This document shows, piece after piece, positions 1-64,000 of a DNA stretch of 64,000 nt. Position 1 is the first letter of the stretch. Each line of letters opens with the position of its first letter. This DNA comes from Candidatus Latescibacterota bacterium (GTDB lineage: Bacteria > Latescibacterota > UBA2968 > UBA8231). The translations under genes and the position numbers were made by a program. The stretch spans positions 4,096,001 through 4,160,000 of the forward strand of contig OZ244561.1 in assembly GCA_965217585.1 (NCBI GenBank). The letters run 5' to 3'. The notes under the pieces were generated by a model, which saw only the letters and a program-made list of their open reading frames with translations, ran no database searches and was not told the origin of the DNA.

Positions 1-1376
1 AGCTTGTGGATGGCCTCTTCCCAACGCAGCGCACCCTGCTCGCGGACGAAGCGGCGCAAAAAGTAGGGGAAGGCCCCATAGGAGCGGGGATGGTGCTTAC
101 CCTCGGCCAAGGTGCCTTCGGGCACCAGCGAGAAGCCATCGGAGATGACGCCGCCAGTGGGGTGGCGAGCGATGTTGAGGAAGTCCTCCTCAGACACGTC
201 CTCGGCCAGCATCCACGGCCGCGCGCGCTCTTCAACGAGGATGTCGCAGACCGCGTCGTGAGGCTTCTGGCCGCGCCGCCGACCGATCTCGGCAAAGCTC
301 AGGCCGACAAAGGAGGCGTTTTGCTCGGCGCTGCCCAGCCAGATCTTGTCCCATTGCCCATTCCGCGCCAAGTTGCGCTTGCGGCTGCCGCCGCTCTCGG
401 CTCCGTGCTGCACGGTGTCCTGCTCGATCTTGGCGCGGGTCTCCGGGTCTTGTAACCTCCTCAACAGGGCTTCGTCGCCACCGGCCAAGGCCCAGGGGGG
501 CAATAGCGACTTGAGAGTGGTGCTGCCGACCGTATAGGGAATGGCGTCGCAGCTAATGTCGCAGCCCTCGCGGCGCTTCTGGTCAATGGTGGCGAGCAGG
601 TCGCGGGTTGCGCCGATCATCGGTGCACCAGGCTGCATGTGCGAGACGTGGGCTGCAACCGCGGCTTGCTCGCCAACGGCAATGACCTCGCCGACGGCTT
701 GAGCAATCGACTCGGTCTGGTTGCGGATGTGCGAGGTGTAGATGCCGCCGTACTCAGAGACGACCTTGCCCAACTCGACGAGTTCCTCCAGCGCCGCATA
801 CGGGCCGGGCGCGTACGCCAAGCCCGACGACAACCCCATCGCGCCGTCTGCCATCGCGCGGGCGACGAGCGCCTTCATCTGCTCCATTTCAGCCGCAGTC
901 GGCGGGCGGTCGTCGTAGCCCATGGCGGCGACGCGCACGTTGCCGTGGCCGACCAAGGTCGCGGTATTCGTGCCCAATCCATTGGCTTCGAGCCGCTGGA
1001 AATAGTCGCCGAAATGGGTCCAATCGCACGCCAAACCACGGGTCATCGCCGGGTCGAGCGGGCCGTAGTACGGCTCGTAGTCGCGGGTGGGCGCGGCCGA
1101 GACGCCGCAGTTGCCCATGACTTGGGTCGTAATGCCCTGCGTGAGGGAACTGAGCGCGCGGCCGTCGAGGGCGATGGTCAGGTCCGAATGCGTGTGGATG
1201 TCGATAAATCCAGGGCAGGCGATGCGGCCCTCGGCGTCGATGGTGTGCCGGGCAGTGGCCGCAGCAAGATCGCCGATGGCCACGATGCGGCCCTGCTCAA
1301 CGGCGATGTCGCCGCGGAAAGCCGGCTGGCCGCTGCCGTCGAGAAGCTGGGCGTTGCGGATTAACAGGTCGTACAT
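1..1376 (-). CDS. N-acyl-D-amino-acid deacylase (D-aminoacylase, amidohydrolase family); 3' end runs off the window
   Basis: Manual minus-strand translation from ATG at 1376: MYDLLIRNAQLLDGSGQPAFRGDIAVEQGRIVAIG...CPGFIDIHTHSD (HxH metal motif). Absent from the ORF track because its stop lies outside the window. Confidence 0.85.
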   Translation of the reverse strand, partial: MYDLLIRNAQLLDGSGQPAFRGDIAVEQGRIVAIGDLAAATARHTIDAEGRIACPGFIDIHTHSDLTIALDGRALSSLTQGITTQVMGNCGVSAAPTRDYEPYYGPLDPAMTRGLACDWTHFGDYFQRLEANGLGTNTATLVGHGNVRVAAMGYDDRPPTAAEMEQMKALVARAMADGAMGLSSGLAYAPGPYAALEELVELGKVVSEYGGIYTSHIRNQTESIAQAVGEVIAVGEQAAVAAHVSHMQPGAPMIGATRDLLATIDQKRREGCDISCDAIPYTVGSTTLKSLLPPWALAGGDEALLRRLQDPETRAKIEQDTVQHGAESGGSRKRNLARNGQWDKIWLGSAEQNASFVGLSFAEIGRRRGQKPHDAVCDILVEERARPWMLAEDVSEEDFLNIARHPTGGVISDGFSLVPEGTLAEGKHHPRSYGAFPYFLRRFVREQGALRWEEAIHK

Positions 1377-1609
1377 GTTTTACCTCGCGTTTTGGATTGA
1401 AGTGGCGTTTTGTATAAATAAGCAAAAATAAACCAAACCGCACTGAGCCGAGCACTGAGATGAACTGACAAATGTGCTATCTAATCGTAGGCGTCGCCAT
1501 CGCATTGCGCATTGCTAGTGCTAGTGATCGATATCTGTAGGGACGTAGCGTGAGTCCGCGCCTCGTGGCATGGTTGCTTGCTCATCAGTTATTTCCAATG
1601 TTACGTATA

Positions 1610-2748
1610 TATAGCAATCCTGAATGAGTTGAGAGCATCATTTAATTTTTCTATGTTATCCTGCGTTTGGTATGGCCCCCCTTTTTTAGGAGCTTATCTA
1701 TGCCTTCGGATACTTCTCTTACGGCGTTTATCGCCAGCAATCCCGATGCACGGGAATTGAAACGGGCGTTAGCGGTTCACATGACGCAGTTGGGCTTCAA
1801 ACAACGGGTGATCCAATCCATTCTCGGCGTACCGTCGAGCTTCATTAGCACGTGGAAGAAACGCTATCAGGCCAAGGGCGTGGACGGTTTGCGCTTGGGT
1901 TATACCGGGTCGCAGCCTTTTTTGTCGGCCGATCAATGTGCACAAATCCACGCGTGGTTAGCCACCCAACCGCAGCCTTCGGTCGCCGGGTTAGCCGCCT
2001 ATATCCGAACCCAGTTTGGCGTGGTCTTTCGCTCATCGCAAAGCTATTACGACCTACTTTCGCAGGCTCGCTATAGCTGGAAAAAGACGCAAGCCCGTAT
2101 GCCGAAAGCCGATCCACAACAGACGATGGACCGGCGAGAAGCCATTAAAAAAAACTAGCCGATCATAAGGCCGACCTTGAAGCCGGCCACGTCAGTGCCT
2201 TTTTCGTTGATGAGTCGCACCTGCACTGGGACGAAGCCTGTGGCTATGCTTGGGGACGCCAAGACCAACGGCTTGAGGTTTCCATTGAAAATGGCCGTCA
2301 ACGACAAACCTATTATGGAGCCTTAGAGGTGGTCAAGGGCACCTTCCTCATGCAAAGCTACCCGAAGGCCAATTCACAGCATACCGTGGACTTTGTACGC
2401 TACCTACAACAGCGTCGTCCCGGGCAAAAGTTGTTGATCTTTTGGGACGGCGTTTCCTATCATCATCAACAGGCCATGCGTGATTTTCTGCAAGCGATCC
2501 AAGCCGATCAAGCACCCAACGAGTGGAAGATCGACTGTACGCGATTGGCCCCGTATGCACCGCAAGAAAATCCGGTCGAAGACCTCTGGTTAAAAGGCAA
2601 GACCTTTGTGCGCACCCATGCGTTATGGACCACCTGTTTTGAACAGATTAAAGACCTATTCGTCAAGGGAATTCGACAGAACAGATACTTCCATTTCCCC
2701 AAGTTGAAACAATATGCAATATCTCTTAAATGATTTAGGATTGCTATA
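1610..2748 (+). mobile_element. IS630-family insertion sequence, complete
   Basis: Terminal inverted repeats TATAGCAATCCTGAATGAGTTGAGA (from 1610) and TCTCTTAAATGATTTAGGATTGCTATA (to 2748), with TA at both ends; encloses a split transposase. Confidence 0.92.
1700..2733 (+). CDS. IS630 transposase: HTH orfA (1700-2158) joined to DDE orfB by a -1 frameshift at the A8 run 2147-2154
   Basis: RBS AGGAG before ATG 1700; orfA ends ...AIKKN*. The -1 frame continues KKLADHKADLEAGHVSAFFVDESH...IFWDGVSYH...PQENPVEDLW, the D-D-E triad. Confidence 0.88.
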
Positions 2749-3140
2749 GGATCACAACATCGCATGAGGTATCGAGCCTGACGAACGGGGTCAGCTACCA
2801 GTTCCAGGTGCGGGCGATGTATCGGGGGAAGGTAAAGGTTGTGTCGTTCATCCAGTCGGTGACGCCGCAGGGGCCGCCCACCTTTTCCCAGGACAGCGTA
2901 TCCTATTCGGTTCAGGCCGGTTCCACTTTCCATGAAACATTACCTTCGGCGGAAGGAGCCGATAGCTATGAGACCTCCGGTACCGTACCAGGGTATGTCG
3001 AGATCAACAAGACAACCCGTGCTATAACAATTCAGCCGGAGAACACGCATGTGGGTGATGACGACTTCATCTGGCGCGCCCGCAACACACACGGCACAGA
3101 CGACCTGACCGTCAATATAACGGTCGTCTCCACCTCCACC

Positions 3141-4108
3141 GAGACGGAGTATGCCTACCAGATCAGTGCTTCTGGCAGCAATGCACCTTCGTTTGACGCC
3201 TCCTCCAGTGGGATACCCACCAACTGGTCGTCGTCTCGGCAGACGCCGGTCTCGGCAGCGCCCTACGAGTGGCAGATCAGCCGCACGCGGCTGGCGGGCG
3301 GCTCCTGGAGCAACTGGGGCGGGGCCACGGTGGTACGGACCTACGAGGCACCCCCTGAGAAGCCGTCTGAAAACCCCCTGTCGGGCTGTTTTTCGGGTGG
3401 TCAAGCGATCTAGGCGTCGAGCGTTTTTCATAGGGCGAGACGCCCTCGATCCCAGCGGCTTGGAGTCAAAGCAGAGATCGAAACCCTAGTTTTCAGACGG
3501 CTTCTGAGACGCAATATGCGTAACGACTAAACAATTCTTCTTCCAGCGCACCTTCGTTTAGCGCCTCGGCCAGTGGGCGACCCACCGGCTGGTCGTCGTC
3601 GCGGCAGACGCCCACATCAAGTAATCGCTATGAGTGGCGCATCAGCCGCACGCGGCCGACGGGCGGCTCGTGGAGCAATTGGGGCGGGGCTACGGTAGTA
3701 CGGACCTCCACCGAGACGCAATATGCCTACCAGATCAGTGCTTCTGGCAGCAATGCACCTTCGTTTAGCGCCTCCTCCAGTGGGATACCTTCCGGCTGGT
3801 CATCGTCTCGGCAGACGCCGGTTTCGGCAGCACCCTACGAGTGGCGCATCAGCCGCACGCGGCCGACGGGCGGCTCGTGGAGTAATTGGGGCGGGGCCAC
3901 GGTGGTACGGACCTACACCGCGAGACAGTCTGCCTACCGGTGGAACAACTCCAGCTCTAACCCACCGACGTTCAGTGCCACCACTCGTGGTGTGCCTTCC
4001 GGCTGGTCGTCGTCTCGGCAGACTCCTGTCTCGACGGTGCCCTACGAGTGGCGCGTCAGCCGCACGCGACCGACGGGCGGCTCCTGGTCCAACTGGGGTC
4101 GCGGCTAG
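3141..4108 (+). repeat. Four tandem coding repeats of ~207 bp (69 aa)
   Basis: Units start at about 3141, 3357/3506, 3713 and 3920. Consensus ETQYAYxxxxSxSxAPSFSASSSGxPxGWSSSRQTPVSxxPYEWRISRTRPTGGSWSNWGGATVVRT. Confidence 0.9.
3359..3504. mobile_element. 146-bp MITE with IS5-like ends
   Basis: Perfect 16-bp inverted repeats GAAGCCGTCTGAAAAC / GTTTTCAGACGGCTTC flanked by a TGA duplication (3356-3358, 3505-3507). Removing it restores the repeat reading frame. Confidence 0.85.
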
Positions 4109-4118
4109 TGCGTGAAGA

Positions 4119-4151
4119 GGCCGGCGGCGCAGACAACCCGCGCCGCCGGCC
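4119..4151 (+). terminator. GC-rich hairpin after the repeat gene
   Basis: 12-bp stem GGCCGGCGGCGC / GCGCCGCCGGCC; no clear U-tract. Confidence 0.35.
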
Positions 4152-4483
4152 AAGCATTATAGAGCCTCCTTTGGACACTGCCGTCCTGTTCACGCCCGAC
4201 AGCGCGGTGAATTTTGTCCCTGAGTGCGGGTCGTCCTATCTTTCTGACAGAGTGCAAGGAACCCGCCACCCCTAGGGACGTCTGATCCCTGATGGACGAG
4301 TCGTTGCAGGTCAGACTCCCGACCTGCTGATACCACCCGAACCCTCAGCCGAAATCTTCCCGTCAACAGTTCGAATGGGCGCGCACATCCTTTTGTCTTC
4401 TTATCTTATTTGGTTCCTATTACGCCCGGCGAAGTTGCCGACGTGCAGAAAATTTCTGCGCTAAACCAAAGAAAGGCACGCCA

Positions 4484-6199
4484 ATGAAATCTTTTTTTAG
4501 GCTTTCATGCCTTTGCCTCGTCTGCGCCGCGTTCACCGCGGCCAGCGTTCGGGCCGAGACCTCTTCCCCGCTGCTGCAGGCCATGCAGGAGGAATTGACC
4601 CGCTCCTTCAGTCTGCTCAAGGAGCAGCCGATCCCGCCCTACTACCTCAGCTACGAAATCACCGAGACGCAGGGGGTCCGCGTCGGAGCCTCCTTCGGCG
4701 TACTGACCTACAGCGACGAATCGCGCCGCCGCCAGCTCGACATCGATCTGCGCGTGGGGGACTACGCCTTCGACAATACGCATCAGGTGCGCGGCAGTCC
4801 TACCAATTGGTCCGACCGCTATTCGATGATCGAAATTCCCATTGAGGATGATCCGGACGCCATCCGCAGCGTGCTCTGGTACCACACCGACAAAAAATAC
4901 AAGCGCGCCATTGAACAACTGACCACGGTCAAGACCAACGTCCAGGTCAAGGTGGAAGAGGAAGACCAGTCGGACGATTTCTCCACAGAACCAGTCGAAC
5001 GCTATGTGGAAGCCCCCGCCTCCTTCGTCATCTCCCGCGACGAATGGGAGGCCAAGCTGAAGAAGTACACGGCCCCCTTCGCCCAATACGGCGATATCTA
5101 CGAAGCCAACGCCAGCCTCTCGGCCAATATCTCGACCCGCCAATACGTCAACAGCGAGGGCGGCGAGATCCAGACTTCGCAGGTGCTCTACCGCCTGTTC
5201 GTCTACGCCTTCACCAAAGCCGACGACGGCATGGAGTTGCCGCGCTACGAATCCTTCTCCGCCTTTGCCCCGGAGGGCCTGCCCGGCGACGACGAGGTCC
5301 TCGTCTTGGTCGATCGCATGATTGACGACTTGCACGCCCTGCGCGACGCCCCGGTGGTGGCTCCCTACACCGGTCCGGCGATTCTCTCGGGCCGCGCCAG
5401 TGGCGTCCTCTTCCACGAAATCTTCGGCCATCGCATTGAGGGCCACCGCCAGAAGCGCGAGGACGAGGGCCAGACCTTTAAGAAGAAAGTGGGGGAGAAA
5501 GTCCTGCCCGAGACCTTCTCGGTTTACTTCGATCCCACCCAGACAAGCAGCGCCGGCAAGGATCTGGTGGGGGCCTATGCGTATGACAATCAGGGCGTCA
5601 AGGGGCGTCGGGTGGCCGTCGTCGAGAACGGGATTTTTCGCCGCTTCCTCATGTCGCGCTCGCCGATCGAGAATTTCTCCCATTCCAATGGCCACGGACG
5701 CAAGCAGCCGGGCTATACCCCTGTGGCGCGCCAGTCCAACCTCATCGTCGAGACCTCGGAGCCGCTGACCCGGAATCAGCTCAAGGAAATGCTCATCGAA
5801 CAGTGCCGCATGGAGAACAAGGAGTTCGGTCTCTACTTCGAGGACATCCAGGGGGGATTCACCATCACCGGCCGCTCCATAGCCAACTCCTTCAACGTGC
5901 TTCCCATTCTGGTTTACCGCATTTACGCCGACGGGCGCGAAGAACTAGTGCGCGGAGTTGACCTGATCGGTACGCCGCTCACTGCCTTCAGTCAGATTGC
6001 CGCGGCTGACGATCAGATCGGCGTGTTCAATGGCATCTGCGGCGCTGAGTCGGGAGGCGTGCCCGTGGCTGCGGTTTCTCCTGGCATTTTCATCTCGCAG
6101 ATTGAAGTGCAGAAGAAGGATAAGTCCCAAGAGCGCCGACCCATCCTCGAAGTGCCTTTCTCTGAGTCCCCTGAAGAAGAAGCCGACGATCTCCTTTGA
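4484..6199 (+). CDS. tldD: TldD-family metalloprotease with N-terminal signal peptide
   Basis: HEIFGHRIEG (HExxGH zinc motif), YDNQGV, SNGHGR...RQSNL, and C-terminal GICG cysteine. Hydrophobic N-terminus ending ASVRA. Confidence 0.85.
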   Translation: MKSFFRLSCLCLVCAAFTAASVRAETSSPLLQAMQEELTRSFSLLKEQPIPPYYLSYEITETQGVRVGASFGVLTYSDESRRRQLDIDLRVGDYAFDNTHQVRGSPTNWSDRYSMIEIPIEDDPDAIRSVLWYHTDKKYKRAIEQLTTVKTNVQVKVEEEDQSDDFSTEPVERYVEAPASFVISRDEWEAKLKKYTAPFAQYGDIYEANASLSANISTRQYVNSEGGEIQTSQVLYRLFVYAFTKADDGMELPRYESFSAFAPEGLPGDDEVLVLVDRMIDDLHALRDAPVVAPYTGPAILSGRASGVLFHEIFGHRIEGHRQKREDEGQTFKKKVGEKVLPETFSVYFDPTQTSSAGKDLVGAYAYDNQGVKGRRVAVVENGIFRRFLMSRSPIENFSHSNGHGRKQPGYTPVARQSNLIVETSEPLTRNQLKEMLIEQCRMENKEFGLYFEDIQGGFTITGRSIANSFNVLPILVYRIYADGREELVRGVDLIGTPLTAFSQIAAADDQIGVFNGICGAESGGVPVAAVSPGIFISQIEVQKKDKSQERRPILEVPFSESPEEEADDLL

Positions 6200-6228
6200 T
6201 CCCGTTCCCATCCGGCAGGAGCCATCCC

Positions 6229-8001
6229 ATGCGCAAAAGGACCTTTATCCACGTTCTAACGACCGCTACCTTCTTGGCGTTTTCCGCCGTCCACGCCGAA
6301 GAAGACATTCTGCAGCGCGCCCTGCGCGACGAATTGGCGCGCTCGATGCAGCAACTCCAGCTCGAAGACCTAGAGCAGCCCTACTTCATTTCCTACCTCG
6401 TGCGCGAAGTAAAGTCCAAGAGCAGCTCGGCGACCTTCGGCAGTCTGCTGAACAGCGGCGAGGGGCACTCGCGAGCGCTCAGCGTCGAAGTGCGGGTCGG
6501 GGACTACGCCCTCGACAACACCAACTTCCGCTCGTTCTCCTTCGGCGGTACGGGAGTGGTGCGCATGTACGGCGGCAGCATGCAATTGCCCCTTGAGGAC
6601 GACTACGACGAGTTGCGACGCAAGATCTGGCTGGCCACCGACGGTGCCTACAAGAAGGCGCTCGAAGATCTGGCCAAGAAGCGCGCCACCTTGCAGAACA
6701 AAACCCGCACCGAGGAAATTCCCGATTTCAGCAAAGAAGAGCCCGCTACCGCAGCACACGAAATGGCACCCGCCGTCTTGGATCTCGACGCGCTGGAGCA
6801 GCGAGTGAGCCAGCTTTCGGGCCTGTTCCGCGAGATGCCCGACATCTACACTTCGCGGGTCCGTTTCAATGGCTCCAATACCTCGGCCCACTACCTCAAC
6901 AGCGAAGGCTCTTCCTTCTCCCGCACGAGCTCGTCGCTGGCCTTTACCGCGGTCGCCGCTACTCAAGCTTCCGACGGCATGCCGCTGGAGGACTTCGTCG
7001 CCGTGTACGCCCGTTCACCGGAAGACCTTCCCAGCGACGACGATCTAGCCGCGCAGATCGGTGCCATGGGCGAGCGTCTGAAGCAGCTTCGTCAGGCACC
7101 GCTGGTCGGGCGCTATACCGGCCCCGTGATCTTCTCGGGCCAGGCGGCCACGGAGCTGTTCAACCAGGGGTTTGTGCCCTATCTGCTATCGACGCGCCGG
7201 GCGCTGACCGACAATCCGCAATACGAGCGCTTCTACCCCCAGAAGAAGGAAAACCCTTTCCTCGACAAGATCGGCGTGCGCGTCCTGCCCGAATTCTTAG
7301 GAGTGCGCGCCGAGCCGCTCATGGGTGCCTATAAGAAGCAGCCCTTGTTCGGCGGCTACGAGGTGGACGACGAAGGCGTGCCGGCGCGTCCGATCCGCTT
7401 GGTGCGGAAGGGCGTGTTGGAGACCCTGTTGACGACGCGCACGCCCGTGCGCGGCATCGACCAGAGCACCGGCAGTCGCCGCGGTCCGGGCGTCGCCCCC
7501 AGCAATATTCTGGTCGAGGCGGAGAAGGGCCTGAGCGAAAAGCAGATCCGCAAGGAGTTTTTCAAGCTGATCAAAAGGCAGAAAAAACAGTACGGCTACA
7601 TCGTCACCCACATCGCCAACTCGTCGTACAACGTAGAACCTCAGGTTATCTACTATTCCTCCGGTTCCTCCGACGACGAGGACAAGCTGGCAAACGCGAT
7701 CTTCGTCTATAAAGTCTATCTCGACGACCGCGAGGAACTAGTGCGCAACGCGGAATTTGCGGGTATCGGCCTCTATACCTTCAAGGACATCGTGAAGGTG
7801 TCCAAGACGCTCGCGGTCAACACCGTTCCCTTTAGCTCGCAGAGCAACGATGCCTCTCCCTTTTCCGGCGGGCGGGGTGAGTCAGTCCTAGTGAGTATTG
7901 TCACCCCTCGTATGATCCTGTTCGAGGACATCACGCTCAAGCCGCCGAGCGGCGAGATTCCCAAAGCGCCCGTATCCACGCATCCCTTCTTCGACAAGTG
8001 A
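6229..8001 (+). CDS. TldE/PmbA-like non-catalytic partner with signal peptide
   Basis: RBS AGGAG, ATG 6229. Paralogous to the upstream TldD (PYFISY, VRVGDYALDNT, YTGPVIFSG, DDEGV) but lacks HExxH; signal peptide ends SAVHA. Confidence 0.8.
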   Translation: MRKRTFIHVLTTATFLAFSAVHAEEDILQRALRDELARSMQQLQLEDLEQPYFISYLVREVKSKSSSATFGSLLNSGEGHSRALSVEVRVGDYALDNTNFRSFSFGGTGVVRMYGGSMQLPLEDDYDELRRKIWLATDGAYKKALEDLAKKRATLQNKTRTEEIPDFSKEEPATAAHEMAPAVLDLDALEQRVSQLSGLFREMPDIYTSRVRFNGSNTSAHYLNSEGSSFSRTSSSLAFTAVAATQASDGMPLEDFVAVYARSPEDLPSDDDLAAQIGAMGERLKQLRQAPLVGRYTGPVIFSGQAATELFNQGFVPYLLSTRRALTDNPQYERFYPQKKENPFLDKIGVRVLPEFLGVRAEPLMGAYKKQPLFGGYEVDDEGVPARPIRLVRKGVLETLLTTRTPVRGIDQSTGSRRGPGVAPSNILVEAEKGLSEKQIRKEFFKLIKRQKKQYGYIVTHIANSSYNVEPQVIYYSSGSSDDEDKLANAIFVYKVYLDDREELVRNAEFAGIGLYTFKDIVKVSKTLAVNTVPFSSQSNDASPFSGGRGESVLVSIVTPRMILFEDITLKPPSGEIPKAPVSTHPFFDK

Positions 8002-8020
8002 AGGGTCGCCGAGACGCCGA

Positions 8021-9025
8021 TTAGACTCCGGTGAAGGCTTTGGCCTTGTCCTCTGTCTTGGGTGGCCGCGTCGGGCGGGCGGCGCGTAGCTCGCCCCAAA
8101 GGGCGATGGCGATGCCCACGAGGATGATGCCGCCGCCGATGAGCTGGGCTCGCATGGGCACCTCGCCTAGGATGAGACCGGCGAAGAGTACACCGGCCAC
8201 CGGCGAAAAGGACGAGGCCGTAGCAATATCGGCGGGGCGCACGCGCTTGATGCCGGCAAACCACGCCAACTGACCACAAGCCACCACGATCCCTCCGTAC
8301 AGCAGCATCCAGCCCCATAGCAGCGGGGAGAAGATGTCGGCGAAGTGGTCAAGGCCAAAAACGTATAGGCCAATTCCGAGGAAGAAGAGCGCGCCGACTA
8401 TATTGCGGAAGACGCTGAAGATGCCCAAGGGGATGGTCTGGAGTTGTTTGCGGCCGATCTCGGCACCGCAGACGAGGAGCACCGTAGCGGCGGCGGCAAA
8501 GAATTCACCATGGCCCACTCCGCCTTGCATCCGCGCTGCGGCCATGCTCTCTGGCGACGCGTCCATCTGCAAGACGAGGGTCGTGGCCACGCCGCCGAGG
8601 GCGCACAACGCCCCCAGTACTGCACTCCAGCTCGACTTTTCTCGATAGAGCAGCCAAGCCAACAACAGGCCGAGGGGAATTTCTATCGTCTCAATTAGGA
8701 CGATGTTGGTGACGGAGGTATGGGCGATGGCCGTAAACATCATGGCCGGGGCTATTGCGCCGGAGGTAAGGGCCAAGGCCGTCTGCACCAGCCATTGCCG
8801 ACGCGATAGGGTGCGCAGGCGGGTGGGGTGCCATTCCCGGTGATAGAGGGCGAACAGGGTTAGTGCCGCGACGAGATTGCCGGCGAAAAGCAGGTTGCAA
8901 AAGGAAATGGGATTGCTGCCGTCTATCAGGTTTGCCTCGCCGATTTCGACGAGGCGGGCCACCACCGAAGCGGCGGCGGCGAAGATCAGTATGGCGATCC
9001 ACAGGTATGTTCGTCCCCAGGTCAT
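8021..9025 (-). CDS. DMT/EamA-family transporter
   Basis: About 10 hydrophobic segments in two repeats; C-terminal PVAGVLFAGLILGE...QLIGGGIILVG motif. Confidence 0.85.
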   Translation of the reverse strand: MTWGRTYLWIAILIFAAAASVVARLVEIGEANLIDGSNPISFCNLLFAGNLVAALTLFALYHREWHPTRLRTLSRRQWLVQTALALTSGAIAPAMMFTAIAHTSVTNIVLIETIEIPLGLLLAWLLYREKSSWSAVLGALCALGGVATTLVLQMDASPESMAAARMQGGVGHGEFFAAAATVLLVCGAEIGRKQLQTIPLGIFSVFRNIVGALFFLGIGLYVFGLDHFADIFSPLLWGWMLLYGGIVVACGQLAWFAGIKRVRPADIATASSFSPVAGVLFAGLILGEVPMRAQLIGGGIILVGIAIALWGELRAARPTRPPKTEDKAKAFTGV

Positions 9026-9035
9026 TAGTAGTGGT

Positions 9036-11132
9036 TCAACGCGCTTCTGCCGCTGTCAGCACCATCTGCCCAACCTCGTCCACACGCACTTGGTACTGAG
9101 GATGGACGACGGTGGTTGAATCAATCTCCTCGACGATGGCCGGCCCTTGTACCATCGCACCAGCCCCCAACGCATAGCGGTCGTACACCGGGCAATCGAC
9201 GAATCCCTCGCTCTCGGCGAAATACACCGGGCGCTGTCCTTTGGCCGTCACTTCTCCGGTTGCCTGTGCCAGCGGTGCCAGCGCGGGTTTGGCGATCTGG
9301 CCGATGGCCGAGAGCCGCACACTGACTAGCTCGACGTCCTCACCCGGAGCGCTAAAGCCATAGGCGCGATCGTGCGTGCGGTGGAACTGTTCCAATAGCT
9401 GCGTTAGCTGCGCTGAACCCAAGGCTTCGGTTGTCAACGGCAGCGTCAGCTCGTGGCTTTGCCCAACGTAGCGCAGATCCGCTTGGCGTCTGAAGTCCAT
9501 CGCCGCTTCCGCCATCCCTTCGCGCCCAAGCGTTTCTCGCCCTTGTGCCTCTAACTCGCGAAAGGTCTGCTCCAAGGCTTGGGGAGCTACTTGGTCCAGT
9601 CGCTGGATGAGGGTGGTCGCGTAATCGTGTTTTAAGTCCGTCACCAACAGTCCTAGGGCCGAGGCCGTGCCCGGACTTTGGGGAATGATCGCCACGGGAA
9701 TCTCGGTCAGAGCGGCGAGGCGATTGGCGTGAGCCGGCCCTGCGCCACCAAAGGCCACCAGCGCGAAGTCGCGCGGGTCGTAGCCGCGCTGCACGGAAAC
9801 CAGCCGCAGCGCGTTGACCATGGCGGTGTTGGCGATCTCGACGATGCCGTGGGCAGCCTCTACCAAGTCCATGCCCAGCGGCTGCGCGCAGTGTTGTTCG
9901 ATGGCGCGTTGTGCCGCCGTTGGGTCTAGGGCGATCTCGCCGCCAAGGAAATAGCTCGGGTTGAGCCGCCCCAATACGAGGTTGGCGTCGGTGACCGTGG
10001 GTTGCGTCCCGCCTTGGCCATAGCAAGCCGGCCCAGGATCGGCCCCGGCGCTTTGGGGCCCGACCCGCAGGATGCCGCCCGGATCCACCCAGGCGATGGA
10101 CCCACCTCCCGCGCCGATTTCCACGAGGTCGATTACTGGTGTGCGGATTGGATAGCCGGCCCCCCGAGTCGCTCCGACGCCCGTTTGCGCTGTCGTCCCG
10201 ACCTCGTAGTCCTTGGTCACGCTGGGCGTGCCGCCTTGGATCAGCCCGGCTTTGGCGGTCGTCCCGCCCATATCGAAGGAAATCACTTGATCGTAGCCCC
10301 GCGCCTGCCCCAGATGCGCCGCCGCAATTACCCCGGCAGCCGGACCGGACTCAACCATGTACACCGGCTTTTGCCGCGCCGCCGCAAAGGTGTACACCCC
10401 GCCGCTACTCTGCATAACCAGCAGCTCGGCGGCGATACCGGCCTGTGCCAACCGATCTTCGATCCGCTGCAAATAGCGCGCAACCACCGGGCGGATGCAG
10501 CTATTGATCACGGTCGTGCTGGCCCGCAAGTACTCGCGGAACTCGGGCGCAACTTCCGCCGACAGCGAGACGACGGCCTCGGGAAAGACCTCGGCGATAA
10601 TCTCCCCGGCCCGCCGCTCGTGGGCCGGATTGGCGTAGGCGTGCAGAAAGCAGACGGCGATGGACTCGACGCCCTCGTCGCGCAGCTTGTTGGCTACTTG
10701 GCGCAGGGCGTCTTCGTCAAGTGGAGCAAGTACTTGGCCTTGTGCGTCTAGGCGCTCGGGTACGCCAAAACAGCGGTGGCGCGGCACGAGCGGACGCGGC
10801 TTTTCAAACTGCAAGTCGTAGAGGGTGGGGCGGATCTGGCGGGCGATTTCCAGCATATCGCGGAAGCCCTCGGTGGTGATAAAGCCGGTCGGCGCGACCT
10901 TGCCTTCGATGATGGCGTTGGTGGCTACCGTGGTGCCGTGGACGATGTAGGCCACGTCTTGGGCGGCGACCTGCTGCTTGGCGAGCAGTCGCTGCACAGC
11001 TTCCATAAACCCGCCGGATGGGTCTTGGGGGGTCGAGGAGACCTTGCCGGTATAGATTTGCCCAGTCGCTTCGTCAATGAGCGCAATGTCGGTAAAGGTG
11101 CCGCCGATATCGACGCCGAGTCTATAGGCCAT
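9036..11132 (-). CDS. Hydantoinase/oxoprolinase subunit A
   Basis: MAYRLGVDIGGTFTD, HGTTVATNA, ESGPAAG, DMGGTT, GAGGGSIA and AFGGAGP motifs. Confidence 0.92.
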   Translation of the reverse strand: MAYRLGVDIGGTFTDIALIDEATGQIYTGKVSSTPQDPSGGFMEAVQRLLAKQQVAAQDVAYIVHGTTVATNAIIEGKVAPTGFITTEGFRDMLEIARQIRPTLYDLQFEKPRPLVPRHRCFGVPERLDAQGQVLAPLDEDALRQVANKLRDEGVESIAVCFLHAYANPAHERRAGEIIAEVFPEAVVSLSAEVAPEFREYLRASTTVINSCIRPVVARYLQRIEDRLAQAGIAAELLVMQSSGGVYTFAAARQKPVYMVESGPAAGVIAAAHLGQARGYDQVISFDMGGTTAKAGLIQGGTPSVTKDYEVGTTAQTGVGATRGAGYPIRTPVIDLVEIGAGGGSIAWVDPGGILRVGPQSAGADPGPACYGQGGTQPTVTDANLVLGRLNPSYFLGGEIALDPTAAQRAIEQHCAQPLGMDLVEAAHGIVEIANTAMVNALRLVSVQRGYDPRDFALVAFGGAGPAHANRLAALTEIPVAIIPQSPGTASALGLLVTDLKHDYATTLIQRLDQVAPQALEQTFRELEAQGRETLGREGMAEAAMDFRRQADLRYVGQSHELTLPLTTEALGSAQLTQLLEQFHRTHDRAYGFSAPGEDVELVSVRLSAIGQIAKPALAPLAQATGEVTAKGQRPVYFAESEGFVDCPVYDRYALGAGAMVQGPAIVEEIDSTTVVHPQYQVRVDEVGQMVLTAAEAR

Positions 11133-12858
11133 CGCTTGCCATTTCCCGCCGCTGGGCCTCGGTCGCCGCTTGATCGACTTGCCCAGTGGCGCTGTCGATG
11201 ACCACGCCATACGCGGCCCGCGCCCGCTCCGCGCTCACCTTGCCCTCGCGCACATCCTCGGCCACCGCTTGGGGGTCGCGCTGATGGGGTGGACCATAGC
11301 CGCCGCCGCCGCAAGTGCGATAGCTGAATACCGTATCGGCCGCCAGCGCGATTGTCGTCTTGGACCCCAATTCGACGTGCTGGCCTTCGGGGTCGAGGAT
11401 ATACCGAGCCTTGCCCCCGGCTTGTCCCCCGGCCAGCCCTTCCGGCCCCCAGCGGTCCCGATCCGACAAAACGGTAAAGGACACTTCGTGATCGATAAAT
11501 CGGTAGTCGCGCCGCAGTCCCAAGCCGCCGCGATACTGCCCAGCCCCCTCCGAGTCTTCTATCAGCTCATAGCGGTCAATCCGCAGCGGGTAGTTGATTT
11601 CGATCTCCTCAATCGGCGCGTTCTCCGTGTTTTGACCGTGGCACTGCACGGCGTCTGGCCCGTCTTTGGTACTGCGCCCCCCATAGCCGCCGGCCATCGT
11701 CTCGTAGTAGGAATAAAGCTGCCCAGTGCGTGGGTCCGTGCCACCAAAGCCCACTTGGCACATCGTCCCCTTGGTCGCGGCCGGAATCTTATCGGGCAGC
11801 GCCGGATGCAGTGCCTTGAGAATGACATCGGTGAGCCGGACCTGGGTCTCCCAACCTCCAACCACTGGCGAGGGGGCCGTGCAGTTGACGACCGTCCCCT
11901 CGGGAGCCACGAGCCTCACCTGCGCGTAAAATCCGGCGTTGACCGGCACGTCTTGGTCGATCAGGCACTTGAGCACATAAGCGCAGGCCGCAAAGGTCTG
12001 GGAGTAGGTAGAATTGACCGGTGCTCGGCGCTGAGGATCGCACCCGGTTAGGTCGAAGAGCACCCCCTCGTCGTCGATGACGATGCGGACTTGGAGCCGC
12101 ACCGGCTCGTCGGTAAAGCCGTCGTTATCGACGACGCCTGCGGCAGTGAACTCCCCCTTGGGCAACTTGGCCAGCTCGGATAACGTCCGCTCCTTGGTGT
12201 AGTCGATGAGCCGATCCATGTAGAAAGACGCCTGCGCCAACCCCACCTGCTCGACGAGGGAGTTGAGCCGGCGAATCCCCGAATTATTGGCCGCCACTTG
12301 GGCGCGAAAATCGCCGCGCGTCTCCCGCTTGGAGCGGATCTGGGCGATGACGAGTTCAAAGACATCGGCCGCAATCTCTCCCCGGCGCACCAGCTTTACC
12401 GGAGGAATGATGATGCCCTCCTGATACACCTGCTGGAAGGCACCGATGCTGGCCGGCGCGCCGCCCCCGACATCGACGTGATGGGCCAGATTGGCCACAT
12501 AGCCGAAGAGTTCCTCGCCGCAATAGACGGGCGAAATCAGTGTGATGTCGTTGAGATGGACTCCGCCGCGATAGGGGTCGTTGACGAGGATTGCGTCCCC
12601 GGCCTGCAAGTTCTCTGGACCGTATTCGGCGACCGCGCGGGGCGTGAGGATTGTTAGCGAGCCGAGGTGTACTGGTTGGGTAAAGGCTTGGGCGATGGGT
12701 CGCAACTGGCGGTCGAAAAAGGCGCAGGAGAAATCGGCGCGGGTTTTGATGTTGGTCGAATACGCGCTGCGCCGGAGGGCAATGGCCATCTCCTCGGTGG
12801 CTTCGAGCAAGGCGTTGCGAATGACCTCGAATTGGATGGGGTCGATCTGGTCGGGCAT
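11122..12858 (-). CDS. Hydantoinase B/oxoprolinase subunit
   Basis: DPIQFEVIRNAL, DFSCA, NDPYRGGVHLND, HHVDVGG and TCGGGGYGPP motifs; overlaps the start of subunit A. Confidence 0.92.
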   Translation of the reverse strand: MPDQIDPIQFEVIRNALLEATEEMAIALRRSAYSTNIKTRADFSCAFFDRQLRPIAQAFTQPVHLGSLTILTPRAVAEYGPENLQAGDAILVNDPYRGGVHLNDITLISPVYCGEELFGYVANLAHHVDVGGGAPASIGAFQQVYQEGIIIPPVKLVRRGEIAADVFELVIAQIRSKRETRGDFRAQVAANNSGIRRLNSLVEQVGLAQASFYMDRLIDYTKERTLSELAKLPKGEFTAAGVVDNDGFTDEPVRLQVRIVIDDEGVLFDLTGCDPQRRAPVNSTYSQTFAACAYVLKCLIDQDVPVNAGFYAQVRLVAPEGTVVNCTAPSPVVGGWETQVRLTDVILKALHPALPDKIPAATKGTMCQVGFGGTDPRTGQLYSYYETMAGGYGGRSTKDGPDAVQCHGQNTENAPIEEIEINYPLRIDRYELIEDSEGAGQYRGGLGLRRDYRFIDHEVSFTVLSDRDRWGPEGLAGGQAGGKARYILDPEGQHVELGSKTTIALAADTVFSYRTCGGGGYGPPHQRDPQAVAEDVREGKVSAERARAAYGVVIDSATGQVDQAATEAQRREMASDGL

Positions 12859-12931
12859 GGTTTCTCGTGGTTTAAATGGGTTGGGTAATATATGACAGAC
12901 GCCGCTCGGGGTCAGCGGCGGGCGTGTCTGT

Positions 12932-13855
12932 TTAGACTGCGATTCGAGCCAGGTAAATACTGGTTTTTCCTTCGTGCGACGAATAGTAACTCATCCACAG
13001 CAGGCCCTCGTGTTCGACCATGCCGGGGTAGCTACAGTCGCCGCCGCTGGGTAGCCACAGCACCGGCTCATAACTGGTCAGAGTCATCCGCGCTAGGACC
13101 ATGGCTGCGCCACCTTCGGGATGCCGCCCGCGAGCACCGGCCCACAGCGCACCATCGGACCAGCGGATAAAATTAGGCCCTCCCATCCCCTCGTTGATCT
13201 GGGTCCACTGCCAGTCCGTGTACGGAGACTGGCTGGTCCCGATCCAGTCGGGCCGCACTAGGGCAATCATGGTACCGTCGGGCATAAAGCGCAGTGTGGT
13301 CTCGCTGGCCGTCCAAGTGTCATTGGGCAGGAAGAACTCGGTGATCCACTGCCAGTCGAGGCCGTCGGTGCTGGAGTAGAGAAACCCCCGGCGCGGATAG
13401 GACCCCTCGCCCAGCTTCGATACGCTGTAGGCGGTTTCCTCGTGCCAGGTGACGCGCCACAGCCAGTGGTCTTCCGCCAGCACTTTCTGCGGCGTAGTCC
13501 AGGTGTAGCCGTCGTCCGAAAAGGCAATGCGCGGTGCGCGGGTGCGGTACTCGGTGCCCGCGTACAGGCTGCCGCCGGCCACCAGCATCAGGCGTCCGTC
13601 GCTGGTGATCGACAGCTTGGGATCGCGCAGGTCCACCTCCTGTTCTACCAGGACTGCTGCCGACTTCCATACGCGGCCATCGTCTGAGCAAATGACGCGC
13701 ACGGTGCCGATACTCGGCCCGTGGTCTTGGGCCTCGCGGAAGGTAGACCACCACTGATCGGCGAAGCGCATCAGATCGGTGAAGGCGTTGTGCGGGCCGC
13801 GGTCCCAAATCTTCTCGACCGAGAGGATTTGCGGGGTTGTAGGGTGCGTATTCAT
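12932..13855 (-). CDS. BNR/Asp-box (sialidase-like) beta-propeller protein
   Basis: Asp-boxes SDDGRVW, SDDGYTW and STDGLDW; HNAFTDL, LRDPKL and GDCSYPG motifs. Confidence 0.75.
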   Translation of the reverse strand: MNTHPTTPQILSVEKIWDRGPHNAFTDLMRFADQWWSTFREAQDHGPSIGTVRVICSDDGRVWKSAAVLVEQEVDLRDPKLSITSDGRLMLVAGGSLYAGTEYRTRAPRIAFSDDGYTWTTPQKVLAEDHWLWRVTWHEETAYSVSKLGEGSYPRRGFLYSSTDGLDWQWITEFFLPNDTWTASETTLRFMPDGTMIALVRPDWIGTSQSPYTDWQWTQINEGMGGPNFIRWSDGALWAGARGRHPEGGAAMVLARMTLTSYEPVLWLPSGGDCSYPGMVEHEGLLWMSYYSSHEGKTSIYLARIAV

Positions 13856-14021
13856 CGTTCGTCTCCTCGTTAGACTTGGCGCGAAAGCTGTTTCACGTCC
13901 CCTTCTACGTCAAGTGTTACTCTACCGTTGATGTGACGGCTCGTTGACATATCGGGTATGCAAGTTTGATTATGATGCACTACACGCAAGTTGCACTGGC
14001 TCCAGAACGAAAATTGAGATC

Positions 14022-15527
14022 ATGCTTGGGCAAACCACAATTTTTGCCGACTCTGGCCTCCCGCCTGCTCTCGTCGATAATTTGCGGCGTTTCAATCCGT
14101 GGTGGGAAGGCGAAGCGATGCCGCTGCAGCCGACGACGAGGCGGCATTTGGTGGCGCAGATGCGCCGGCGTTTGGATGCCAATATCGCGCCGATTGTCGT
14201 CGTTCGAGGTCCGCGCCAGATCGGCAAGACCACGGCGCAATTTCAAATCATTCAAGACTTGCTCGACGAGGGCGTGGATCCGAAACGGATTCTTCGCGTC
14301 CAGTTCGACGATCTTGGGACCTTGACCAAGTTGCCGGAACCGATCTTGCGCATTTCGGATTGGTTCGAGCGGCGCATTACCCCAAAGCGGTTCAATGCGT
14401 TAGCTCAAGCCGGCGCAACGGCCTACTTGTTTTTTGACGAAATTCAAAACCTCGATGGTTGGGATGTGCAACTCAAGTCGTTGGTTGATAACGCTTCCGT
14501 CAAAGTGGTCGTCACCGGCAGTTCGGCCCTGCGCATCGAATTGGGGCGGGACAGTCTCGCTGGCCGGATCAATACGATCGAAGCAGGCGTCCTTTCGCTC
14601 ACTGAGATTGGTGCGCTGCGCGGCTTTGAGACGCCGGAACCCTTTCTCGGAGATAATAGTCTGGCGAATCTGTTAGACAAGGAGTTTTGGCGTGGTTTGC
14701 GCGAATACGGGATTGAACATGGAGCATTTCGCGCAGAGGCATTCGTTCATTTTTCGGAGCGCGGCGGCTATCCCATCGTCCATCGCGAGAAAGAGGCAGA
14801 ATTTTCTCAACTGGCCGATCACCTCAACGAGACGGTCATCAAAAGGGTCATTCAGCACGATCTGAGAATCGGCGAGCGGGGACGCAAGCGAGATGAGAAT
14901 CTCTTGGAAGAATTGTTCCGGCTGGTTTGCCGCTATGCCGGTCAGACCCCGAGGACATCCACCTTAGCGGAAGAAGCGCGGATCTCGCTGGATGCGAACA
15001 TTGGCTCCCAGCGCGTTACCTCCTATCTGAAGTTCCTTGGGGATACGCTCTTATTGCGCCTTATTCCACCGCTGGAGATTCGTCTCAAGCGCAGGCGAGG
15101 CAGTCCGAAACTCTGCCTAGTGGACCATGGGCTCAGAGCTAGTTGGCTGCAAGAACACATTCCCCTTGTACCGGATCAACTAGCGCAGCGCCCTGAACTC
15201 ACGACGTTGGCTGGTCATTTGGCTGAGAGTATTTTTGGCTCGGTTGCGTCAACGATTCACGGCTTAGACATTGCTCATTTCCCCGAAAGAGGTACGGACC
15301 AGGAAGTTGACTTTGTATTGACGGTCGGCAGCGTGCGCATCCCGGTAGAGATCAAATATCAGAGACGCATAGATCCATTCCGCGATACGTTGGGTTTGCG
15401 CTCGTTTTTGGAAAAATCCGTAAATAATGCGCCGTTCGGAATTCTGGTGACGCAAGATAATTCCGGCACGGTGGACGATCCGCGAATCGTCAGTTTGCCA
15501 TTATCAACCTTCATGATGCTCCGCTGA
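14022..15527 (+). CDS. AAA_14-type ATPase with C-terminal DUF4143-like PD-(D/E)XK domain
   Basis: NPWW, Walker A GPRQIGKT, Walker B LFFDEIQ, VTGSS, GGYP; C-terminal EVDFVL...PVEIKY. Confidence 0.85.
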   Translation: MLGQTTIFADSGLPPALVDNLRRFNPWWEGEAMPLQPTTRRHLVAQMRRRLDANIAPIVVVRGPRQIGKTTAQFQIIQDLLDEGVDPKRILRVQFDDLGTLTKLPEPILRISDWFERRITPKRFNALAQAGATAYLFFDEIQNLDGWDVQLKSLVDNASVKVVVTGSSALRIELGRDSLAGRINTIEAGVLSLTEIGALRGFETPEPFLGDNSLANLLDKEFWRGLREYGIEHGAFRAEAFVHFSERGGYPIVHREKEAEFSQLADHLNETVIKRVIQHDLRIGERGRKRDENLLEELFRLVCRYAGQTPRTSTLAEEARISLDANIGSQRVTSYLKFLGDTLLLRLIPPLEIRLKRRRGSPKLCLVDHGLRASWLQEHIPLVPDQLAQRPELTTLAGHLAESIFGSVASTIHGLDIAHFPERGTDQEVDFVLTVGSVRIPVEIKYQRRIDPFRDTLGLRSFLEKSVNNAPFGILVTQDNSGTVDDPRIVSLPLSTFMMLR

Positions 15528-15644
15528 ATGGCTTAGCTTCTCCTCTCGACCTTCATCGGTTAGTAATCGGCGACGGACCCGTCCCAGTGCCGATTGTCCG
15601 GCCATTTGAACGTCTATATTGGTCTGGATTTCCAGCCATTTTTT

Positions 15645-15681
15645 ATTATGTTTCTTAAACATAATGTTTGAGAAGCATAAT
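15645..15681. promoter_or_regulatory. Two overlapping 21-bp operator-like palindromes upstream of the ATPase gene
   Basis: ATTATGTTT-CTT-AAACATAAT (15645-15665, perfect arms) and ATAATGTTT-GAG-AAGCATAAT (15661-15681). Confidence 0.6.
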
Positions 15682-15695
15682 AGGGAAGCTATGCC

Positions 15696-17069
15696 ATGCG
15701 CCTCGAGTTTTTGGACAGAACGCGGGAAGTTGATCGACTGACCAAGGCCCTCGCTGCCCAAGATCCCGGTTTTATCGTGGTCTTCGGCCGGCGTCGATGC
15801 GGCAAGTCAACTCTTTTACAGCAGGTGATTCGCCCAGGCGATATCTACTACGCGGCCGACCAGCGCGCAGCCCCTCTGCAACGCCGCACTCTAGCCGGGG
15901 AAGTGGCTCGGCGCATTCTGGGCTTTGCCGCGGTCGAATACCCGTCTTGGCTGGCCCTGCTCCAGACTTTGGACGCCCGCGCCGAGATAGGCACTTGTTT
16001 GGTCTTGGACGAGTTTCCCTATCTAGTGCAGATCTCACCCGAATTGCCCAGCCTAGTGCAAAAATTCCTCGACGACCCCGCCCGCCGTATCCATCTGGCC
16101 ATCTGCGGTTCGTCCCAAGGGATGATGCAGGGCCTAATCCTCAACGCCGCCGCGCCCTTGTACGGCCGGGCGAGCCAAGTGCTGGCGATCCGTCCTCTGG
16201 CTCCCTTTTGGATACAGCAAGCCCTCGAGGTCCACGGTACTGAAGCCATTGAACAGTATGCGGTTTGGGGCGGCGTGCCGCGCTACTGGGAACTCGCTCG
16301 GGATTGCACCGGCCTGCAAGCCGCCATCGAGGAACTGGTGCTCGACAAATACGGCGTCCTCCACAGCGAACCCGAGCGCCTGTTGCTCGACGACATGCGC
16401 AGCTCCGTGCAGGCTAATTCCCTGCTGTCGCTTATCGCCAATGGCTGCCATCGACTCACCGAAATCGGTGCGCGGCTGGGCAAACCCGCAGGTCATTTGG
16501 CCCGCCCCCTCGCCCAGTTGATCGAACTGGGCTATATCCGGCGGGAAGTGCCCTTTGGCGAGACCACCAAATCGACTAGGCGCTCTCTATACAAACTGAA
16601 CGACCCGTTTCTGATCTTCTGGTACCGCTATGTCCAGCCCAACCGGTCGCTGTTGGAACGCGATTTAATCGACGATGTATCCCGCGCTATTAGGCCAACT
16701 TTTGCGCAGCACGTCGCCGATATATGGGAGGATCTAGCCCGATTGTCCACAGCCGCCCTGCCCGTTGGCAATATCCGGTGGAAACCAGCCCAGCGGTGGT
16801 GGGGGCGCGGCTTGGACGGGCAGCCAATGGAGATCGACTTGGTCGCTGAGTCCCTCGATGGCGAGGCCCTGTTGCTGGGCGAAGTCAAATGGCGGGAGCG
16901 GCCGAATCAGGGCGCTGTTTTCGACCGTTTGCGCTACTGCGCGGCAAACTTTCCCCAAGCCCGAGGAAGGGAGACGATCCTAGGGGCTTGGCTCAAGCGG
17001 GGGACCGCTAAAACCCAACCAAGAGAATTCGTCGTCCATCCAGCAGGAACGCTGGCGGTGCTGCGCTGA
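15696..17069 (+). CDS. Archaeal-type AAA ATPase (ATPase_2) with DUF234-like nuclease domain
   Basis: FLDRTRE, GRRRCGKS, LDEFPYL, CGSS, PLYGR, GGVPRY; C-terminal EIDLVAE...GEVKW. Confidence 0.85.
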   Translation: MRLEFLDRTREVDRLTKALAAQDPGFIVVFGRRRCGKSTLLQQVIRPGDIYYAADQRAAPLQRRTLAGEVARRILGFAAVEYPSWLALLQTLDARAEIGTCLVLDEFPYLVQISPELPSLVQKFLDDPARRIHLAICGSSQGMMQGLILNAAAPLYGRASQVLAIRPLAPFWIQQALEVHGTEAIEQYAVWGGVPRYWELARDCTGLQAAIEELVLDKYGVLHSEPERLLLDDMRSSVQANSLLSLIANGCHRLTEIGARLGKPAGHLARPLAQLIELGYIRREVPFGETTKSTRRSLYKLNDPFLIFWYRYVQPNRSLLERDLIDDVSRAIRPTFAQHVADIWEDLARLSTAALPVGNIRWKPAQRWWGRGLDGQPMEIDLVAESLDGEALLLGEVKWRERPNQGAVFDRLRYCAANFPQARGRETILGAWLKRGTAKTQPREFVVHPAGTLAVLR

Positions 17070-17202
17070 GTGAGTCGCGCGAACAGCTTCATCCGGGCGA
17101 GACAGGATTTTCGCAAGCATTGACGGCTTGATGGCCCCGTCTATCTTTCGAGTCGAGTCGTTTTCGCCGGATGGCCACATCCCGACAAAGAAGGACCGAA
17201 CC

Positions 17203-18681
<1,479 letters not shown>

Positions 18682-18712
18682 GGAGGTCGTGGGCGAGACC
18701 CAGGAGGTAGCA

Positions 18713-20119
18713 ATGGAAGACAGAATCGAAGAAGCGATCGTCGCCGAGATCGAGGCGCGGTCCGAGGCTTGGGAAAACCTGCTCGTGCTGGCCGACGACA
18801 TCGGCGTGCGCGTAGCCGGCAGCGAGGGGGAGGTCCGGGCCCGGGACTTCCTGCTGCAGACCTTGCAGCGCTATGGACTCGACCGCGTCCACTTGGAGCC
18901 TTTCGAGTACCGCGCTTGGCGGCCGCAGCGCGAAGAGTTGACCGTGGTGGTGCCGGAGGCCGGACGCTCGATTCTGTGTCGATGCGGAGGGTTGTCGCCT
19001 TCGACCCCGGAGCAGGGAGTGGAAGGAGAGGTCGTGTTCCTCGAACGCTGCGATGCCGAGGAGCTGGCGCAGCGGGCCGACGAGGTGCGCGGCCGCATCG
19101 CGGTGGCACCCTACTACCCCTTTGCCCGCCAGCTAAAGACGCCCTTGGCAGCGCGCTTCGGCGCGGTGGCACTTCTCGAGCACCGCAACTACGCCGGTGC
19201 TCTGCAGCCGGCCCGCACCTGCTGCTTCCAGCGGGTCGGCGACCTGCCGGTGGCCTCGATCAGTCTCGAAGACGCCGAGTACCTCAAGCGTCTGCAGCAG
19301 CGGCGCGGACCGGTGCGTCTGCGGTTGGTCCTCGACAGCCGCATCGAGCCCAAGGAGTCGTGGAACGTGGTCGGCGAGTTGATCGGGGCCGAGCATCCGC
19401 AGCAGATCCTGGTCTGCGGCGGCCACTACGACACTTGGCACGTGGGCCCTGGCGCTATTGACAACGCCGCGGGCGTGGTCGCCGTGGTCGAGGCGGCGCG
19501 AGCCCTCGCCGTGCACCGCGAGCACCTGCGGCGCACGGTGCGGTTCGTCGCCTTCGGGGTCGAGGAGTCGGGACTGGTCGGGTCCTGGGCGTACACGCAG
19601 CGCCACGCTGGCGAACTCGACGACACTTGGCTGATGATCAATAACGACGGCGGCGGCCGGCCCTCGGGGCTGGGAATCGCCGGGGCCGAGGATCTGCTGC
19701 CGGTCCTGGAGGCGGTGGCGAGTCGCGTGCGAGTGGATGGGCTCGAAAAGCCCTTCGGCGCGTCCTGCGGCACGACGAGTTGGGGTTCCGATCACTTCCC
19801 GTTCTTCGCCCACGGCGTGCCCACCGTGGGTCTGGGCACGGAGTCGGTATCGCCCGAGGATCGCTTCTATGGCCACAGCCGGGCCGACACCGCGGACAAG
19901 GTCTATCCCCGGGGCCTGAGCGAGTGCGCGGCGATCAACGCGCGGGTGCTGTTCGAGATGGCCAACCTCGACGAGCGTCCGGCGCGGCGGCGCACGCGGG
20001 AGGAGTTGGAGGCGTCCTTTGCCGGTGCGCCGCTGGCGGAGGCCCTCGAACTGCTCGACGTGTGGCCGCCGGAGCGGGCGCTGGCGAGGTATTTCGGTGG
20101 CCGGGAGGAGGAGGGATGA
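18713..20119 (+). CDS. M28-family metallopeptidase with PA domain
   Basis: RBS GGAGG; GGHYDTW, GAIDNAAG, GVEESGLVGS, SDHFPF and HSRADT zinc-ligand motifs. Confidence 0.85.
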   Translation: MEDRIEEAIVAEIEARSEAWENLLVLADDIGVRVAGSEGEVRARDFLLQTLQRYGLDRVHLEPFEYRAWRPQREELTVVVPEAGRSILCRCGGLSPSTPEQGVEGEVVFLERCDAEELAQRADEVRGRIAVAPYYPFARQLKTPLAARFGAVALLEHRNYAGALQPARTCCFQRVGDLPVASISLEDAEYLKRLQQRRGPVRLRLVLDSRIEPKESWNVVGELIGAEHPQQILVCGGHYDTWHVGPGAIDNAAGVVAVVEAARALAVHREHLRRTVRFVAFGVEESGLVGSWAYTQRHAGELDDTWLMINNDGGGRPSGLGIAGAEDLLPVLEAVASRVRVDGLEKPFGASCGTTSWGSDHFPFFAHGVPTVGLGTESVSPEDRFYGHSRADTADKVYPRGLSECAAINARVLFEMANLDERPARRRTREELEASFAGAPLAEALELLDVWPPERALARYFGGREEEG

Positions 20120-20170
20120 GTTACTCGGAGACTCCTAGCTCCCTTCGGTGCGGGGTTTGCCGGCGGCTGC

Positions 20171-21247
20171 TCAGCCCAAGTCCAGATTGAAATCCGCGGG
20201 ATCGAGGCCACTGTCTTCGGCTAGCCCCCGCAGGCTGATCAAGACATCCTCGGGCATGACAATACCCTCGGCTAGGGCTTGCTCCCGCTTGTTCCACTCG
20301 ATCTCGCCCGGCAGGAAGATGGTCCCGCCTTTGGCTGTGGAAGCTCCCTTGATCTCTTTGCACATGACGTCCATGCGAGCGTGGAATTCCCCCAGCGGCA
20401 TCATCGCGCCGACGTCAATGGCGATAAAGGCATGACCTTGGTTTGAAGGCTCGTCCGTGTCGGCCACCCAACTCTGGACGCCGCTCATCATCGCCGCCCC
20501 GCTAAGGGTCGCCGTCAGCATCTCCACCAGCACGGCCAATCCGTACCCTTTGTGTCCGGCCATGGGCAACTGCGCCCCTTTTTCCGGGAACTCGGTGGGA
20601 TCGGTCGTTGGAATGCCGTCTTCGTCCACCAGCCAAGTGTCGGGAATGTCGCGCCCTTCGTTTTTGGCGGCGAATATTTTGGTGGCCGCAACCGCGCTGG
20701 TGGCAATGTCCAGCATGACGGTGCGGTCGGTGCCGGTCGGTGCGGCGTAGGCGATCGGGTTGGTCCCCAGAACCCTACTCTTGCCGCCGGGCACGGTCAT
20801 GCAGGGTTCCACATTGCACATGGAAAGGCCAATCATGTCGTTTTCGGCGATCATATTGGCGTAAAACCCAGCGGCGCCGTAATGGCTGCTACCCCGGATG
20901 CCGATGTAGCACATGCCGCTTTTGCGGGCTTTGGCAATGGCCAACTCAACGGCGCGGTAGGAGATGGCGGGCGGCATGCCGTCGCAGGCGTCAATAATGG
21001 CCCAGGACGGTCCCTCGGCGACGATTTTCTCTTGCGCGGTCGCGACCAGACGGCCGCGTCGCGCATTCTGCATCAAACCGCGGATCTGCCGGGTGCCGTG
21101 CGTAAAGGTGCCCCAAGTGTCGGTGGTGACGAAGACGTGGGCACTTAGTTCGGCGTCTTCTTGGCTGAGACCGGCTTTGACCATGGCGGCGGTGCAAAAG
21201 GCCTTCAGGTCATCCGGTTGGATGCTTTGGCGAGTAGATTCAGTCAA
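20171..21247 (-). CDS. Ldh_2 (malate/L-lactate/ureidoglycolate dehydrogenase-like) oxidoreductase
   Basis: SSHYGAAG, GTNPIAYAAP, LDIATS, GHKGYGL and LPGEIE motifs; TTG start after AGGAG. Confidence 0.88.
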   Translation of the reverse strand: MTESTRQSIQPDDLKAFCTAAMVKAGLSQEDAELSAHVFVTTDTWGTFTHGTRQIRGLMQNARRGRLVATAQEKIVAEGPSWAIIDACDGMPPAISYRAVELAIAKARKSGMCYIGIRGSSHYGAAGFYANMIAENDMIGLSMCNVEPCMTVPGGKSRVLGTNPIAYAAPTGTDRTVMLDIATSAVAATKIFAAKNEGRDIPDTWLVDEDGIPTTDPTEFPEKGAQLPMAGHKGYGLAVLVEMLTATLSGAAMMSGVQSWVADTDEPSNQGHAFIAIDVGAMMPLGEFHARMDVMCKEIKGASTAKGGTIFLPGEIEWNKREQALAEGIVMPEDVLISLRGLAEDSGLDPADFNLDLG

Positions 21248-21359
21248 TGGATTGGCTCCTTTTTAGTTAGTGAGTGGTGTATGGATAAAGAAATTTTTCG
21301 CGGCCCGGTCAAGGATGGTGAAGCCGTCTATTGTCGCCGAGTCCCAACGGGACCGCTCC

Positions 21360-21388
21360 TTGACTAGCGTCCGAAAGGGCCTTTTAAT
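21360..21388 (+). promoter_or_regulatory. Putative sigma70 promoter of the SDR gene
   Basis: TTGACT-17 nt-TTTAAT. Confidence 0.45.
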
Positions 21389-21443
21389 GCCCTGCACATT
21401 AATCACTCACATCCTAAGTGATGAACGCTAGGAGACATAGCTT

Positions 21444-22229
21444 ATGAACGGAAGTACGGGACTTGAGCAGTACGTGACGATGGAAGAATACCTCAAGGGT
21501 CGGCGCTGCATTATCACCGGCTCCAGTGGGACGATTGGCAAAATCTTTGCGACCTTTATCGCCTCGCGCGGCGGGATCCCCATTCTGGTAGATGTTGTGC
21601 CGCAAGACGACACCGTGGAGGCTGTTGCGTCCTACGGTGGCGAATACAGCGCCCATCGCGTGGATCTCAGCGATGTTGCCCAGATCAAATCCTTTTACGC
21701 GGAAGTGGCCAAACAGTACGACGGCGTCGATCTGCTCATCAATAACGCCGGGCTCCTCAGCGAGGTAACGTTACTCGACATGACCGAGGACAATTGGGAC
21801 CGCGTCCTCAATGTAAATGCAAAAGGCGCGGCCTTTATGAGCCAAGGCGCGGTCGGCCTGATGCAGCATGGCAGCGACGACCGGCAAATCATCAACATCG
21901 TGTCGCTGGCGGCACTGGTGGGCGGGTTGTACGTGGGGGCACCCTATGTTTGCAGCAAGGCGGCTCTGCTCGGTCTCAGCCGCAATTATGCGGTGCAGGC
22001 AGGTAAGGAATTCGGGATCCGCGTCAATTCGATCAGCCCGGTCATTGTCAGTGGCCAGATGATTTCCAACACGCCGCGCGAAGCCATTGACGGGGTCAAA
22101 AACCTAATGAAGGTGTGGAAGCAGGAAGTCCCCCCTGTGCATCTGCTCTACGTTTTTGAAATGCTGTGTAGAACCCCATCGATGACGGGTAAAAACATCG
22201 TCCTCGATGGCGGCATTCTGCTGGAGTAG
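21444..22229 (+). CDS. Short-chain dehydrogenase/reductase (SDR)
   Basis: ITGSSGTIG, LINNAG, YVCSK (YxxxK) and IRVNSISP motifs. Confidence 0.85.
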   Translation: MNGSTGLEQYVTMEEYLKGRRCIITGSSGTIGKIFATFIASRGGIPILVDVVPQDDTVEAVASYGGEYSAHRVDLSDVAQIKSFYAEVAKQYDGVDLLINNAGLLSEVTLLDMTEDNWDRVLNVNAKGAAFMSQGAVGLMQHGSDDRQIINIVSLAALVGGLYVGAPYVCSKAALLGLSRNYAVQAGKEFGIRVNSISPVIVSGQMISNTPREAIDGVKNLMKVWKQEVPPVHLLYVFEMLCRTPSMTGKNIVLDGGILLE

Positions 22230-22338
22230 GCATCTCCCAACCGCGCCCCGACTCCGTCGTCGCGCCAATTTCGAGGCGGCCTAACTGCTTGTGGCGGCGC
22301 GGCAAATGGCGTTACATTGGGATTAGGTGGACTTACCC

Positions 22339-22986
22339 ATGCACAGTTCAAAACTCGGCGACAGCGATTTTGAGATGATTGCCCGCGGCCACCCGGTCGC
22401 GCTGGCGGAGTACTTTCGCGGCTTTACCAGTACCAAAAGGCTGGGGCTGCTAGCGCCCAATGGCCTTGAGGGCGTTGGGGCCGTCAGTTTGATCATGGCC
22501 CACGTAACTGCCTTTTACAATACCTACCGCGCCACGGGCGAGGATTTCTTCGCGTACCCCGATTACTTCACCTTCCAATCGCGCACACCCAAAGCGGCCT
22601 ACGGGATGTTCGACATCTGGCCGGAACACAAGGACGTGTTGGTCGGCACTGATGCCGCCGAGCGGCTCGACGCGATCACCGACCGCGGCGTCAACATCCT
22701 GCTCGTGCCCGACGGCCCTCCGGCCCCGCGCGAGTACCAGCGGCAGCAGGTAGCCGCGGCCGAGCGGCTCATCGAAACCTGCTATGCGTATTCGGCCACA
22801 GGTGCGGTCGCCGATCCCGACTTGGTCATCCGCGGTCCGGTAGATCCGCTCGCCACTTGGTGCCAAAGCGTCTTCAAGTCCGTGCCCGACGGCGGGAGCG
22901 GGGAGGGCTGGCATGACCAAGGTCCCGTCCTCGAACAATCCTTCCGCCGCATCAGCCGGCAAGACGCGCTCGCTCGCCTCGCTTAA
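22339..22986 (+). CDS. Hypothetical protein
   Basis: Long ORF with host-like codon usage, 17 nt upstream of the PhyH gene; no motif recognised. Confidence 0.6.
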   Translation: MHSSKLGDSDFEMIARGHPVALAEYFRGFTSTKRLGLLAPNGLEGVGAVSLIMAHVTAFYNTYRATGEDFFAYPDYFTFQSRTPKAAYGMFDIWPEHKDVLVGTDAAERLDAITDRGVNILLVPDGPPAPREYQRQQVAAAERLIETCYAYSATGAVADPDLVIRGPVDPLATWCQSVFKSVPDGGSGEGWHDQGPVLEQSFRRISRQDALARLA

Positions 22987-23003
22987 GACCAAAGGAGTTT
23001 GCC

Positions 23004-23792
23004 ATGACCGTTCTCCACGCCCCCGCGCTAAGTGCCGCCGAACTAGACCAGTTTCACCAGCAGGGCTACGTGCGCTTCGGCCACGTTGCTTCCCGCGAGG
23101 AAATCGATGCCCTCTGCCAGCGCATTGACCAGATCATGCTCGGCGAAGTGCGCTACGACGACATGCTCATGCAGCTATGCCCTTCGGCTGGCAACCCCGA
23201 TCTTTCGCGGCAGACCAAGGAGTTTAAGGGCTCCACGCTCAAGTACCGCAAAATTCAGGATCTGGAGCAGGATCCGCTGTTCTTGGGCTATTTGCAAAAG
23301 CCGCTCTTCCGCGATCTAACCGCCAAGATCGTCGGCGCGGAGGTCTCGATCTTTCGCGCGATGTTTTTCAACAAGCCCGCCGAGCAGGGTGTCATGATCA
23401 ACTGGCACCAGGACGGCGCTGGCGGCTGGCAACTGAGCATTCCCCCCCAAGTCACGGTGTGGACCGCGCTCGACGACACGTGCGTTGCCAACGGCTGCCT
23501 GCAAATCATCCCCAGCTCGCACCACACCATGATCCCCGAAACGGGCGATCAGCTCTCGGCGGACGAGCGCGCGCTGCACGCACCGGATGAGAAGCGGCTC
23601 TATTTGGAAATGGAAAAAGGCGAGGTGGTGCTTTTGCACAACTGGACCTTGCACCGCTCGGAGACGAATAGTACCAACCGCCCGCGCCGCGCGTTCAGTG
23701 TCTGCTACATTGACGCGGTTACCCGCCAAAAGACCTCGGGCCGCGCCTTTCCCCGCGTCTTCCCGACCTACCAGCCTATTAGTGGTAATTGA
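23004..23792 (+). CDS. Phytanoyl-CoA dioxygenase (PhyH) family 2OG-Fe(II) oxygenase
   Basis: FHQQGY, WHQD, WTALDD...NGCL...PSSH, LHRS..N...R facial-triad pattern. Confidence 0.88.
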   Translation: MTVLHAPALSAAELDQFHQQGYVRFGHVASREEIDALCQRIDQIMLGEVRYDDMLMQLCPSAGNPDLSRQTKEFKGSTLKYRKIQDLEQDPLFLGYLQKPLFRDLTAKIVGAEVSIFRAMFFNKPAEQGVMINWHQDGAGGWQLSIPPQVTVWTALDDTCVANGCLQIIPSSHHTMIPETGDQLSADERALHAPDEKRLYLEMEKGEVVLLHNWTLHRSETNSTNRPRRAFSVCYIDAVTRQKTSGRAFPRVFPTYQPISGN

Positions 23793-25227
23793 TAAAGGCG
23801 ACCTTGTGCTCGGTGAAAAACTCGATCCCGGTGTCGCCCGATTCCGGGATTCCGTGCCCGGAAGCCTTGACCCCGCCGAATGAGAGCTGGGGCTCGCGGT
23901 AGGCCGTCATCATATTGACGTGCGTCAGCCCCACGTCGGTCTTGTCCAAAAACTGGAAAGCTCGCCCAATGTCGCGCGTGAAAATAGACGACGCCAGCCC
24001 AAACTCCACGCCATTGGCGATCGCTAGGGCCTCGGAGAAATCCTCTGCAACTATTAGACACAACACCGGGCCGAAGATCTCCTCCTGCGCGATGCGCATC
24101 TGCGGCTGAACATTGGTAAAAACCGTCGGCGCAATAAAACACCCTTTGTCTAGCCCGTTGGCGGTCAGGCGCTCGCCCCCATGCGCGATGCGGCCCCCTT
24201 CCGCTTTGCCGATCTCGATGTAACCCTCGATGGTTGCGAGTTGGTCCGTGCCGCACACCGGCCCCATATCCACCCCATCCTCCGTCCCATTGCCCACGCG
24301 AATTCGCTTGACGCGCTCTAGTACCTTGTCGGTGAAGGCCGCGGCGACCTCGCGCGCGACGATTGCCCGGCTCGTCGAAGTACACCACTGCCCGGCGCAG
24401 GCGTAGGCCGCCTTGACGACCGCATCCGCCGCCATGTCGAGGTCGGCGTCTGCCAAGATAACCGCGGGATTTTTGCCGCCCATTTCTAGCTGTGTGCGGA
24501 TTAGCCCTTGGGCGGCGCGCTGCTGAATGCCCCTGCCTACTTGGGTCGAGCCGGTGAAGGAAATCGACTGCACCAACGGATGCGTGATCATGGTTTCCCC
24601 GACTGTACTGCCCCCGCCGCAGACGAAGTTCAGCACGCCCGCGGGCAGCCCAGCCTCGGCAAAAATATCGACAAAAGCCCGCCCGGCTCCAGGCGTCAGA
24701 CTCGCCGGCTTGAAGACTATGGTGTTGCCGCTGATCAGCGCTGGCGTACACTTGCGCCCCGGCACGTTGAACGGAAAGTTCCACGGGCTGATGATCGACG
24801 CCACCCCGAGGGGCCGCCGCACGCTGTAGGCAAATACCCCAGCTTGCGCCGAGGGCGCGGTCTGGCCGCACATGGAGATCCCCTGGGCGATCTGGAACTC
24901 CATCTCGCGCACCGCCGACCCCACCTCGGTGCGCGCTTCGTCGAGTGTCTTGCCGTTTTCTGCGGTAAGGATCGCGGCGATTTCTTCGGCCCGACCCTTG
25001 AGCACTGCGACCGCCCGCGACAAGTACTCTGCCCGCTGGTACACGCCCATGTCGGCCCACGCTGGAAATGCCGCGTGCGCTGCTTCAATGGCATGCTCGG
25101 CATCGGCGCGGGTGCCTTGGGGCCACTCCCCGGTTACTTGTTCTAGGTCGGCTGGATTGCGCTGGGCAAAGGTCTGGCCGTCCGAGGCCCCAACCCATTG
25201 GCCGTCGATGTAGTTTTGAGATTTCAT
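23779..25227 (-). CDS. Aldehyde dehydrogenase (alpha-ketoglutarate semialdehyde dehydrogenase-like)
   Basis: RBS AGGAG, MKSQNYIDGQW; ISPWNFP, SFTGST, LEMGGKNP, AGQWCT and QEEIFGPV motifs. Confidence 0.9.
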   Translation of the reverse strand: MKSQNYIDGQWVGASDGQTFAQRNPADLEQVTGEWPQGTRADAEHAIEAAHAAFPAWADMGVYQRAEYLSRAVAVLKGRAEEIAAILTAENGKTLDEARTEVGSAVREMEFQIAQGISMCGQTAPSAQAGVFAYSVRRPLGVASIISPWNFPFNVPGRKCTPALISGNTIVFKPASLTPGAGRAFVDIFAEAGLPAGVLNFVCGGGSTVGETMITHPLVQSISFTGSTQVGRGIQQRAAQGLIRTQLEMGGKNPAVILADADLDMAADAVVKAAYACAGQWCTSTSRAIVAREVAAAFTDKVLERVKRIRVGNGTEDGVDMGPVCGTDQLATIEGYIEIGKAEGGRIAHGGERLTANGLDKGCFIAPTVFTNVQPQMRIAQEEIFGPVLCLIVAEDFSEALAIANGVEFGLASSIFTRDIGRAFQFLDKTDVGLTHVNMMTAYREPQLSFGGVKASGHGIPESGDTGIEFFTEHKVAFINYH

Positions 25228-25241
25228 AATTAGTGCTCCTA

Positions 25242-25334
25242 TATAGTAATCCGCAGATGGACGCAGATGGACGCAGAATAGTATTACAAGACGATCTGAA
25301 TCTCGAATCTTCCGAGTCATTCAGGATGGCTATA
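25242..25334. mobile_element. 93-bp IS630-end-derived element (MITE or remnant) with an internal 10-bp tandem repeat
   Basis: Right end reads TATAGCCATCCTGAATGA on the minus strand, 17/18 identical to the IS630 left end at 1610. Left end is TATAGTAATCC. Contains CGCAGATGGA about 2.5 times. Confidence 0.6.
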
Positions 25335-26248
25335 TCTCCAGTGAGGTACATCTCGGCTAACTCGGCGATGCGGCGGATTTCAATGGCCCCGCCGCTGTGG
25401 GGAATGTCTGGCTCCAGCAGGTCACATGCCTGTTGTTCCATCAGCTCGCGGAACTTCTTGGCTCCGTAAAAAATCTCGCCGGTGCAGATCGGCGTCTCGG
25501 TCTGTTGGCAGATCTTGGCCAATGCGGCGACATTGCCCCATTCCCAGCAAATGGGATCCTCCAACCAAAGCAGGTCGAGGTGCTCCACGTCTTTGCAGAT
25601 GCGCAGGGCGTCGGCTAGGTTGAAGGAACCGTGCAAGTCGATAGATAAGTCGATGTAAGGGCCGATCGCTTGGCGCAGGCTTTCGATGGTGGAGACGATG
25701 TGATGGTGTTGCCGGCGGCTGATGGAGCGGTCGTAGGTGTCGAGCTTATAGGGGTTGGGCACATCGAGATCGAACTTGATCGCGGTGTATCCTTCGGCCA
25801 CTACCTCTTTGGCCATGGACACGTAGGCGCTGGTTTCGTACACCGGATCCAATTGCCCGCTGGCCCGAGTTTCCTGCCAGCGCCGCTCGTAGTCTTCCCG
25901 CGTCCAATGCGCGCCCGAGTGGCAGTCGCAGTACACGCGAATGCGGTCGCGCAGTTTGCCGCCTAGCAGCTCGTGCATGGGCGCGTTTAGCTGCTTGCCG
26001 CGGATGTCCCACAGGGCGATTTCCACGCCAGCGCCGCGGCCCTGCATCTGCCACAGGTGATCGTAGTGCAGCCGATTGATGTTGGTTGGATCTTGGCCGA
26101 TGAGCATCCGTTTGAGCAGCTCGATGGAGGCCTCAGCGGCCCACTCGTCGAGACCAACAATGCCTTCGTCGGTGAAGACTTTCAGCAAGGACCAGTGGCG
26201 ATGTTCCGCGCCGAGCGAGGGCGTAACCTTAATGTCGGTGATCTTCAT
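25335..26248 (-). pseudogene. Mandelate racemase/muconate-lactonizing (enolase superfamily) gene, 3'-truncated
   Basis: MKITDIK, VFTDEGIVG, EIALWDIRGK, KFD, DLH, WLEDP, TGE, EPD. Family-like sequence stops at AEMY; the ORF reads on through the inserted element into the ALDH gene. Confidence 0.7.
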
Positions 26249-26330
26249 CGAAAGCCTCTTTAGGAGACGGCCGTCATGCCGCGCGTATGAGTAACGTCGT
26301 CGAGAGTCATCGTAATGTTTAATCCGCTGC

Positions 26331-27818
26331 CTACCGCGTCTCCAAACCGGCTAAGACTTCGCGGAAGCTGTTGAGACCTGCCTCTAGGTTCTCGATGATC
26401 TCTTCGGCGAGCTCGTCGGGTTCGGGCAGGTTGTCTAGGTCTGTCAGGCTTTCGTCCTTGAGCCAGAAGATGTCGAGACTGGTTTTGTCGCGGGCGCTGA
26501 TTTCTTCGTAGCTGTAGCTGCGCCAACGGCCTTCCGGTGCGTCGTTTTCGTCCCAAGTCGCCTTGCGCTGATGTCGGTTCTGCGGGTTGTAGCAGTTGAT
26601 GAAGTCCGACAGATTATCGAAGCGCATTGGGTTTTTCTTCAGCGTATGGTGAATATTGGTGCGGTAGTCGTAGTACCAGACCTGCTTGGTCCAAGGGTTC
26701 GGGCTGGCTTCGTGGTTGTCGAAGAAGATCACATTGGCCTTGACGCCTTGCGCGTAGAACACGCCGGTCGGCAAGCGCAGGATGGTGTGCAGGTCGGTGT
26801 TGTCCAGCAGCTTCTTGCGGATCGTCTCACCGGCCCCGCCTTCAAACAGCACGTTGTCGGGAACGACGACGGCAGCACGGCCAGTGGTCTTGAGCATCGT
26901 GCGAATGTGTTGCACGAAATTGAGTTGTTTGTTCGAGGTCGTCGCCCAGAAGTCTTGGCGGTTGTAGGTGAGGTCGTCTTTCTCTTGTTCGCCCTCCTCG
27001 TTCGTGAAGCTCATGGAACTCTTCTTGCCGAAGGGCGGATTAGCGAGGACATAATCAAAGCGCCTTCCGTCATCGGCCACCAGCGAGTCATTGGGCGATA
27101 TGGGTACGCCGCTGTCGATCTCGCCGATGTTGTGCAGGAACATGTTCATCAGGCATAGACGGCGTGTATTGGCGACGATCTCGTTGCCGTGAAAAGCCTT
27201 GTACTTTAGGAACGCCTTCTGGTTCCTGTCTAGGTTGAAGTTGGCTGGGTTGGTAATGAAGTCGTAGGCGGCGAGAAAGAAACCGCCTGTACCGCAGGCC
27301 GGGTCGGCGATGAGCGTGCCCGGTTCGGGGCGAACGCATTCGACCATGGCGCGGATGAGGGCACGAGGCGTGAAATACTGGCCTGCGCCTGACTTGGTAT
27401 CTTCGGCGTTCCTCTCTAGGAGTCCTTCGTAAATATCTCCTTTTACGTCGGCACCCATGGTCACCCATTCGGTGTCGTCCACCATGGCGATGAGGCGGAA
27501 CAGCTTCGCCGGGTCTTGGATTTTGTTTTGGGCCTTGGTAAAGATCTGGCCTAGCATGTCCGTCTTGGTACCAAGCGCGCGAAGCAAGGCTACGTAGTGG
27601 TTTTCGAGTTCCGCACCGTTCTTCGATTTTAGGCTCTGCCAGTTGAATTCGGCGGGGATGCCAACATCGCGGTTGTACGGTGGTTTGGCGTACTCGTCGG
27701 CCATCTTGAGGAAGATCAGATAGGTGAGTTGCTCCAGGTAGTCGCCATAGCTTACCCCGTCATCGCGTAGGGTGGTGCAGAAGCTCCAGACTTTGGAGAC
27801 GATAGGAGCGGTATTCAT
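26331..27818 (-). CDS. hsdM: Type I restriction-modification methyltransferase
   Basis: GQYFTPR, DPACGTGGF (motif I), ANPPFG (motif IV, amino-methyltransferase), VVVPDNVLF. Confidence 0.95.
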   Translation of the reverse strand: MNTAPIVSKVWSFCTTLRDDGVSYGDYLEQLTYLIFLKMADEYAKPPYNRDVGIPAEFNWQSLKSKNGAELENHYVALLRALGTKTDMLGQIFTKAQNKIQDPAKLFRLIAMVDDTEWVTMGADVKGDIYEGLLERNAEDTKSGAGQYFTPRALIRAMVECVRPEPGTLIADPACGTGGFFLAAYDFITNPANFNLDRNQKAFLKYKAFHGNEIVANTRRLCLMNMFLHNIGEIDSGVPISPNDSLVADDGRRFDYVLANPPFGKKSSMSFTNEEGEQEKDDLTYNRQDFWATTSNKQLNFVQHIRTMLKTTGRAAVVVPDNVLFEGGAGETIRKKLLDNTDLHTILRLPTGVFYAQGVKANVIFFDNHEASPNPWTKQVWYYDYRTNIHHTLKKNPMRFDNLSDFINCYNPQNRHQRKATWDENDAPEGRWRSYSYEEISARDKTSLDIFWLKDESLTDLDNLPEPDELAEEIIENLEAGLNSFREVLAGLETR

Positions 27819-29410
27819 CTGGGGGCATTCTTTCGTTTGATTTGTTCGGCGAGCGCCTCGCCTTGAGCGGTTCGGCGATAGCGCTGGTTTTGGCTATTCG
27901 GCTTGTCGGGGAGGGTCATTTCAACCAGCTTGGCCTTGAGGGCGGGCTTTAGATAGGCGGTGGTGAAGTGGCGGCGGTGTCTCAATTGCAGCGCCATTTG
28001 CAATTCTGTCCGGCTCATCTCTCTGGTGAGCGCAATCACCAGTTGCTCAACTTGGTCGGTCACTTGGTCGGTCACTTGGTCGGTATGCCGCATATCGTCT
28101 TGTTTTATCAATGACTTATCTTGTTCGGTCTCATGTTCGGTCGCCGCAAGCGAGGCCCGTTCATGCACCGGTAGGTGCACTCGAAACCAAGTGCGGTCGT
28201 CGTCGCTCTCAAAAATTGGATCCGGGGAGCCGTTCTGCCGCATGGCCCGGAAGATTTTCGGCACGCCGGTTGAGCGCGCCTCGGCGAGGTCGAGTTCTTT
28301 CAGGAACTCACCAATACGCCGGTTCCGGTAGCGCCTGCTCACGGCCTGTCCCTTCTTGAAGTCATCCATACGGATGGAGCGGTCCGCACCGGGATAACTC
28401 AAGACCAGCAACTCTTCGCGGGTGATCCGAACTTCAACCGGCTCCCGCTCCTCGTATGAGCGATGGTAGATGGCGTTCACCAGCGCCTCTTCGATGGCAC
28501 CAATCGGAAAATTCCAGAATCGCTCGGCCTCCGGCTTGTGGGGATACTTGACGACGATTTCCTTCAGGTAGTTCCGCTCAATGTAACTGATCGCCTCGCT
28601 GAGAATGATGGACAACGGCCCGCGGAACTCCTTCTCCTCGAACTGATCGCCGCCCGGCCCATCGGGAAACCACACGACATCGATCTGGGTGGCCGGAAAA
28701 AACCTGTCTGGCCGCTCATTGAAGAACAGCAGACCGACATTCTTCGGAAACATCGTCTCGGGCGGGCCGCCGACGATATTCAGGCGCTTGCCCAAGTCCT
28801 CAACAGATAGGCCCTCTGCTTCCGCTGCCAGTTCGCTGCCGATTTCCCCGAGAAACTCACGGATCAGCCGATGGGACAGGTCATCAAGCGAAGCAGTCTG
28901 GCGATAGCGGTCGTCAAAAGGTACTGTGGCCGCCAGACTGAGCAGCTCACGCTCGTCCTGACCCTTGGCGCGAACCGTGCTGCTGTGTCTGCGAATGAAG
29001 TAGGCCCAATCGTTGCGCTCCGCACTCAGATTCACTTTGGCTTTGTAGGGACGGGTTTCGCCGCCGGGTACCCAGAGGACGAAGATGGTCTGGCCATCGA
29101 CGTTATAGGTAGCGGTGAGGGGATGGTAATGCGGCTGTATGGCGGCATGCCCCAGATTGAGTAGTTCCTTCTGTATCGCATCGATGGCATCGGGTCTGAT
29201 GCCCCTGGGCGGTAAAATTGGGCGGCCGTTTTGCTCCTCGACGCCCAATACCACGTAACCGCCGCCTAGATTGTGGAAGTCGTTGGCGAAGGCGCAGATG
29301 GCGCGCAGCACGCTCTGCGGATTCCAACCAGCTTTGTACTCGATGCGTTCGCCTTCGATGGCGCGCTGGCGCAGCAAGTGGTCGATGTTGATGGGAAGTT
29401 TGCCGGTCAT
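27815..29410 (-). CDS. AlbA_2/Schlafen-domain + HATPase_c_4 (RecG-C-like) protein with C-terminal HTH
   Basis: EGERIEYK, ICAFAND...GGYVVLGV, EEALVNAIYHRSY, RYRNRRIG, STGVPKI; (TDQV)x3 linker; YLKPAL...PDKPNSQNQRY. Confidence 0.8.
   Translation of the reverse strand: MTGKLPINIDHLLRQRAIEGERIEYKAGWNPQSVLRAICAFANDFHNLGGGYVVLGVEEQNGRPILPPRGIRPDAIDAIQKELLNLGHAAIQPHYHPLTATYNVDGQTIFVLWVPGGETRPYKAKVNLSAERNDWAYFIRRHSSTVRAKGQDERELLSLAATVPFDDRYRQTASLDDLSHRLIREFLGEIGSELAAEAEGLSVEDLGKRLNIVGGPPETMFPKNVGLLFFNERPDRFFPATQIDVVWFPDGPGGDQFEEKEFRGPLSIILSEAISYIERNYLKEIVVKYPHKPEAERFWNFPIGAIEEALVNAIYHRSYEEREPVEVRITREELLVLSYPGADRSIRMDDFKKGQAVSRRYRNRRIGEFLKELDLAEARSTGVPKIFRAMRQNGSPDPIFESDDDRTWFRVHLPVHERASLAATEHETEQDKSLIKQDDMRHTDQVTDQVTDQVEQLVIALTREMSRTELQMALQLRHRRHFTTAYLKPALKAKLVEMTLPDKPNSQNQRYRRTAQGEALAEQIKRKNAPR
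28050..28084 (-). repeat. 12-bp tandem repeat x3 encoding TDQV
   Basis: ACTTGGTCGGTC three times on the plus strand. Confidence 0.85.
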
Positions 29411-30975
29411 GCTGTTGCCGTTATGCTTCTGCGTTTTGCCCGCGTGTTGTTTTGAGATCGTACAGCTTTTTCGGCTTTGATGCGCTCAAGCAGGCTGGAT
29501 GCAGGCTCGTCATCCGGGTCTTGCGGGACGAGTTGGCCGGAGAAGGCTTTCTTCAAAACTGATTGGCGAAGCGCGTCGACTTTTAGTAGCTGATTGTCGA
29601 TGGCAACTCTCTGGTCGTCTATTACCGACAAAACTGCTTCAAGCTGATTGACAAGTACTCGTTGCTCTTCTAACGAACACAGGGGTACGACAAGACTCTC
29701 AAGTGTAGTCAGGTTGATGTTCTTTTGCGCTGTTGCCGGTGCGTACGCTTCAATCCGTGTGCGAACTGACTTGATGAATAGCTCTACGTATTCAGGCAAG
29801 ACTAGCGTCTTCGCAGCAGTGAATCCCACGATGCTATCAGGGAAGCACCCGTCAAATCCGAGAAAGGCGGTCTCGGCAATATTCGCGGCTATTGTGATAC
29901 ACAGCGTTCCTTCTGGCCAAAGCTTGCTTTGCTCAAGGCCAAGTTCGCTATAGGTCTGAGAGTATTCGCGGATGATACGACCAGCCTCTTTGACTTCCCC
30001 TGTCTGGATGAAGGGATACGGCCCTCCGAAGAGTTCTGGCGCATTGCGTGGTCTGTGTTTCGACTTGCCGCGTCCCAGTTCTCCTAGGTTAGCTAAATAG
30101 GTATAGGCGTAGCCCTCAGGCAACGGGGGGAGCTTTGTGAGGGCGTCGGAGTCCAACGGAAGCAGATTGGCTGCCTTCCTAGGTTTTGAAGGCCTCTTAC
30201 CGCGCTCGCCACGTTCTTTCCATCTTTTTATGGCGGCCTTCCACTCCTGGAGTTGCTGTTCGTAACGCGCTTCCCGCTCCTGTTTGATGCGAGCGAGTAA
30301 TTGTTCGGGCGTCTCAAGCTTGTCTTTGTTCTTTTCGCGCCACTGGGCCGTGAGCTTGCCTTCGAAGGCGTGCTTGAGCACGGCTTGGCGGTAGACATTG
30401 AGCTTCGCCCGCGCTGCCTTCAGGCTCTCGATGCCCTTGTCCAGTTCGGAAAATAGTTCATCGATCTTGGCGACGATCTTGTGTTGCATGGCTGTCGGAG
30501 CGAGAGGTATCGGAAGGTCGCCGAAGGCTCTACCAGATAGCTCTAAGAACGTCGTACCACTCGCGCGTTTGCGCGCGTAGTCTCGTGATGCCATCAAGTA
30601 GTAGTAGACGTACTCGTTGAAAATACCAGGCGCGGGAACGAGGCTTTTGAAACCTTGGTTTGTGGCTAGCGGCTCCGAGCTGATGACGATGTAGCCGATT
30701 GGCGCGCGTGTGGAAAAGTGTACGCTACCGGCTGGCATCACCTTCGCGGAGCTGTTCGCGAGACCGATCTTGGAAATGCTTTTTGTCCCTCTCTTGATGG
30801 TCTTTGCCGAGTACCCCGTCAAGTCGGCTGGTGAAATCCAATTGATCTCATCTGTCCAATATGTCGGTTCTTTGGTTGACGGCGTCCCACCTGCGATGAT
30901 GTCGCCGAGTGCTGATAGCTTGGTCCACACCCAGCTATTAGGTAGTGCCCATCGCGATTCTGGCTCACGACTCAT
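29407..30975 (-). CDS. hsdS: Type I restriction-modification specificity subunit
   Basis: LPNSWVWTKL, two target-recognition domains (GGTPST...; GRGKSKHRPRN...), conserved repeats LKHAFEGKLT and LKKAFSGQLVPQDPDDEPA. Confidence 0.92.
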   Translation of the reverse strand: MSREPESRWALPNSWVWTKLSALGDIIAGGTPSTKEPTYWTDEINWISPADLTGYSAKTIKRGTKSISKIGLANSSAKVMPAGSVHFSTRAPIGYIVISSEPLATNQGFKSLVPAPGIFNEYVYYYLMASRDYARKRASGTTFLELSGRAFGDLPIPLAPTAMQHKIVAKIDELFSELDKGIESLKAARAKLNVYRQAVLKHAFEGKLTAQWREKNKDKLETPEQLLARIKQEREARYEQQLQEWKAAIKRWKERGERGKRPSKPRKAANLLPLDSDALTKLPPLPEGYAYTYLANLGELGRGKSKHRPRNAPELFGGPYPFIQTGEVKEAGRIIREYSQTYSELGLEQSKLWPEGTLCITIAANIAETAFLGFDGCFPDSIVGFTAAKTLVLPEYVELFIKSVRTRIEAYAPATAQKNINLTTLESLVVPLCSLEEQRVLVNQLEAVLSVIDDQRVAIDNQLLKVDALRQSVLKKAFSGQLVPQDPDDEPASSLLERIKAEKAVRSQNNTRAKRRSITATA

Positions 30976-33737
30976 GCAGCCAAAGCCTCATTCAATTCGT
31001 CAATCACTCTATCCATCCGGTCACCGAAGAGCTTATACATCTGTCCCATGCCGCCCTTGCCATCGAACGGAGCCATGTCCAGATCGTCGCGGCTCAGATG
31101 AAACGAGGTGACGATGTGGTCACGGATCATGCGTAACCAGTCCATCTGATCCTCGTTGAACTTCTCTCCGCTGCCGCTGTGGTGCGTCATGATCCAATTC
31201 TGAAAATTGCGGCGCACAGTTTCTGAATAGGGAGACAGCGTCGCGTCGATACCGCAGGCGCGGCGGATCAAAGCGACCAGTGCGGTCAGTTCACTGGCCG
31301 GTTGGCGGCCCTTGTATTCATCCAGCAAGGAGTATGCCTGCCAGACCCGTAAAGGGGCTAGTCGAGGCTGGTCGCTCTTGAGCTTGTCGGAAACCTCGCG
31401 GATCATCTCGAAGGTCAACTCTCTGCGCCTATGCGGTTGGGTGTAGAAGATGGTCAGGGCTTCGATCTTGTCTCGGTTCGCTTCCAAATACTGGCGGAAG
31501 TCCTGTGCCATGGCTTCGGCGTTCTCGTGCGCGTCGCCTTCCCATTCGGCGCGCTCCACGGTGTCTAGGCTGTCATGGTCAATGGTCTGTTCCTTGTCGC
31601 GGCGAATCGAGTCGATCAGTTCGATCAACTCGCCGTTGAACACGCTGGCCGCGTCACGGACTAGCTGCTCCTGAGCCTTTTCGCGTGCGGCCGGTGACGG
31701 CTCGGCCTCGTCGGGCACGCGCTCGGTCTCGCGGGCCTTTGCTTCGATTTGGTCTGGGTCGATGGCCTTCAGCAGATTGCCGACGATGTTGGTGAGTTCG
31801 ATGCCGCCAGCTTGCTCCTTGATCCGCTCCTGTTCAGTTGGGTCGAGTTGCCGGTTGAGCCTAGCGAGGCGTCCGGCAAGGGAGCTCACGGTGTCTTCGT
31901 TATACACGCCCATCATCACGCTCATGGCGAGATCCTTAAGTGGCACGGAGGGTTGGGTGATGAGCGGCTGGCTGGCAGTCTTGAGTGATTTTGTGACGCC
32001 GACGGCGTCCACGATCACATAGTGGGTCTTCCCGCTGACAGCAGAAGGCGAGACTTTCTTGAGATCGTCGTGGTCGAGTGTGCGCGTGCCACGGCCCTTC
32101 ATCTGCTCGAAATAGTTGCGACTCCTCACGTCGCGCATGAAGAGCAGGCATTCGAGCGGCCTGACGTCAGTACCCGTGGCGATCATATCCACGGTCACAG
32201 CGATGCGCGGGTAGTAGTCGTTGCGGAACTGGGCGAGAACAGATTTCGGGTCTTCTTCGGTTTTGTAGGTGACCTTCTTGCAGAACTCGTTGCCTTCGGC
32301 GAATTCCTCGCGCACGGTCTGGATGATGTCGTCGGCGTGGCTGTCGGTCTTGGCAAAAATAAGTGTCTTCGGGACTTCGTCGCGGCCCGGAAATATCTCA
32401 GACAGTTTGTCGTGGAAGGTACGGACGACGGTGCGGATCTGGTCGGGGTTGACGACGGCACGGTCGAGCTCCTGGGCACCATAGGTGAAGTCTTCGTCTT
32501 GGATCTCCCAGCGCTTTCGGCGGGTCAAGCGCTCGCGCTTTTCGACCTGCTGGCCGGTTTCGAGCCAGCCGCCGTGCTTCGTCCGTTTCGTATCGATGAC
32601 GTAGATCTCGTTGCCGACATTGACGCCGTCGGCAACGGCTTGCTCATGGGTGTACTCGCTGACGATGTTCTTCTTGAAGAATCCGTAGGTGCGGTTATCC
32701 GGCGTCGCGGTCAGGCCGATGAGATAGGCGTCGAAGTATTCGAGGACTTGACGCCAGAGGTTGTAAATCGAGCGGTGGCATTCGTCGATGATGATGAAGT
32801 CGAAGAACTCGGGTGGAATCTTGTCGTTATAGACAACCGGCATCGATTTTTTTGGGCTAGCCATTTCCGCCGGATTGATCTCTTCGGTGGATTCGTCCAA
32901 CTCCTCGCCCTTCAGGAGCGAATACATGCGCTGGATGGTGCTGATGCAGACTTGGCTGTCCTTGGCGACGTAAGACGATTTGAGCCGCTGGACGTTGTAG
33001 AGCTCGGTGAATTTCCGGTTGTCGTCACTGGGTACGTAGGCCATGCATTCCTGCTCGGCCTGTTCGCCCAGATGCTTGGTGTCTACGAGAAAGAGGATGC
33101 GCTTGGCGTCAGCGTGTTTGAGTAGCCGGTAGATCGAGGTGATGGCGGCGTAGGTCTTGCCCGAGCCAGTGGCCATCTGAATGAGGGCGCGTGGACGGTC
33201 ATTTTTGAAGGATGCTTCGAGCTTCTCAATGGCGTTGACTTGGCACGCTCTTAATCCGGAGGGGTCTAAACTCGGGAGCCCTTGGAGCCGCTCACGAAGC
33301 GAGGCCGACTGAGTGAGCCAGTCCTGTATTGTCTCTGGCCGAGGAAAGCTGAACACCTCCCGGGAGCGGGGCTTCGGATCGCATGTGTCGGTGAAGCGCG
33401 TGAGCACACCGGTGCTTTCGTAGATGAACGGAAGAGGCTCGGTATTGCTCACCCACTTGAGGTTGGCTGCGGCGTAGCTGCCGGACTGTTCCTCGACCGT
33501 CGTGATCCTCTGGCCCCAGTCCTCCGGCTTGGCCTCGACGACGCCGACGGGTTTCTTGTCGACGAAGAGGATATAGTCAGCGGGGCCGACAGATGTCTGA
33601 TACTCACGAACAGCGATCCCGAGGCCAACGCTGAAGTCGATTTTGTTGTAGTCCTGAACTATCCAACCCGCATTGGCTAGCTGTTCGTCGATTTTGTCTC
33701 GCGCCGCCTGTTCTGGCGTCTGATTTTCACTCGGCAT
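30972..33737 (-). CDS. hsdR: Type I restriction endonuclease subunit R (EcoEI/EcoAI-like)
   Basis: ADY...VVEAK nuclease motif, MATGSGKT, DECHRS, GLTATP, QMKGRGTR helicase motifs. Confidence 0.95.
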   Translation of the reverse strand: MPSENQTPEQAARDKIDEQLANAGWIVQDYNKIDFSVGLGIAVREYQTSVGPADYILFVDKKPVGVVEAKPEDWGQRITTVEEQSGSYAAANLKWVSNTEPLPFIYESTGVLTRFTDTCDPKPRSREVFSFPRPETIQDWLTQSASLRERLQGLPSLDPSGLRACQVNAIEKLEASFKNDRPRALIQMATGSGKTYAAITSIYRLLKHADAKRILFLVDTKHLGEQAEQECMAYVPSDDNRKFTELYNVQRLKSSYVAKDSQVCISTIQRMYSLLKGEELDESTEEINPAEMASPKKSMPVVYNDKIPPEFFDFIIIDECHRSIYNLWRQVLEYFDAYLIGLTATPDNRTYGFFKKNIVSEYTHEQAVADGVNVGNEIYVIDTKRTKHGGWLETGQQVEKRERLTRRKRWEIQDEDFTYGAQELDRAVVNPDQIRTVVRTFHDKLSEIFPGRDEVPKTLIFAKTDSHADDIIQTVREEFAEGNEFCKKVTYKTEEDPKSVLAQFRNDYYPRIAVTVDMIATGTDVRPLECLLFMRDVRSRNYFEQMKGRGTRTLDHDDLKKVSPSAVSGKTHYVIVDAVGVTKSLKTASQPLITQPSVPLKDLAMSVMMGVYNEDTVSSLAGRLARLNRQLDPTEQERIKEQAGGIELTNIVGNLLKAIDPDQIEAKARETERVPDEAEPSPAAREKAQEQLVRDAASVFNGELIELIDSIRRDKEQTIDHDSLDTVERAEWEGDAHENAEAMAQDFRQYLEANRDKIEALTIFYTQPHRRRELTFEMIREVSDKLKSDQPRLAPLRVWQAYSLLDEYKGRQPASELTALVALIRRACGIDATLSPYSETVRRNFQNWIMTHHSGSGEKFNEDQMDWLRMIRDHIVTSFHLSRDDLDMAPFDGKGGMGQMYKLFGDRMDRVIDELNEALAA

Positions 33738-34017
33738 TCAGCTCATCCGCCCTTCGCCTGTGGCCCGGAGCGCATGCGAGGATCATCAGTAAGGAACTCC
33801 CGGTGATTGCCGATATGTCCGTATGAACTCATAGTGCACTTGGGAGGCAGGTGTGCTCGTGTATAGTATAGATTAAGGCGTATATAAGGCACCTTTTTGG
33901 CCCCCCTGTCAAGACGCTGAGCGCATGCAAGGCAAGAGTCTGGTAAGAAGGAGAATACGGACCGAAACAGAGCGCGAGAGGCGGCGGAACAGGTCGAATT
34001 CGATTGCTGGAGAAGTT

Positions 34018-34068
34018 AAAAAACACACGTCTCTCCGGAGAATCACCCCGGAGAGACGTGTGTGTGTG
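34018..34068 (-). terminator. Intrinsic terminator of tmRNA
   Basis: Stem ACACACGTCTCTCCGG / CCGGAGAGACGTGTGT followed by T6 on the minus strand. Confidence 0.85.
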
Positions 34069-34074
34069 GAAGAA

Positions 34075-34433
34075 TGGTGGAGGCGGCGGGAATCGAACCC
34101 GCGTCCGAGACCGGTTCTACCTAAATATACTACGTGCGTAGTCGGCCTTAGTTATCTCGCCTGTTGCGCTGCCGGCCGACGGGCCTCGCAACGAGCCAGC
34201 CCGAAAAATCTCGTCCCATTCCCTCGGGCGAAGGTTTGGGACCAGCCTGCTAAGAGATGTCATCGGGGCCTGCCGCGCAGGCTCAACAGACCCCAATGGG
34301 CTGCGCTAAATTTAGGCAGCCAGAGCGTACGTGTTAGTTTCGTCGCTTAATTGTTTCCCGAGGATTTACGAGGTGTCGGGACCTCGGCACGCAATTTGGG
34401 CTTCTCCGACCCCGTCGAAGCCAAGTCGCCCCC
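34075..34433 (-). ncRNA. ssrA: tmRNA; tag peptide (A)DETNTYALAA
   Basis: 5' GGGGGCGACTTGGCTTCGAC; 3' GACGCGGGTTCGATTCCCGCCGCCTCCACCA. Tag ORF GAC GAA ACT AAC ACG TAC GCT CTG GCT GCC TAA at 34344-34312. Confidence 0.96.
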
Positions 34434-34477
34434 TTGGAGCATAATAACCGAAAATCGCGCGCAATGTCAACGCTCGC

Positions 34478-35434
34478 TCAGTTCACCACGTTAATCGGCG
34501 CGCCGTCCAGAAAGGCCCGCACGTTTTCTGCCGTCATTTGCATCAGTCGCTTGCGCGCCTCTAGCGTGGCCCAAGCCATGTGCGGCGTGATGAGCAGATT
34601 CGGTGCCTGCAAGAGTGGGTTGCCGCTGGCAATCGGCTCGATCGAAGCCACGTCCGTTGCCGCGGCCCGGGGCTTGCCGGCGCGCAGTGCTGCCAAAAGG
34701 TTCTGCTCATTGACGAGTGCCCCGCGCGCTGTGTTGATGAAAAGCGATCCTTCCTTCATGGTCGCCAACAACTCGGCGTTGACAAAGCCGGTGTTGTCGG
34801 GCGTCTGCGGGCAGTGCAAGCTGACCACGTCGGCTCCGGCAAAAATCTCCGCCGTGCTCTTGAGGGCAAACGGCGCGTACCCCGGCGGGTCCTTTGGCGA
34901 CGGCGCATACGCCCAGACTTCCATGCCAAAAGCGTGAGCCAACTCGCCGACGCGCTGGCCGATGCGCCCAAAGCCCACTAGCCCGATAATTTTCCCCGCT
35001 AGCTCCTTCAGCGGCGTCTCCCAAAAACACCAATAGCCTGATTCAGCCCAGCCTCCTCGATGCACCGCCGCGTCGTGATGCCCTATTCGATGGCACAGCT
35101 CCAGCAGCAGCGCCATGGTGTATTGAGCGACCGAGTCGGTGCCGTACACTGGAATATTTGACACTGAGATGGCGCGGGCGTGCGCAGCCTCCACATCGAC
35201 GATGTTGTACCCGGTGGCCGTAACCGACACAAACCGCAAGTTGGGTAGCTGGGCAAACGTCTCAGCCGTCAGCGGCACCTTGTTGGTCAAGATTACGTCG
35301 GCGTCCGCAGCCCGCTCCAAGATCAGGTCGTCTGGAGTTTTGTCGTACACCGCAAAGTCGCCCAACGCCGAGACCGGATCCCAGGGGTTGTCGCCGGGGT
35401 TTAGGGTGTGTCCGTCTAGTACTGTGATTTTCAT
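34478..35434 (-). CDS. D-2-hydroxyacid (glycerate/hydroxypyruvate) dehydrogenase
   Basis: VLDGHTLNPGD, GLVGFGRIG, SLHCP, INTARG and ITPHMAW motifs. Confidence 0.9.
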   Translation of the reverse strand: MKITVLDGHTLNPGDNPWDPVSALGDFAVYDKTPDDLILERAADADVILTNKVPLTAETFAQLPNLRFVSVTATGYNIVDVEAAHARAISVSNIPVYGTDSVAQYTMALLLELCHRIGHHDAAVHRGGWAESGYWCFWETPLKELAGKIIGLVGFGRIGQRVGELAHAFGMEVWAYAPSPKDPPGYAPFALKSTAEIFAGADVVSLHCPQTPDNTGFVNAELLATMKEGSLFINTARGALVNEQNLLAALRAGKPRAAATDVASIEPIASGNPLLQAPNLLITPHMAWATLEARKRLMQMTAENVRAFLDGAPINVVN

Positions 35435-35451
35435 GGGATTCCTTTTGTTGT

Positions 35452-35481
35452 CGTAGGGGCGACCGGCCGGTCGCCCCTACG
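35452..35481. repeat. REP-like perfect 30-bp palindrome (GTAG class)
   Basis: CGTAGGGGCGACCGG|CCGGTCGCCCCTACG, intergenic. Confidence 0.75.
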
Positions 35482-35492
35482 TGTTGGTCGCC

Positions 35493-36443
35493 CTATTTCT
35501 GTAGTTGTCCTACGTCCCGCACGGCCCCGTGCGCCGCGCTCGTTGTCAGCGCGGCATACGCCTGTAGCGATTGGGGGATGTGGCGTTGGCGGTTGCGGGG
35601 CCGATAGGCGTCTATTTTCTGGCGACGCGCGGATAGCTCGGCGTCTGCGATTAGCACGTCGATTTTGCGATTGGGAATGTCGATGCGAATCCGGTCGCCG
35701 CTTTCCACTAGGGCTAGTGCCCCGCCCTCGGCTGCCTCTGGGGAGACGTGACCAATCGACAGCCCGGAGGTCCCGCCGGAAAAGCGGCCGTCGGTCAACA
35801 GCGCACAATTCTTGCCCAGCCCCATGGACTTGAGGTACGACGTTGGATAGAGCATTTCCTGCATCCCCGGTCCGCCCTTGGGTCCCTCGTAGCGGATCAC
35901 TACCACGTCGCCGTCGCCGACCTTGCCGCCGAGGATGCCCTCGCATGCTTCGTCCTGCGACTCGAAGATCCGGGCCGTGCCCTCAAAGACCCAGATCGAC
36001 TCATCGACGCCAGCCGTCTTCACGATGCAGCCTTCTTCGGCGATGTTGCCGAAAAGCACGGCCAGCCCGCCGTCCTGTGAATTGGAAATGCAGACGAGGG
36101 CGTCGGCCTTGTGGGCCTGCACCATGTACTCGACGCTGTCGGCGATTAGCTCGCGGCTCGGCAGGGAGTAGAGCATGCCGTCGTGGCCCATGGCAATGCC
36201 GTCGTCCACGGCAATGGTGTTGAACTCCACGCCGTAGCCGCCGTGCTGGTCGATCACTTCTTTGACCTGTTGGCCGATGGGCTGCAAATGCACGTGCCCG
36301 GGGACGAACTGGGTAAAGGAGTTGGCGATGGCGACGATGGGCTTTTGGAAGTCCTCGGTCTTCATGCCGGTGGCGCGCCACAGGGCACGCGCTCCGGCCA
36401 TGCGCCGCCCCTGTGTGGTGGTACTGCTGCGAAATGATTGCAT
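35493..36443 (-). pseudogene. ilvD: Dihydroxy-acid dehydratase with a large in-frame internal deletion
   Basis: IlvD N-terminus ([34 protein letters not shown]) joined directly to the C-terminal part ([35 protein letters not shown]). 316 aa against roughly 600 typical. Confidence 0.85.
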
Positions 36444-36484
36444 AATAGTTCTTTCAAAAAGCTGCCGTCTGGCGGCAGTGGGTT

Positions 36485-37345
36485 TCAGGTGGCAAAATCA
36501 ACTTCTAGCGCATCCCCCAAAGGCACGTAGCCGATTTTCGCATAGATGCTGTTGGAGGTTGGATTGGATAGATCGGCAAATAGGCTGCAAAACGAATAGC
36601 GCTCGGAGAGCAGTTTCTTGGTCAACGACGCGACGCATGCAGTGGCATATCCCTTGTTGCGCTGCTCGGGCGGCGTGTACACTGCGTTGACTGTTACGCC
36701 GTTTCTCATCGGGCGCGCCGCTTTGGCCATAGAGACCGGCCCATTGCAATCCCAAATGTGCAGGTGCCCATCGGCAATGAATCGCGCGGCGCTTTTCTTG
36801 GCTCTGTCGAGATCGGCTGGCTCCCCTAACGCCTCTTGCGAAAAGGAGTCCACCCACTGCGCCATGAGCGGATGGTCGTCCATGCTGGCCAAGCGCAGCG
36901 CCCCCGCAACAAGGGGTACGTCGGCGACCGTGCGTGCCTCAAATACGCGCATCCGCATGGTCTCCCTAGGCGCGGCGCTTGGCACGGCCTCGGCCCAGCA
37001 AGCGGAAAAGGCTTGTGCTGCGGACGCTGGCCCGACAACGCCAGGGACGGGCGCATCCGCTTCAAGCAGGTAGCGAACGAGATGGGTCATTGATCCTTTA
37101 ATATGAGCAACGAACTTGCTCAGGATGATTCTCCTCGGCGGCGTCATTACGGCCACGCCGACCACTTCACCTTGCTCTAAGACGCTCAATAATAGCGGTG
37201 GCTCGGGCCCGTAGCGCTGGGGATCTTTGGCGAGCGCGTACGCAAGGCCGATCGGCAAGTTGTTTTCGCTCTCATGTAATTCGAGGCAAGCACCTGCAAG
37301 CGCAATTAACTCGCTGGCGTCGGTGTGATGTATTATTTCGACCAC
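36485..37345 (-). CDS. GNAT-family N-acetyltransferase
   Basis: [13 protein letters not shown]...[19 protein letters not shown]. Confidence 0.88.
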
Positions 37346-39406
37346 TTAAAAAGCCTGACCAATGGAAAAATACAAGCGAAATCCGTCGTTGAATGCTACG
37401 TCGAGCCGGAGGGGAAAGCCCAAAGCGTAGCGCAGCCCCATCCCATAGCCATCGACCATGCGCCGCAAGGTCGCTTGGCCTGGCTTGCGCCAGACCTGTG
37501 CCCGGTCCCAAAAGCCAACGAGGCCGAAGTTGCTTCGCTGATAGCGCAATTCCCCGCGCATGTTCAGTCCGAGGCGTCCGCCGCCCGGTACGTGTATGGC
37601 GTCGTGTTCAACGCCGCGCACGGATCCCTCGCCCCCGTACGCCTTCCAATACTTCTGCGGCAGCCGCCGTCCCTCGCGTAGCGAGGCCGCCCCTCCCCCT
37701 TGCAGGGCTAGGGCCAACATCAGGCCGCGTTTAAGTGGCTGGTAATATATGAATTCGGCCTCGCTGTCGATCACATAGGTCTGATGTTGTCCCAGAATGA
37801 ACGAGGAGGCGTAGAGTCCGGTCAACTGCAAGAGCGCGCCGCGCGTGGGGGCAAAGGGGTCGTCGCGCGAATCGCGCAAAAACTCGGTCCTCAGTTCGAT
37901 CGACCGAGTGCGCTCGGTCAGAATCTGTAGCCAATCCGCAGTCACGGGGATCTTGCCGTCGCTATAGTCTATGAACTCGTCTTGGGCAAAGAAATTGCCT
38001 TTGCCAGAGAAATCGAACTCGTCATCGTCAAATAGGTCTTCCGCGTCGGTCGGCTCATCGCTGTCACTTCCTGCTCCTGCGTCTATGGTCGGTGAGTAAG
38101 CGATGCGCTCGCTCGGATCGGGCCGGGTGCGCGAGTCTTCTCCGCTAAGGGAGACTTGGGCTTGGTATATCTCGCGCCAGTTCTTGGTGAGCGCTACCTC
38201 GGTTTTCCACAAGTGCTCGACCGCAAGGTATCCGAAGGTGGCCGTGTTGATGTACTCTCGTGCGTTCGCTTCCCCGGAAAATAATAAGAGGCCGTTGAGC
38301 GCCGAATCGTTGGCCGTCAAAAGCGCGAATTGACGCCGGTCGTTCGAGTTACCCAGCGCCTCTTTCTCGTCCCATTCGTCGGTGACCCCTGCCGACAACA
38401 CCAAGTCAGCACCCGTGCCTAGCAAGTTGCGCTCGGTAAAGGACGCGGTGATGCCCTGCTCTGGCTGCCCCCAACTGGCGTCGAGGCTTAGCCGGGCACC
38501 GCGGCCCAGCCAGTTGTTGTGCTGCACGACCCCGGTCACGCGCGGCTCAATGTTGCTGAATAGGACTTCGGTACTTAGGGAAATGCGCTTTTTTTCTTTT
38601 AGGCGAACCACGATCGGCTGCAAGCTGTCGCCCGTCTCGGGAGTGAGCAAAAAGACCGAGCGGAACAGGCCGGTCCTCGCTAGTTGCTCGCGGCTTTTGG
38701 CTAGTTGTTCGGGATTGTACAAGTCTCCCTGCTCAAAGTGCAGATAGTGCTCGATTAGCTCCCTGCGCGTGTATAGCTGGTCGAGGTTTTCGACTTCGAC
38801 GGCACCGAAGTACATCTTGCGCCCGGGATCGATGTGGAAGACGACTTCGGTGCTGCGGTTGGCGCGGTCGTCCCCCATCCACTCGTTGCGCACTGCTGCG
38901 TGAGGGTAGCCGCGTTGATTGAGGAAGACCTGTAACCGACGCTCGCCTTCGAGCACCTTGCCGTAGTCGAGGGGCGCGCCGGCGCGCAAGCCGACCTGAG
39001 CGCGCAGGGTGTCGGCCGCAAAGGACGCGCCCCCTACGAGCGTTAGGGCGCGCACGGTCCACAACGCGCCGCTGTCTATTTCAATGTGAATGTGGACCCG
39101 GTTTTTGGCATCCAAGCGCAGGTATTTGCGGATGATCGCGGCGTCGCGATAGCCCTTGCTGTAGTAGAGATTGACCACTCCGCTCAGGTCATTTTTGAAG
39201 AAGCGACGATGGAAGCGCTTCCCTTCTTGGGTCAGCATGGCCGAGCGCAAGATATCGCCTTTGATGCGCTTTGCTCCTCGGTGAACGAAGCGTATCTGAG
39301 ATACTTTGTGACCATCGGCTTCGCGGGCCGATATTTCGCGCAGATCCTCTTGGGCCAAGGCCGTCCCGGCGAGGGCCAGACAGAGCACGGCGGCGAGCAC
39401 GTTCAT
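37346..39406 (-). CDS. Omp85-family outer-membrane protein (TamA/BamA-like)
   Basis: Signal peptide, POTRA-like repeats (Y.SKGY, L.QRGY, LARTGLF), NWLGRG, DSRDDPFAPTRG, GGEGSVRG, C-terminal YFSIGQAF. Confidence 0.85.
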   Translation of the reverse strand: MNVLAAVLCLALAGTALAQEDLREISAREADGHKVSQIRFVHRGAKRIKGDILRSAMLTQEGKRFHRRFFKNDLSGVVNLYYSKGYRDAAIIRKYLRLDAKNRVHIHIEIDSGALWTVRALTLVGGASFAADTLRAQVGLRAGAPLDYGKVLEGERRLQVFLNQRGYPHAAVRNEWMGDDRANRSTEVVFHIDPGRKMYFGAVEVENLDQLYTRRELIEHYLHFEQGDLYNPEQLAKSREQLARTGLFRSVFLLTPETGDSLQPIVVRLKEKKRISLSTEVLFSNIEPRVTGVVQHNNWLGRGARLSLDASWGQPEQGITASFTERNLLGTGADLVLSAGVTDEWDEKEALGNSNDRRQFALLTANDSALNGLLLFSGEANAREYINTATFGYLAVEHLWKTEVALTKNWREIYQAQVSLSGEDSRTRPDPSERIAYSPTIDAGAGSDSDEPTDAEDLFDDDEFDFSGKGNFFAQDEFIDYSDGKIPVTADWLQILTERTRSIELRTEFLRDSRDDPFAPTRGALLQLTGLYASSFILGQHQTYVIDSEAEFIYYQPLKRGLMLALALQGGGAASLREGRRLPQKYWKAYGGEGSVRGVEHDAIHVPGGGRLGLNMRGELRYQRSNFGLVGFWDRAQVWRKPGQATLRRMVDGYGMGLRYALGFPLRLDVAFNDGFRLYFSIGQAF

Positions 39407-42400
39407 CGGAATTCTCGCTTCAGGCCGATGCCCAGTCCATAGTGATCGTGCTTGCTCTGCGCCAAACCGACGATGGTCAGGAAGGACTTGATTTTGTGCT
39501 CGACCCGCACCTCTCCCTCAGCCATCTCTTTTAGCATAGCTTCGTATCGCACCCAGAGGGGCAGGGGCAACCCCCCGAGATACTTGCCCGCGCGCAGGGC
39601 GGGAGACCCAGGCTCGGCCCCGACGATCTCACTCGACGGCAGGACTGTGAATTCATTAAGCCCTACCTTCTCGACTTGCTTGCTCAATAGCTGGCCGGCG
39701 GTGGTGCCAAAGACTGCGGCGGCTGTACTAAAGGCCTCGCTAGTCGACTCAAAGGCCTGAGCGTAGTCGGGGTTGGCCATGTTAAAGGCCAGTAAGTTGA
39801 CGGTACTCCCAGGACCTAGCTGGTCCAAGCTCTCGTTCTCAGTTGGTTCCGCGGAAAGCCGCGGCACGCTTTTCTGAGCCGGCCCTCGCAACGTCAAAGT
39901 CGCGACGTACTTCTCATTGTCATTAATGTCTGTGATTTCGTCGGTCTTAGCCTCTAAATCGAGTGTGGGATTCAATTCGAGAGGATCGTACATCACGTCG
40001 AGGATCGATTTAGTCGGCGCTAGGCGGTTGAAGACGACGCGCCCTTGAGTGATGTTGAACTGCTGATTGAGTACGAAGATCTGCCCTTCGTCTATGATTA
40101 TGTCGCCTTGGAAAAGCGGCTTGTAGAAGGTGCCGCCTACTTCAACCGCGCCCGACGCTTCGACCTCGGCTAGCTCGCTATCGAGGGCAAGGCCGCGGAT
40201 ATCGACCTCGACGGCGAGGGCCATGTTCTCCAAAAACTCGTCGCGCAACGCCGCCGGTGGCGGTGGCACGGGAAGCGTGAGGACTACGAGGCTCGCTTCG
40301 GACTTCGGCTGGTCAATGCGGATGTGCCCCGCCAACTTGGACGCGCTGACTGAGCCGGCGAAAGACAGATCCATGTCGATGGCGTCCGCCTTAAACGACT
40401 GCCCAACGGCCTCGTAGTAGGAGGTCATCCGCTCGGCTTGGAGCCGCAGGTCAAAACTAGGGTCGTCGAGCCGCGATAGGTCGAGCCTCCCAGTGAGCGA
40501 CGCGCTGCGGAACCCTCGCTTAGGTTCTTTCTCGACAGCAAAACCCACTAACTCGACCTGCCGGCCATTGAATTGCAACTGCCCGTCGGGCAGCGCGTAA
40601 ATCGGCTCTAGGTCAAGCAGGGCAAATTCGAAGTCTTCGACCCCTATTTGGCCTTGCAATGAGAGCGTTGAGTCCAACCCCTCAGCCCGGAGATCCGCGC
40701 TAATCCGGCCGTCGAGATGATCCAGTTCGGCTATTAGGTCGCCAATGAAGAGAAGTCCGATGCCGTCGGAATGCGCCTCGAGCCAGCTCTCGTCTAAAGA
40801 GAGCGCACCAGCCTGCAAGTCCCAGGGCATTCGACCGATTACGGTGAGGCTGTCGTCGAGCAAGGTCGTCCAGTTCAAGTGCCAATCGCCGCCGTGTCGG
40901 TCGCCGGTGAGCTGGCCGTGCAACTCTCCCAAGTCTGCGGTTTCCACGGCTAGATCGACGGCAACTTGAGGAGCGGACGCCGTGCCGCTAACCTCGGCGT
41001 CGAGTTGGACCAGCCCCTTGGGGCCGCCGAAGAAAGCCAAGTCCACGTCTTCGAGGGCTAGCTCCACCTTTGAGGGCTTGGTGCCCTCCAGTTGGCCCGC
41101 CAGTTGCAAGGTGCCGGCTGGCTGCAGGGCGCGGCGGTCGCGGTCGTACCGCCGCAAGCCAATCGCCACCGAGTCTAGCGCCACGCGGCCCTCGCCGAAC
41201 GCAAACCGTCCGCCGGATAGGAGATCCAGCCGTAGCGAGTCGGCTGAAGCTTGGCTCTCGATGGCCAAGCCATGCACATCGATATGCCCGGACAAGTCCC
41301 GCCAGCTCGGCATGGAATCCCCTAAGGCCGCTTCTAAGTGCCCGTCGAGGTCGAGCCGCCCGTACAGCGGGCGTCCCAAAGCATAAGTGAGTACCGGCCC
41401 CAAGTCGGCCGCCATCGCCTCGATTGCGAGCTGCGCGGGGGCTTCCCCCGGCCCGAAGAGCTGCGCGGCTGGACAGGTGAGCGCGAGGCGCACACCGGCA
41501 TTGGCGCTGAACTCGGCTAGGAGCGAATCCGCCAGCGCGAGGCGCAGCCGAGCATTGCCGAGGGCGAGGGTGTCGAGGCGCATCTCCGCCAGCGTCACCA
41601 CGCCCTGTGCCTCTGGCCTCGCTAGGGTGCCGCCGACCCGCAGATGCCCACTGCCCGCCGCGCTGAGGTCGGGCAAGAGGTTGGACAGTTCAAGGGCCGG
41701 CAACTCCGCTGCAACGGAGAGCGAATCCCTCCCGACCCAACCCGAAAGGCCCACTAGGCCGACTGGCGTTTGCAGATGTAGCGCGGTGAGATCCAGACGC
41801 CCGTTGCCATAGTCGGCCTGGAGGGGACCGTAGTTTTGCAGCGCCCATTCCCCCTGCCGCAGCAAGAGCGAGTCGAGGGCGAGGTTCGCTTGGACCGCAT
41901 CTAGGTCATCCAGCGGACCGTCCCAGCGAAAAGTCCCGTCTAACGCGGCTACTGACCCATCTGCTCCTCGTAACAAGGTATCGGCAAAATCTGCTTGAGC
42001 CGTTAAGTGCCTGGCCGCATCTAGCTCCGCCAACACGTTCACGCCCGGTCCGCCACCGGCCCCCCGCGCCGTACCCCGGTCCCAGCCCACGTCCAGCGCG
42101 AGCTCGCCGGTCTGCCAATCCGCGTACTCTAGCGGCGTGGTCGCAACGCTCCCGGCCAGCCGTAGCGCGTCGAGCGATAGCCCACCCGCCCCGCGCAAAT
42201 CCGCGTCAAGCCGTCCGCTCAACCCAGACATGACCCGCGTCAGCGCTAGTCCGTTCACGGTCGCTACCAGCGTATCGATCTCGCTGCTTTCTATGTCGAT
42301 GTCCGCCCGCGCTACTAGGAGATCGCGCTCTAAGCGCAGATCGGCCGCGAGATAGCGATTGGCGAGCAGGTGTAGATCGGCCGCGAGCGGTCCGAACTCC

Positions 42401-43707
42401 TCGCCCAATTCACCGGGGAGATGGCTGGCCGTTAGCTGCAACGTCAGCGTATCGGGCTTGGCTTGCCCGACGATGGTTATGGGCGCTGCGCCGCGCAAAA
42501 AGGACGCGGCTTGCAACGCGCCCTTTAGTGCGAGGTCGTAGTCCCCCGCTAAGCTGGAAGAGCCGGTGGCCACCAGCTCCAGCAAGGGCGATTGCAGGTC
42601 GAGACGAGTCGCCCCATCGGGCCGGTGCCAAGCCGTTATCTCGGCGTCGAATAGCTGATTGGGAATTAGATCCACATCGCGCAGGAGGGCGGCAAAGTCC
42701 GCGGCATAGCGCTGGTGCTGCAAATGCACTCCAGCCGCTAGATCGAATTCCGCTCGTCCCGCAAAGGGGGCCGCTAGCGCGAGGTCAAATCCCTCGCCCC
42801 GCAGTTGGGTCTGTAAGCTGTCGCGAGTGAAAAAATAAGTCGCATCGCCCGTCAGGGTGCCGTCGAACAAAGAGACGAGCAGAGAATCCAGCACTAAGCG
42901 CGTGCTGTTGGTGCGCACGCACCCTTGCAGATCCACTGCCGAGACCGCTGGCGCGCTGCCCTGGCCCCTGAGCGTCCCGCGCAGTTGCAGTGGCGTCAAT
43001 GCCCCGTCTATCTCCGCTTCTAGGGAACCCCGCGCGGAATCGGCCTCTACCGTCGCCGTGGCGTCCATATGCAAAGGCCGCGGCAACTGTAGCCCCAAGG
43101 CAAACGAGGCGTGCAGGGCGGCCCTTAGACTGTCGCTAGCGCCCACGGCCCGGACCTCTCCGCGGTCAATGCGGTGTGGACTAAGCGCGAGATCCAGCGT
43201 TAGCGAGCGCAGCGGCACTCCCTGCAAATCGGACAAGGCCAGCTCTAAGTGCGCCGAGGTGTCTGCTACTGCGCGATATGCGCCGCGCCATTCCCGAGCC
43301 ACGATCCGCGTTTCGCCCAACTGCCAATCGAGCGCACCGGCTGTCGCGCTGAGGTTGGGGAGGAAGGCGAGGGGCAGTTCGATATCTGTGGCTGCGGCGG
43401 TCGAATCGACTGAGGTGCTTGGCTCAATCCGCACCTTGGGGGCCTGCAATTCGACGGCCCAAGACCACGGCCGCACGGCGAGGTGCTCGACATCGACGAC
43501 CACCCCCAGCGCGGGATTTTGGCAGCGTAAGTCGGAAAAGGAAAACCCGTAGATCAAGCCTCCCTCGCGACCGCCGATGGAGACCTGCCATCCTCCAACG
43601 CCGCGCTCTAGCAGGTGTGCGAGCGCGGCAGGCCCTATGGGCGTGAGCGCGACGAGGCCGAGGACGACACCCAAAATGGTCGCCGCCCCGAGCAGCTTCC
43701 TCTTCAT
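39403..43707 (-). CDS. TamB-like translocation/assembly module protein
   Basis: N-terminal anchor, long beta-rich body, DUF490-like C-terminus; translationally coupled to the Omp85 gene. Confidence 0.8.
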   Translation of the reverse strand: MKRKLLGAATILGVVLGLVALTPIGPAALAHLLERGVGGWQVSIGGREGGLIYGFSFSDLRCQNPALGVVVDVEHLAVRPWSWAVELQAPKVRIEPSTSVDSTAAATDIELPLAFLPNLSATAGALDWQLGETRIVAREWRGAYRAVADTSAHLELALSDLQGVPLRSLTLDLALSPHRIDRGEVRAVGASDSLRAALHASFALGLQLPRPLHMDATATVEADSARGSLEAEIDGALTPLQLRGTLRGQGSAPAVSAVDLQGCVRTNSTRLVLDSLLVSLFDGTLTGDATYFFTRDSLQTQLRGEGFDLALAAPFAGRAEFDLAAGVHLQHQRYAADFAALLRDVDLIPNQLFDAEITAWHRPDGATRLDLQSPLLELVATGSSSLAGDYDLALKGALQAASFLRGAAPITIVGQAKPDTLTLQLTASHLPGELGEEFGPLAADLHLLANRYLAADLRLERDLLVARADIDIESSEIDTLVATVNGLALTRVMSGLSGRLDADLRGAGGLSLDALRLAGSVATTPLEYADWQTGELALDVGWDRGTARGAGGGPGVNVLAELDAARHLTAQADFADTLLRGADGSVAALDGTFRWDGPLDDLDAVQANLALDSLLLRQGEWALQNYGPLQADYGNGRLDLTALHLQTPVGLVGLSGWVGRDSLSVAAELPALELSNLLPDLSAAGSGHLRVGGTLARPEAQGVVTLAEMRLDTLALGNARLRLALADSLLAEFSANAGVRLALTCPAAQLFGPGEAPAQLAIEAMAADLGPVLTYALGRPLYGRLDLDGHLEAALGDSMPSWRDLSGHIDVHGLAIESQASADSLRLDLLSGGRFAFGEGRVALDSVAIGLRRYDRDRRALQPAGTLQLAGQLEGTKPSKVELALEDVDLAFFGGPKGLVQLDAEVSGTASAPQVAVDLAVETADLGELHGQLTGDRHGGDWHLNWTTLLDDSLTVIGRMPWDLQAGALSLDESWLEAHSDGIGLLFIGDLIAELDHLDGRISADLRAEGLDSTLSLQGQIGVEDFEFALLDLEPIYALPDGQLQFNGRQVELVGFAVEKEPKRGFRSASLTGRLDLSRLDDPSFDLRLQAERMTSYYEAVGQSFKADAIDMDLSFAGSVSASKLAGHIRIDQPKSEASLVVLTLPVPPPPAALRDEFLENMALAVEVDIRGLALDSELAEVEASGAVEVGGTFYKPLFQGDIIIDEGQIFVLNQQFNITQGRVVFNRLAPTKSILDVMYDPLELNPTLDLEAKTDEITDINDNEKYVATLTLRGPAQKSVPRLSAEPTENESLDQLGPGSTVNLLAFNMANPDYAQAFESTSEAFSTAAAVFGTTAGQLLSKQVEKVGLNEFTVLPSSEIVGAEPGSPALRAGKYLGGLPLPLWVRYEAMLKEMAEGEVRVEHKIKSFLTIVGLAQSKHDHYGLGIGLKREFR

Positions 43708-44531
43708 TCGGATTTGAGGCGGGTCAGGGCCTTGGACACGTGGAAGAGCGAGTCGGGCAACGGCGCGTACGCCATGGTCTTGATCTTGCGCTCTAAGCGG
43801 AACACTTGGCTGGACTTCTCTTTTCCGGGAAGCTTGACTGAAGCCGTTAAGGTCGAGCGCAGCGCGAAGCCTTTGAGTTCCTCGGCGTTTTCCAACTCGT
43901 CGCTCAGGGCTTCGTGGTCTTCCAGCCCTTCTAGCCCTCCGCCGATTAGCGACGGATAGGACGTGCTAGCATCCTGCAAGTCCATAAACGCTGCGATCTC
44001 CCGAAAGCCGGGGAATTGCTTGGCAATGCAGGCATCGTACGTGTAGCGGTTTTCGCGTCGCAGCTTTTGGGTTTCGGGGTCGAGGTAGCGGGCGCGCATC
44101 TGCGCAACGACCCGCCGACAGGGAATTCCAGCGATGCGCGCCGTGTCTCCTGGCACCTTGATCGCAAGGGCTCTCTGCGGCCCGCCGGGGGTGGCCTCTG
44201 GCTTGGCAACGGCCTTGTGCGCCGGGGCTTTCTGCTGGACGAAGGTCTGCGCCGTCAGATCGATTTCGTACACCTGCGCTTGGTCCAGCCGCAGGATGGT
44301 GCTGGTGTTGAGGGACTGGCCCTGCTGCCGGAGGGCCTTTGCCGTTTTCGCGTCGGCCTCAATTAGCTGTTCGACCCGCTGGCTCTTGCCCTTGATGTAG
44401 ATTTTGTTGGTCGTTTTGCGCGCGCCAACTTTGTCTTTGCCAAAGCCTCGGTTGACGATCTCTTCCTCGAAGTACACATCGGCACCGGCGCTCGCCGCGC
44501 TGGCGAGCAATGCACATAACAGCAAGATCAT
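43704..44531 (-). CDS. Secreted hypothetical protein (DUF4412-like)
   Basis: Signal peptide ending ASAGA; TIL.LD...YEID, TARIAGIPC and LPDSLF.V patterns. Confidence 0.6.
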   Translation of the reverse strand: MILLLCALLASAASAGADVYFEEEIVNRGFGKDKVGARKTTNKIYIKGKSQRVEQLIEADAKTAKALRQQGQSLNTSTILRLDQAQVYEIDLTAQTFVQQKAPAHKAVAKPEATPGGPQRALAIKVPGDTARIAGIPCRRVVAQMRARYLDPETQKLRRENRYTYDACIAKQFPGFREIAAFMDLQDASTSYPSLIGGGLEGLEDHEALSDELENAEELKGFALRSTLTASVKLPGKEKSSQVFRLERKIKTMAYAPLPDSLFHVSKALTRLKSE

Positions 44532-44660
44532 GCTCGCACTCTCCTGTGGTAGGGTGGAAGACGTGTGCCATATATAACACCATAGGGGAAGGAAAAAGAG
44601 TCCCCTTTTATTATGACGGCAATAGAAGCGTAATATAGCGAAACGCGGTTGCTATCCCAT

Positions 44661-44696
44661 AAATAAAAGGCCCCTACCCGCAAGGGCGAGGGGCCT
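44661..44696 (-). terminator. Intrinsic terminator after the zinc peptidase gene
   Basis: Stem AGGCCCCT / AGGGGCCT with a T-rich tail on the minus strand. Confidence 0.65.
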
Positions 44697-44720
44697 CGGA
44701 GCTTCTTGTCGCGCCTACTG

Positions 44721-45377
44721 TTAGTCGTCTCCGCGCATGAGCAACAGACTCACTAGGTTTAGCACGGCGGTCGCGGCCGCTGCCACGTAGGTCATGGCCG
44801 CGGCGTTGAGCACCCGCCGGGCCGAGCGCACCTCGTCGTTGGCTAAGTAGCCCTGCGAGAGGATGGCCATGGCCCGCGAGCTGGCGTTGAATTCCACTGG
44901 CAGGGTGACGATTTGGAACAGCACCGCGCCGGCGAAGAACATGATGCCGATATTCATTAGGCCGGTGGCCGGAAAGAACATCCCCGCCAGAATCAGGGGA
45001 AAGCCCAGCGTTGAGCCCAAATTGGCGACGGGCAGGATCGCGTGCCGGAAGTTGAGCGGCATGTAGCCCCCGGCGTGTTGGATCGCGTGCCCGACCTCGT
45101 GCGCCGCCACGGCCAAGCCGGCTAGGTGGTGCCCGTGGAAGTTGTCCGAAGAGAGGCGCACGGCTTTGGCGCGGGGGTCGTAGTGATCGGACAGCATCCC
45201 GCCCGTCTCCTCGACAGACACGTCGTAAATGCGTTGCTGGTGCAGGATGCGCCGCGCGGTCTCAGCGCCCGAAAGCTGCGCGGCCGAAGCCACTTGGCTG
45301 TACTTCTTGAAGGCGCTGCGGACCCGCATTTGGGCCCAGGCGACCAAGATCATCGGCACAAAAAGAAACAGAAGCAT
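44721..45377 (-). CDS. Neutral zinc metallopeptidase (YugP-like)
   Basis: LSDHYDP, AAHEVGHAIQH, TLPVEFNASSRA, VLNAAAMTYVA. Confidence 0.9.
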   Translation of the reverse strand: MLLFLFVPMILVAWAQMRVRSAFKKYSQVASAAQLSGAETARRILHQQRIYDVSVEETGGMLSDHYDPRAKAVRLSSDNFHGHHLAGLAVAAHEVGHAIQHAGGYMPLNFRHAILPVANLGSTLGFPLILAGMFFPATGLMNIGIMFFAGAVLFQIVTLPVEFNASSRAMAILSQGYLANDEVRSARRVLNAAAMTYVAAAATAVLNLVSLLLMRGDD

Positions 45378-45482
45378 CTCGTCATCTCCTCAATATGCGA
45401 AGGGCTTCTATTGGGACGCGAAAGGGACGCCCTAAGTTTCTAGCAGAATAACGAAAGCACCCGAAAATCGCAAGAAAAGGGC

Positions 45483-46145
45483 TTAGATCTTCTCTTCTGC
45501 TTCAGCAGGCAGGGAAAGGGCCGGGGGCACGACGACGCCGGCCGAGACGATCATCTTTAGGGCCTCCTCGATGCTGAGGTCGGTGGGACGCAATTGCTCG
45601 GGCGGCACGATGAGCATAAAGCCGGTGGTGGGATTGGGTGCCGTGGGCACGAAGATGCTGTGCGCCGGTGCTGCTTCGGCCTCGCGGGGTACGTCGCTGG
45701 CCAGAAAGCCCAAGGTCCATATCCCGGTGCGCGGATATTCGACGAGCACGACTTTCTCAAAGCCGGCCTTGCCCGGGGAGGTGAGCGTTTCCATGAGCTG
45801 ATGCACGGGCGCGTAGATCGTGCGCACCAACGGCAGTCCCTCTAGCGTTTCGCGTGCGAATTGCCACAGGCTGCGGCCAACCACGTTGGCGGCGAGTGCG
45901 CCGACGACCCACAGAATGATAAAGGTCAGCACAAAGCCCAAGCCGGGAATGTGGAATTCGGGATAGCCGAACGGCTTGGCCACTTGGCGAATCAACGGCG
46001 CGGAGAAGCCGTCGGCCCAGTTGAACAGCGTCTTGAGCACCCAGCCGGTAACCCACAGGGGCGCGATGATCGTCAGGCCGGCCATTATCGTGCGCCGAAG
46101 CCGCTGTAGCCGAGTGGGGCTTTTGCGCGGAGGCGTTTCACTCAT
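45483..46145 (-). CDS. DUF502 membrane protein
   Basis: PLVRTIY, VVLVEYPR.G.W..GF, FVPTAPNPTTGF. Confidence 0.88.
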   Translation of the reverse strand: MSETPPRKSPTRLQRLRRTIMAGLTIIAPLWVTGWVLKTLFNWADGFSAPLIRQVAKPFGYPEFHIPGLGFVLTFIILWVVGALAANVVGRSLWQFARETLEGLPLVRTIYAPVHQLMETLTSPGKAGFEKVVLVEYPRTGIWTLGFLASDVPREAEAAPAHSIFVPTAPNPTTGFMLIVPPEQLRPTDLSIEEALKMIVSAGVVVPPALSLPAEAEEKI

Positions 46146-46271
46146 AGCGTAAGATACCTTATATAAATTGACATTTTTTGAATATCCAACTGGGTCAAAT
46201 TACTGTCAATACAAAGGATGCGTCTTCGCGCAAGGCTTACGTTTTTTGTGCGGTGGCCTATCTTATCCTTT

Positions 46272-46946
46272 ATGACGATGACGGCAATTCTACTCAGCGG
46301 TGGCATGGACTCGACTACCTTGCTCTGGTGGCTGAAAGCGCGGCAACAAGGCCCCATCCACGCCATTAGCATTGACTACGGCCAGCGCCATCGCGTCGAG
46401 CTGGAATGCGCCGCCCGCCTCGCCCGCTGCGCCGAGGTCGCGGCCCACGAGACGCTGGCGTTGGATTTGGCGGTCCTAGGAGGCAATCCGCTGACCGATC
46501 CCACGCTGGATGTGCCCACCGCTGAGTCCAAACGCCAACGCGACACTGTCGTCCCCTTCCGCAACATGCTTTTTGCGACGCTAGCGGCGGCATATTGCGC
46601 AACAAAGGGTATTTTCGACCTGTATATGGCGCCGGTCAAAGACGACTATCCGGCCTACCGGGACTGCCGTCGCCCCTTTTACGACAGCCTCGCACAGAGC
46701 CTGCGCTTGGGGGCTGCCGACGACGCGCCTTGGGCGATCCACACCCCCTTTGTCGAGCTGTGGAAACAGGACATCGTGGCCATCGGGCTCAAACTCGGCG
46801 TTCCCTACGGGGAAACCCACACCTGCTATGAGGGCTTGCGGCCGGCCTGCGGCTTGTGCGATGCCTGCTGCGAGCGGCTCGCGGCTTTTGCGGCGAACCG
46901 AGCTTGTGACCCTTTGGCGTATGCCGCTAGTGAGAGGACGCCGTGA
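46272..46946 (+). CDS. queC: 7-cyano-7-deazaguanine synthase
   Basis: LLSGGMDS, DYGQRH, VPFRN, YRDCR, CY...CGLCDAC. Confidence 0.92.
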   Translation: MTMTAILLSGGMDSTTLLWWLKARQQGPIHAISIDYGQRHRVELECAARLARCAEVAAHETLALDLAVLGGNPLTDPTLDVPTAESKRQRDTVVPFRNMLFATLAAAYCATKGIFDLYMAPVKDDYPAYRDCRRPFYDSLAQSLRLGAADDAPWAIHTPFVELWKQDIVAIGLKLGVPYGETHTCYEGLRPACGLCDACCERLAAFAANRACDPLAYAASERTP

Positions 46947-47593
46947 CTGCCCGCGACACAATGCTGCACATGCCAGCCGAGGAGCGCGCCGAGCGCCTGC
47001 CGGTATGGAGCGACTCGGGGCACGTCCTACAGGTCAACGAGATTTTCTACTCCATTGAGGGCGAGGGTCTGCGCGTCGGCGAGCCTACGATCTTTGTGCG
47101 CTTGGCGCGCTGCAATTTGCGCTGTCCGTTCTGCGACACGGAGTTTGACCGCTTCACGCCAATGGACATCGGGGACATCGCCGCCGAGGTGGCGCGCCAC
47201 CCGGCCGAATGGGTGTGCTTGACCGGCGGCGAGCCGTTGGGCCAAAATCTCGCGGCACTGGCTGGCCGGCTCAAAGAAGCGGGCTACAAGCTCCACATTG
47301 AGACCAACGGCACGATCGCGCCCGATCCGGTGCTATTCGAGTTGATTGACCATTGGACCGTGTCGCCGAAATGCTATCCGGTCGTCGCTGGTTTTGCACG
47401 CATTACCGAGCTCAAATACGTCGTCGGCAGGGCGTTCCGCGAGGAGCGCGTCGAGGAGCACCGCGCCGACTACGTATATTTGCAGCCCGAATCCTCTGAG
47501 CCGCGCTACGTGCAGAAGGCCCTTGAGATACTTAAGCGCCATCCGCGCTGGCGTCTCTCCACTCGCATTCACAAGACGCTCGGCCTGCCTTGA
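46943..47593 (+). CDS. queE: 7-carboxy-7-deazaguanine synthase (radical SAM)
   Basis: EIFYSIEGEG, CNLRCPFCDT, TGGEP, IETNG, VSPK, YLQP. Confidence 0.92.
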   Translation: MTARDTMLHMPAEERAERLPVWSDSGHVLQVNEIFYSIEGEGLRVGEPTIFVRLARCNLRCPFCDTEFDRFTPMDIGDIAAEVARHPAEWVCLTGGEPLGQNLAALAGRLKEAGYKLHIETNGTIAPDPVLFELIDHWTVSPKCYPVVAGFARITELKYVVGRAFREERVEEHRADYVYLQPESSEPRYVQKALEILKRHPRWRLSTRIHKTLGLP

Positions 47594-47616
47594 GAAGATG
47601 CCCTACTGCCCCCCCA

Positions 47617-47643
47617 CTGGATTCCTGCTTTCGCAGGAATGAC
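47617..47643. repeat. Short palindromic intergenic repeat
   Basis: CTGGATTCCTGCTTTCGCAGGAATGAC, a hairpin of the widespread ATTCC...GGAATGAC type. Confidence 0.55.
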
Positions 47644-47662
47644 GATACTAGGAGGAGATCCC

Positions 47663-48526
47663 ATGCCCGACGTAGCCGAAATTTACAAGTTCGACGAGCT
47701 TACTTGGCCCGAAGTCAACCAAGCCGTAGCCATGGGCAAAATTCCCATCATACCCACTGGCTCGGTTGAACAACACGGCCACCACCTCCCACTCAAGGTG
47801 GATCACCTGTGCGCCAACGCGGTGGCGACGGAAGCCGCGCGCCTAAAGCCCGAACTCGCCCTCGTCCTCCCGCCGGTGAGCTACGGCTATGTCCACCATG
47901 TGATGGACTTTCCGGGTTCGCTCAACATTCACTACGAGCACTTCGTCCAATACGTGCTCGACATCACCAAGAGCTTGGCCTATCACGGCTTTAAGAAGAT
48001 GATCCTCGTCAATGGCCACGGCTCCAACCACAACCTCGTGGACATGGTCGCGCGGCGCACGATAGTCGAGACCGACGCGAGCTGCACGTTTTGCTCGTGG
48101 TGGCATTTGCTCCGGGTCCATCCCGACTTCGACAAAAAGTGGCGCGAGAGCGTGTTCCCGGGCGGCTGTTCGCACGCGGGCGAGCTGGAGACTTCGATGC
48201 TGCTGTATCTCGCGCCGGAGAGCGTGCGCAAGGACAAGATCAAGAGCGAGATCGCCAAGACGAACAAGCTCGGCTCAAAGTTCTTGTACACCGACCTGTT
48301 CGGGCACGGGCCGATGGGCTTGATCGAGTGGACGAGTCAGTATTCGGATAGCGGGGTGATGGGCGAGGCGGAGAAGGCCACGGCCGAGAAGGGCAAAATC
48401 GTCTTTGAGGAGGCGAGCCGGAACTTGGCCGAATTTGTCGAGGAATACCACGCGATGAAGATTGAGCCGCGCACTCGTCATCAGGACCAAGAGCCGACTA
48501 TTCCGCTGTCGTTTCCGACGGATTAG
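47663..48526 (+). CDS. Creatininase-family amidohydrolase
   Basis: RBS GGAGG; GSVEQHGHHLP..D, NGHGSN, HAGELETS. Confidence 0.9.
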   Translation: MPDVAEIYKFDELTWPEVNQAVAMGKIPIIPTGSVEQHGHHLPLKVDHLCANAVATEAARLKPELALVLPPVSYGYVHHVMDFPGSLNIHYEHFVQYVLDITKSLAYHGFKKMILVNGHGSNHNLVDMVARRTIVETDASCTFCSWWHLLRVHPDFDKKWRESVFPGGCSHAGELETSMLLYLAPESVRKDKIKSEIAKTNKLGSKFLYTDLFGHGPMGLIEWTSQYSDSGVMGEAEKATAEKGKIVFEEASRNLAEFVEEYHAMKIEPRTRHQDQEPTIPLSFPTD

Positions 48527-48545
48527 GGCGCGGAAGGATTTGGCG

Positions 48546-48812
48546 ATGAAGAGAACATTGACCATTGACTACGGAGATGAGGTCCTACTGGCCTTGGGAT
48601 GTTCACCCAAGCAATTCAGTGAAGAGGCGAAGCTCCTCGTCGCCATCAAGCTCTACGAATTAGGGCGGTTGTCTTCGGGGGCGGCAGCCAAGTTAGCCGA
48701 TATACCCAAGCCCTTGTTCCTAATGAAGCTAGCCGACTACGATGTCGATTCCTTCCAACTGACCGAGGAAGACCTCCAACAGGACTTGGCTAGTGCCCGA
48801 CGTCATCTGTAA
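48546..48812 (+). CDS. UPF0175-family putative antitoxin
   Basis: AIKLYELGRLSSGAAAKLADIPKPLFLMKL...EEDLQQD. Confidence 0.85.
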   Translation: MKRTLTIDYGDEVLLALGCSPKQFSEEAKLLVAIKLYELGRLSSGAAAKLADIPKPLFLMKLADYDVDSFQLTEEDLQQDLASARRHL

Positions 48813-48877
48813 TACTTCTCCGCCTAAACGCTAGGACGCGCCAGATGGTGCTGAAACGTGCCGGCGAGACGACGTGA
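48793..48877 (+). pseudogene. DUF3368 (PIN-like) toxin remnant, almost entirely deleted
   Basis: GTG start gives MPDVICNTSP; another frame immediately gives RLNARTRQMVLKRAGETT*. These match the typical first and last residues of the UPF0175 partner. Confidence 0.7.
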
Positions 48878-49179
48878 GAAGGGGCAGCGCATCATCCGCC
48901 GATAAAGCAAAGAGCCGACGTTTTCGCTGTCGTTTCCGACGGGTTAGGACAGGGCGATCTATCTTCCCGCTGGTCAGCCTTGCCTGTCCTTGCTGTCCCA
49001 CCTCCCACCGGATGTGGTCGTGCCCCGGCTCGTGCAGGACTTCTCTATTTACTTGGCAAGCCCTTTATTTATAGTGCTATCCGACCTACAAACACCAGAA
49101 GGCCGAACTGCTGCGGTCGGCGCACGCCATTTCCTGTCGGCAGCAGGCTGACGACTTAGCCCAAAATCAAAGGACGACC

Positions 49180-49794
49180 ATGCCAGCACCGAACATCTGC
49201 AAAGAGCAATCCTGCACCGAGAAAGTACGGGGAGATCACTATTTGTGCCGTGAGCACTGGGAGGACTGTCAGGAGGGCGTTATTGATGAGTGTCCCCAAT
49301 GTGGGGTGTATAAAGACGTAGGGTATCGCCTCTGCATCAAGTGCAACAAGAAAGCTAACGTGGCGAGCAAGAAAAAGCCGAAATCGGGGGAAAACAAGCA
49401 GAAGATCCGCAGGTACGACCCGGTCAGAGCCGGCACCTTCGACGAACGCGCCGCTTTACTGGAAGATGACCAGAAGGCACAGGACAAACGCCAATTGTTC
49501 CACGATCAGCAAGGCAAGTGCGTTTACTGCGGCAACGAGTACCAGTACGACGAACTCGAAATTGAGCACATGATTCCGAAGGCCCGCGGTGGCCCAGACC
49601 ACATCCGAAACTGCCAGTTGGCCTGTGGTAATTGCAACCTAGCCAAAGGCACGAAGACCGACATTGAATTCCGGCAAGAACACGCCAGTTATCTGCCGCA
49701 GAAAGAGAGGACGCCGGCCGACCCGCCCATAGATCCGAAACTGCTCAAAGCGCTAGCCCAGAAGCGCCGCTTCTGGCGATCCCAGCGTAGGTGA
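49180..49794 (+). CDS. HNH endonuclease with N-terminal Cys-rich zinc-binding motifs
   Basis: CVYC...EIEHMIPKARGG...NCQLACGNCNLAKG; N-terminal C-x4-C...C-x2-H and CPQC...CIKC. Confidence 0.85.
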   Translation: MPAPNICKEQSCTEKVRGDHYLCREHWEDCQEGVIDECPQCGVYKDVGYRLCIKCNKKANVASKKKPKSGENKQKIRRYDPVRAGTFDERAALLEDDQKAQDKRQLFHDQQGKCVYCGNEYQYDELEIEHMIPKARGGPDHIRNCQLACGNCNLAKGTKTDIEFRQEHASYLPQKERTPADPPIDPKLLKALAQKRRFWRSQRR

Positions 49795-49989
49795 TCTGGT
49801 GATCGATAGGATACGCAAAGCCCGCCATAGCATATCGACGGAATGCGGACACGATCCGAGGAAGCTAGTTGAATATTATATAAGGCGTCAGAACAAACGG
49901 AGATCGACGACATCATCAGCGGCAAGCAATGAAATGGTCCGGTCGGACGATGAATAACAGTGCCTATCTGAATTGTATAGGAGGCTCAT

Positions 49990-50292
49990 TTGTTCCAGCA
50001 TAAGTTTGAGTGGGATCCTAGCAAAGCAGAACAGAATCTCAGGGCACATGGTATTACTTTTGAACGCGCTGCTACCGTTTTTCGGGATCCACGAGCACTC
50101 TCCGAGTTCGACGAAAAACACAGCCAAGATGAGGACCGGTGGATCACTCTTGGTCTAGATCGGACAGGTAGCTTACTGGTCGTTTGTCATACGTACCGAG
50201 AAGAGACTGCCTCAAGCGACCGAATACGGCTGATCTCGGCACGTAAAGCAACCACGAATGAAACGAGGCAATACAATGAAACAGGAATATGA
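49990..50292 (+). CDS. BrnT-family (DUF497) ribonuclease toxin
   Basis: RBS AGGAGG, TTG start; FEWDPSKAEQNLRAHGITFE...EDRWITLG...IRLISARKAT. Confidence 0.9.
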   Translation: MFQHKFEWDPSKAEQNLRAHGITFERAATVFRDPRALSEFDEKHSQDEDRWITLGLDRTGSLLVVCHTYREETASSDRIRLISARKATTNETRQYNETGI

Positions 50293-51892
50293 TTTTTCTA
50301 AGGCTGTGAGAGGGAAGTTCTTCCGCGAGGGGGCCGAGCTACAGCTACCAATTTGCTCTGATAGAGGCTCTAATACTCATCAACGACCTAACCTCTTCGA
50401 TTATGCGACTTCCGAACTCTCGCAGGACGCCGTCATCTGCTGGCTCGTTGCCTGTGCCGCCGAATCCACTGGAGACCTCCAGGAGTGTGGGCGGGCCTTC
50501 GTTCGCGCTCTTTTTCGAGCAGGAGTGTCGGATGGAATCGAGGGTGTTCCGGTGCTAGGAGCTAATGGCAAACCGGCGACTCTCTACGATGGGCCATGCG
50601 ACGTGAGCGACGTGATCAATATTAAACGTCAGTATCACAAGATTGATGTGTACTTCCAGGCCAAAGTGGACGGGAAGAAGGTCTCTTTTATCATCGAAGA
50701 CAAAAAAGACTCACGGGATCACAGTAACAAATTGACGCGGTATATAGAGGCCGTCAGTACGGATGACGAGGTGGAATATCTAATCAAGCCCGTCTATTTC
50801 AAGACTGGATATGTGTTCAGTGATGAGAGAGAGGTCGTCGAATGTGCCAAGTATTCCGTATTTAAGGCGGAAGACATGGCGAGTTTCCTCGGTAGTCAGG
50901 ACGTAACTCGGGAGAACGAGATTCTGCGCCAGTACGTGGAGTATCTGGCCTGCCAGATGAAAACGAGAGCCGACGCCCAAGCGAATTGGGACCTCAATCA
51001 GGACCATGTGCAGTGGGAGTTCATGCGGAAGCTCCGTGATAGGCTGGAAAATGCGGCTGGCGAATGGCGGCCCTTTATCCCCGACGAATTGTCCGGTTCC
51101 CCGCTGAATTCGGACTGGCTTTGGCACGGCTTGGGCAGGGGCACAAATAGCGGCAGCCCGTGGACGCAGTACTGGTTCGCAAAACATCTGTTTTGGCGGC
51201 TTGATTCGTGGACACCGCGACTGCGACTGATGATTCACCTTGAAAACGCTGGGAGGAGCGTCGAGGAGAGCGATGGTATGGTAAGTGAATACCGGGACAG
51301 CTTCAACGAAGCCCTCCAGGAAGAGAGACTAGATGCCAGACGTTTTGTCCGGAGGAAAGGTAATGAATGCACCGTCGGATCCGTTGAGATTGCCAATTTT
51401 CAGGGTATGACGGTGAGCGAATTTCTGGATCGGGTGACGCGGGTGCATATCAGATTCCTTGATATGATTAGCGCAAAGGTTGAGTTAATGAAGAGGCTGT
51501 GGTGCGAGATTGATTCTGCGCTGAAAGAGGGGATTCGAGGTCTTCCCTCCAAATCCAAAGAACTCTCGGACGTATCCGAGGAGACGATCAAAGGGTTCAA
51601 AGAGCACGGCTTATACTATCCATTTGGCAGTGGAGCCGCCTCGCTCGGTGTTGTTCAGGAAGAAGGCAGGATTTTCTTTGGTGTCTATTATGACAAGAAT
51701 CAAGACGAGCACCGCGAACATGAGGCGGCATTAAAGGCGGTCTTAAAGGACGTGCCCGGTGGTGATAAACCAACCGATGAGTGGCTTTGGTGGGCGTGGG
51801 CCGATGGAGACCTCGAATCGTATGCGGAAAGAATCGCAAAAGGCTTGAAATCGGTTTGGGTGGCGATTAAACGAGCTGGTCTTGATCGGTAG
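50276..51892 (+). CDS. PD-(D/E)XK nuclease-superfamily protein carrying a BrnA-like antitoxin N-terminus
   Basis: Starts MKQEYDFSKAVRGKFFREGAELQLPI (BrnT-partner-like), then PNLFDYATSELSQDAVICWL...IDV...IIEDK...Y.KTG. Confidence 0.7.
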   Translation: MKQEYDFSKAVRGKFFREGAELQLPICSDRGSNTHQRPNLFDYATSELSQDAVICWLVACAAESTGDLQECGRAFVRALFRAGVSDGIEGVPVLGANGKPATLYDGPCDVSDVINIKRQYHKIDVYFQAKVDGKKVSFIIEDKKDSRDHSNKLTRYIEAVSTDDEVEYLIKPVYFKTGYVFSDEREVVECAKYSVFKAEDMASFLGSQDVTRENEILRQYVEYLACQMKTRADAQANWDLNQDHVQWEFMRKLRDRLENAAGEWRPFIPDELSGSPLNSDWLWHGLGRGTNSGSPWTQYWFAKHLFWRLDSWTPRLRLMIHLENAGRSVEESDGMVSEYRDSFNEALQEERLDARRFVRRKGNECTVGSVEIANFQGMTVSEFLDRVTRVHIRFLDMISAKVELMKRLWCEIDSALKEGIRGLPSKSKELSDVSEETIKGFKEHGLYYPFGSGAASLGVVQEEGRIFFGVYYDKNQDEHREHEAALKAVLKDVPGGDKPTDEWLWWAWADGDLESYAERIAKGLKSVWVAIKRAGLDR

Positions 51893-51899
51893 CTCTCCC

Positions 51900-51955
51900 T
51901 CATTTGGCGATTTCCCGGCCCCATTCGCCCCGATCACAAGGGTCAGTTCAGCCAT
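51900..51955 (-). pseudogene. Truncated P-loop ATPase (zeta-toxin/AAA-like) N-terminus
   Basis: ATG at 51955 overlaps the upstream stop; MAELTLVIGANGAGKS (Walker A), then the similarity ends. Confidence 0.6.
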
Positions 51956-52151
51956 CGGCCCCTTCTGCATCCATCGGTTGGAACGGCTTTTTCTCGATTC
52001 GGCCGTCGGGCCATTCGGTTACAAGAAATTGATCGTCGTCGCTGAGATAGACGAACGCCTTGCCCTGTTCGAGCACCATGCGTCGGGTCGCTCCGGGGTC
52101 GGCCAAAGTCCGCTTGATCGCGGCGATTAACGGGTGTTCGCGGTTATTCAT
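51948..52151 (-). CDS. Small hypothetical protein, probable partner of the truncated ATPase
   Basis: RBS GGAGG; 67 aa; ATGGCTGA coupling to the downstream P-loop start. Confidence 0.6.
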   Translation of the reverse strand: MNNREHPLIAAIKRTLADPGATRRMVLEQGKAFVYLSDDDQFLVTEWPDGRIEKKPFQPMDAEGADG

Positions 52152-52244
52152 CGTCGTTGATTACCTCCATGAGAAGCCTTTTTAAGACCCGCGTTGGGCT
52201 GTGTTGAGTTTTCTTTTTTACGCCTTCAGGGCCGTCGGCTCGCC

Positions 52245-52811
52245 TCAAGGTAGCGGTCGCAGCCGCCCCGCTTCCTCCTCGTAGCCTGCGCCGCACTCCG
52301 CACACACCAGATTACCGCTCAGCGTGACGCCGCAACGGCAGACCCAGCCCGTCTGCCGCCCAGGCACGCCGGTTATCAGCGCATAGGCCGGCACGTCGCG
52401 AGTTACGACCGCTCCGGCACCAACGAGGGCATAAGCGCCGATTTCGACACCGCAAACAATGGTTGAGTTGGCCCCCAGCGAAGCCCCCCTTCGCACCCGC
52501 GTCTCTTGGAACTCGTGCCTGCGGTCGATAAAGGCGCGCGGGGTAACGACATTGGTGAATACCATCGACGGGCCGCAGAAGACCCCTTCTTCGAGCGTGA
52601 CTCCCTTGTAGATCGAGACGTTGTTCTGTATTTTGCAGCCGTCGCCGATCACCACGCCGCGATCGACATAGATGTTCTGGCCGAGATTGCAGTTTTGGCC
52701 GATCCGCGCACCGGGCATCAGGTGGCAGAAATGCCATATATGGGTTCCCGCGCCAATGGCGACCGGCTCATCGACGCAAGTGCTGGGATGGACGAAGTAT
52801 TCTTTTGTCAT
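52245..52811 (-). CDS. Hexapeptide-repeat N-acetyltransferase (WbpD-like)
   Basis: IWHFCH, CKIQNNVSIY.GV, CGPSMVFTNV..PR, C-terminal Cys cluster. Confidence 0.88.
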   Translation of the reverse strand: MTKEYFVHPSTCVDEPVAIGAGTHIWHFCHLMPGARIGQNCNLGQNIYVDRGVVIGDGCKIQNNVSIYKGVTLEEGVFCGPSMVFTNVVTPRAFIDRRHEFQETRVRRGASLGANSTIVCGVEIGAYALVGAGAVVTRDVPAYALITGVPGRQTGWVCRCGVTLSGNLVCAECGAGYEEEAGRLRPLP

Positions 52812-52898
52812 GACGACCGAATATAAATTGTCCCTGTCTATTTACCAATGCACCGACCGAATGGTCGGCGCAGAAACCCTTTGCATACGGAGGAAACC

Positions 52899-53858
52899 GT
52901 GAAACTAGCCACGTACTCTGCCGCTGGCGAACAGCGCGTGGGCGCAGTCGTCGGCGACGACAATATCGTCGTGGATCTCGCCGCTGCCGACCGCGTCTTG
53001 GCCCGCCAAGAAAAGCGCAAAACTCATCCCTTCTTTACCGATATGCTGGCCCTGCTCTCCGCTGGTGCCAAGGGCCTGCGCGCCGCCAAACAGGCCGCGG
53101 CGTATGCCGAAGATAAAGAACCCAACGGCAAGACCATCCACGCCCTCAACAAGGTCCGCCTCCGCGCGCCCATGCCCAACCCGCGCAAGGTCTTCTGCTT
53201 GGCCGGCAACTACCAAGACCACATCGAAGAGGGCGGCGGCAAAATGGATGCCCAAGACAAGGAAACCCCTCGCGTCTTTATGAAGCCACCGACGACCACC
53301 GTCATTGGCCCTGGGGACCGCATTCTCATTCCCCCGATTGCCAATAGCATCGATTGGGAAGGCGAGCTGGCGGTTGTCATCGGCCGCAATACCAAGGGCG
53401 TCAAAGCCAAGGACGCGCTCAAACACGTGGCCGGTTACACCGTTATGAACGACGTATCCGAGCGCGAGTTGGTCATCAAGAAGCGCACTGACAGCCGCCC
53501 GCGCGACGAGTGGTTCGACTGGCTCAACGGCAAATGGCTCGACACCTTTGCCCCGCAGGGCCCTTGGATCGTCACTTCGGACGAGATCAAGGATCCCCAG
53601 GTTCTCGACATCAGCACGTTCATCAACGGCGAGCGCAAGCAACACAACAACACCGGCCAGATGCTCTACCCGGTTGATAAGATCATCGAGTACATCTCGG
53701 CGATTATCACCCTAGAGCCGGGCGACCTGATCAGCACTGGCACCATATCGGGCGTCGGCGCGACCACTGGCACCTTTATGAAAAAGGGCGACAAGGTCGA
53801 AATCGAGATCTCCGGGATCGGCGTACTCAAAAACTCGGTCGCCGAGAGCAAGAAATAA
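52899..53858 (+). CDS. Fumarylacetoacetate hydrolase family protein
   Basis: GTG after GGAGG; GNY..H, FMKP, DWEGEL, NDVSER, GK..DTFAP.GPW, PGDLISTGT. Confidence 0.9.
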   Translation: MKLATYSAAGEQRVGAVVGDDNIVVDLAAADRVLARQEKRKTHPFFTDMLALLSAGAKGLRAAKQAAAYAEDKEPNGKTIHALNKVRLRAPMPNPRKVFCLAGNYQDHIEEGGGKMDAQDKETPRVFMKPPTTTVIGPGDRILIPPIANSIDWEGELAVVIGRNTKGVKAKDALKHVAGYTVMNDVSERELVIKKRTDSRPRDEWFDWLNGKWLDTFAPQGPWIVTSDEIKDPQVLDISTFINGERKQHNNTGQMLYPVDKIIEYISAIITLEPGDLISTGTISGVGATTGTFMKKGDKVEIEISGIGVLKNSVAESKK

Positions 53859-53861
53859 CCC

Positions 53862-55082
53862 TTGGACTCAACATCCGCGACCACGGGCCAGGGAGGCGGG
53901 CTACTCAGCCGCGCCTTCCTGGCCCTTTGTCTTCTCTACTTTCTCAACAGCTTCCTCTCCGCCCCCTTCCAAGCGCTCTTTCCCGTCTATATCGAAGCCG
54001 ACTTGGCGAGGCCCCCGTGGTTTACCGGCTATCTGCGCGGGCTGATGCTGCTCTTGGGTGGCGTATTTGCCGTCGTCGCCGGCCGGCTCTGCGACCGCTT
54101 TGGCCGCAAGACGACTCTGATGATCGGCCTCGTCGGCAGCGCGCTCACCGGCTTGGTCTTTCGCACCGCAGACCCTTGGGGGCTGTCGTGCCTGCTCTTG
54201 GCGATGGGCGCGGCCAGCGGCCCTTGGTCCACCGCCGGGCAGAGCATCCTCATCACCGCCGTCACCCCTGCTCGACTTGGTTTGGGCGGTGCCCTCTACT
54301 TTCTCAGCAATACGCTCGGCAACTCGCTCGGCAGCCTCTGTACTGGCTTGGTCAAAACCACCTATTCCTTCGCCCAGATCGGTGCCACCATGAGCATCGG
54401 CATGGTCGCGGTAATCGCCCTAGCTTTTGCGCTGTTGCCCGGCGACGCGCCCTCCCCCACCACTGCTACGCAGGCGGCGCGCCTCAATACGTGGACGGCC
54501 TATCGCCCGCTTTTAGGCCGCGGCGATGTGCACCTCCTGCTCAGCCTGCGCCTGACCATCACCACCTTCTGGGGCATGGCGACGTTGGCGCTGCCCCTGC
54601 TGATCTACCGAGTCGGCGAAAGCGAGGCCCTGCCCGCGTACTTTGCCTCTCTCTCGCTGGTGGTGGCGGCCTGCTGCCAGCTCAGCGTCGGTTATCTCAA
54701 CGACCGCTTTGGCCGCACCGCACCGCTTCTCGGCTCGGCCGTGGGCATCTTCCTCAGTGCCTTGGGCCTTGCCCTTTGGCACGACACCCTAGTCGGCCTC
54801 TTTGCCTGTGGCACCGCTCTCACTGCTACGGCTTGGGCCGTCTCGACGCTGATTCCCCGGCTCATCAACGACGTCGCCGCGGCCGATGAAAAAAACCGCC
54901 TCGTCGGCTTAGGCCACCTCGCTTGGAGCGGCTCGATGGTGGTCGGCAGCCTGCTCGGCGGCTACCTAATCGAGATAAATGTCGCCCTACCCTTCTACAT
55001 CGGCACGGCCCTCAGTGCCCTCGGTGCCCTCGGCGCCTTTGGCCTCTGCCGCCGTCTGGACGGCGCAGGGGTTACGGCTTAG
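53862..55082 (+). CDS. MFS transporter
   Basis: About 12 TM segments; motif A GRLCDRFGRK and GYLNDRFGR. Confidence 0.88.
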   Translation: MDSTSATTGQGGGLLSRAFLALCLLYFLNSFLSAPFQALFPVYIEADLARPPWFTGYLRGLMLLLGGVFAVVAGRLCDRFGRKTTLMIGLVGSALTGLVFRTADPWGLSCLLLAMGAASGPWSTAGQSILITAVTPARLGLGGALYFLSNTLGNSLGSLCTGLVKTTYSFAQIGATMSIGMVAVIALAFALLPGDAPSPTTATQAARLNTWTAYRPLLGRGDVHLLLSLRLTITTFWGMATLALPLLIYRVGESEALPAYFASLSLVVAACCQLSVGYLNDRFGRTAPLLGSAVGIFLSALGLALWHDTLVGLFACGTALTATAWAVSTLIPRLINDVAAADEKNRLVGLGHLAWSGSMVVGSLLGGYLIEINVALPFYIGTALSALGALGAFGLCRRLDGAGVTA

Positions 55083-55091
55083 ACTAGGCGA

Positions 55092-56246
55092 ATGCAAAAA
55101 CTCCGGCTGTTCCTCATTACGCTCTCGCACTTTTGCGTCGATAGCTACGCCACGATGTTGGCCCCGCTGTTGCCCCTGCTCAAGGCCAACTTGGGGCTGA
55201 GCTTGGCGCAGGTCGGGTTTTTGGGTTCCATCGTTTCTATATGCAATATCAGCCAGCCCCTCATGGGCTTGTGGGCCGACCGCATGGCTTGGCGCTGGCT
55301 GATTGTCGGTGGCTTGGCGTTGACGACCATTTTTTCCCCGCTCATGGGGCTGGCACCCAATTACCTGACCCTCGTCGGCATCCTGATGCTGGGTGGGATC
55401 GGGGTCGCCGCCTTCCATCCCCAAGTCTTTTCGCTGGCCGGCGAACTCAGCGGTCCGCGCCGCTCCTTCGGCTTGGCGCTCTTTATCTTTGGCGGTACGC
55501 TGGGGCTGGGCCTAACGCCGCTATGGGCACCCGCCTACACCAACTCCTTTGGGCTTGCCGCCATGCCCTACCTTTCCATTCCTGGCCTGTTGTTCCTCCT
55601 GCTCATGTGCCGCGCGGTACCGCTGGGCAACCCCAACTTCGCCCACGGCAAAAGTACGGCCCAGTGGCGCAGTCTCGGCGACCAAGCTGGTCCCCTCGTG
55701 CTGATCACCGCGATCGTCATTTTGCGCTCGGTATCGGGACTGGGCTTTGGCACGTTTTTGACGCTCATGGCCCAGGAGCGCGGTCTCGGTCTCGTCGCTG
55801 GCGGCATTCCCTTGGGAATCTACAATATCGCTGGCGTGGTCGGCGCGCTCGTTGTTGGCTACCTAGCAGACCGCATCGATCCTAAACCGCTGGTCTGGGG
55901 ATCGCTGCTGTGCTCGGTACCGCCGCTCTACGCCTTTATCTATGTCGAGGGAATGCTGGCCAGCTACGTCCTGCTTTTTGTGGGCGGCGGTCTGTTGCTG
56001 TCTTCCAACTCGATTATGGTCGCCTTGGCCCAAGAGTTTTCGCCGGAAAATACGGGTTTGGTTTCCAGCCTGCCGCTGGGCTTTAGCTGGGGTTTGGCCA
56101 GCCTCGCACTGCCGCTGATCGGCCATTTCGGCGACCAGATCGGCGTCGCTGAAACCTTGAAATACCTAGCCTTGTTGCCGATATTGCCCGCCGGCTTGGC
56201 CTTCTTCCTGCCCAGCCGCCCAACCGCAAAGGACGCCATGCCATGA
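55092..56246 (+). CDS. MFS transporter (Fsr-like)
   Basis: HFCVD, QPLMGLWADR, GVAAFHP, GYLADR. Confidence 0.88.
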   Translation: MQKLRLFLITLSHFCVDSYATMLAPLLPLLKANLGLSLAQVGFLGSIVSICNISQPLMGLWADRMAWRWLIVGGLALTTIFSPLMGLAPNYLTLVGILMLGGIGVAAFHPQVFSLAGELSGPRRSFGLALFIFGGTLGLGLTPLWAPAYTNSFGLAAMPYLSIPGLLFLLLMCRAVPLGNPNFAHGKSTAQWRSLGDQAGPLVLITAIVILRSVSGLGFGTFLTLMAQERGLGLVAGGIPLGIYNIAGVVGALVVGYLADRIDPKPLVWGSLLCSVPPLYAFIYVEGMLASYVLLFVGGGLLLSSNSIMVALAQEFSPENTGLVSSLPLGFSWGLASLALPLIGHFGDQIGVAETLKYLALLPILPAGLAFFLPSRPTAKDAMP

Positions 56247-57025
56247 GCTTGCTCATTTTAGACCCCGAGCAGAACCAGTTCTTCGACGACAACGGCTACC
56301 TGCTGCTCAAGGGCTTTTATAGCCCTGCGGAGATGGAGCAGATGCGCTGCGAGTTGCACCGCTTGGTGACCGAGATCGAACACCGGCCCAAGAACGTCAA
56401 GTACTCCTTTATGGACGCGCCGGAAGGCTACGCGCCCGACCCCTTCAACCCGCACAATGTCGCCGGCATGATGGATCAGACGTTGGCTGGCGACTACTGG
56501 TTCGACCAGTTCACTGAGCCGCGCATTGTCTCGGTTATGGTCGATCTCTTAGGCCCCGACCTCGATTTCCACAACGGCAAGATCCGCAACAAACCCCCTG
56601 GCTTTGTCTGCACCCAAAGCTGGCACCAGGACTGGCCCTACGAGCGCCACACCGAGCCAGATTTGGCTGCGGTCATTACGTACCTCGATCCGAGTGCATT
56701 TGAAGCCGGGGCCACCGAGGTCCTGCCCGGCAGCCACCTCAAGGGCGAGTACCCCACCCTAGAAAACAGCCACACCATCCCCGACGAGCACATCCCCGCG
56801 GCCGAATGCGTCGTCTTGGAAGCCGAGCCAGGCGACGTGGCGATCATTCACGTTCTCGTCGTCCACCGCGCCGGCCATAACTACACCCCGCGCACCCGCC
56901 ACGCCATCATCAACGAGTACAAAACCGCGGCCACCATCGACCAATGGGGCAATTCCTGCGCCTTTGCCGGCTTGCCTCTGGCCCGCAATGGCCAACTCCT
57001 GATGCCGCGCGTTTACCAGGGATAA
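56243..57025 (+). CDS. Phytanoyl-CoA dioxygenase (PhyH) family protein
   Basis: FFDDNGY, WHQD, PGSH, VHRAGHN...R. Confidence 0.88.
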   Translation: MSLLILDPEQNQFFDDNGYLLLKGFYSPAEMEQMRCELHRLVTEIEHRPKNVKYSFMDAPEGYAPDPFNPHNVAGMMDQTLAGDYWFDQFTEPRIVSVMVDLLGPDLDFHNGKIRNKPPGFVCTQSWHQDWPYERHTEPDLAAVITYLDPSAFEAGATEVLPGSHLKGEYPTLENSHTIPDEHIPAAECVVLEAEPGDVAIIHVLVVHRAGHNYTPRTRHAIINEYKTAATIDQWGNSCAFAGLPLARNGQLLMPRVYQG

Positions 57026-57054
57026 ACGCGGCCTTGAAGTGCGCCCCGCCTTGA

Positions 57055-59022
<1,968 letters not shown>

Positions 59023-59062
59023 TCCCCGGCGACTCCTTTAACTAAACGGAAAAGAGAGGAAG

Positions 59063-60055
59063 ATGGACAAGATTCGCGTGGGATTTATCGGCTGTGGTGG
59101 AAATGCCAGCGGGCACCTAGGGCGGATGCTCGGCATCCCCGAGGCCCAAGTGGTGGCTTTGTGCGATGTGGATCAGGCCAGTCTGCAGCGGGCCAAGGAG
59201 CGCAACCCGCAGGCCGCGGAGTTGCCGGAGTTTACCCACTACCAAGAGATGCTGGAGCAAGTCGAACTGGACGCGGTAGAAATTTCCACGCCACACACAT
59301 TGCACTTCGAGCAGATTATGACCGCGCTGGACAAAGGGCTGCACGTGCTGACCGAAAAGCCGATGGTCTGTACTGTCGATCACGCGCGCCAAGTTATCGC
59401 CAAAGCAGAGGCGACCGGCAAGGTCCTGATGATCTCCTATCAACGGCACTTGGGGGCGCAGTACCGCTATGTGCGCAATCAGATCGCGGCCGGGGAATTG
59501 GGGGATATCCAGTTTATAGCGGCGCTCCAAGACCAGAAGTGGTATCGGGGGACGATTGGACTGTGGCGGCAGCAAATGGCGCTGTCGGGCGGCGGACAGC
59601 TCAACGACTCGGGAAGCCACCTACTGGACATCGTGTTGTGGATGACCGGGCTGGAGGTGGCAGAGGTGCAGGCCTACATGGAGCATTTCGACTCCGAGGT
59701 GGACATCAACTCGGCGCTGTCACTGCGCTTTGGCAACGGTGCGCTGGGGACGATTGCGGTGGTGGGCAACTCGCCGACCAGCGGGATGTGGGAGGACATC
59801 ACCATCTGGGGAACCAAGGCGGTGGTCTATATCCGCCAAGGACAGGTCTTTTACAAGACGCAGCACAGCAGCGAGGTGTATCAGGTAAATAACTTGCCCG
59901 GCTCGGCGACGCCCGACCAGAATTTCATCGACGCGATTCTCGGTCGCGATCAAGTGCAGGTGCCCCCCGAATGCGGTTTGCGGGTCATTGAGCTGACCGA
60001 AGCGGCATGGGCTTCGGCCGCCAGCGGGCAGCCGGTCAAAGTCGAGCGGCAATAG
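59063..60055 (+). CDS. Gfo/Idh/MocA oxidoreductase
   Basis: GFIGCGG, TPHTLH, EKPM, GGGQLNDSGSHLLD. Confidence 0.9.
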   Translation: MDKIRVGFIGCGGNASGHLGRMLGIPEAQVVALCDVDQASLQRAKERNPQAAELPEFTHYQEMLEQVELDAVEISTPHTLHFEQIMTALDKGLHVLTEKPMVCTVDHARQVIAKAEATGKVLMISYQRHLGAQYRYVRNQIAAGELGDIQFIAALQDQKWYRGTIGLWRQQMALSGGGQLNDSGSHLLDIVLWMTGLEVAEVQAYMEHFDSEVDINSALSLRFGNGALGTIAVVGNSPTSGMWEDITIWGTKAVVYIRQGQVFYKTQHSSEVYQVNNLPGSATPDQNFIDAILGRDQVQVPPECGLRVIELTEAAWASAASGQPVKVERQ

Positions 60056-60059
60056 ACGA

Positions 60060-60088
60060 TTGACCCGGTTCACTAGCTCCTGTATATT
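60060..60088 (+). promoter_or_regulatory. sigma70 promoter
   Basis: TTGACC-17 nt-TATATT with TG directly before the -10. Confidence 0.7.
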
Positions 60089-60094
60089 AAAAAT

Positions 60095-60396
60095 TGAGTC
60101 GAGTTCGGGGGCCACAAACCTCTGTTACCGCCACGCTGAGGCTCGAGGCTACGCGAGCGAGCCAACCCGACTTTGTCATTGGCCGCAACGACGCGCAGAG
60201 TTGGAGTATGGATTATGAGGCGCGCACTAGCGAAAGGAGGTGGTTCATTGAGTAGTAATTGTACCGCAGGGAGGTTGATCACTTGATCAACTCCAGGTGA
60301 TTAACTACCTGGTCAGGAGCACAGTCGCCTCGGCGGCATAGCTTCTGAGAGTACAGCCGGGCGCACCCCACCTTAGCGGGTGCGCCCGGTTTTTTT
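60095..60396 (+). ncRNA. Putative structured small RNA or micropeptide mRNA, family not recognised
   Basis: Bounded by a promoter and a terminator; several hairpins; extended SD GAAAGGAGGTGGTTC; only tiny ORFs (60215/60248-60286). Confidence 0.55.
60356..60396 (+). terminator. Strong intrinsic terminator
   Basis: GCCGGGCGCACCC / GGGTGCGCCCGGT followed by a T-run. Confidence 0.9.
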
Positions 60397-60461
60397 ATTT
60401 GTGCTGCACTAGGTTGGTTCCCACACGGTATTTTGCCATATTGTCCGCGAGGAGGCCGTCT

Positions 60462-61433
60462 ATGAAACGCATCGCCAAGCCCGCAGGGGCTTATAACATC
60501 GTGGTAGAAGAAGTCGAGGTTCCGGCTATTGCCCCGACCGAGATTTTGATTCGCGCCGAATGTTCGCTAATCAGCCGAGGCTCGGAGATATGGCGGCGCT
60601 ACGTGCGCGAAGAGGCGATCGATCACCGCGCCATGGGCTACTCGCTGGTAGGCCGGGTCGCGGAGGTCGGCGCGGAAGTCGAAGAGTTCAGAACCGGCGA
60701 TTTGGTCGCGGCTCTCGCGCCGCACGCCGAATACGTGGCGGTCGAAGTCGCAGCCAGCCAGCACAAGCCTGCGGCCGTGCGCCTGCCAGCGGGCCTGTCG
60801 CCCGAGGCGGGCACCTTCTGGCCGCTGGGAACTAGCTCGGTCCTGTGGATGTGGGAGACCGAGGCCGGCCCGGACGATGTCATGGTCATCCAGGGGCAGG
60901 GCTTGGTCGGCAGCGGTTGTATGCAGGCGGCCAAAGCACAGGGCGCGGGGCGCGTCATCGGGATCGATGCCTTGCCCTTGCGCTGTGAACTGGCGCGCGA
61001 GTTAGGGGCCGACGTGGTGGTAGACGCCAGCGCCGGTGACTCTGTCGCACAGGTCTTGGAGCTGACGGACGGGAAGGGTGCCGATATAGTGGTCGAAGCT
61101 GTGGGCGGGCGGGCCGGGGCGCAGGCTTTTGCCGAGGCGCAGGACATGCTCAAGCGCGGCGGCCTCTTGCAGGTGCTGGGCCTATACGAAAACGAACCTC
61201 TGCCGCTCTACTCAGAAAAAATCATGGGCAAGCGCCTCGTGGGCAGCTATCTCGACGCCAGTCGGCGGCCCGCAGGATCGGCACGTACGCTGGAACTGTT
61301 GGCCACGGATCAGATCCAATTCGCCAAGATGATCACCCACCGCTTCCCCTACACCGAAGCGGCAGCAGCCTTCGATCTGCTCTATAACCGATTGGGCGAG
61401 ACGATGGCGGTATTGTTGACGTGGGACAACTGA
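60462..61433 (+). CDS. MDR-superfamily (zinc-binding dehydrogenase-like) oxidoreductase
   Basis: SLISRGSE, GYSLVGRV, GQGLVG, GADIVVEAVG, MITHRF. Confidence 0.85.
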   Translation: MKRIAKPAGAYNIVVEEVEVPAIAPTEILIRAECSLISRGSEIWRRYVREEAIDHRAMGYSLVGRVAEVGAEVEEFRTGDLVAALAPHAEYVAVEVAASQHKPAAVRLPAGLSPEAGTFWPLGTSSVLWMWETEAGPDDVMVIQGQGLVGSGCMQAAKAQGAGRVIGIDALPLRCELARELGADVVVDASAGDSVAQVLELTDGKGADIVVEAVGGRAGAQAFAEAQDMLKRGGLLQVLGLYENEPLPLYSEKIMGKRLVGSYLDASRRPAGSARTLELLATDQIQFAKMITHRFPYTEAAAAFDLLYNRLGETMAVLLTWDN

Positions 61434-61448
61434 AGTCAGGAGACGACG

Positions 61449-62144
61449 ATGAGTAGGACTGTAGAGAAGCTCTTCCGCGCCCCTTATGGGGTGCCCAATG
61501 CGCTGCAAGTAGTAGAAGAAGGACTGTGGATTACCGACCAAATTACCGACCGGGTGGCGCTGATCGAAATCGCCGAGCCGTCTGAATACGGCGTCACCCG
61601 CCTGATCCGCGATATTCCCAGCGAGTCGTCCAATACCAGCGGCATGGCTTGGGGCGGCGGTTCGCTGTGGTTGGCGGCTAATGGGGCGGGTACGCTCTGG
61701 CGGCCCGCACGGCCGACGGACGCTGAGGAGGGAGAAATTTTTGAGGTTGATCCGGACACCGGCGCGACCCGCAATCGCTATCCGGTACCCGGCGGGGGTG
61801 GGGTTCACGGGATGGAGTACGATCCGTTTGAAGAGGGCCATGTGTGGATCACCACCCTCAAGAGCCAGACGCTGAGCAAAGTCAAGATCGCTGGCTGGTC
61901 GGTCGAGCACGTGCTGGATTTGCCCTACGGGCGGGCGCACGGCGTGGTGCGGGTCGCCGACGGCATCTGGGTGGTGCATACGTCCGACCGCGCAATCGTC
62001 AAGCTCGATGTGGAGAGCGGGGCCGAGTTGGATCGAGTTATGGTGCCCGACAGCGACCCCGAGCCGCATGGTCTGTCGATTTTTGGCGAGGATTTTGTCT
62101 ATTGCGACGCCACCTCTGGATGGGTCGTCAAAATTAGTCTGTGA
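61449..62144 (+). CDS. Hypothetical beta-propeller protein
   Basis: Repeated blade motifs PNAL...LWI, SGMAW..GSLW, HGMEY...VWI, HGV...IWV, PHGL. Confidence 0.6.
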   Translation: MSRTVEKLFRAPYGVPNALQVVEEGLWITDQITDRVALIEIAEPSEYGVTRLIRDIPSESSNTSGMAWGGGSLWLAANGAGTLWRPARPTDAEEGEIFEVDPDTGATRNRYPVPGGGGVHGMEYDPFEEGHVWITTLKSQTLSKVKIAGWSVEHVLDLPYGRAHGVVRVADGIWVVHTSDRAIVKLDVESGAELDRVMVPDSDPEPHGLSIFGEDFVYCDATSGWVVKISL

Positions 62145-62151
62145 GGATGTG

Positions 62152-62967
62152 ATGACGCGCATAGCAACGTCGTCTTGGAGCTTGCACAGGACGTTGGGGG
62201 CGTCGATGTACCAGTGGCCTGACCCCAAGGGCGAGCCGGTGCTGGAAGGGGCCGGGCAGGGGGAACTCACCTTGTTAGAGCTACCGGAGCAGCTTGCCGC
62301 ACGCGGCATCGGTCTGTTAGAGATTTGCCACTTCCACTTCCCGCGACTCGACGATGACTATATCAGCCAGTTGCGTCAGGCACTTGCCGACAGCGGCGTC
62401 GAGCTCTTCAGCGTACTGATTGACGCTGGGGACATCGCGCACCCGGATGCGGCTCAACGCGCAAAGGAAGTAGCTTGGATACGCGAGTGGATGGAGATTG
62501 CCGCTCGCTGCGGTGCGCAGTGTGTGCGGGTGATCGCTGGGGAGGCAAGCGATAGCGAAGCCGTGCAGGTAAGTGCGGCGAATTTGCGGGCATTCGCCAG
62601 CTTTGGTCGCACCTTGGGCATTGAGGTAATGACGGAAAATTTTCGGGCGCTGGGCACGTCGGTCGGGGCGCTCAACGCGGTCCTCGACTTGTGCGACGGT
62701 GAGGTGGGTCTATGCGCTGATTTCGGCAACTTCAAGGGGCCGGACAAGTACCGCGATCTGGCGGCGATTCTGCCGCGGGCGACTTCCGTACACGCCAAGG
62801 CCGACTTCCCCGCAGTGGGCCAGATGGACCGCGAGGATTTTGTGCGCTGTCTCCGGCTGGCTAGTGATGCGGGATTCGCCGGGCCGTACTCGCTGATTTT
62901 TTCTAGTCGAGGCGACGAGTGGGAGGGCATAGAAAAGACGCGGGAAGTGGTCGAGGAATGGCTGTGA
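62152..62967 (+). CDS. Sugar-phosphate isomerase/epimerase (AP endonuclease 2 TIM barrel)
   Basis: SSWSLH, RVIAG, TEN, DFGNF, HAK. Confidence 0.8.
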   Translation: MTRIATSSWSLHRTLGASMYQWPDPKGEPVLEGAGQGELTLLELPEQLAARGIGLLEICHFHFPRLDDDYISQLRQALADSGVELFSVLIDAGDIAHPDAAQRAKEVAWIREWMEIAARCGAQCVRVIAGEASDSEAVQVSAANLRAFASFGRTLGIEVMTENFRALGTSVGALNAVLDLCDGEVGLCADFGNFKGPDKYRDLAAILPRATSVHAKADFPAVGQMDREDFVRCLRLASDAGFAGPYSLIFSSRGDEWEGIEKTREVVEEWL

Positions 62968-62983
62968 AAGTGAAGGGAAAGGC

Positions 62984-63463
62984 ATGGCTGGCAAGTACTG
63001 GCTCGTCAAGTGCGAGTTCGACGAGTGCTCCTTTGACGAGTTGAAGCAGCGTTCGCAAAGCACGGGTTACTGGCGGGGCGTGCGCAACTATCAAGCGCGC
63101 AATCTCATCCGCGACAATATGGAAAAGGGGGACTTGGCGTTCTTCTATCACTCCAACTGCGACGAGCCGGGGATCGCTGGAATCGCGGTGATCGCAAGAG
63201 CGGGCTACCCCGACCCCAGCCAGTTCGACGACCAGCACCGCTACTACGACGAAAAATCCACCGAGGATGAGCCGCGCTGGTTCTCCTTCGACGTGAAATG
63301 GAAGTGCAAATTCAAAAGGTTTGTCCACCTCGCCGACCTCAAGGCCAACGACAAGCTCGCCGACATGCGGGTGGTGCAGCGGGGCCAGCGGCTCTCGATC
63401 CAGCCGGTCGCCGAGCAGGAGTGGAAGGAAGTCTGCAAGATGGGAGGCGTCAGTACGACGTGA
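62984..63463 (+). CDS. EVE domain protein
   Basis: YWLVK.E, W.GVRNYQARN, GDLAFFYHSNC, PRW, RLSIQPV. Confidence 0.92.
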   Translation: MAGKYWLVKCEFDECSFDELKQRSQSTGYWRGVRNYQARNLIRDNMEKGDLAFFYHSNCDEPGIAGIAVIARAGYPDPSQFDDQHRYYDEKSTEDEPRWFSFDVKWKCKFKRFVHLADLKANDKLADMRVVQRGQRLSIQPVAEQEWKEVCKMGGVSTT

Positions 63464-63530
63464 TGCGCTGCGAGCGCAAAGAGGAGCGTATGAGGCGGTT
63501 TGAACATGGCGACTAGCAGAACCATTTGCA

Positions 63531-63809
63531 ATGATTCAGTCCTTCGCAAATCGAGATACTGAGCAACTATTCTATACCGAAAACAGCCGCCGTTTTGCGG
63601 CCATATCTCGCGTTGCGTTGAGAAAGCTAATACAGATGAATCAAGCCCGTACTCTCAGCGACCTTGCCATGCCGCCAGGTAATCGCCTAGAAGCTCTCAG
63701 AGGCGACTTGTCTGGTTTTCACTCGATTCGGATTAACGACCAATGGCGCATCATCTTTCGGTGGACCAATGACGGGCCGGAACGGGTGGCCATTGTAGAC
63801 TACCATTGA
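63531..63809 (+). CDS. higB: HigB/RelE-family toxin
   Basis: MIQSF...[29 protein letters not shown]...IVDYH. Confidence 0.92.
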
Positions 63810-63840
63810 CAAGCCCCTTATAACGTCATAGGGTGTGGAC

Positions 63841-64000
63841 ATGGATGACCCAATTACACCCGGCGAGATCCTACTAGAGGAATACCTCAAGCCCATGGGG
63901 ATTTCGCAGAATGCTATGGCCCGCGCCATCGGTGTCGCCCCACGGGCAATCAACGAAATCGTTCACGCTAGGCGTTCGATTACCCCTGCGATGTCCATTC
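63841..64000 (+). CDS. higA: HigA antitoxin, truncated by the window end
   Basis: [32 protein letters not shown]...INEIV...RSITP. Confidence 0.9.

What the first reader, a model, noticed from the sequence alone, without database searches (positions are those of the whole stretch)
60060..60396. Stand-alone structured RNA with a 15-nt complement to the 16S rRNA 3' end, extra SD-like motifs and a micro-ORF
Seen: a complete transcription unit between two enzyme genes, with a near-consensus promoter (TTGACC-17-TATATT) and a strong terminator ~300 nt later, but no ORF of normal size. The 5' part can close a stem (AGTCGAGTT ~60097 with AACCCGACT ~60164-60172). At 60232-60246 is GAAAGGAGGTGGTTC. Further SD-like motifs sit in hairpins (GGAGGTTGATCA-CT-TGATCAACTCC and CCAGGT-GATTAACT-ACCTGG) and at CAGGAG. 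One tiny frame has two possible starts: ATG 60215 (MRRALAKGGGSLSSNCTAGRLIT) or TTG 60248, 7 nt after GGAGG (MSSNCTAGRLIT); stop at 60286. Known: the usual bacterial 16S 3' end is GGAUCACCUCCUUUC, which would pair with all 15 nt, including two G-U pairs; that is far longer than a normal SD. I see no SRP, RNase P, 6S or tRNA signature. Inference: an uncharacterised 30S-binding or decoy RNA, a GGA-motif protein sponge, or a strongly translated micropeptide gene.
Basis: partly seen in the sequence, partly recalled or inferred. Interest (0 to 1): 0.78.

Follow-up and report, generated by a model that had tools for sequence, protein, structure and literature searches.

The report
Ribosome-docking small mRNA with micro-ORF
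This is a conserved, stand-alone ~300-base RNA gene of an uncultured bacterial lineage that carries an unusually long ribosome-binding sequence, a tiny translated reading frame and built-in copies of both partners of the ribosome-mRNA contact; it resembles the little-understood rreB small mRNAs of alpha-proteobacteria.

Summary
Window 60060-60396 (+) has a promoter, a ~300-nt unit, a terminator hairpin and a 15-nt complement (two G-U) to the genome's own 16S 3' end. No Rfam family reaches threshold. It is single-copy and conserved: 68 of 75 genomes of its family, with divergent forms in sister families and none in 36 genomes of ten other families of the phylum. Related records are mostly titled Candidatus Latescibacterota.

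All 52 distinct family sequences keep the long SD and a TTG, GTG or ATG start 6-11 nt after it. They also keep a 9-13-codon frame, a stop (TGA, TAA or TAG) at one aligned place, and a second GGAGG-like motif 9-10 nt before that stop. The frame's 3' end mimics the 16S tail and pairs with a downstream SD-like strand; that helix covaries.

Short metatranscriptome contigs from three studies consist of this RNA alone.

The closest known kind is rreB/rreR (Hahn 2016), which bind 30S, are weakly translated and have no known function. Best reading: a ribosome-docking small mRNA whose translation remodels an SD/anti-SD switch. A CsrA sponge, a cis leader and the ATG-60215 start are not supported. A similar element is conserved in a Thermoleophilia-labelled group.

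The parts
60060..60088 (+). sigma-70-type promoter, TTGACC (60060-60065), 17-nt spacer, TATATT (60083-60088)
   Evidence: 10 of 12 matches. TTGAC and the -10 hexamer are kept in all 23 genus sequences although the DNA further upstream differs between subgroups. A TTGAC-N17-20-YANWWT match lies 111-166 nt before the long SD in 30 of the 52 distinct family sequences.
60095..60231 (+). structured 5' domain of the RNA (predicted start near 60095)
Evidence: The start is inferred from the -10 position. Metatranscriptome contigs begin at 60102, 60104 and 60108. The domain is conserved in the genus and in genus g16. 1-nt indels break the 52- and 53-aa ORFs listed there.
60232..60246 (+). SD1: extended Shine-Dalgarno, 15-nt complement to the 16S 3' tail (11 Watson-Crick pairs, then 2 G-U within the last four)
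   Evidence: AAGGAGGTGGT is invariant in 52 of 52 sequences. Predicted duplex energy is -24.7 kcal/mol, rank 8 of 69 strong sites in the genome. In folds of 27 full-length RNAs the 5' half is mostly unpaired (mean 0.59) and the 3' half mostly paired (unpaired 0.14).
60248..60286 (+). micro-ORF, TTG start, 12 codons (MSSNCTAGRLIT), TGA stop
   Evidence: An sORF of 9-13 codons is present in 52 of 52 sequences. Starts: TTG 38, GTG 10, ATG 4. Stops: TGA 47, TAA 3, TAG 2, all at the same aligned place. Indels within the genus are 3 nt long.
60270..60274 (+). SD2: internal GGAGG, 9 nt before the stop codon
   Evidence: A GGAGG-like motif lies 9 nt (42 sequences) or 10 nt (10 sequences) before the stop in 52 of 52. 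It sits in different reading frames in different genera (GR, GG, RR), so the nucleotides are what is kept.
60274..60285 (+). strand A: the 3' end of the micro-ORF, resembling the 16S 3' tail (anti-SD mimic); 5' strand of helix A:B
   Evidence: Helix A:B: 95.3% of cells paired, 4 of 12 pairs changed on both sides (47 cells), covariation 0.331 against 0.196 for shuffles (0 of 500 reach it), slid controls 19-50% paired. Strand A can also pair with SD1 over 8 bp in 98.1% of cells; covariation is not possible there because SD1 barely varies (only its last base).
60294..60305 (+). strand B: SD-like CAGGTGAT..., 3' strand of helix A:B
   Evidence: The helix is present in all 4 full-length MFE structures printed.
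60305..60312 (+). strand C: second anti-SD-like run (..ACCTGG); can form the alternative hairpin 60293-60300 / 60305-60312 with B
   Evidence: 92.5% of cells can pair, but there is no covariation: 0.108 against 0.110 for shuffles. The alternative pairing is an inference.
60313..60348 (+). variable 3' hairpin (TCAGGAGC ... GCTTCTGA)
   Evidence: RNAalifold pairs at columns 226-233 / 257-264, with one pair changed on both sides in 3 sequences. Sequence and length differ between genera.
60357..60396 (+). intrinsic terminator: 12-bp G+C stem (60357-60368 / 60378-60389), 9-nt loop, T7
   Evidence: In the printed model alignment all 43 complete sequences end in a G+C-rich hairpin, mostly followed by a T-run; a few have weak T-runs. 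The simple terminator scan missed it.

Best explanation
The locus is a stand-alone gene for a ~300-nt small mRNA of the same kind as rreB/rreR ('ribosome-regulated expression').

Shown:
- It has its own promoter and terminator.
- It is single-copy and conserved across a bacterial family and its sister families.
- A 15-16-nt complement to the 16S 3' tail (SD1) precedes a 9-13-codon reading frame whose start, frame and stop are maintained.
- A second GGAGG lies 9-10 nt before the stop.
- The last codons plus the stop form strand A, which mimics the 16S tail and pairs with a downstream SD-like strand B in a covarying 12-bp helix.
- Short contigs in RNA libraries of three studies consist of this RNA alone.

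Inferred mechanism:
1. The single-stranded 5' half of SD1 seeds an unusually stable duplex with the anti-SD of a free 30S subunit, docking it on the RNA.
2. A ribosome that initiates at TTG must unwind helix A:B to reach the stop. That frees B to fold onto the second anti-SD-like strand C.
3. At the stop, SD2 lies 6-7 nt from the P-site codon, the same spacing as SD1 has to the start codon. The terminating ribosome's anti-SD can therefore re-pair and be held there.

On this reading the RNA's structure, and probably its lifetime, report ribosome engagement. The act of translation matters, not the peptide. The physiological output is not known. Candidates are ribosome or 30S sensing, exposure of anti-SD-like seeds that act on other mRNAs, or control of the RNA's own decay.
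For: Gene and conservation:
- One copy in the 7.3-Mb one-contig genome.
- BLAST finds it in 22 of 24 same-genus genomes at 80-96% identity.
- Model R1 finds it in 68 of 75 family genomes, 2 of 3 in f3, 3 of 22 in f4 and 0 of 31 in f2.
- Core model R2 finds it in 57 of 63 (f1), 18 of 30 (f2), 2 of 2 (f3) and 3 of 19 (f4), and in 0 of 36 genomes of ten other families of the phylum.
- Of the 10 weakest loci fetched, 8 show the same plan: promoter, AGAAAGGAGGTGGTC, ATG, 11 codons, GGAGG 10 nt before TAG.

Translation signature:
- An sORF is present in 52 of 52 distinct sequences.
- The first base of the start codon varies (T, G or A) while the following TG is fixed.
- All three stop codons occur at one aligned place. 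The 5 sequences with TAA or TAG lose the G61-C85 base pair yet keep a stop.
- Indels in the genus are 3 nt long.

RNA-level constraint:
- GGAGG is kept in different reading frames.
- Helix A:B covaries.

Stand-alone, not a leader: neighbouring genes differ between genera, and in several loci the next downstream ORF is on the opposite strand.

Transcript: contigs in RNA libraries of three studies lie wholly or almost wholly inside the unit.
- X5: 271 nt, 60104-60371.
- X16: 255 nt, 60108-60361.
- X4: pieces covering 60102-60382.
- The X5 and X16 contigs have no loose end at their ends, which the tool rates a weak hint.

Analogue: rreB binds 30S, is weakly translated, and its stability depends on its start codon. 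Its extended SD was likewise predicted to be single-stranded at the 5' end and paired at the 3' end (PMC5711450, sections 13 and 19 read). The same pattern appears in 27 folds here: unpaired probability 0.59 against 0.14.
Against: - There are no ribosome-binding, Ribo-seq or structure-probing data for this RNA. Docking, unwinding and re-pairing at SD2 are all inference.
- The B:C hairpin and the SD1:A pairing show no covariation, so the 'switch' rests on pairing potential alone.
- The predicted partner of the SD1 3' half differs between sequences.
- In this genome SD1 has only 11 contiguous Watson-Crick pairs and ranks 8th of 69 strong sites. Ordinary-looking sites have 14, so strength alone does not set it apart.
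- One RNA library (X1) holds a 2195-nt contig that runs through the whole region. Read-through or DNA carry-over cannot be excluded.
- Overexpression of rreB gave no growth phenotype in Bradyrhizobium (PMC5711450, section 19), so simple ribosome titration is unlikely to be the function.
- Sequences from related genomes are not independent, so the counts overstate the support.
Confidence: 0.6

Rival explanations
1. A plain micropeptide gene. The 12-residue peptide is the functional product, the long SD only drives expression, and the surrounding RNA structure only stabilises the mRNA.
For: Start, frame and stop are conserved in 52 of 52 sequences. Peptides are conserved within subgroups, for example MSSCIP[AV]GGATT and, in the Thermoleophilia-labelled group, GTLEV.G[HR]. 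RreB and RreR are also conserved within their clades (PMC5711450, section 18).
Against: Peptides differ widely between genera (MSSNCTAGRLIT, MSSCIPAGGATT, MESTGRSIT, MSEMTSGGGCR). The shared residues come from the GGAGG motif, which is kept in different frames. Within the genus the changes are non-synonymous (N/K/T, C/R). About 250 nt of conserved, structured RNA surround a 39-nt frame. Extended SDs lowered translation in rreB (PMC5711450, section 19).
Confidence: 0.15
2. A non-coding regulatory RNA. It would act by base-pairing through its anti-SD-like strands A and C on the SDs of other mRNAs, or by binding a protein. The small frame would be incidental to the RNA motifs.
For: Nucleotide-level conservation exceeds peptide conservation. 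The RNA holds exposed or switchable CACCU(G) runs like the C/U-rich seeds of many sRNAs (recalled, not tested). The fold is strong (z = -3.77).
Against: Start-codon behaviour (T, G or A at the first base, TG fixed), three different stop codons at one place, and stops kept at the cost of a base pair are hard to explain without translation. No targets were sought.
Confidence: 0.15
3. A cis-acting leader or attenuator that controls the downstream Zn-dependent dehydrogenase gene through its leader peptide and terminator.
For: It has a short frame, alternative hairpins and a terminator upstream of a co-oriented gene in this genus. One RNA-library contig runs through both (X1).
Against: Neighbours differ between genera, and the next downstream ORF is on the opposite strand in several of the 16 loci listed. 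The sequence between the terminator and the dehydrogenase gene is conserved in most genus genomes; reading a promoter-like TGCCATATT in it is my own interpretation, untested. The peptide has no run of regulatory codons.
Confidence: 0.04
4. A CsrA/RsmE-type protein sponge that displays GGA motifs.
For: There are several GGA-containing motifs (SD1, SD2, CAGGAG).
Against: No CsrA (PF02599) match in the own genome, while 3 of 14 control genomes gave one. CAGGAG is not conserved. SD2 is in a stem rather than a loop in the conserved structure.
Confidence: 0.02

Closest known systems
rreB / rreR small mRNAs of alpha-proteobacteria (Hahn et al. 2016, RNA Biol, PMC5711450)
   Same: A stand-alone small transcript with its own promoter and terminator. 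Its SD is extended on both sides into a 15-17-nt complement of the 16S 3' tail. It has a non-ATG start in most members and a very short sORF (14-18 codons there, 9-13 here). It is conserved within a lineage without a conserved gene neighbourhood. The extended SD is predicted single-stranded at the 5' end and paired at the 3' end.
   Different: A different phylum, and no sequence similarity beyond the SD. The RNA is longer (~250-320 nt against 165 nt). The complement carries one or two G-U pairs and does not reach into the start codon. A second GGAGG 9-10 nt before the stop occurs in 52 of 52 sequences here, but in only 2 of 5 Rhodobacteraceae-type loci that I could read. Here the sORF's 3' end is an anti-SD mimic locked in a covarying helix. 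30S binding has been shown for rreB and is untested here. The figures and supplements of the paper were not available, so rreB itself could not be inspected.
Rfam RF01867 CC2171 (Caulobacter sRNA)
   Same: The model consensus begins with GAAAGGAGGUGAUCC followed by GUG, and the weak alignment to this locus is anchored on that stretch. It is probably the Caulobacterales example of the rre kind mentioned by Hahn et al.; this link is my inference.
   Different: 22.0 bits against a gathering score of 75. The rest of the model does not fit, so this locus is not a member.
Ribosome-dependent attenuator leaders and their released small RNAs (for example trpL / rnTrpL)
   Same: A short translated frame sits inside alternative hairpins and ends at an intrinsic terminator. 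Translation would choose between the structures.
   Different: There is no consistently linked downstream gene and no regulatory codon run. The alternative strands are SD and anti-SD mimics rather than ordinary attenuator stems.
Extended-SD small mRNA of a Thermoleophilia-labelled MAG group (found here; not in print in my searches)
   Same: The same plan: GAGAAAGGAGGTGGTCC, a TTG start, a 14-codon sORF, GGAGGTG 11 nt before TAG, then CCAGG...CCTGG hairpins and a terminator. It is conserved in 37 of 41 relatives.
   Different: Model R1 does not detect it. The peptide is different and better conserved (..GTLEV.G[HR]). The phylum label is different. Common descent or convergence cannot be told.

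Membership tests
rre-type small mRNA (rreB/rreR; Hahn et al. 2016) | Stand-alone small transcript with its own promoter and terminator | tested here: met
   Promoter, terminator hairpin plus T7, short RNA-library contigs confined to the unit in three studies, and variable neighbours.
rre-type small mRNA (rreB/rreR; Hahn et al. 2016) | At least 16-17 nt of perfect complementarity to the 16S 3' end, extending on both sides of the canonical SD | tested here: inconclusive
   Extended on both sides, but 15 nt with two G-U pairs here (11 contiguous Watson-Crick pairs). Most family members have GAAAGGAGGTGGTCC, with one G-U. The f2 forms have AGAAAGGAGGTGGTC.
rre-type small mRNA (rreB/rreR; Hahn et al. 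2016) | [quoted passage not shown] | tested here: not met
   In this window one unpaired base (A 60247) separates the complement from the start. The start lies 6-7 nt after GGAGG in 48 of 52 sequences and 11 nt after it in 4.
rre-type small mRNA (rreB/rreR; Hahn et al. 2016) | Very short conserved sORF directly after the extended SD | tested here: met
   9-13 codons in 52 of 52 sequences.
rre-type small mRNA (rreB/rreR; Hahn et al. 2016) | Strong binding to 30S subunits, weak translation, start-codon-dependent stability | not testable with these tools
   Needs biochemistry. Only the predicted duplex energy (-24.7 kcal/mol) is available.
rre-type small mRNA (rreB/rreR; Hahn et al. 2016) | Sequence homology to rreB or rreR | tested here: not met
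   Five Rhodobacteraceae-type loci share only the SD with this RNA. Model R1 gave no match up to E = 1 on the rreR-like locus L161. RreB and RreR themselves share no similarity (PMC5711450, section 18), so the 'family' is a kind, not a clade.
Rfam RF01867 CC2171 | Covariance-model score at or above the gathering score (75 bits) | tested here: not met
   22.0 bits.
6S RNA (RF00013) | Match to the 6S model (a rod-like fold with paired ends and a central bubble is recalled as typical) | tested here: not met
   No 6S match anywhere in the own genome and none in the window at threshold. The 3' end here is an intrinsic terminator and the fold is multi-branched. The 6S model found only 5 of 14 control genomes, so its sensitivity is low.
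CsrB/RsmZ-type CsrA sponge | A CsrA partner in the genome and many conserved GGA motifs in hairpin loops | tested here: not met
   No PF02599 match. CAGGAG is not conserved.

The most novel reading that the evidence does not exclude
Extended-SD small mRNAs may form a widespread class of ribosome-docking RNAs, seen in at least three phyla by record titles: alpha-proteobacteria, Latescibacterota and a Thermoleophilia-labelled group. The Latescibacterota and Thermoleophilia-labelled forms show a design not yet described, with two anti-SD landing pads. SD1 captures the 30S at the start. SD2, set 9-11 nt before the stop, re-captures the same 16S tail at termination with the same SD-to-P-site spacing. 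Between them lies an anti-SD mimic locked in a helix that only a translating ribosome opens. Such an RNA would work as a one-ribosome counter or trap that reads out free, intact 30S subunits (anti-SD integrity or ribosome capacity) and converts the reading into RNA structure or decay.
Probability: 0.25. Interest if true: 0.8.

Novelty: new variant of a known kind. Interest (0 to 1): 0.6.

Why it matters
rre-type small mRNAs are the only natural transcripts reported to pair with essentially the whole single-stranded 16S tail, and their function has been open since 2016.

Finding the same plan in two groups whose records carry the labels of unrelated, largely uncultured phyla shows that it is not an alpha-proteobacterial curiosity. 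Those groups are a whole Latescibacterota family with its sister families, and a Thermoleophilia-labelled group.

These forms also add testable features. One is a second SD at fixed distance from the stop. The other is an anti-SD mimic inside the frame, held in a covarying helix. Together they suggest concrete experiments on how ribosomes are captured, held and released.

The locus also gives an Rfam-absent, single-copy RNA gene for annotating these genomes. It is a natural model for how very long SD duplexes affect initiation and termination.

Tried and rejected
- Rfam at gathering thresholds on the whole window gave only tmRNA, at 34075-34433 on the minus strand. A permissive scan of 59950-60520 gave 8 sub-threshold hits. 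The best were CC2171 at 22 bits (gathering 75) and Xoo2 at 23.6 bits (gathering 45), the latter lying on the terminator. None counts as membership.
- Housekeeping RNAs: RNase P, SRP RNA and tmRNA are elsewhere in the genome, so this RNA is none of them. 6S was not found, and the fold does not fit 6S.
- CsrA sponge: rejected.
- Cis leader: rejected on variable gene context. The ORF clustering was noisy because of spurious high-GC ORFs.
- Longer ORFs over the 5' domain (52 and 53 aa on +, 69 aa on -): rejected, because 1-nt indels within the genus break them.
- ATG 60215 as the start: rejected (see the observation check).
- A re-initiation ORF starting at the TTG or CTG that overlaps the stop: read by eye. 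Its length is not conserved, and the sequences with TAA or TAG stops have no start there. Rejected.
- A long-range helix between the middle of the sORF and the stretch just before the terminator (GTAC/GTAC here): some changes look compensatory between genera by eye, but it is not seen in all groups and was not counted formally. Left open.
- BLAST for rreR relatives in the family of G209 found only 6 of 61 genomes, too insensitive for so short an RNA, so the 2-of-5 figure for SD2 in that group is a small sample.
- Paper one search (Latescibacter + small RNA) listed no paper that holds 'Latescibacter' among its top 15. Searches found Hahn 2016 and three citing papers from the same laboratory (listings only). 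That nothing is in print for other phyla rests on these four searches.
- The figures and supplements of PMC5711450 (extended alignments) could not be seen.
- Read laying: the flanking genes have no cover in X4 and only short low-depth pieces in X5 and X16. Depth figures are per contig and are not used to rank expression. The X1 contig of 2195 nt spans everything and decides nothing. No DNA run was laid.
- The metagenome contigs and viral contigs collections, the structure tools and the protein tools were not used.
Full report
**What is there**

Window 60060-60396 (+) lies between a Gfo/Idh/MocA oxidoreductase gene (59063-60055) and a Zn-dependent dehydrogenase gene (60462-61433). A methionyl-tRNA synthetase gene lies further upstream.

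The region holds the only sigma-70-like promoter found in 59500-61000: TTGACC-17-TATATT, 10 of 12 matches. It ends in a 12-bp G+C hairpin (60357-60389) followed by seven T. The simple terminator scan missed this hairpin because its loop is 9 nt.

GAAAGGAGGTGGTTC at 60232-60246 pairs with all of the last 15 single-stranded bases of this genome's own 16S rRNA but the final U. The 16S gene ends ...GGATCACCTCCTTTCT. The pairing has 11 contiguous Watson-Crick pairs, then two G-U pairs within the last four.

The + strand folds much better than shuffles (z = -3.77). The - strand gives z = -1.87.

One correction concerns uniqueness. Scanning the whole genome, this site ranks 8th of 69 strong anti-SD complements by duplex energy. 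Two ordinary-looking sites have 14 contiguous Watson-Crick pairs. What makes the locus special is its conservation, not its strength.

**Not a known RNA family**

Rfam gives no hit at threshold in the region. A permissive scan gives only sub-threshold hits. The instructive one is the Caulobacter sRNA CC2171, at 22 bits against a gathering score of 75. Its consensus starts with GAAAGGAGGUGAUCC followed by GUG.

RNase P RNA, SRP RNA and tmRNA are encoded elsewhere. 6S RNA was not detected in the genome, but the fold here does not resemble 6S.

**Conservation**

- The RNA is single-copy in the 7.3-Mb one-contig genome.
- BLAST finds it in 22 of 24 same-genus genomes at 80-96% identity, once each. 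That is far more conserved than the DNA upstream of its promoter.
- Covariance model R1, built from 23 genus sequences, finds it in 68 of 75 genomes of the family, in 17 of the 18 genera of the family searched. It also hits 2 of 3 genomes in f3 and 3 of 22 in f4, and none of 31 in f2.
- Core model R2, built from 52 distinct family sequences, finds it in f1 57 of 63, f2 18 of 30, f3 2 of 2 and f4 3 of 19. It finds nothing in 36 genomes of ten other families of the phylum.
- Of the ten weakest loci fetched, eight are plainly the same kind of gene. They have TTGACT-17-TATATT, a short leader, AGAAAGGAGGTGGTC, ATG, 11 codons and TAG, then a ~250-nt structured tail and a terminator. One of the other two was a false hit inside a gene, and one was a degenerate f1-type copy.
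- An exact-pattern scan of 185,579 species genomes returned 74 loci. Of these, 66 carry the full core. Their titles read Candidatus Latescibacterota or Latescibacteria (44), Gemmatimonadetes, Gemmatimonadota or Gemmatimonadaceae (15), or other or unspecific labels (7). The remaining 8 were outliers.

**The micro-ORF is maintained as a reading frame**

In all 52 distinct family sequences a start codon follows GGAGG at 6-7 nt (48 sequences) or 11 nt (4 sequences). The starts are TTG 38, GTG 10 and ATG 4, so the first base varies while the following TG is fixed.

A frame of 9-13 codons (12 codons in 40 sequences) ends at one aligned position with TGA (47), TAA (3) or TAG (2). The five sequences with TAA or TAG lose the G61-C85 base pair of the conserved helix but keep a stop.

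Indels inside the frame within the genus are 3 nt long (-AGT, +GCA). The same two variants appear in metatranscriptome contigs.

The peptide itself is poorly conserved between genera: MSSNCTAGRLIT, MSSCIPAGGATT, MESTGRSIT, MSEMTSGGGCR. Within the genus the differences are non-synonymous. The frame, rather than the product, seems to be under selection.

It is thrown out of frame in one genus member, and the sequence around it is not conserved in most other genera.

**RNA-level features inside and after the frame**

- A second SD-like GGAGG lies 9 nt (42 sequences) or 10 nt (10 sequences) before the stop in 52 of 52 sequences. It lies 10 nt before the stop in 8 of 8 f2/f4 forms. It occupies different codon phases in different genera (G-R, G-G, R-R), so it is a nucleotide constraint.
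- With the stop in the A site, SD2 lies 6-7 nt from the P-site codon. SD1 has the same spacing to the start codon.
- The last codons plus the stop (strand A, 60274-60285) resemble the 16S tail (GAYCACCUG). They pair with a downstream SD-like strand B (60294-60305).
- On the 52-sequence alignment, helix A:B has 95.3% of cells paired. Four of 12 pairs change on both sides (47 cells). The covariation score is 0.331 against 0.196 for shuffles (0 of 500 reach it). Slid controls give 19-50% paired.
- Strand B can instead fold on a second anti-SD-like strand C (92.5% pairable). Strand A can instead pair with SD1 (8 bp, 98.1% pairable). Neither alternative can show covariation, because the sequences barely vary.
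- In partition-function folds of 27 full-length RNAs, the 5' half of SD1 is mostly unpaired (0.59) and the 3' half mostly paired (unpaired 0.14). Helix A:B is present in the four MFE structures printed.

**Stand-alone and present in RNA libraries**

Gene neighbours differ between genera, and in several of the 16 loci listed the next downstream ORF is on the opposite strand. It is therefore not a leader of a particular gene.

The run search listed 17 holders on record as RNA runs. I laid four of them, from four studies. Three hold short contigs that lie wholly or almost wholly inside the unit:

- X5: 271 nt, 60104-60371.
- X16: 255 nt, 60108-60361.
- X4: pieces from 60102 to 60382.

The X5 and X16 contigs have no loose ends there. 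The fourth run holds a long contig across the whole region.

**Comparison with what is known**

A full-text search led to Hahn et al. 2016 (PMC5711450; abstract and sections 13, 18 and 19 read). rreB of Bradyrhizobium has these properties:

- It is a 165-nt stand-alone mRNA with a 17-nt complement to the 16S 3' end, a GTG start and a 14-codon sORF.
- It co-sediments with 30S subunits and is translated only weakly.
- It is stabilised when its start codon is removed.

Analogues, including rreR with 18 codons, were reported only in alpha-proteobacteria, and the function is unknown. In the held library only three later papers from the same laboratory cite it (listings only).

The present RNA matches the kind: a stand-alone small mRNA with an SD extended on both sides and a tiny sORF. 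It differs in these ways:

- It comes from another phylum and shares no sequence beyond the SD.
- It is longer.
- Its complement carries G-U pairs and stops short of the start codon.
- It has the SD2 and anti-SD-mimic architecture.

In five Rhodobacteraceae-type loci that I could read, SD2 near the stop is present in only 2 of 5.

One pattern outlier, a MAG labelled Thermoleophilia, has the same plan: GAGAAAGGAGGTGGTCC, TTG, 14 codons, and GGAGGTG 11 nt before TAG. The element is found in 37 of 41 of that genome's relatives (36 of 40 without the unpublished G177). All 12 loci read have the sORF and the SD2 spacing.

**Mechanism**

Shown: a conserved gene; a maintained frame; two SD motifs at fixed spacings; and a covarying helix that contains the stop codon.

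Inferred:
1. The RNA docks free 30S subunits through SD1.
2. A translating ribosome must open helix A:B, which frees B to fold on C.
3. At the stop, SD2 can re-pair with the anti-SD.

The RNA's structure and lifetime would then depend on ribosome engagement, as proposed for rreB.

**Rivals**

- A plain micropeptide gene (0.15).
- A non-coding base-pairing RNA with an incidental frame (0.15).
- A cis leader (0.04).
- A CsrA sponge (0.02). No CsrA match was found.

**Verdict**

The feature is real, conserved and probably expressed. It is a new variant, in a new phylum and with new hallmarks, of a known but functionally unexplained kind.

Noticed in passing
window 34075-34433 (-): A complete one-piece tmRNA gene: RF00023, 197.5 bits, all 374 model positions matched.
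   Followed up: no
own genome G000:C1:1906894 (locus L002 about 1500-1570, +): A second extended SD (AGAAAGGAGGTGGTT) is followed by a two-codon mini-ORF (ATG AGG TGA), a small hairpin and a T-run. It lies about 120 nt upstream of a gene that starts at L002:1651. BLAST finds the region in only 5 of 30 same-genus genomes, so it is not a second conserved copy.
   Followed up: partly
own genome (whole): No 6S RNA match with RF00013. The model detects only 5 of 14 control genomes, so this may be a divergent or missing 6S. Not pursued.
   Followed up: no
L169 / L200 (G168:C14:231190-231450, -) and relatives L202-L212: An independent extended-SD small mRNA family occurs in MAGs labelled Thermoleophilia. 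It has a 14-codon sORF, M..M/L..GTLEV.G[HR], with GGAGGTG 11 nt before TAG. It is found in 37 of 41 relatives; the tally includes the unpublished G177, from which nothing was fetched.
   Followed up: partly
G086:C4:1281794-1281982, G116:C70:7173-7372, G117:C34:16302-16460, G114:C4:22264-22465, G089:C141:5983-6171: Weak second matches to model R1 (17-28 bits) occur in five family genomes that already hold a strong copy. They may be diverged paralogues or chance hits.
   Followed up: no
own genome 2749976, 2753102 (+) and 2657689 (-): Three near-identical sites, GGAGGGGGGTGATCCACTCCGGCGGCA..., rank among the strongest anti-SD complements in the genome. They look like copies of a repeated gene or element.
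   Followed up: no
window 60397-60461: The spacer between the terminator and the dehydrogenase gene is conserved in most genus genomes (GGTTGGTTCCCAC..TTTTTGCCATATTGTCCG). I read it as that gene's own promoter region; this was not tested.
   Followed up: no
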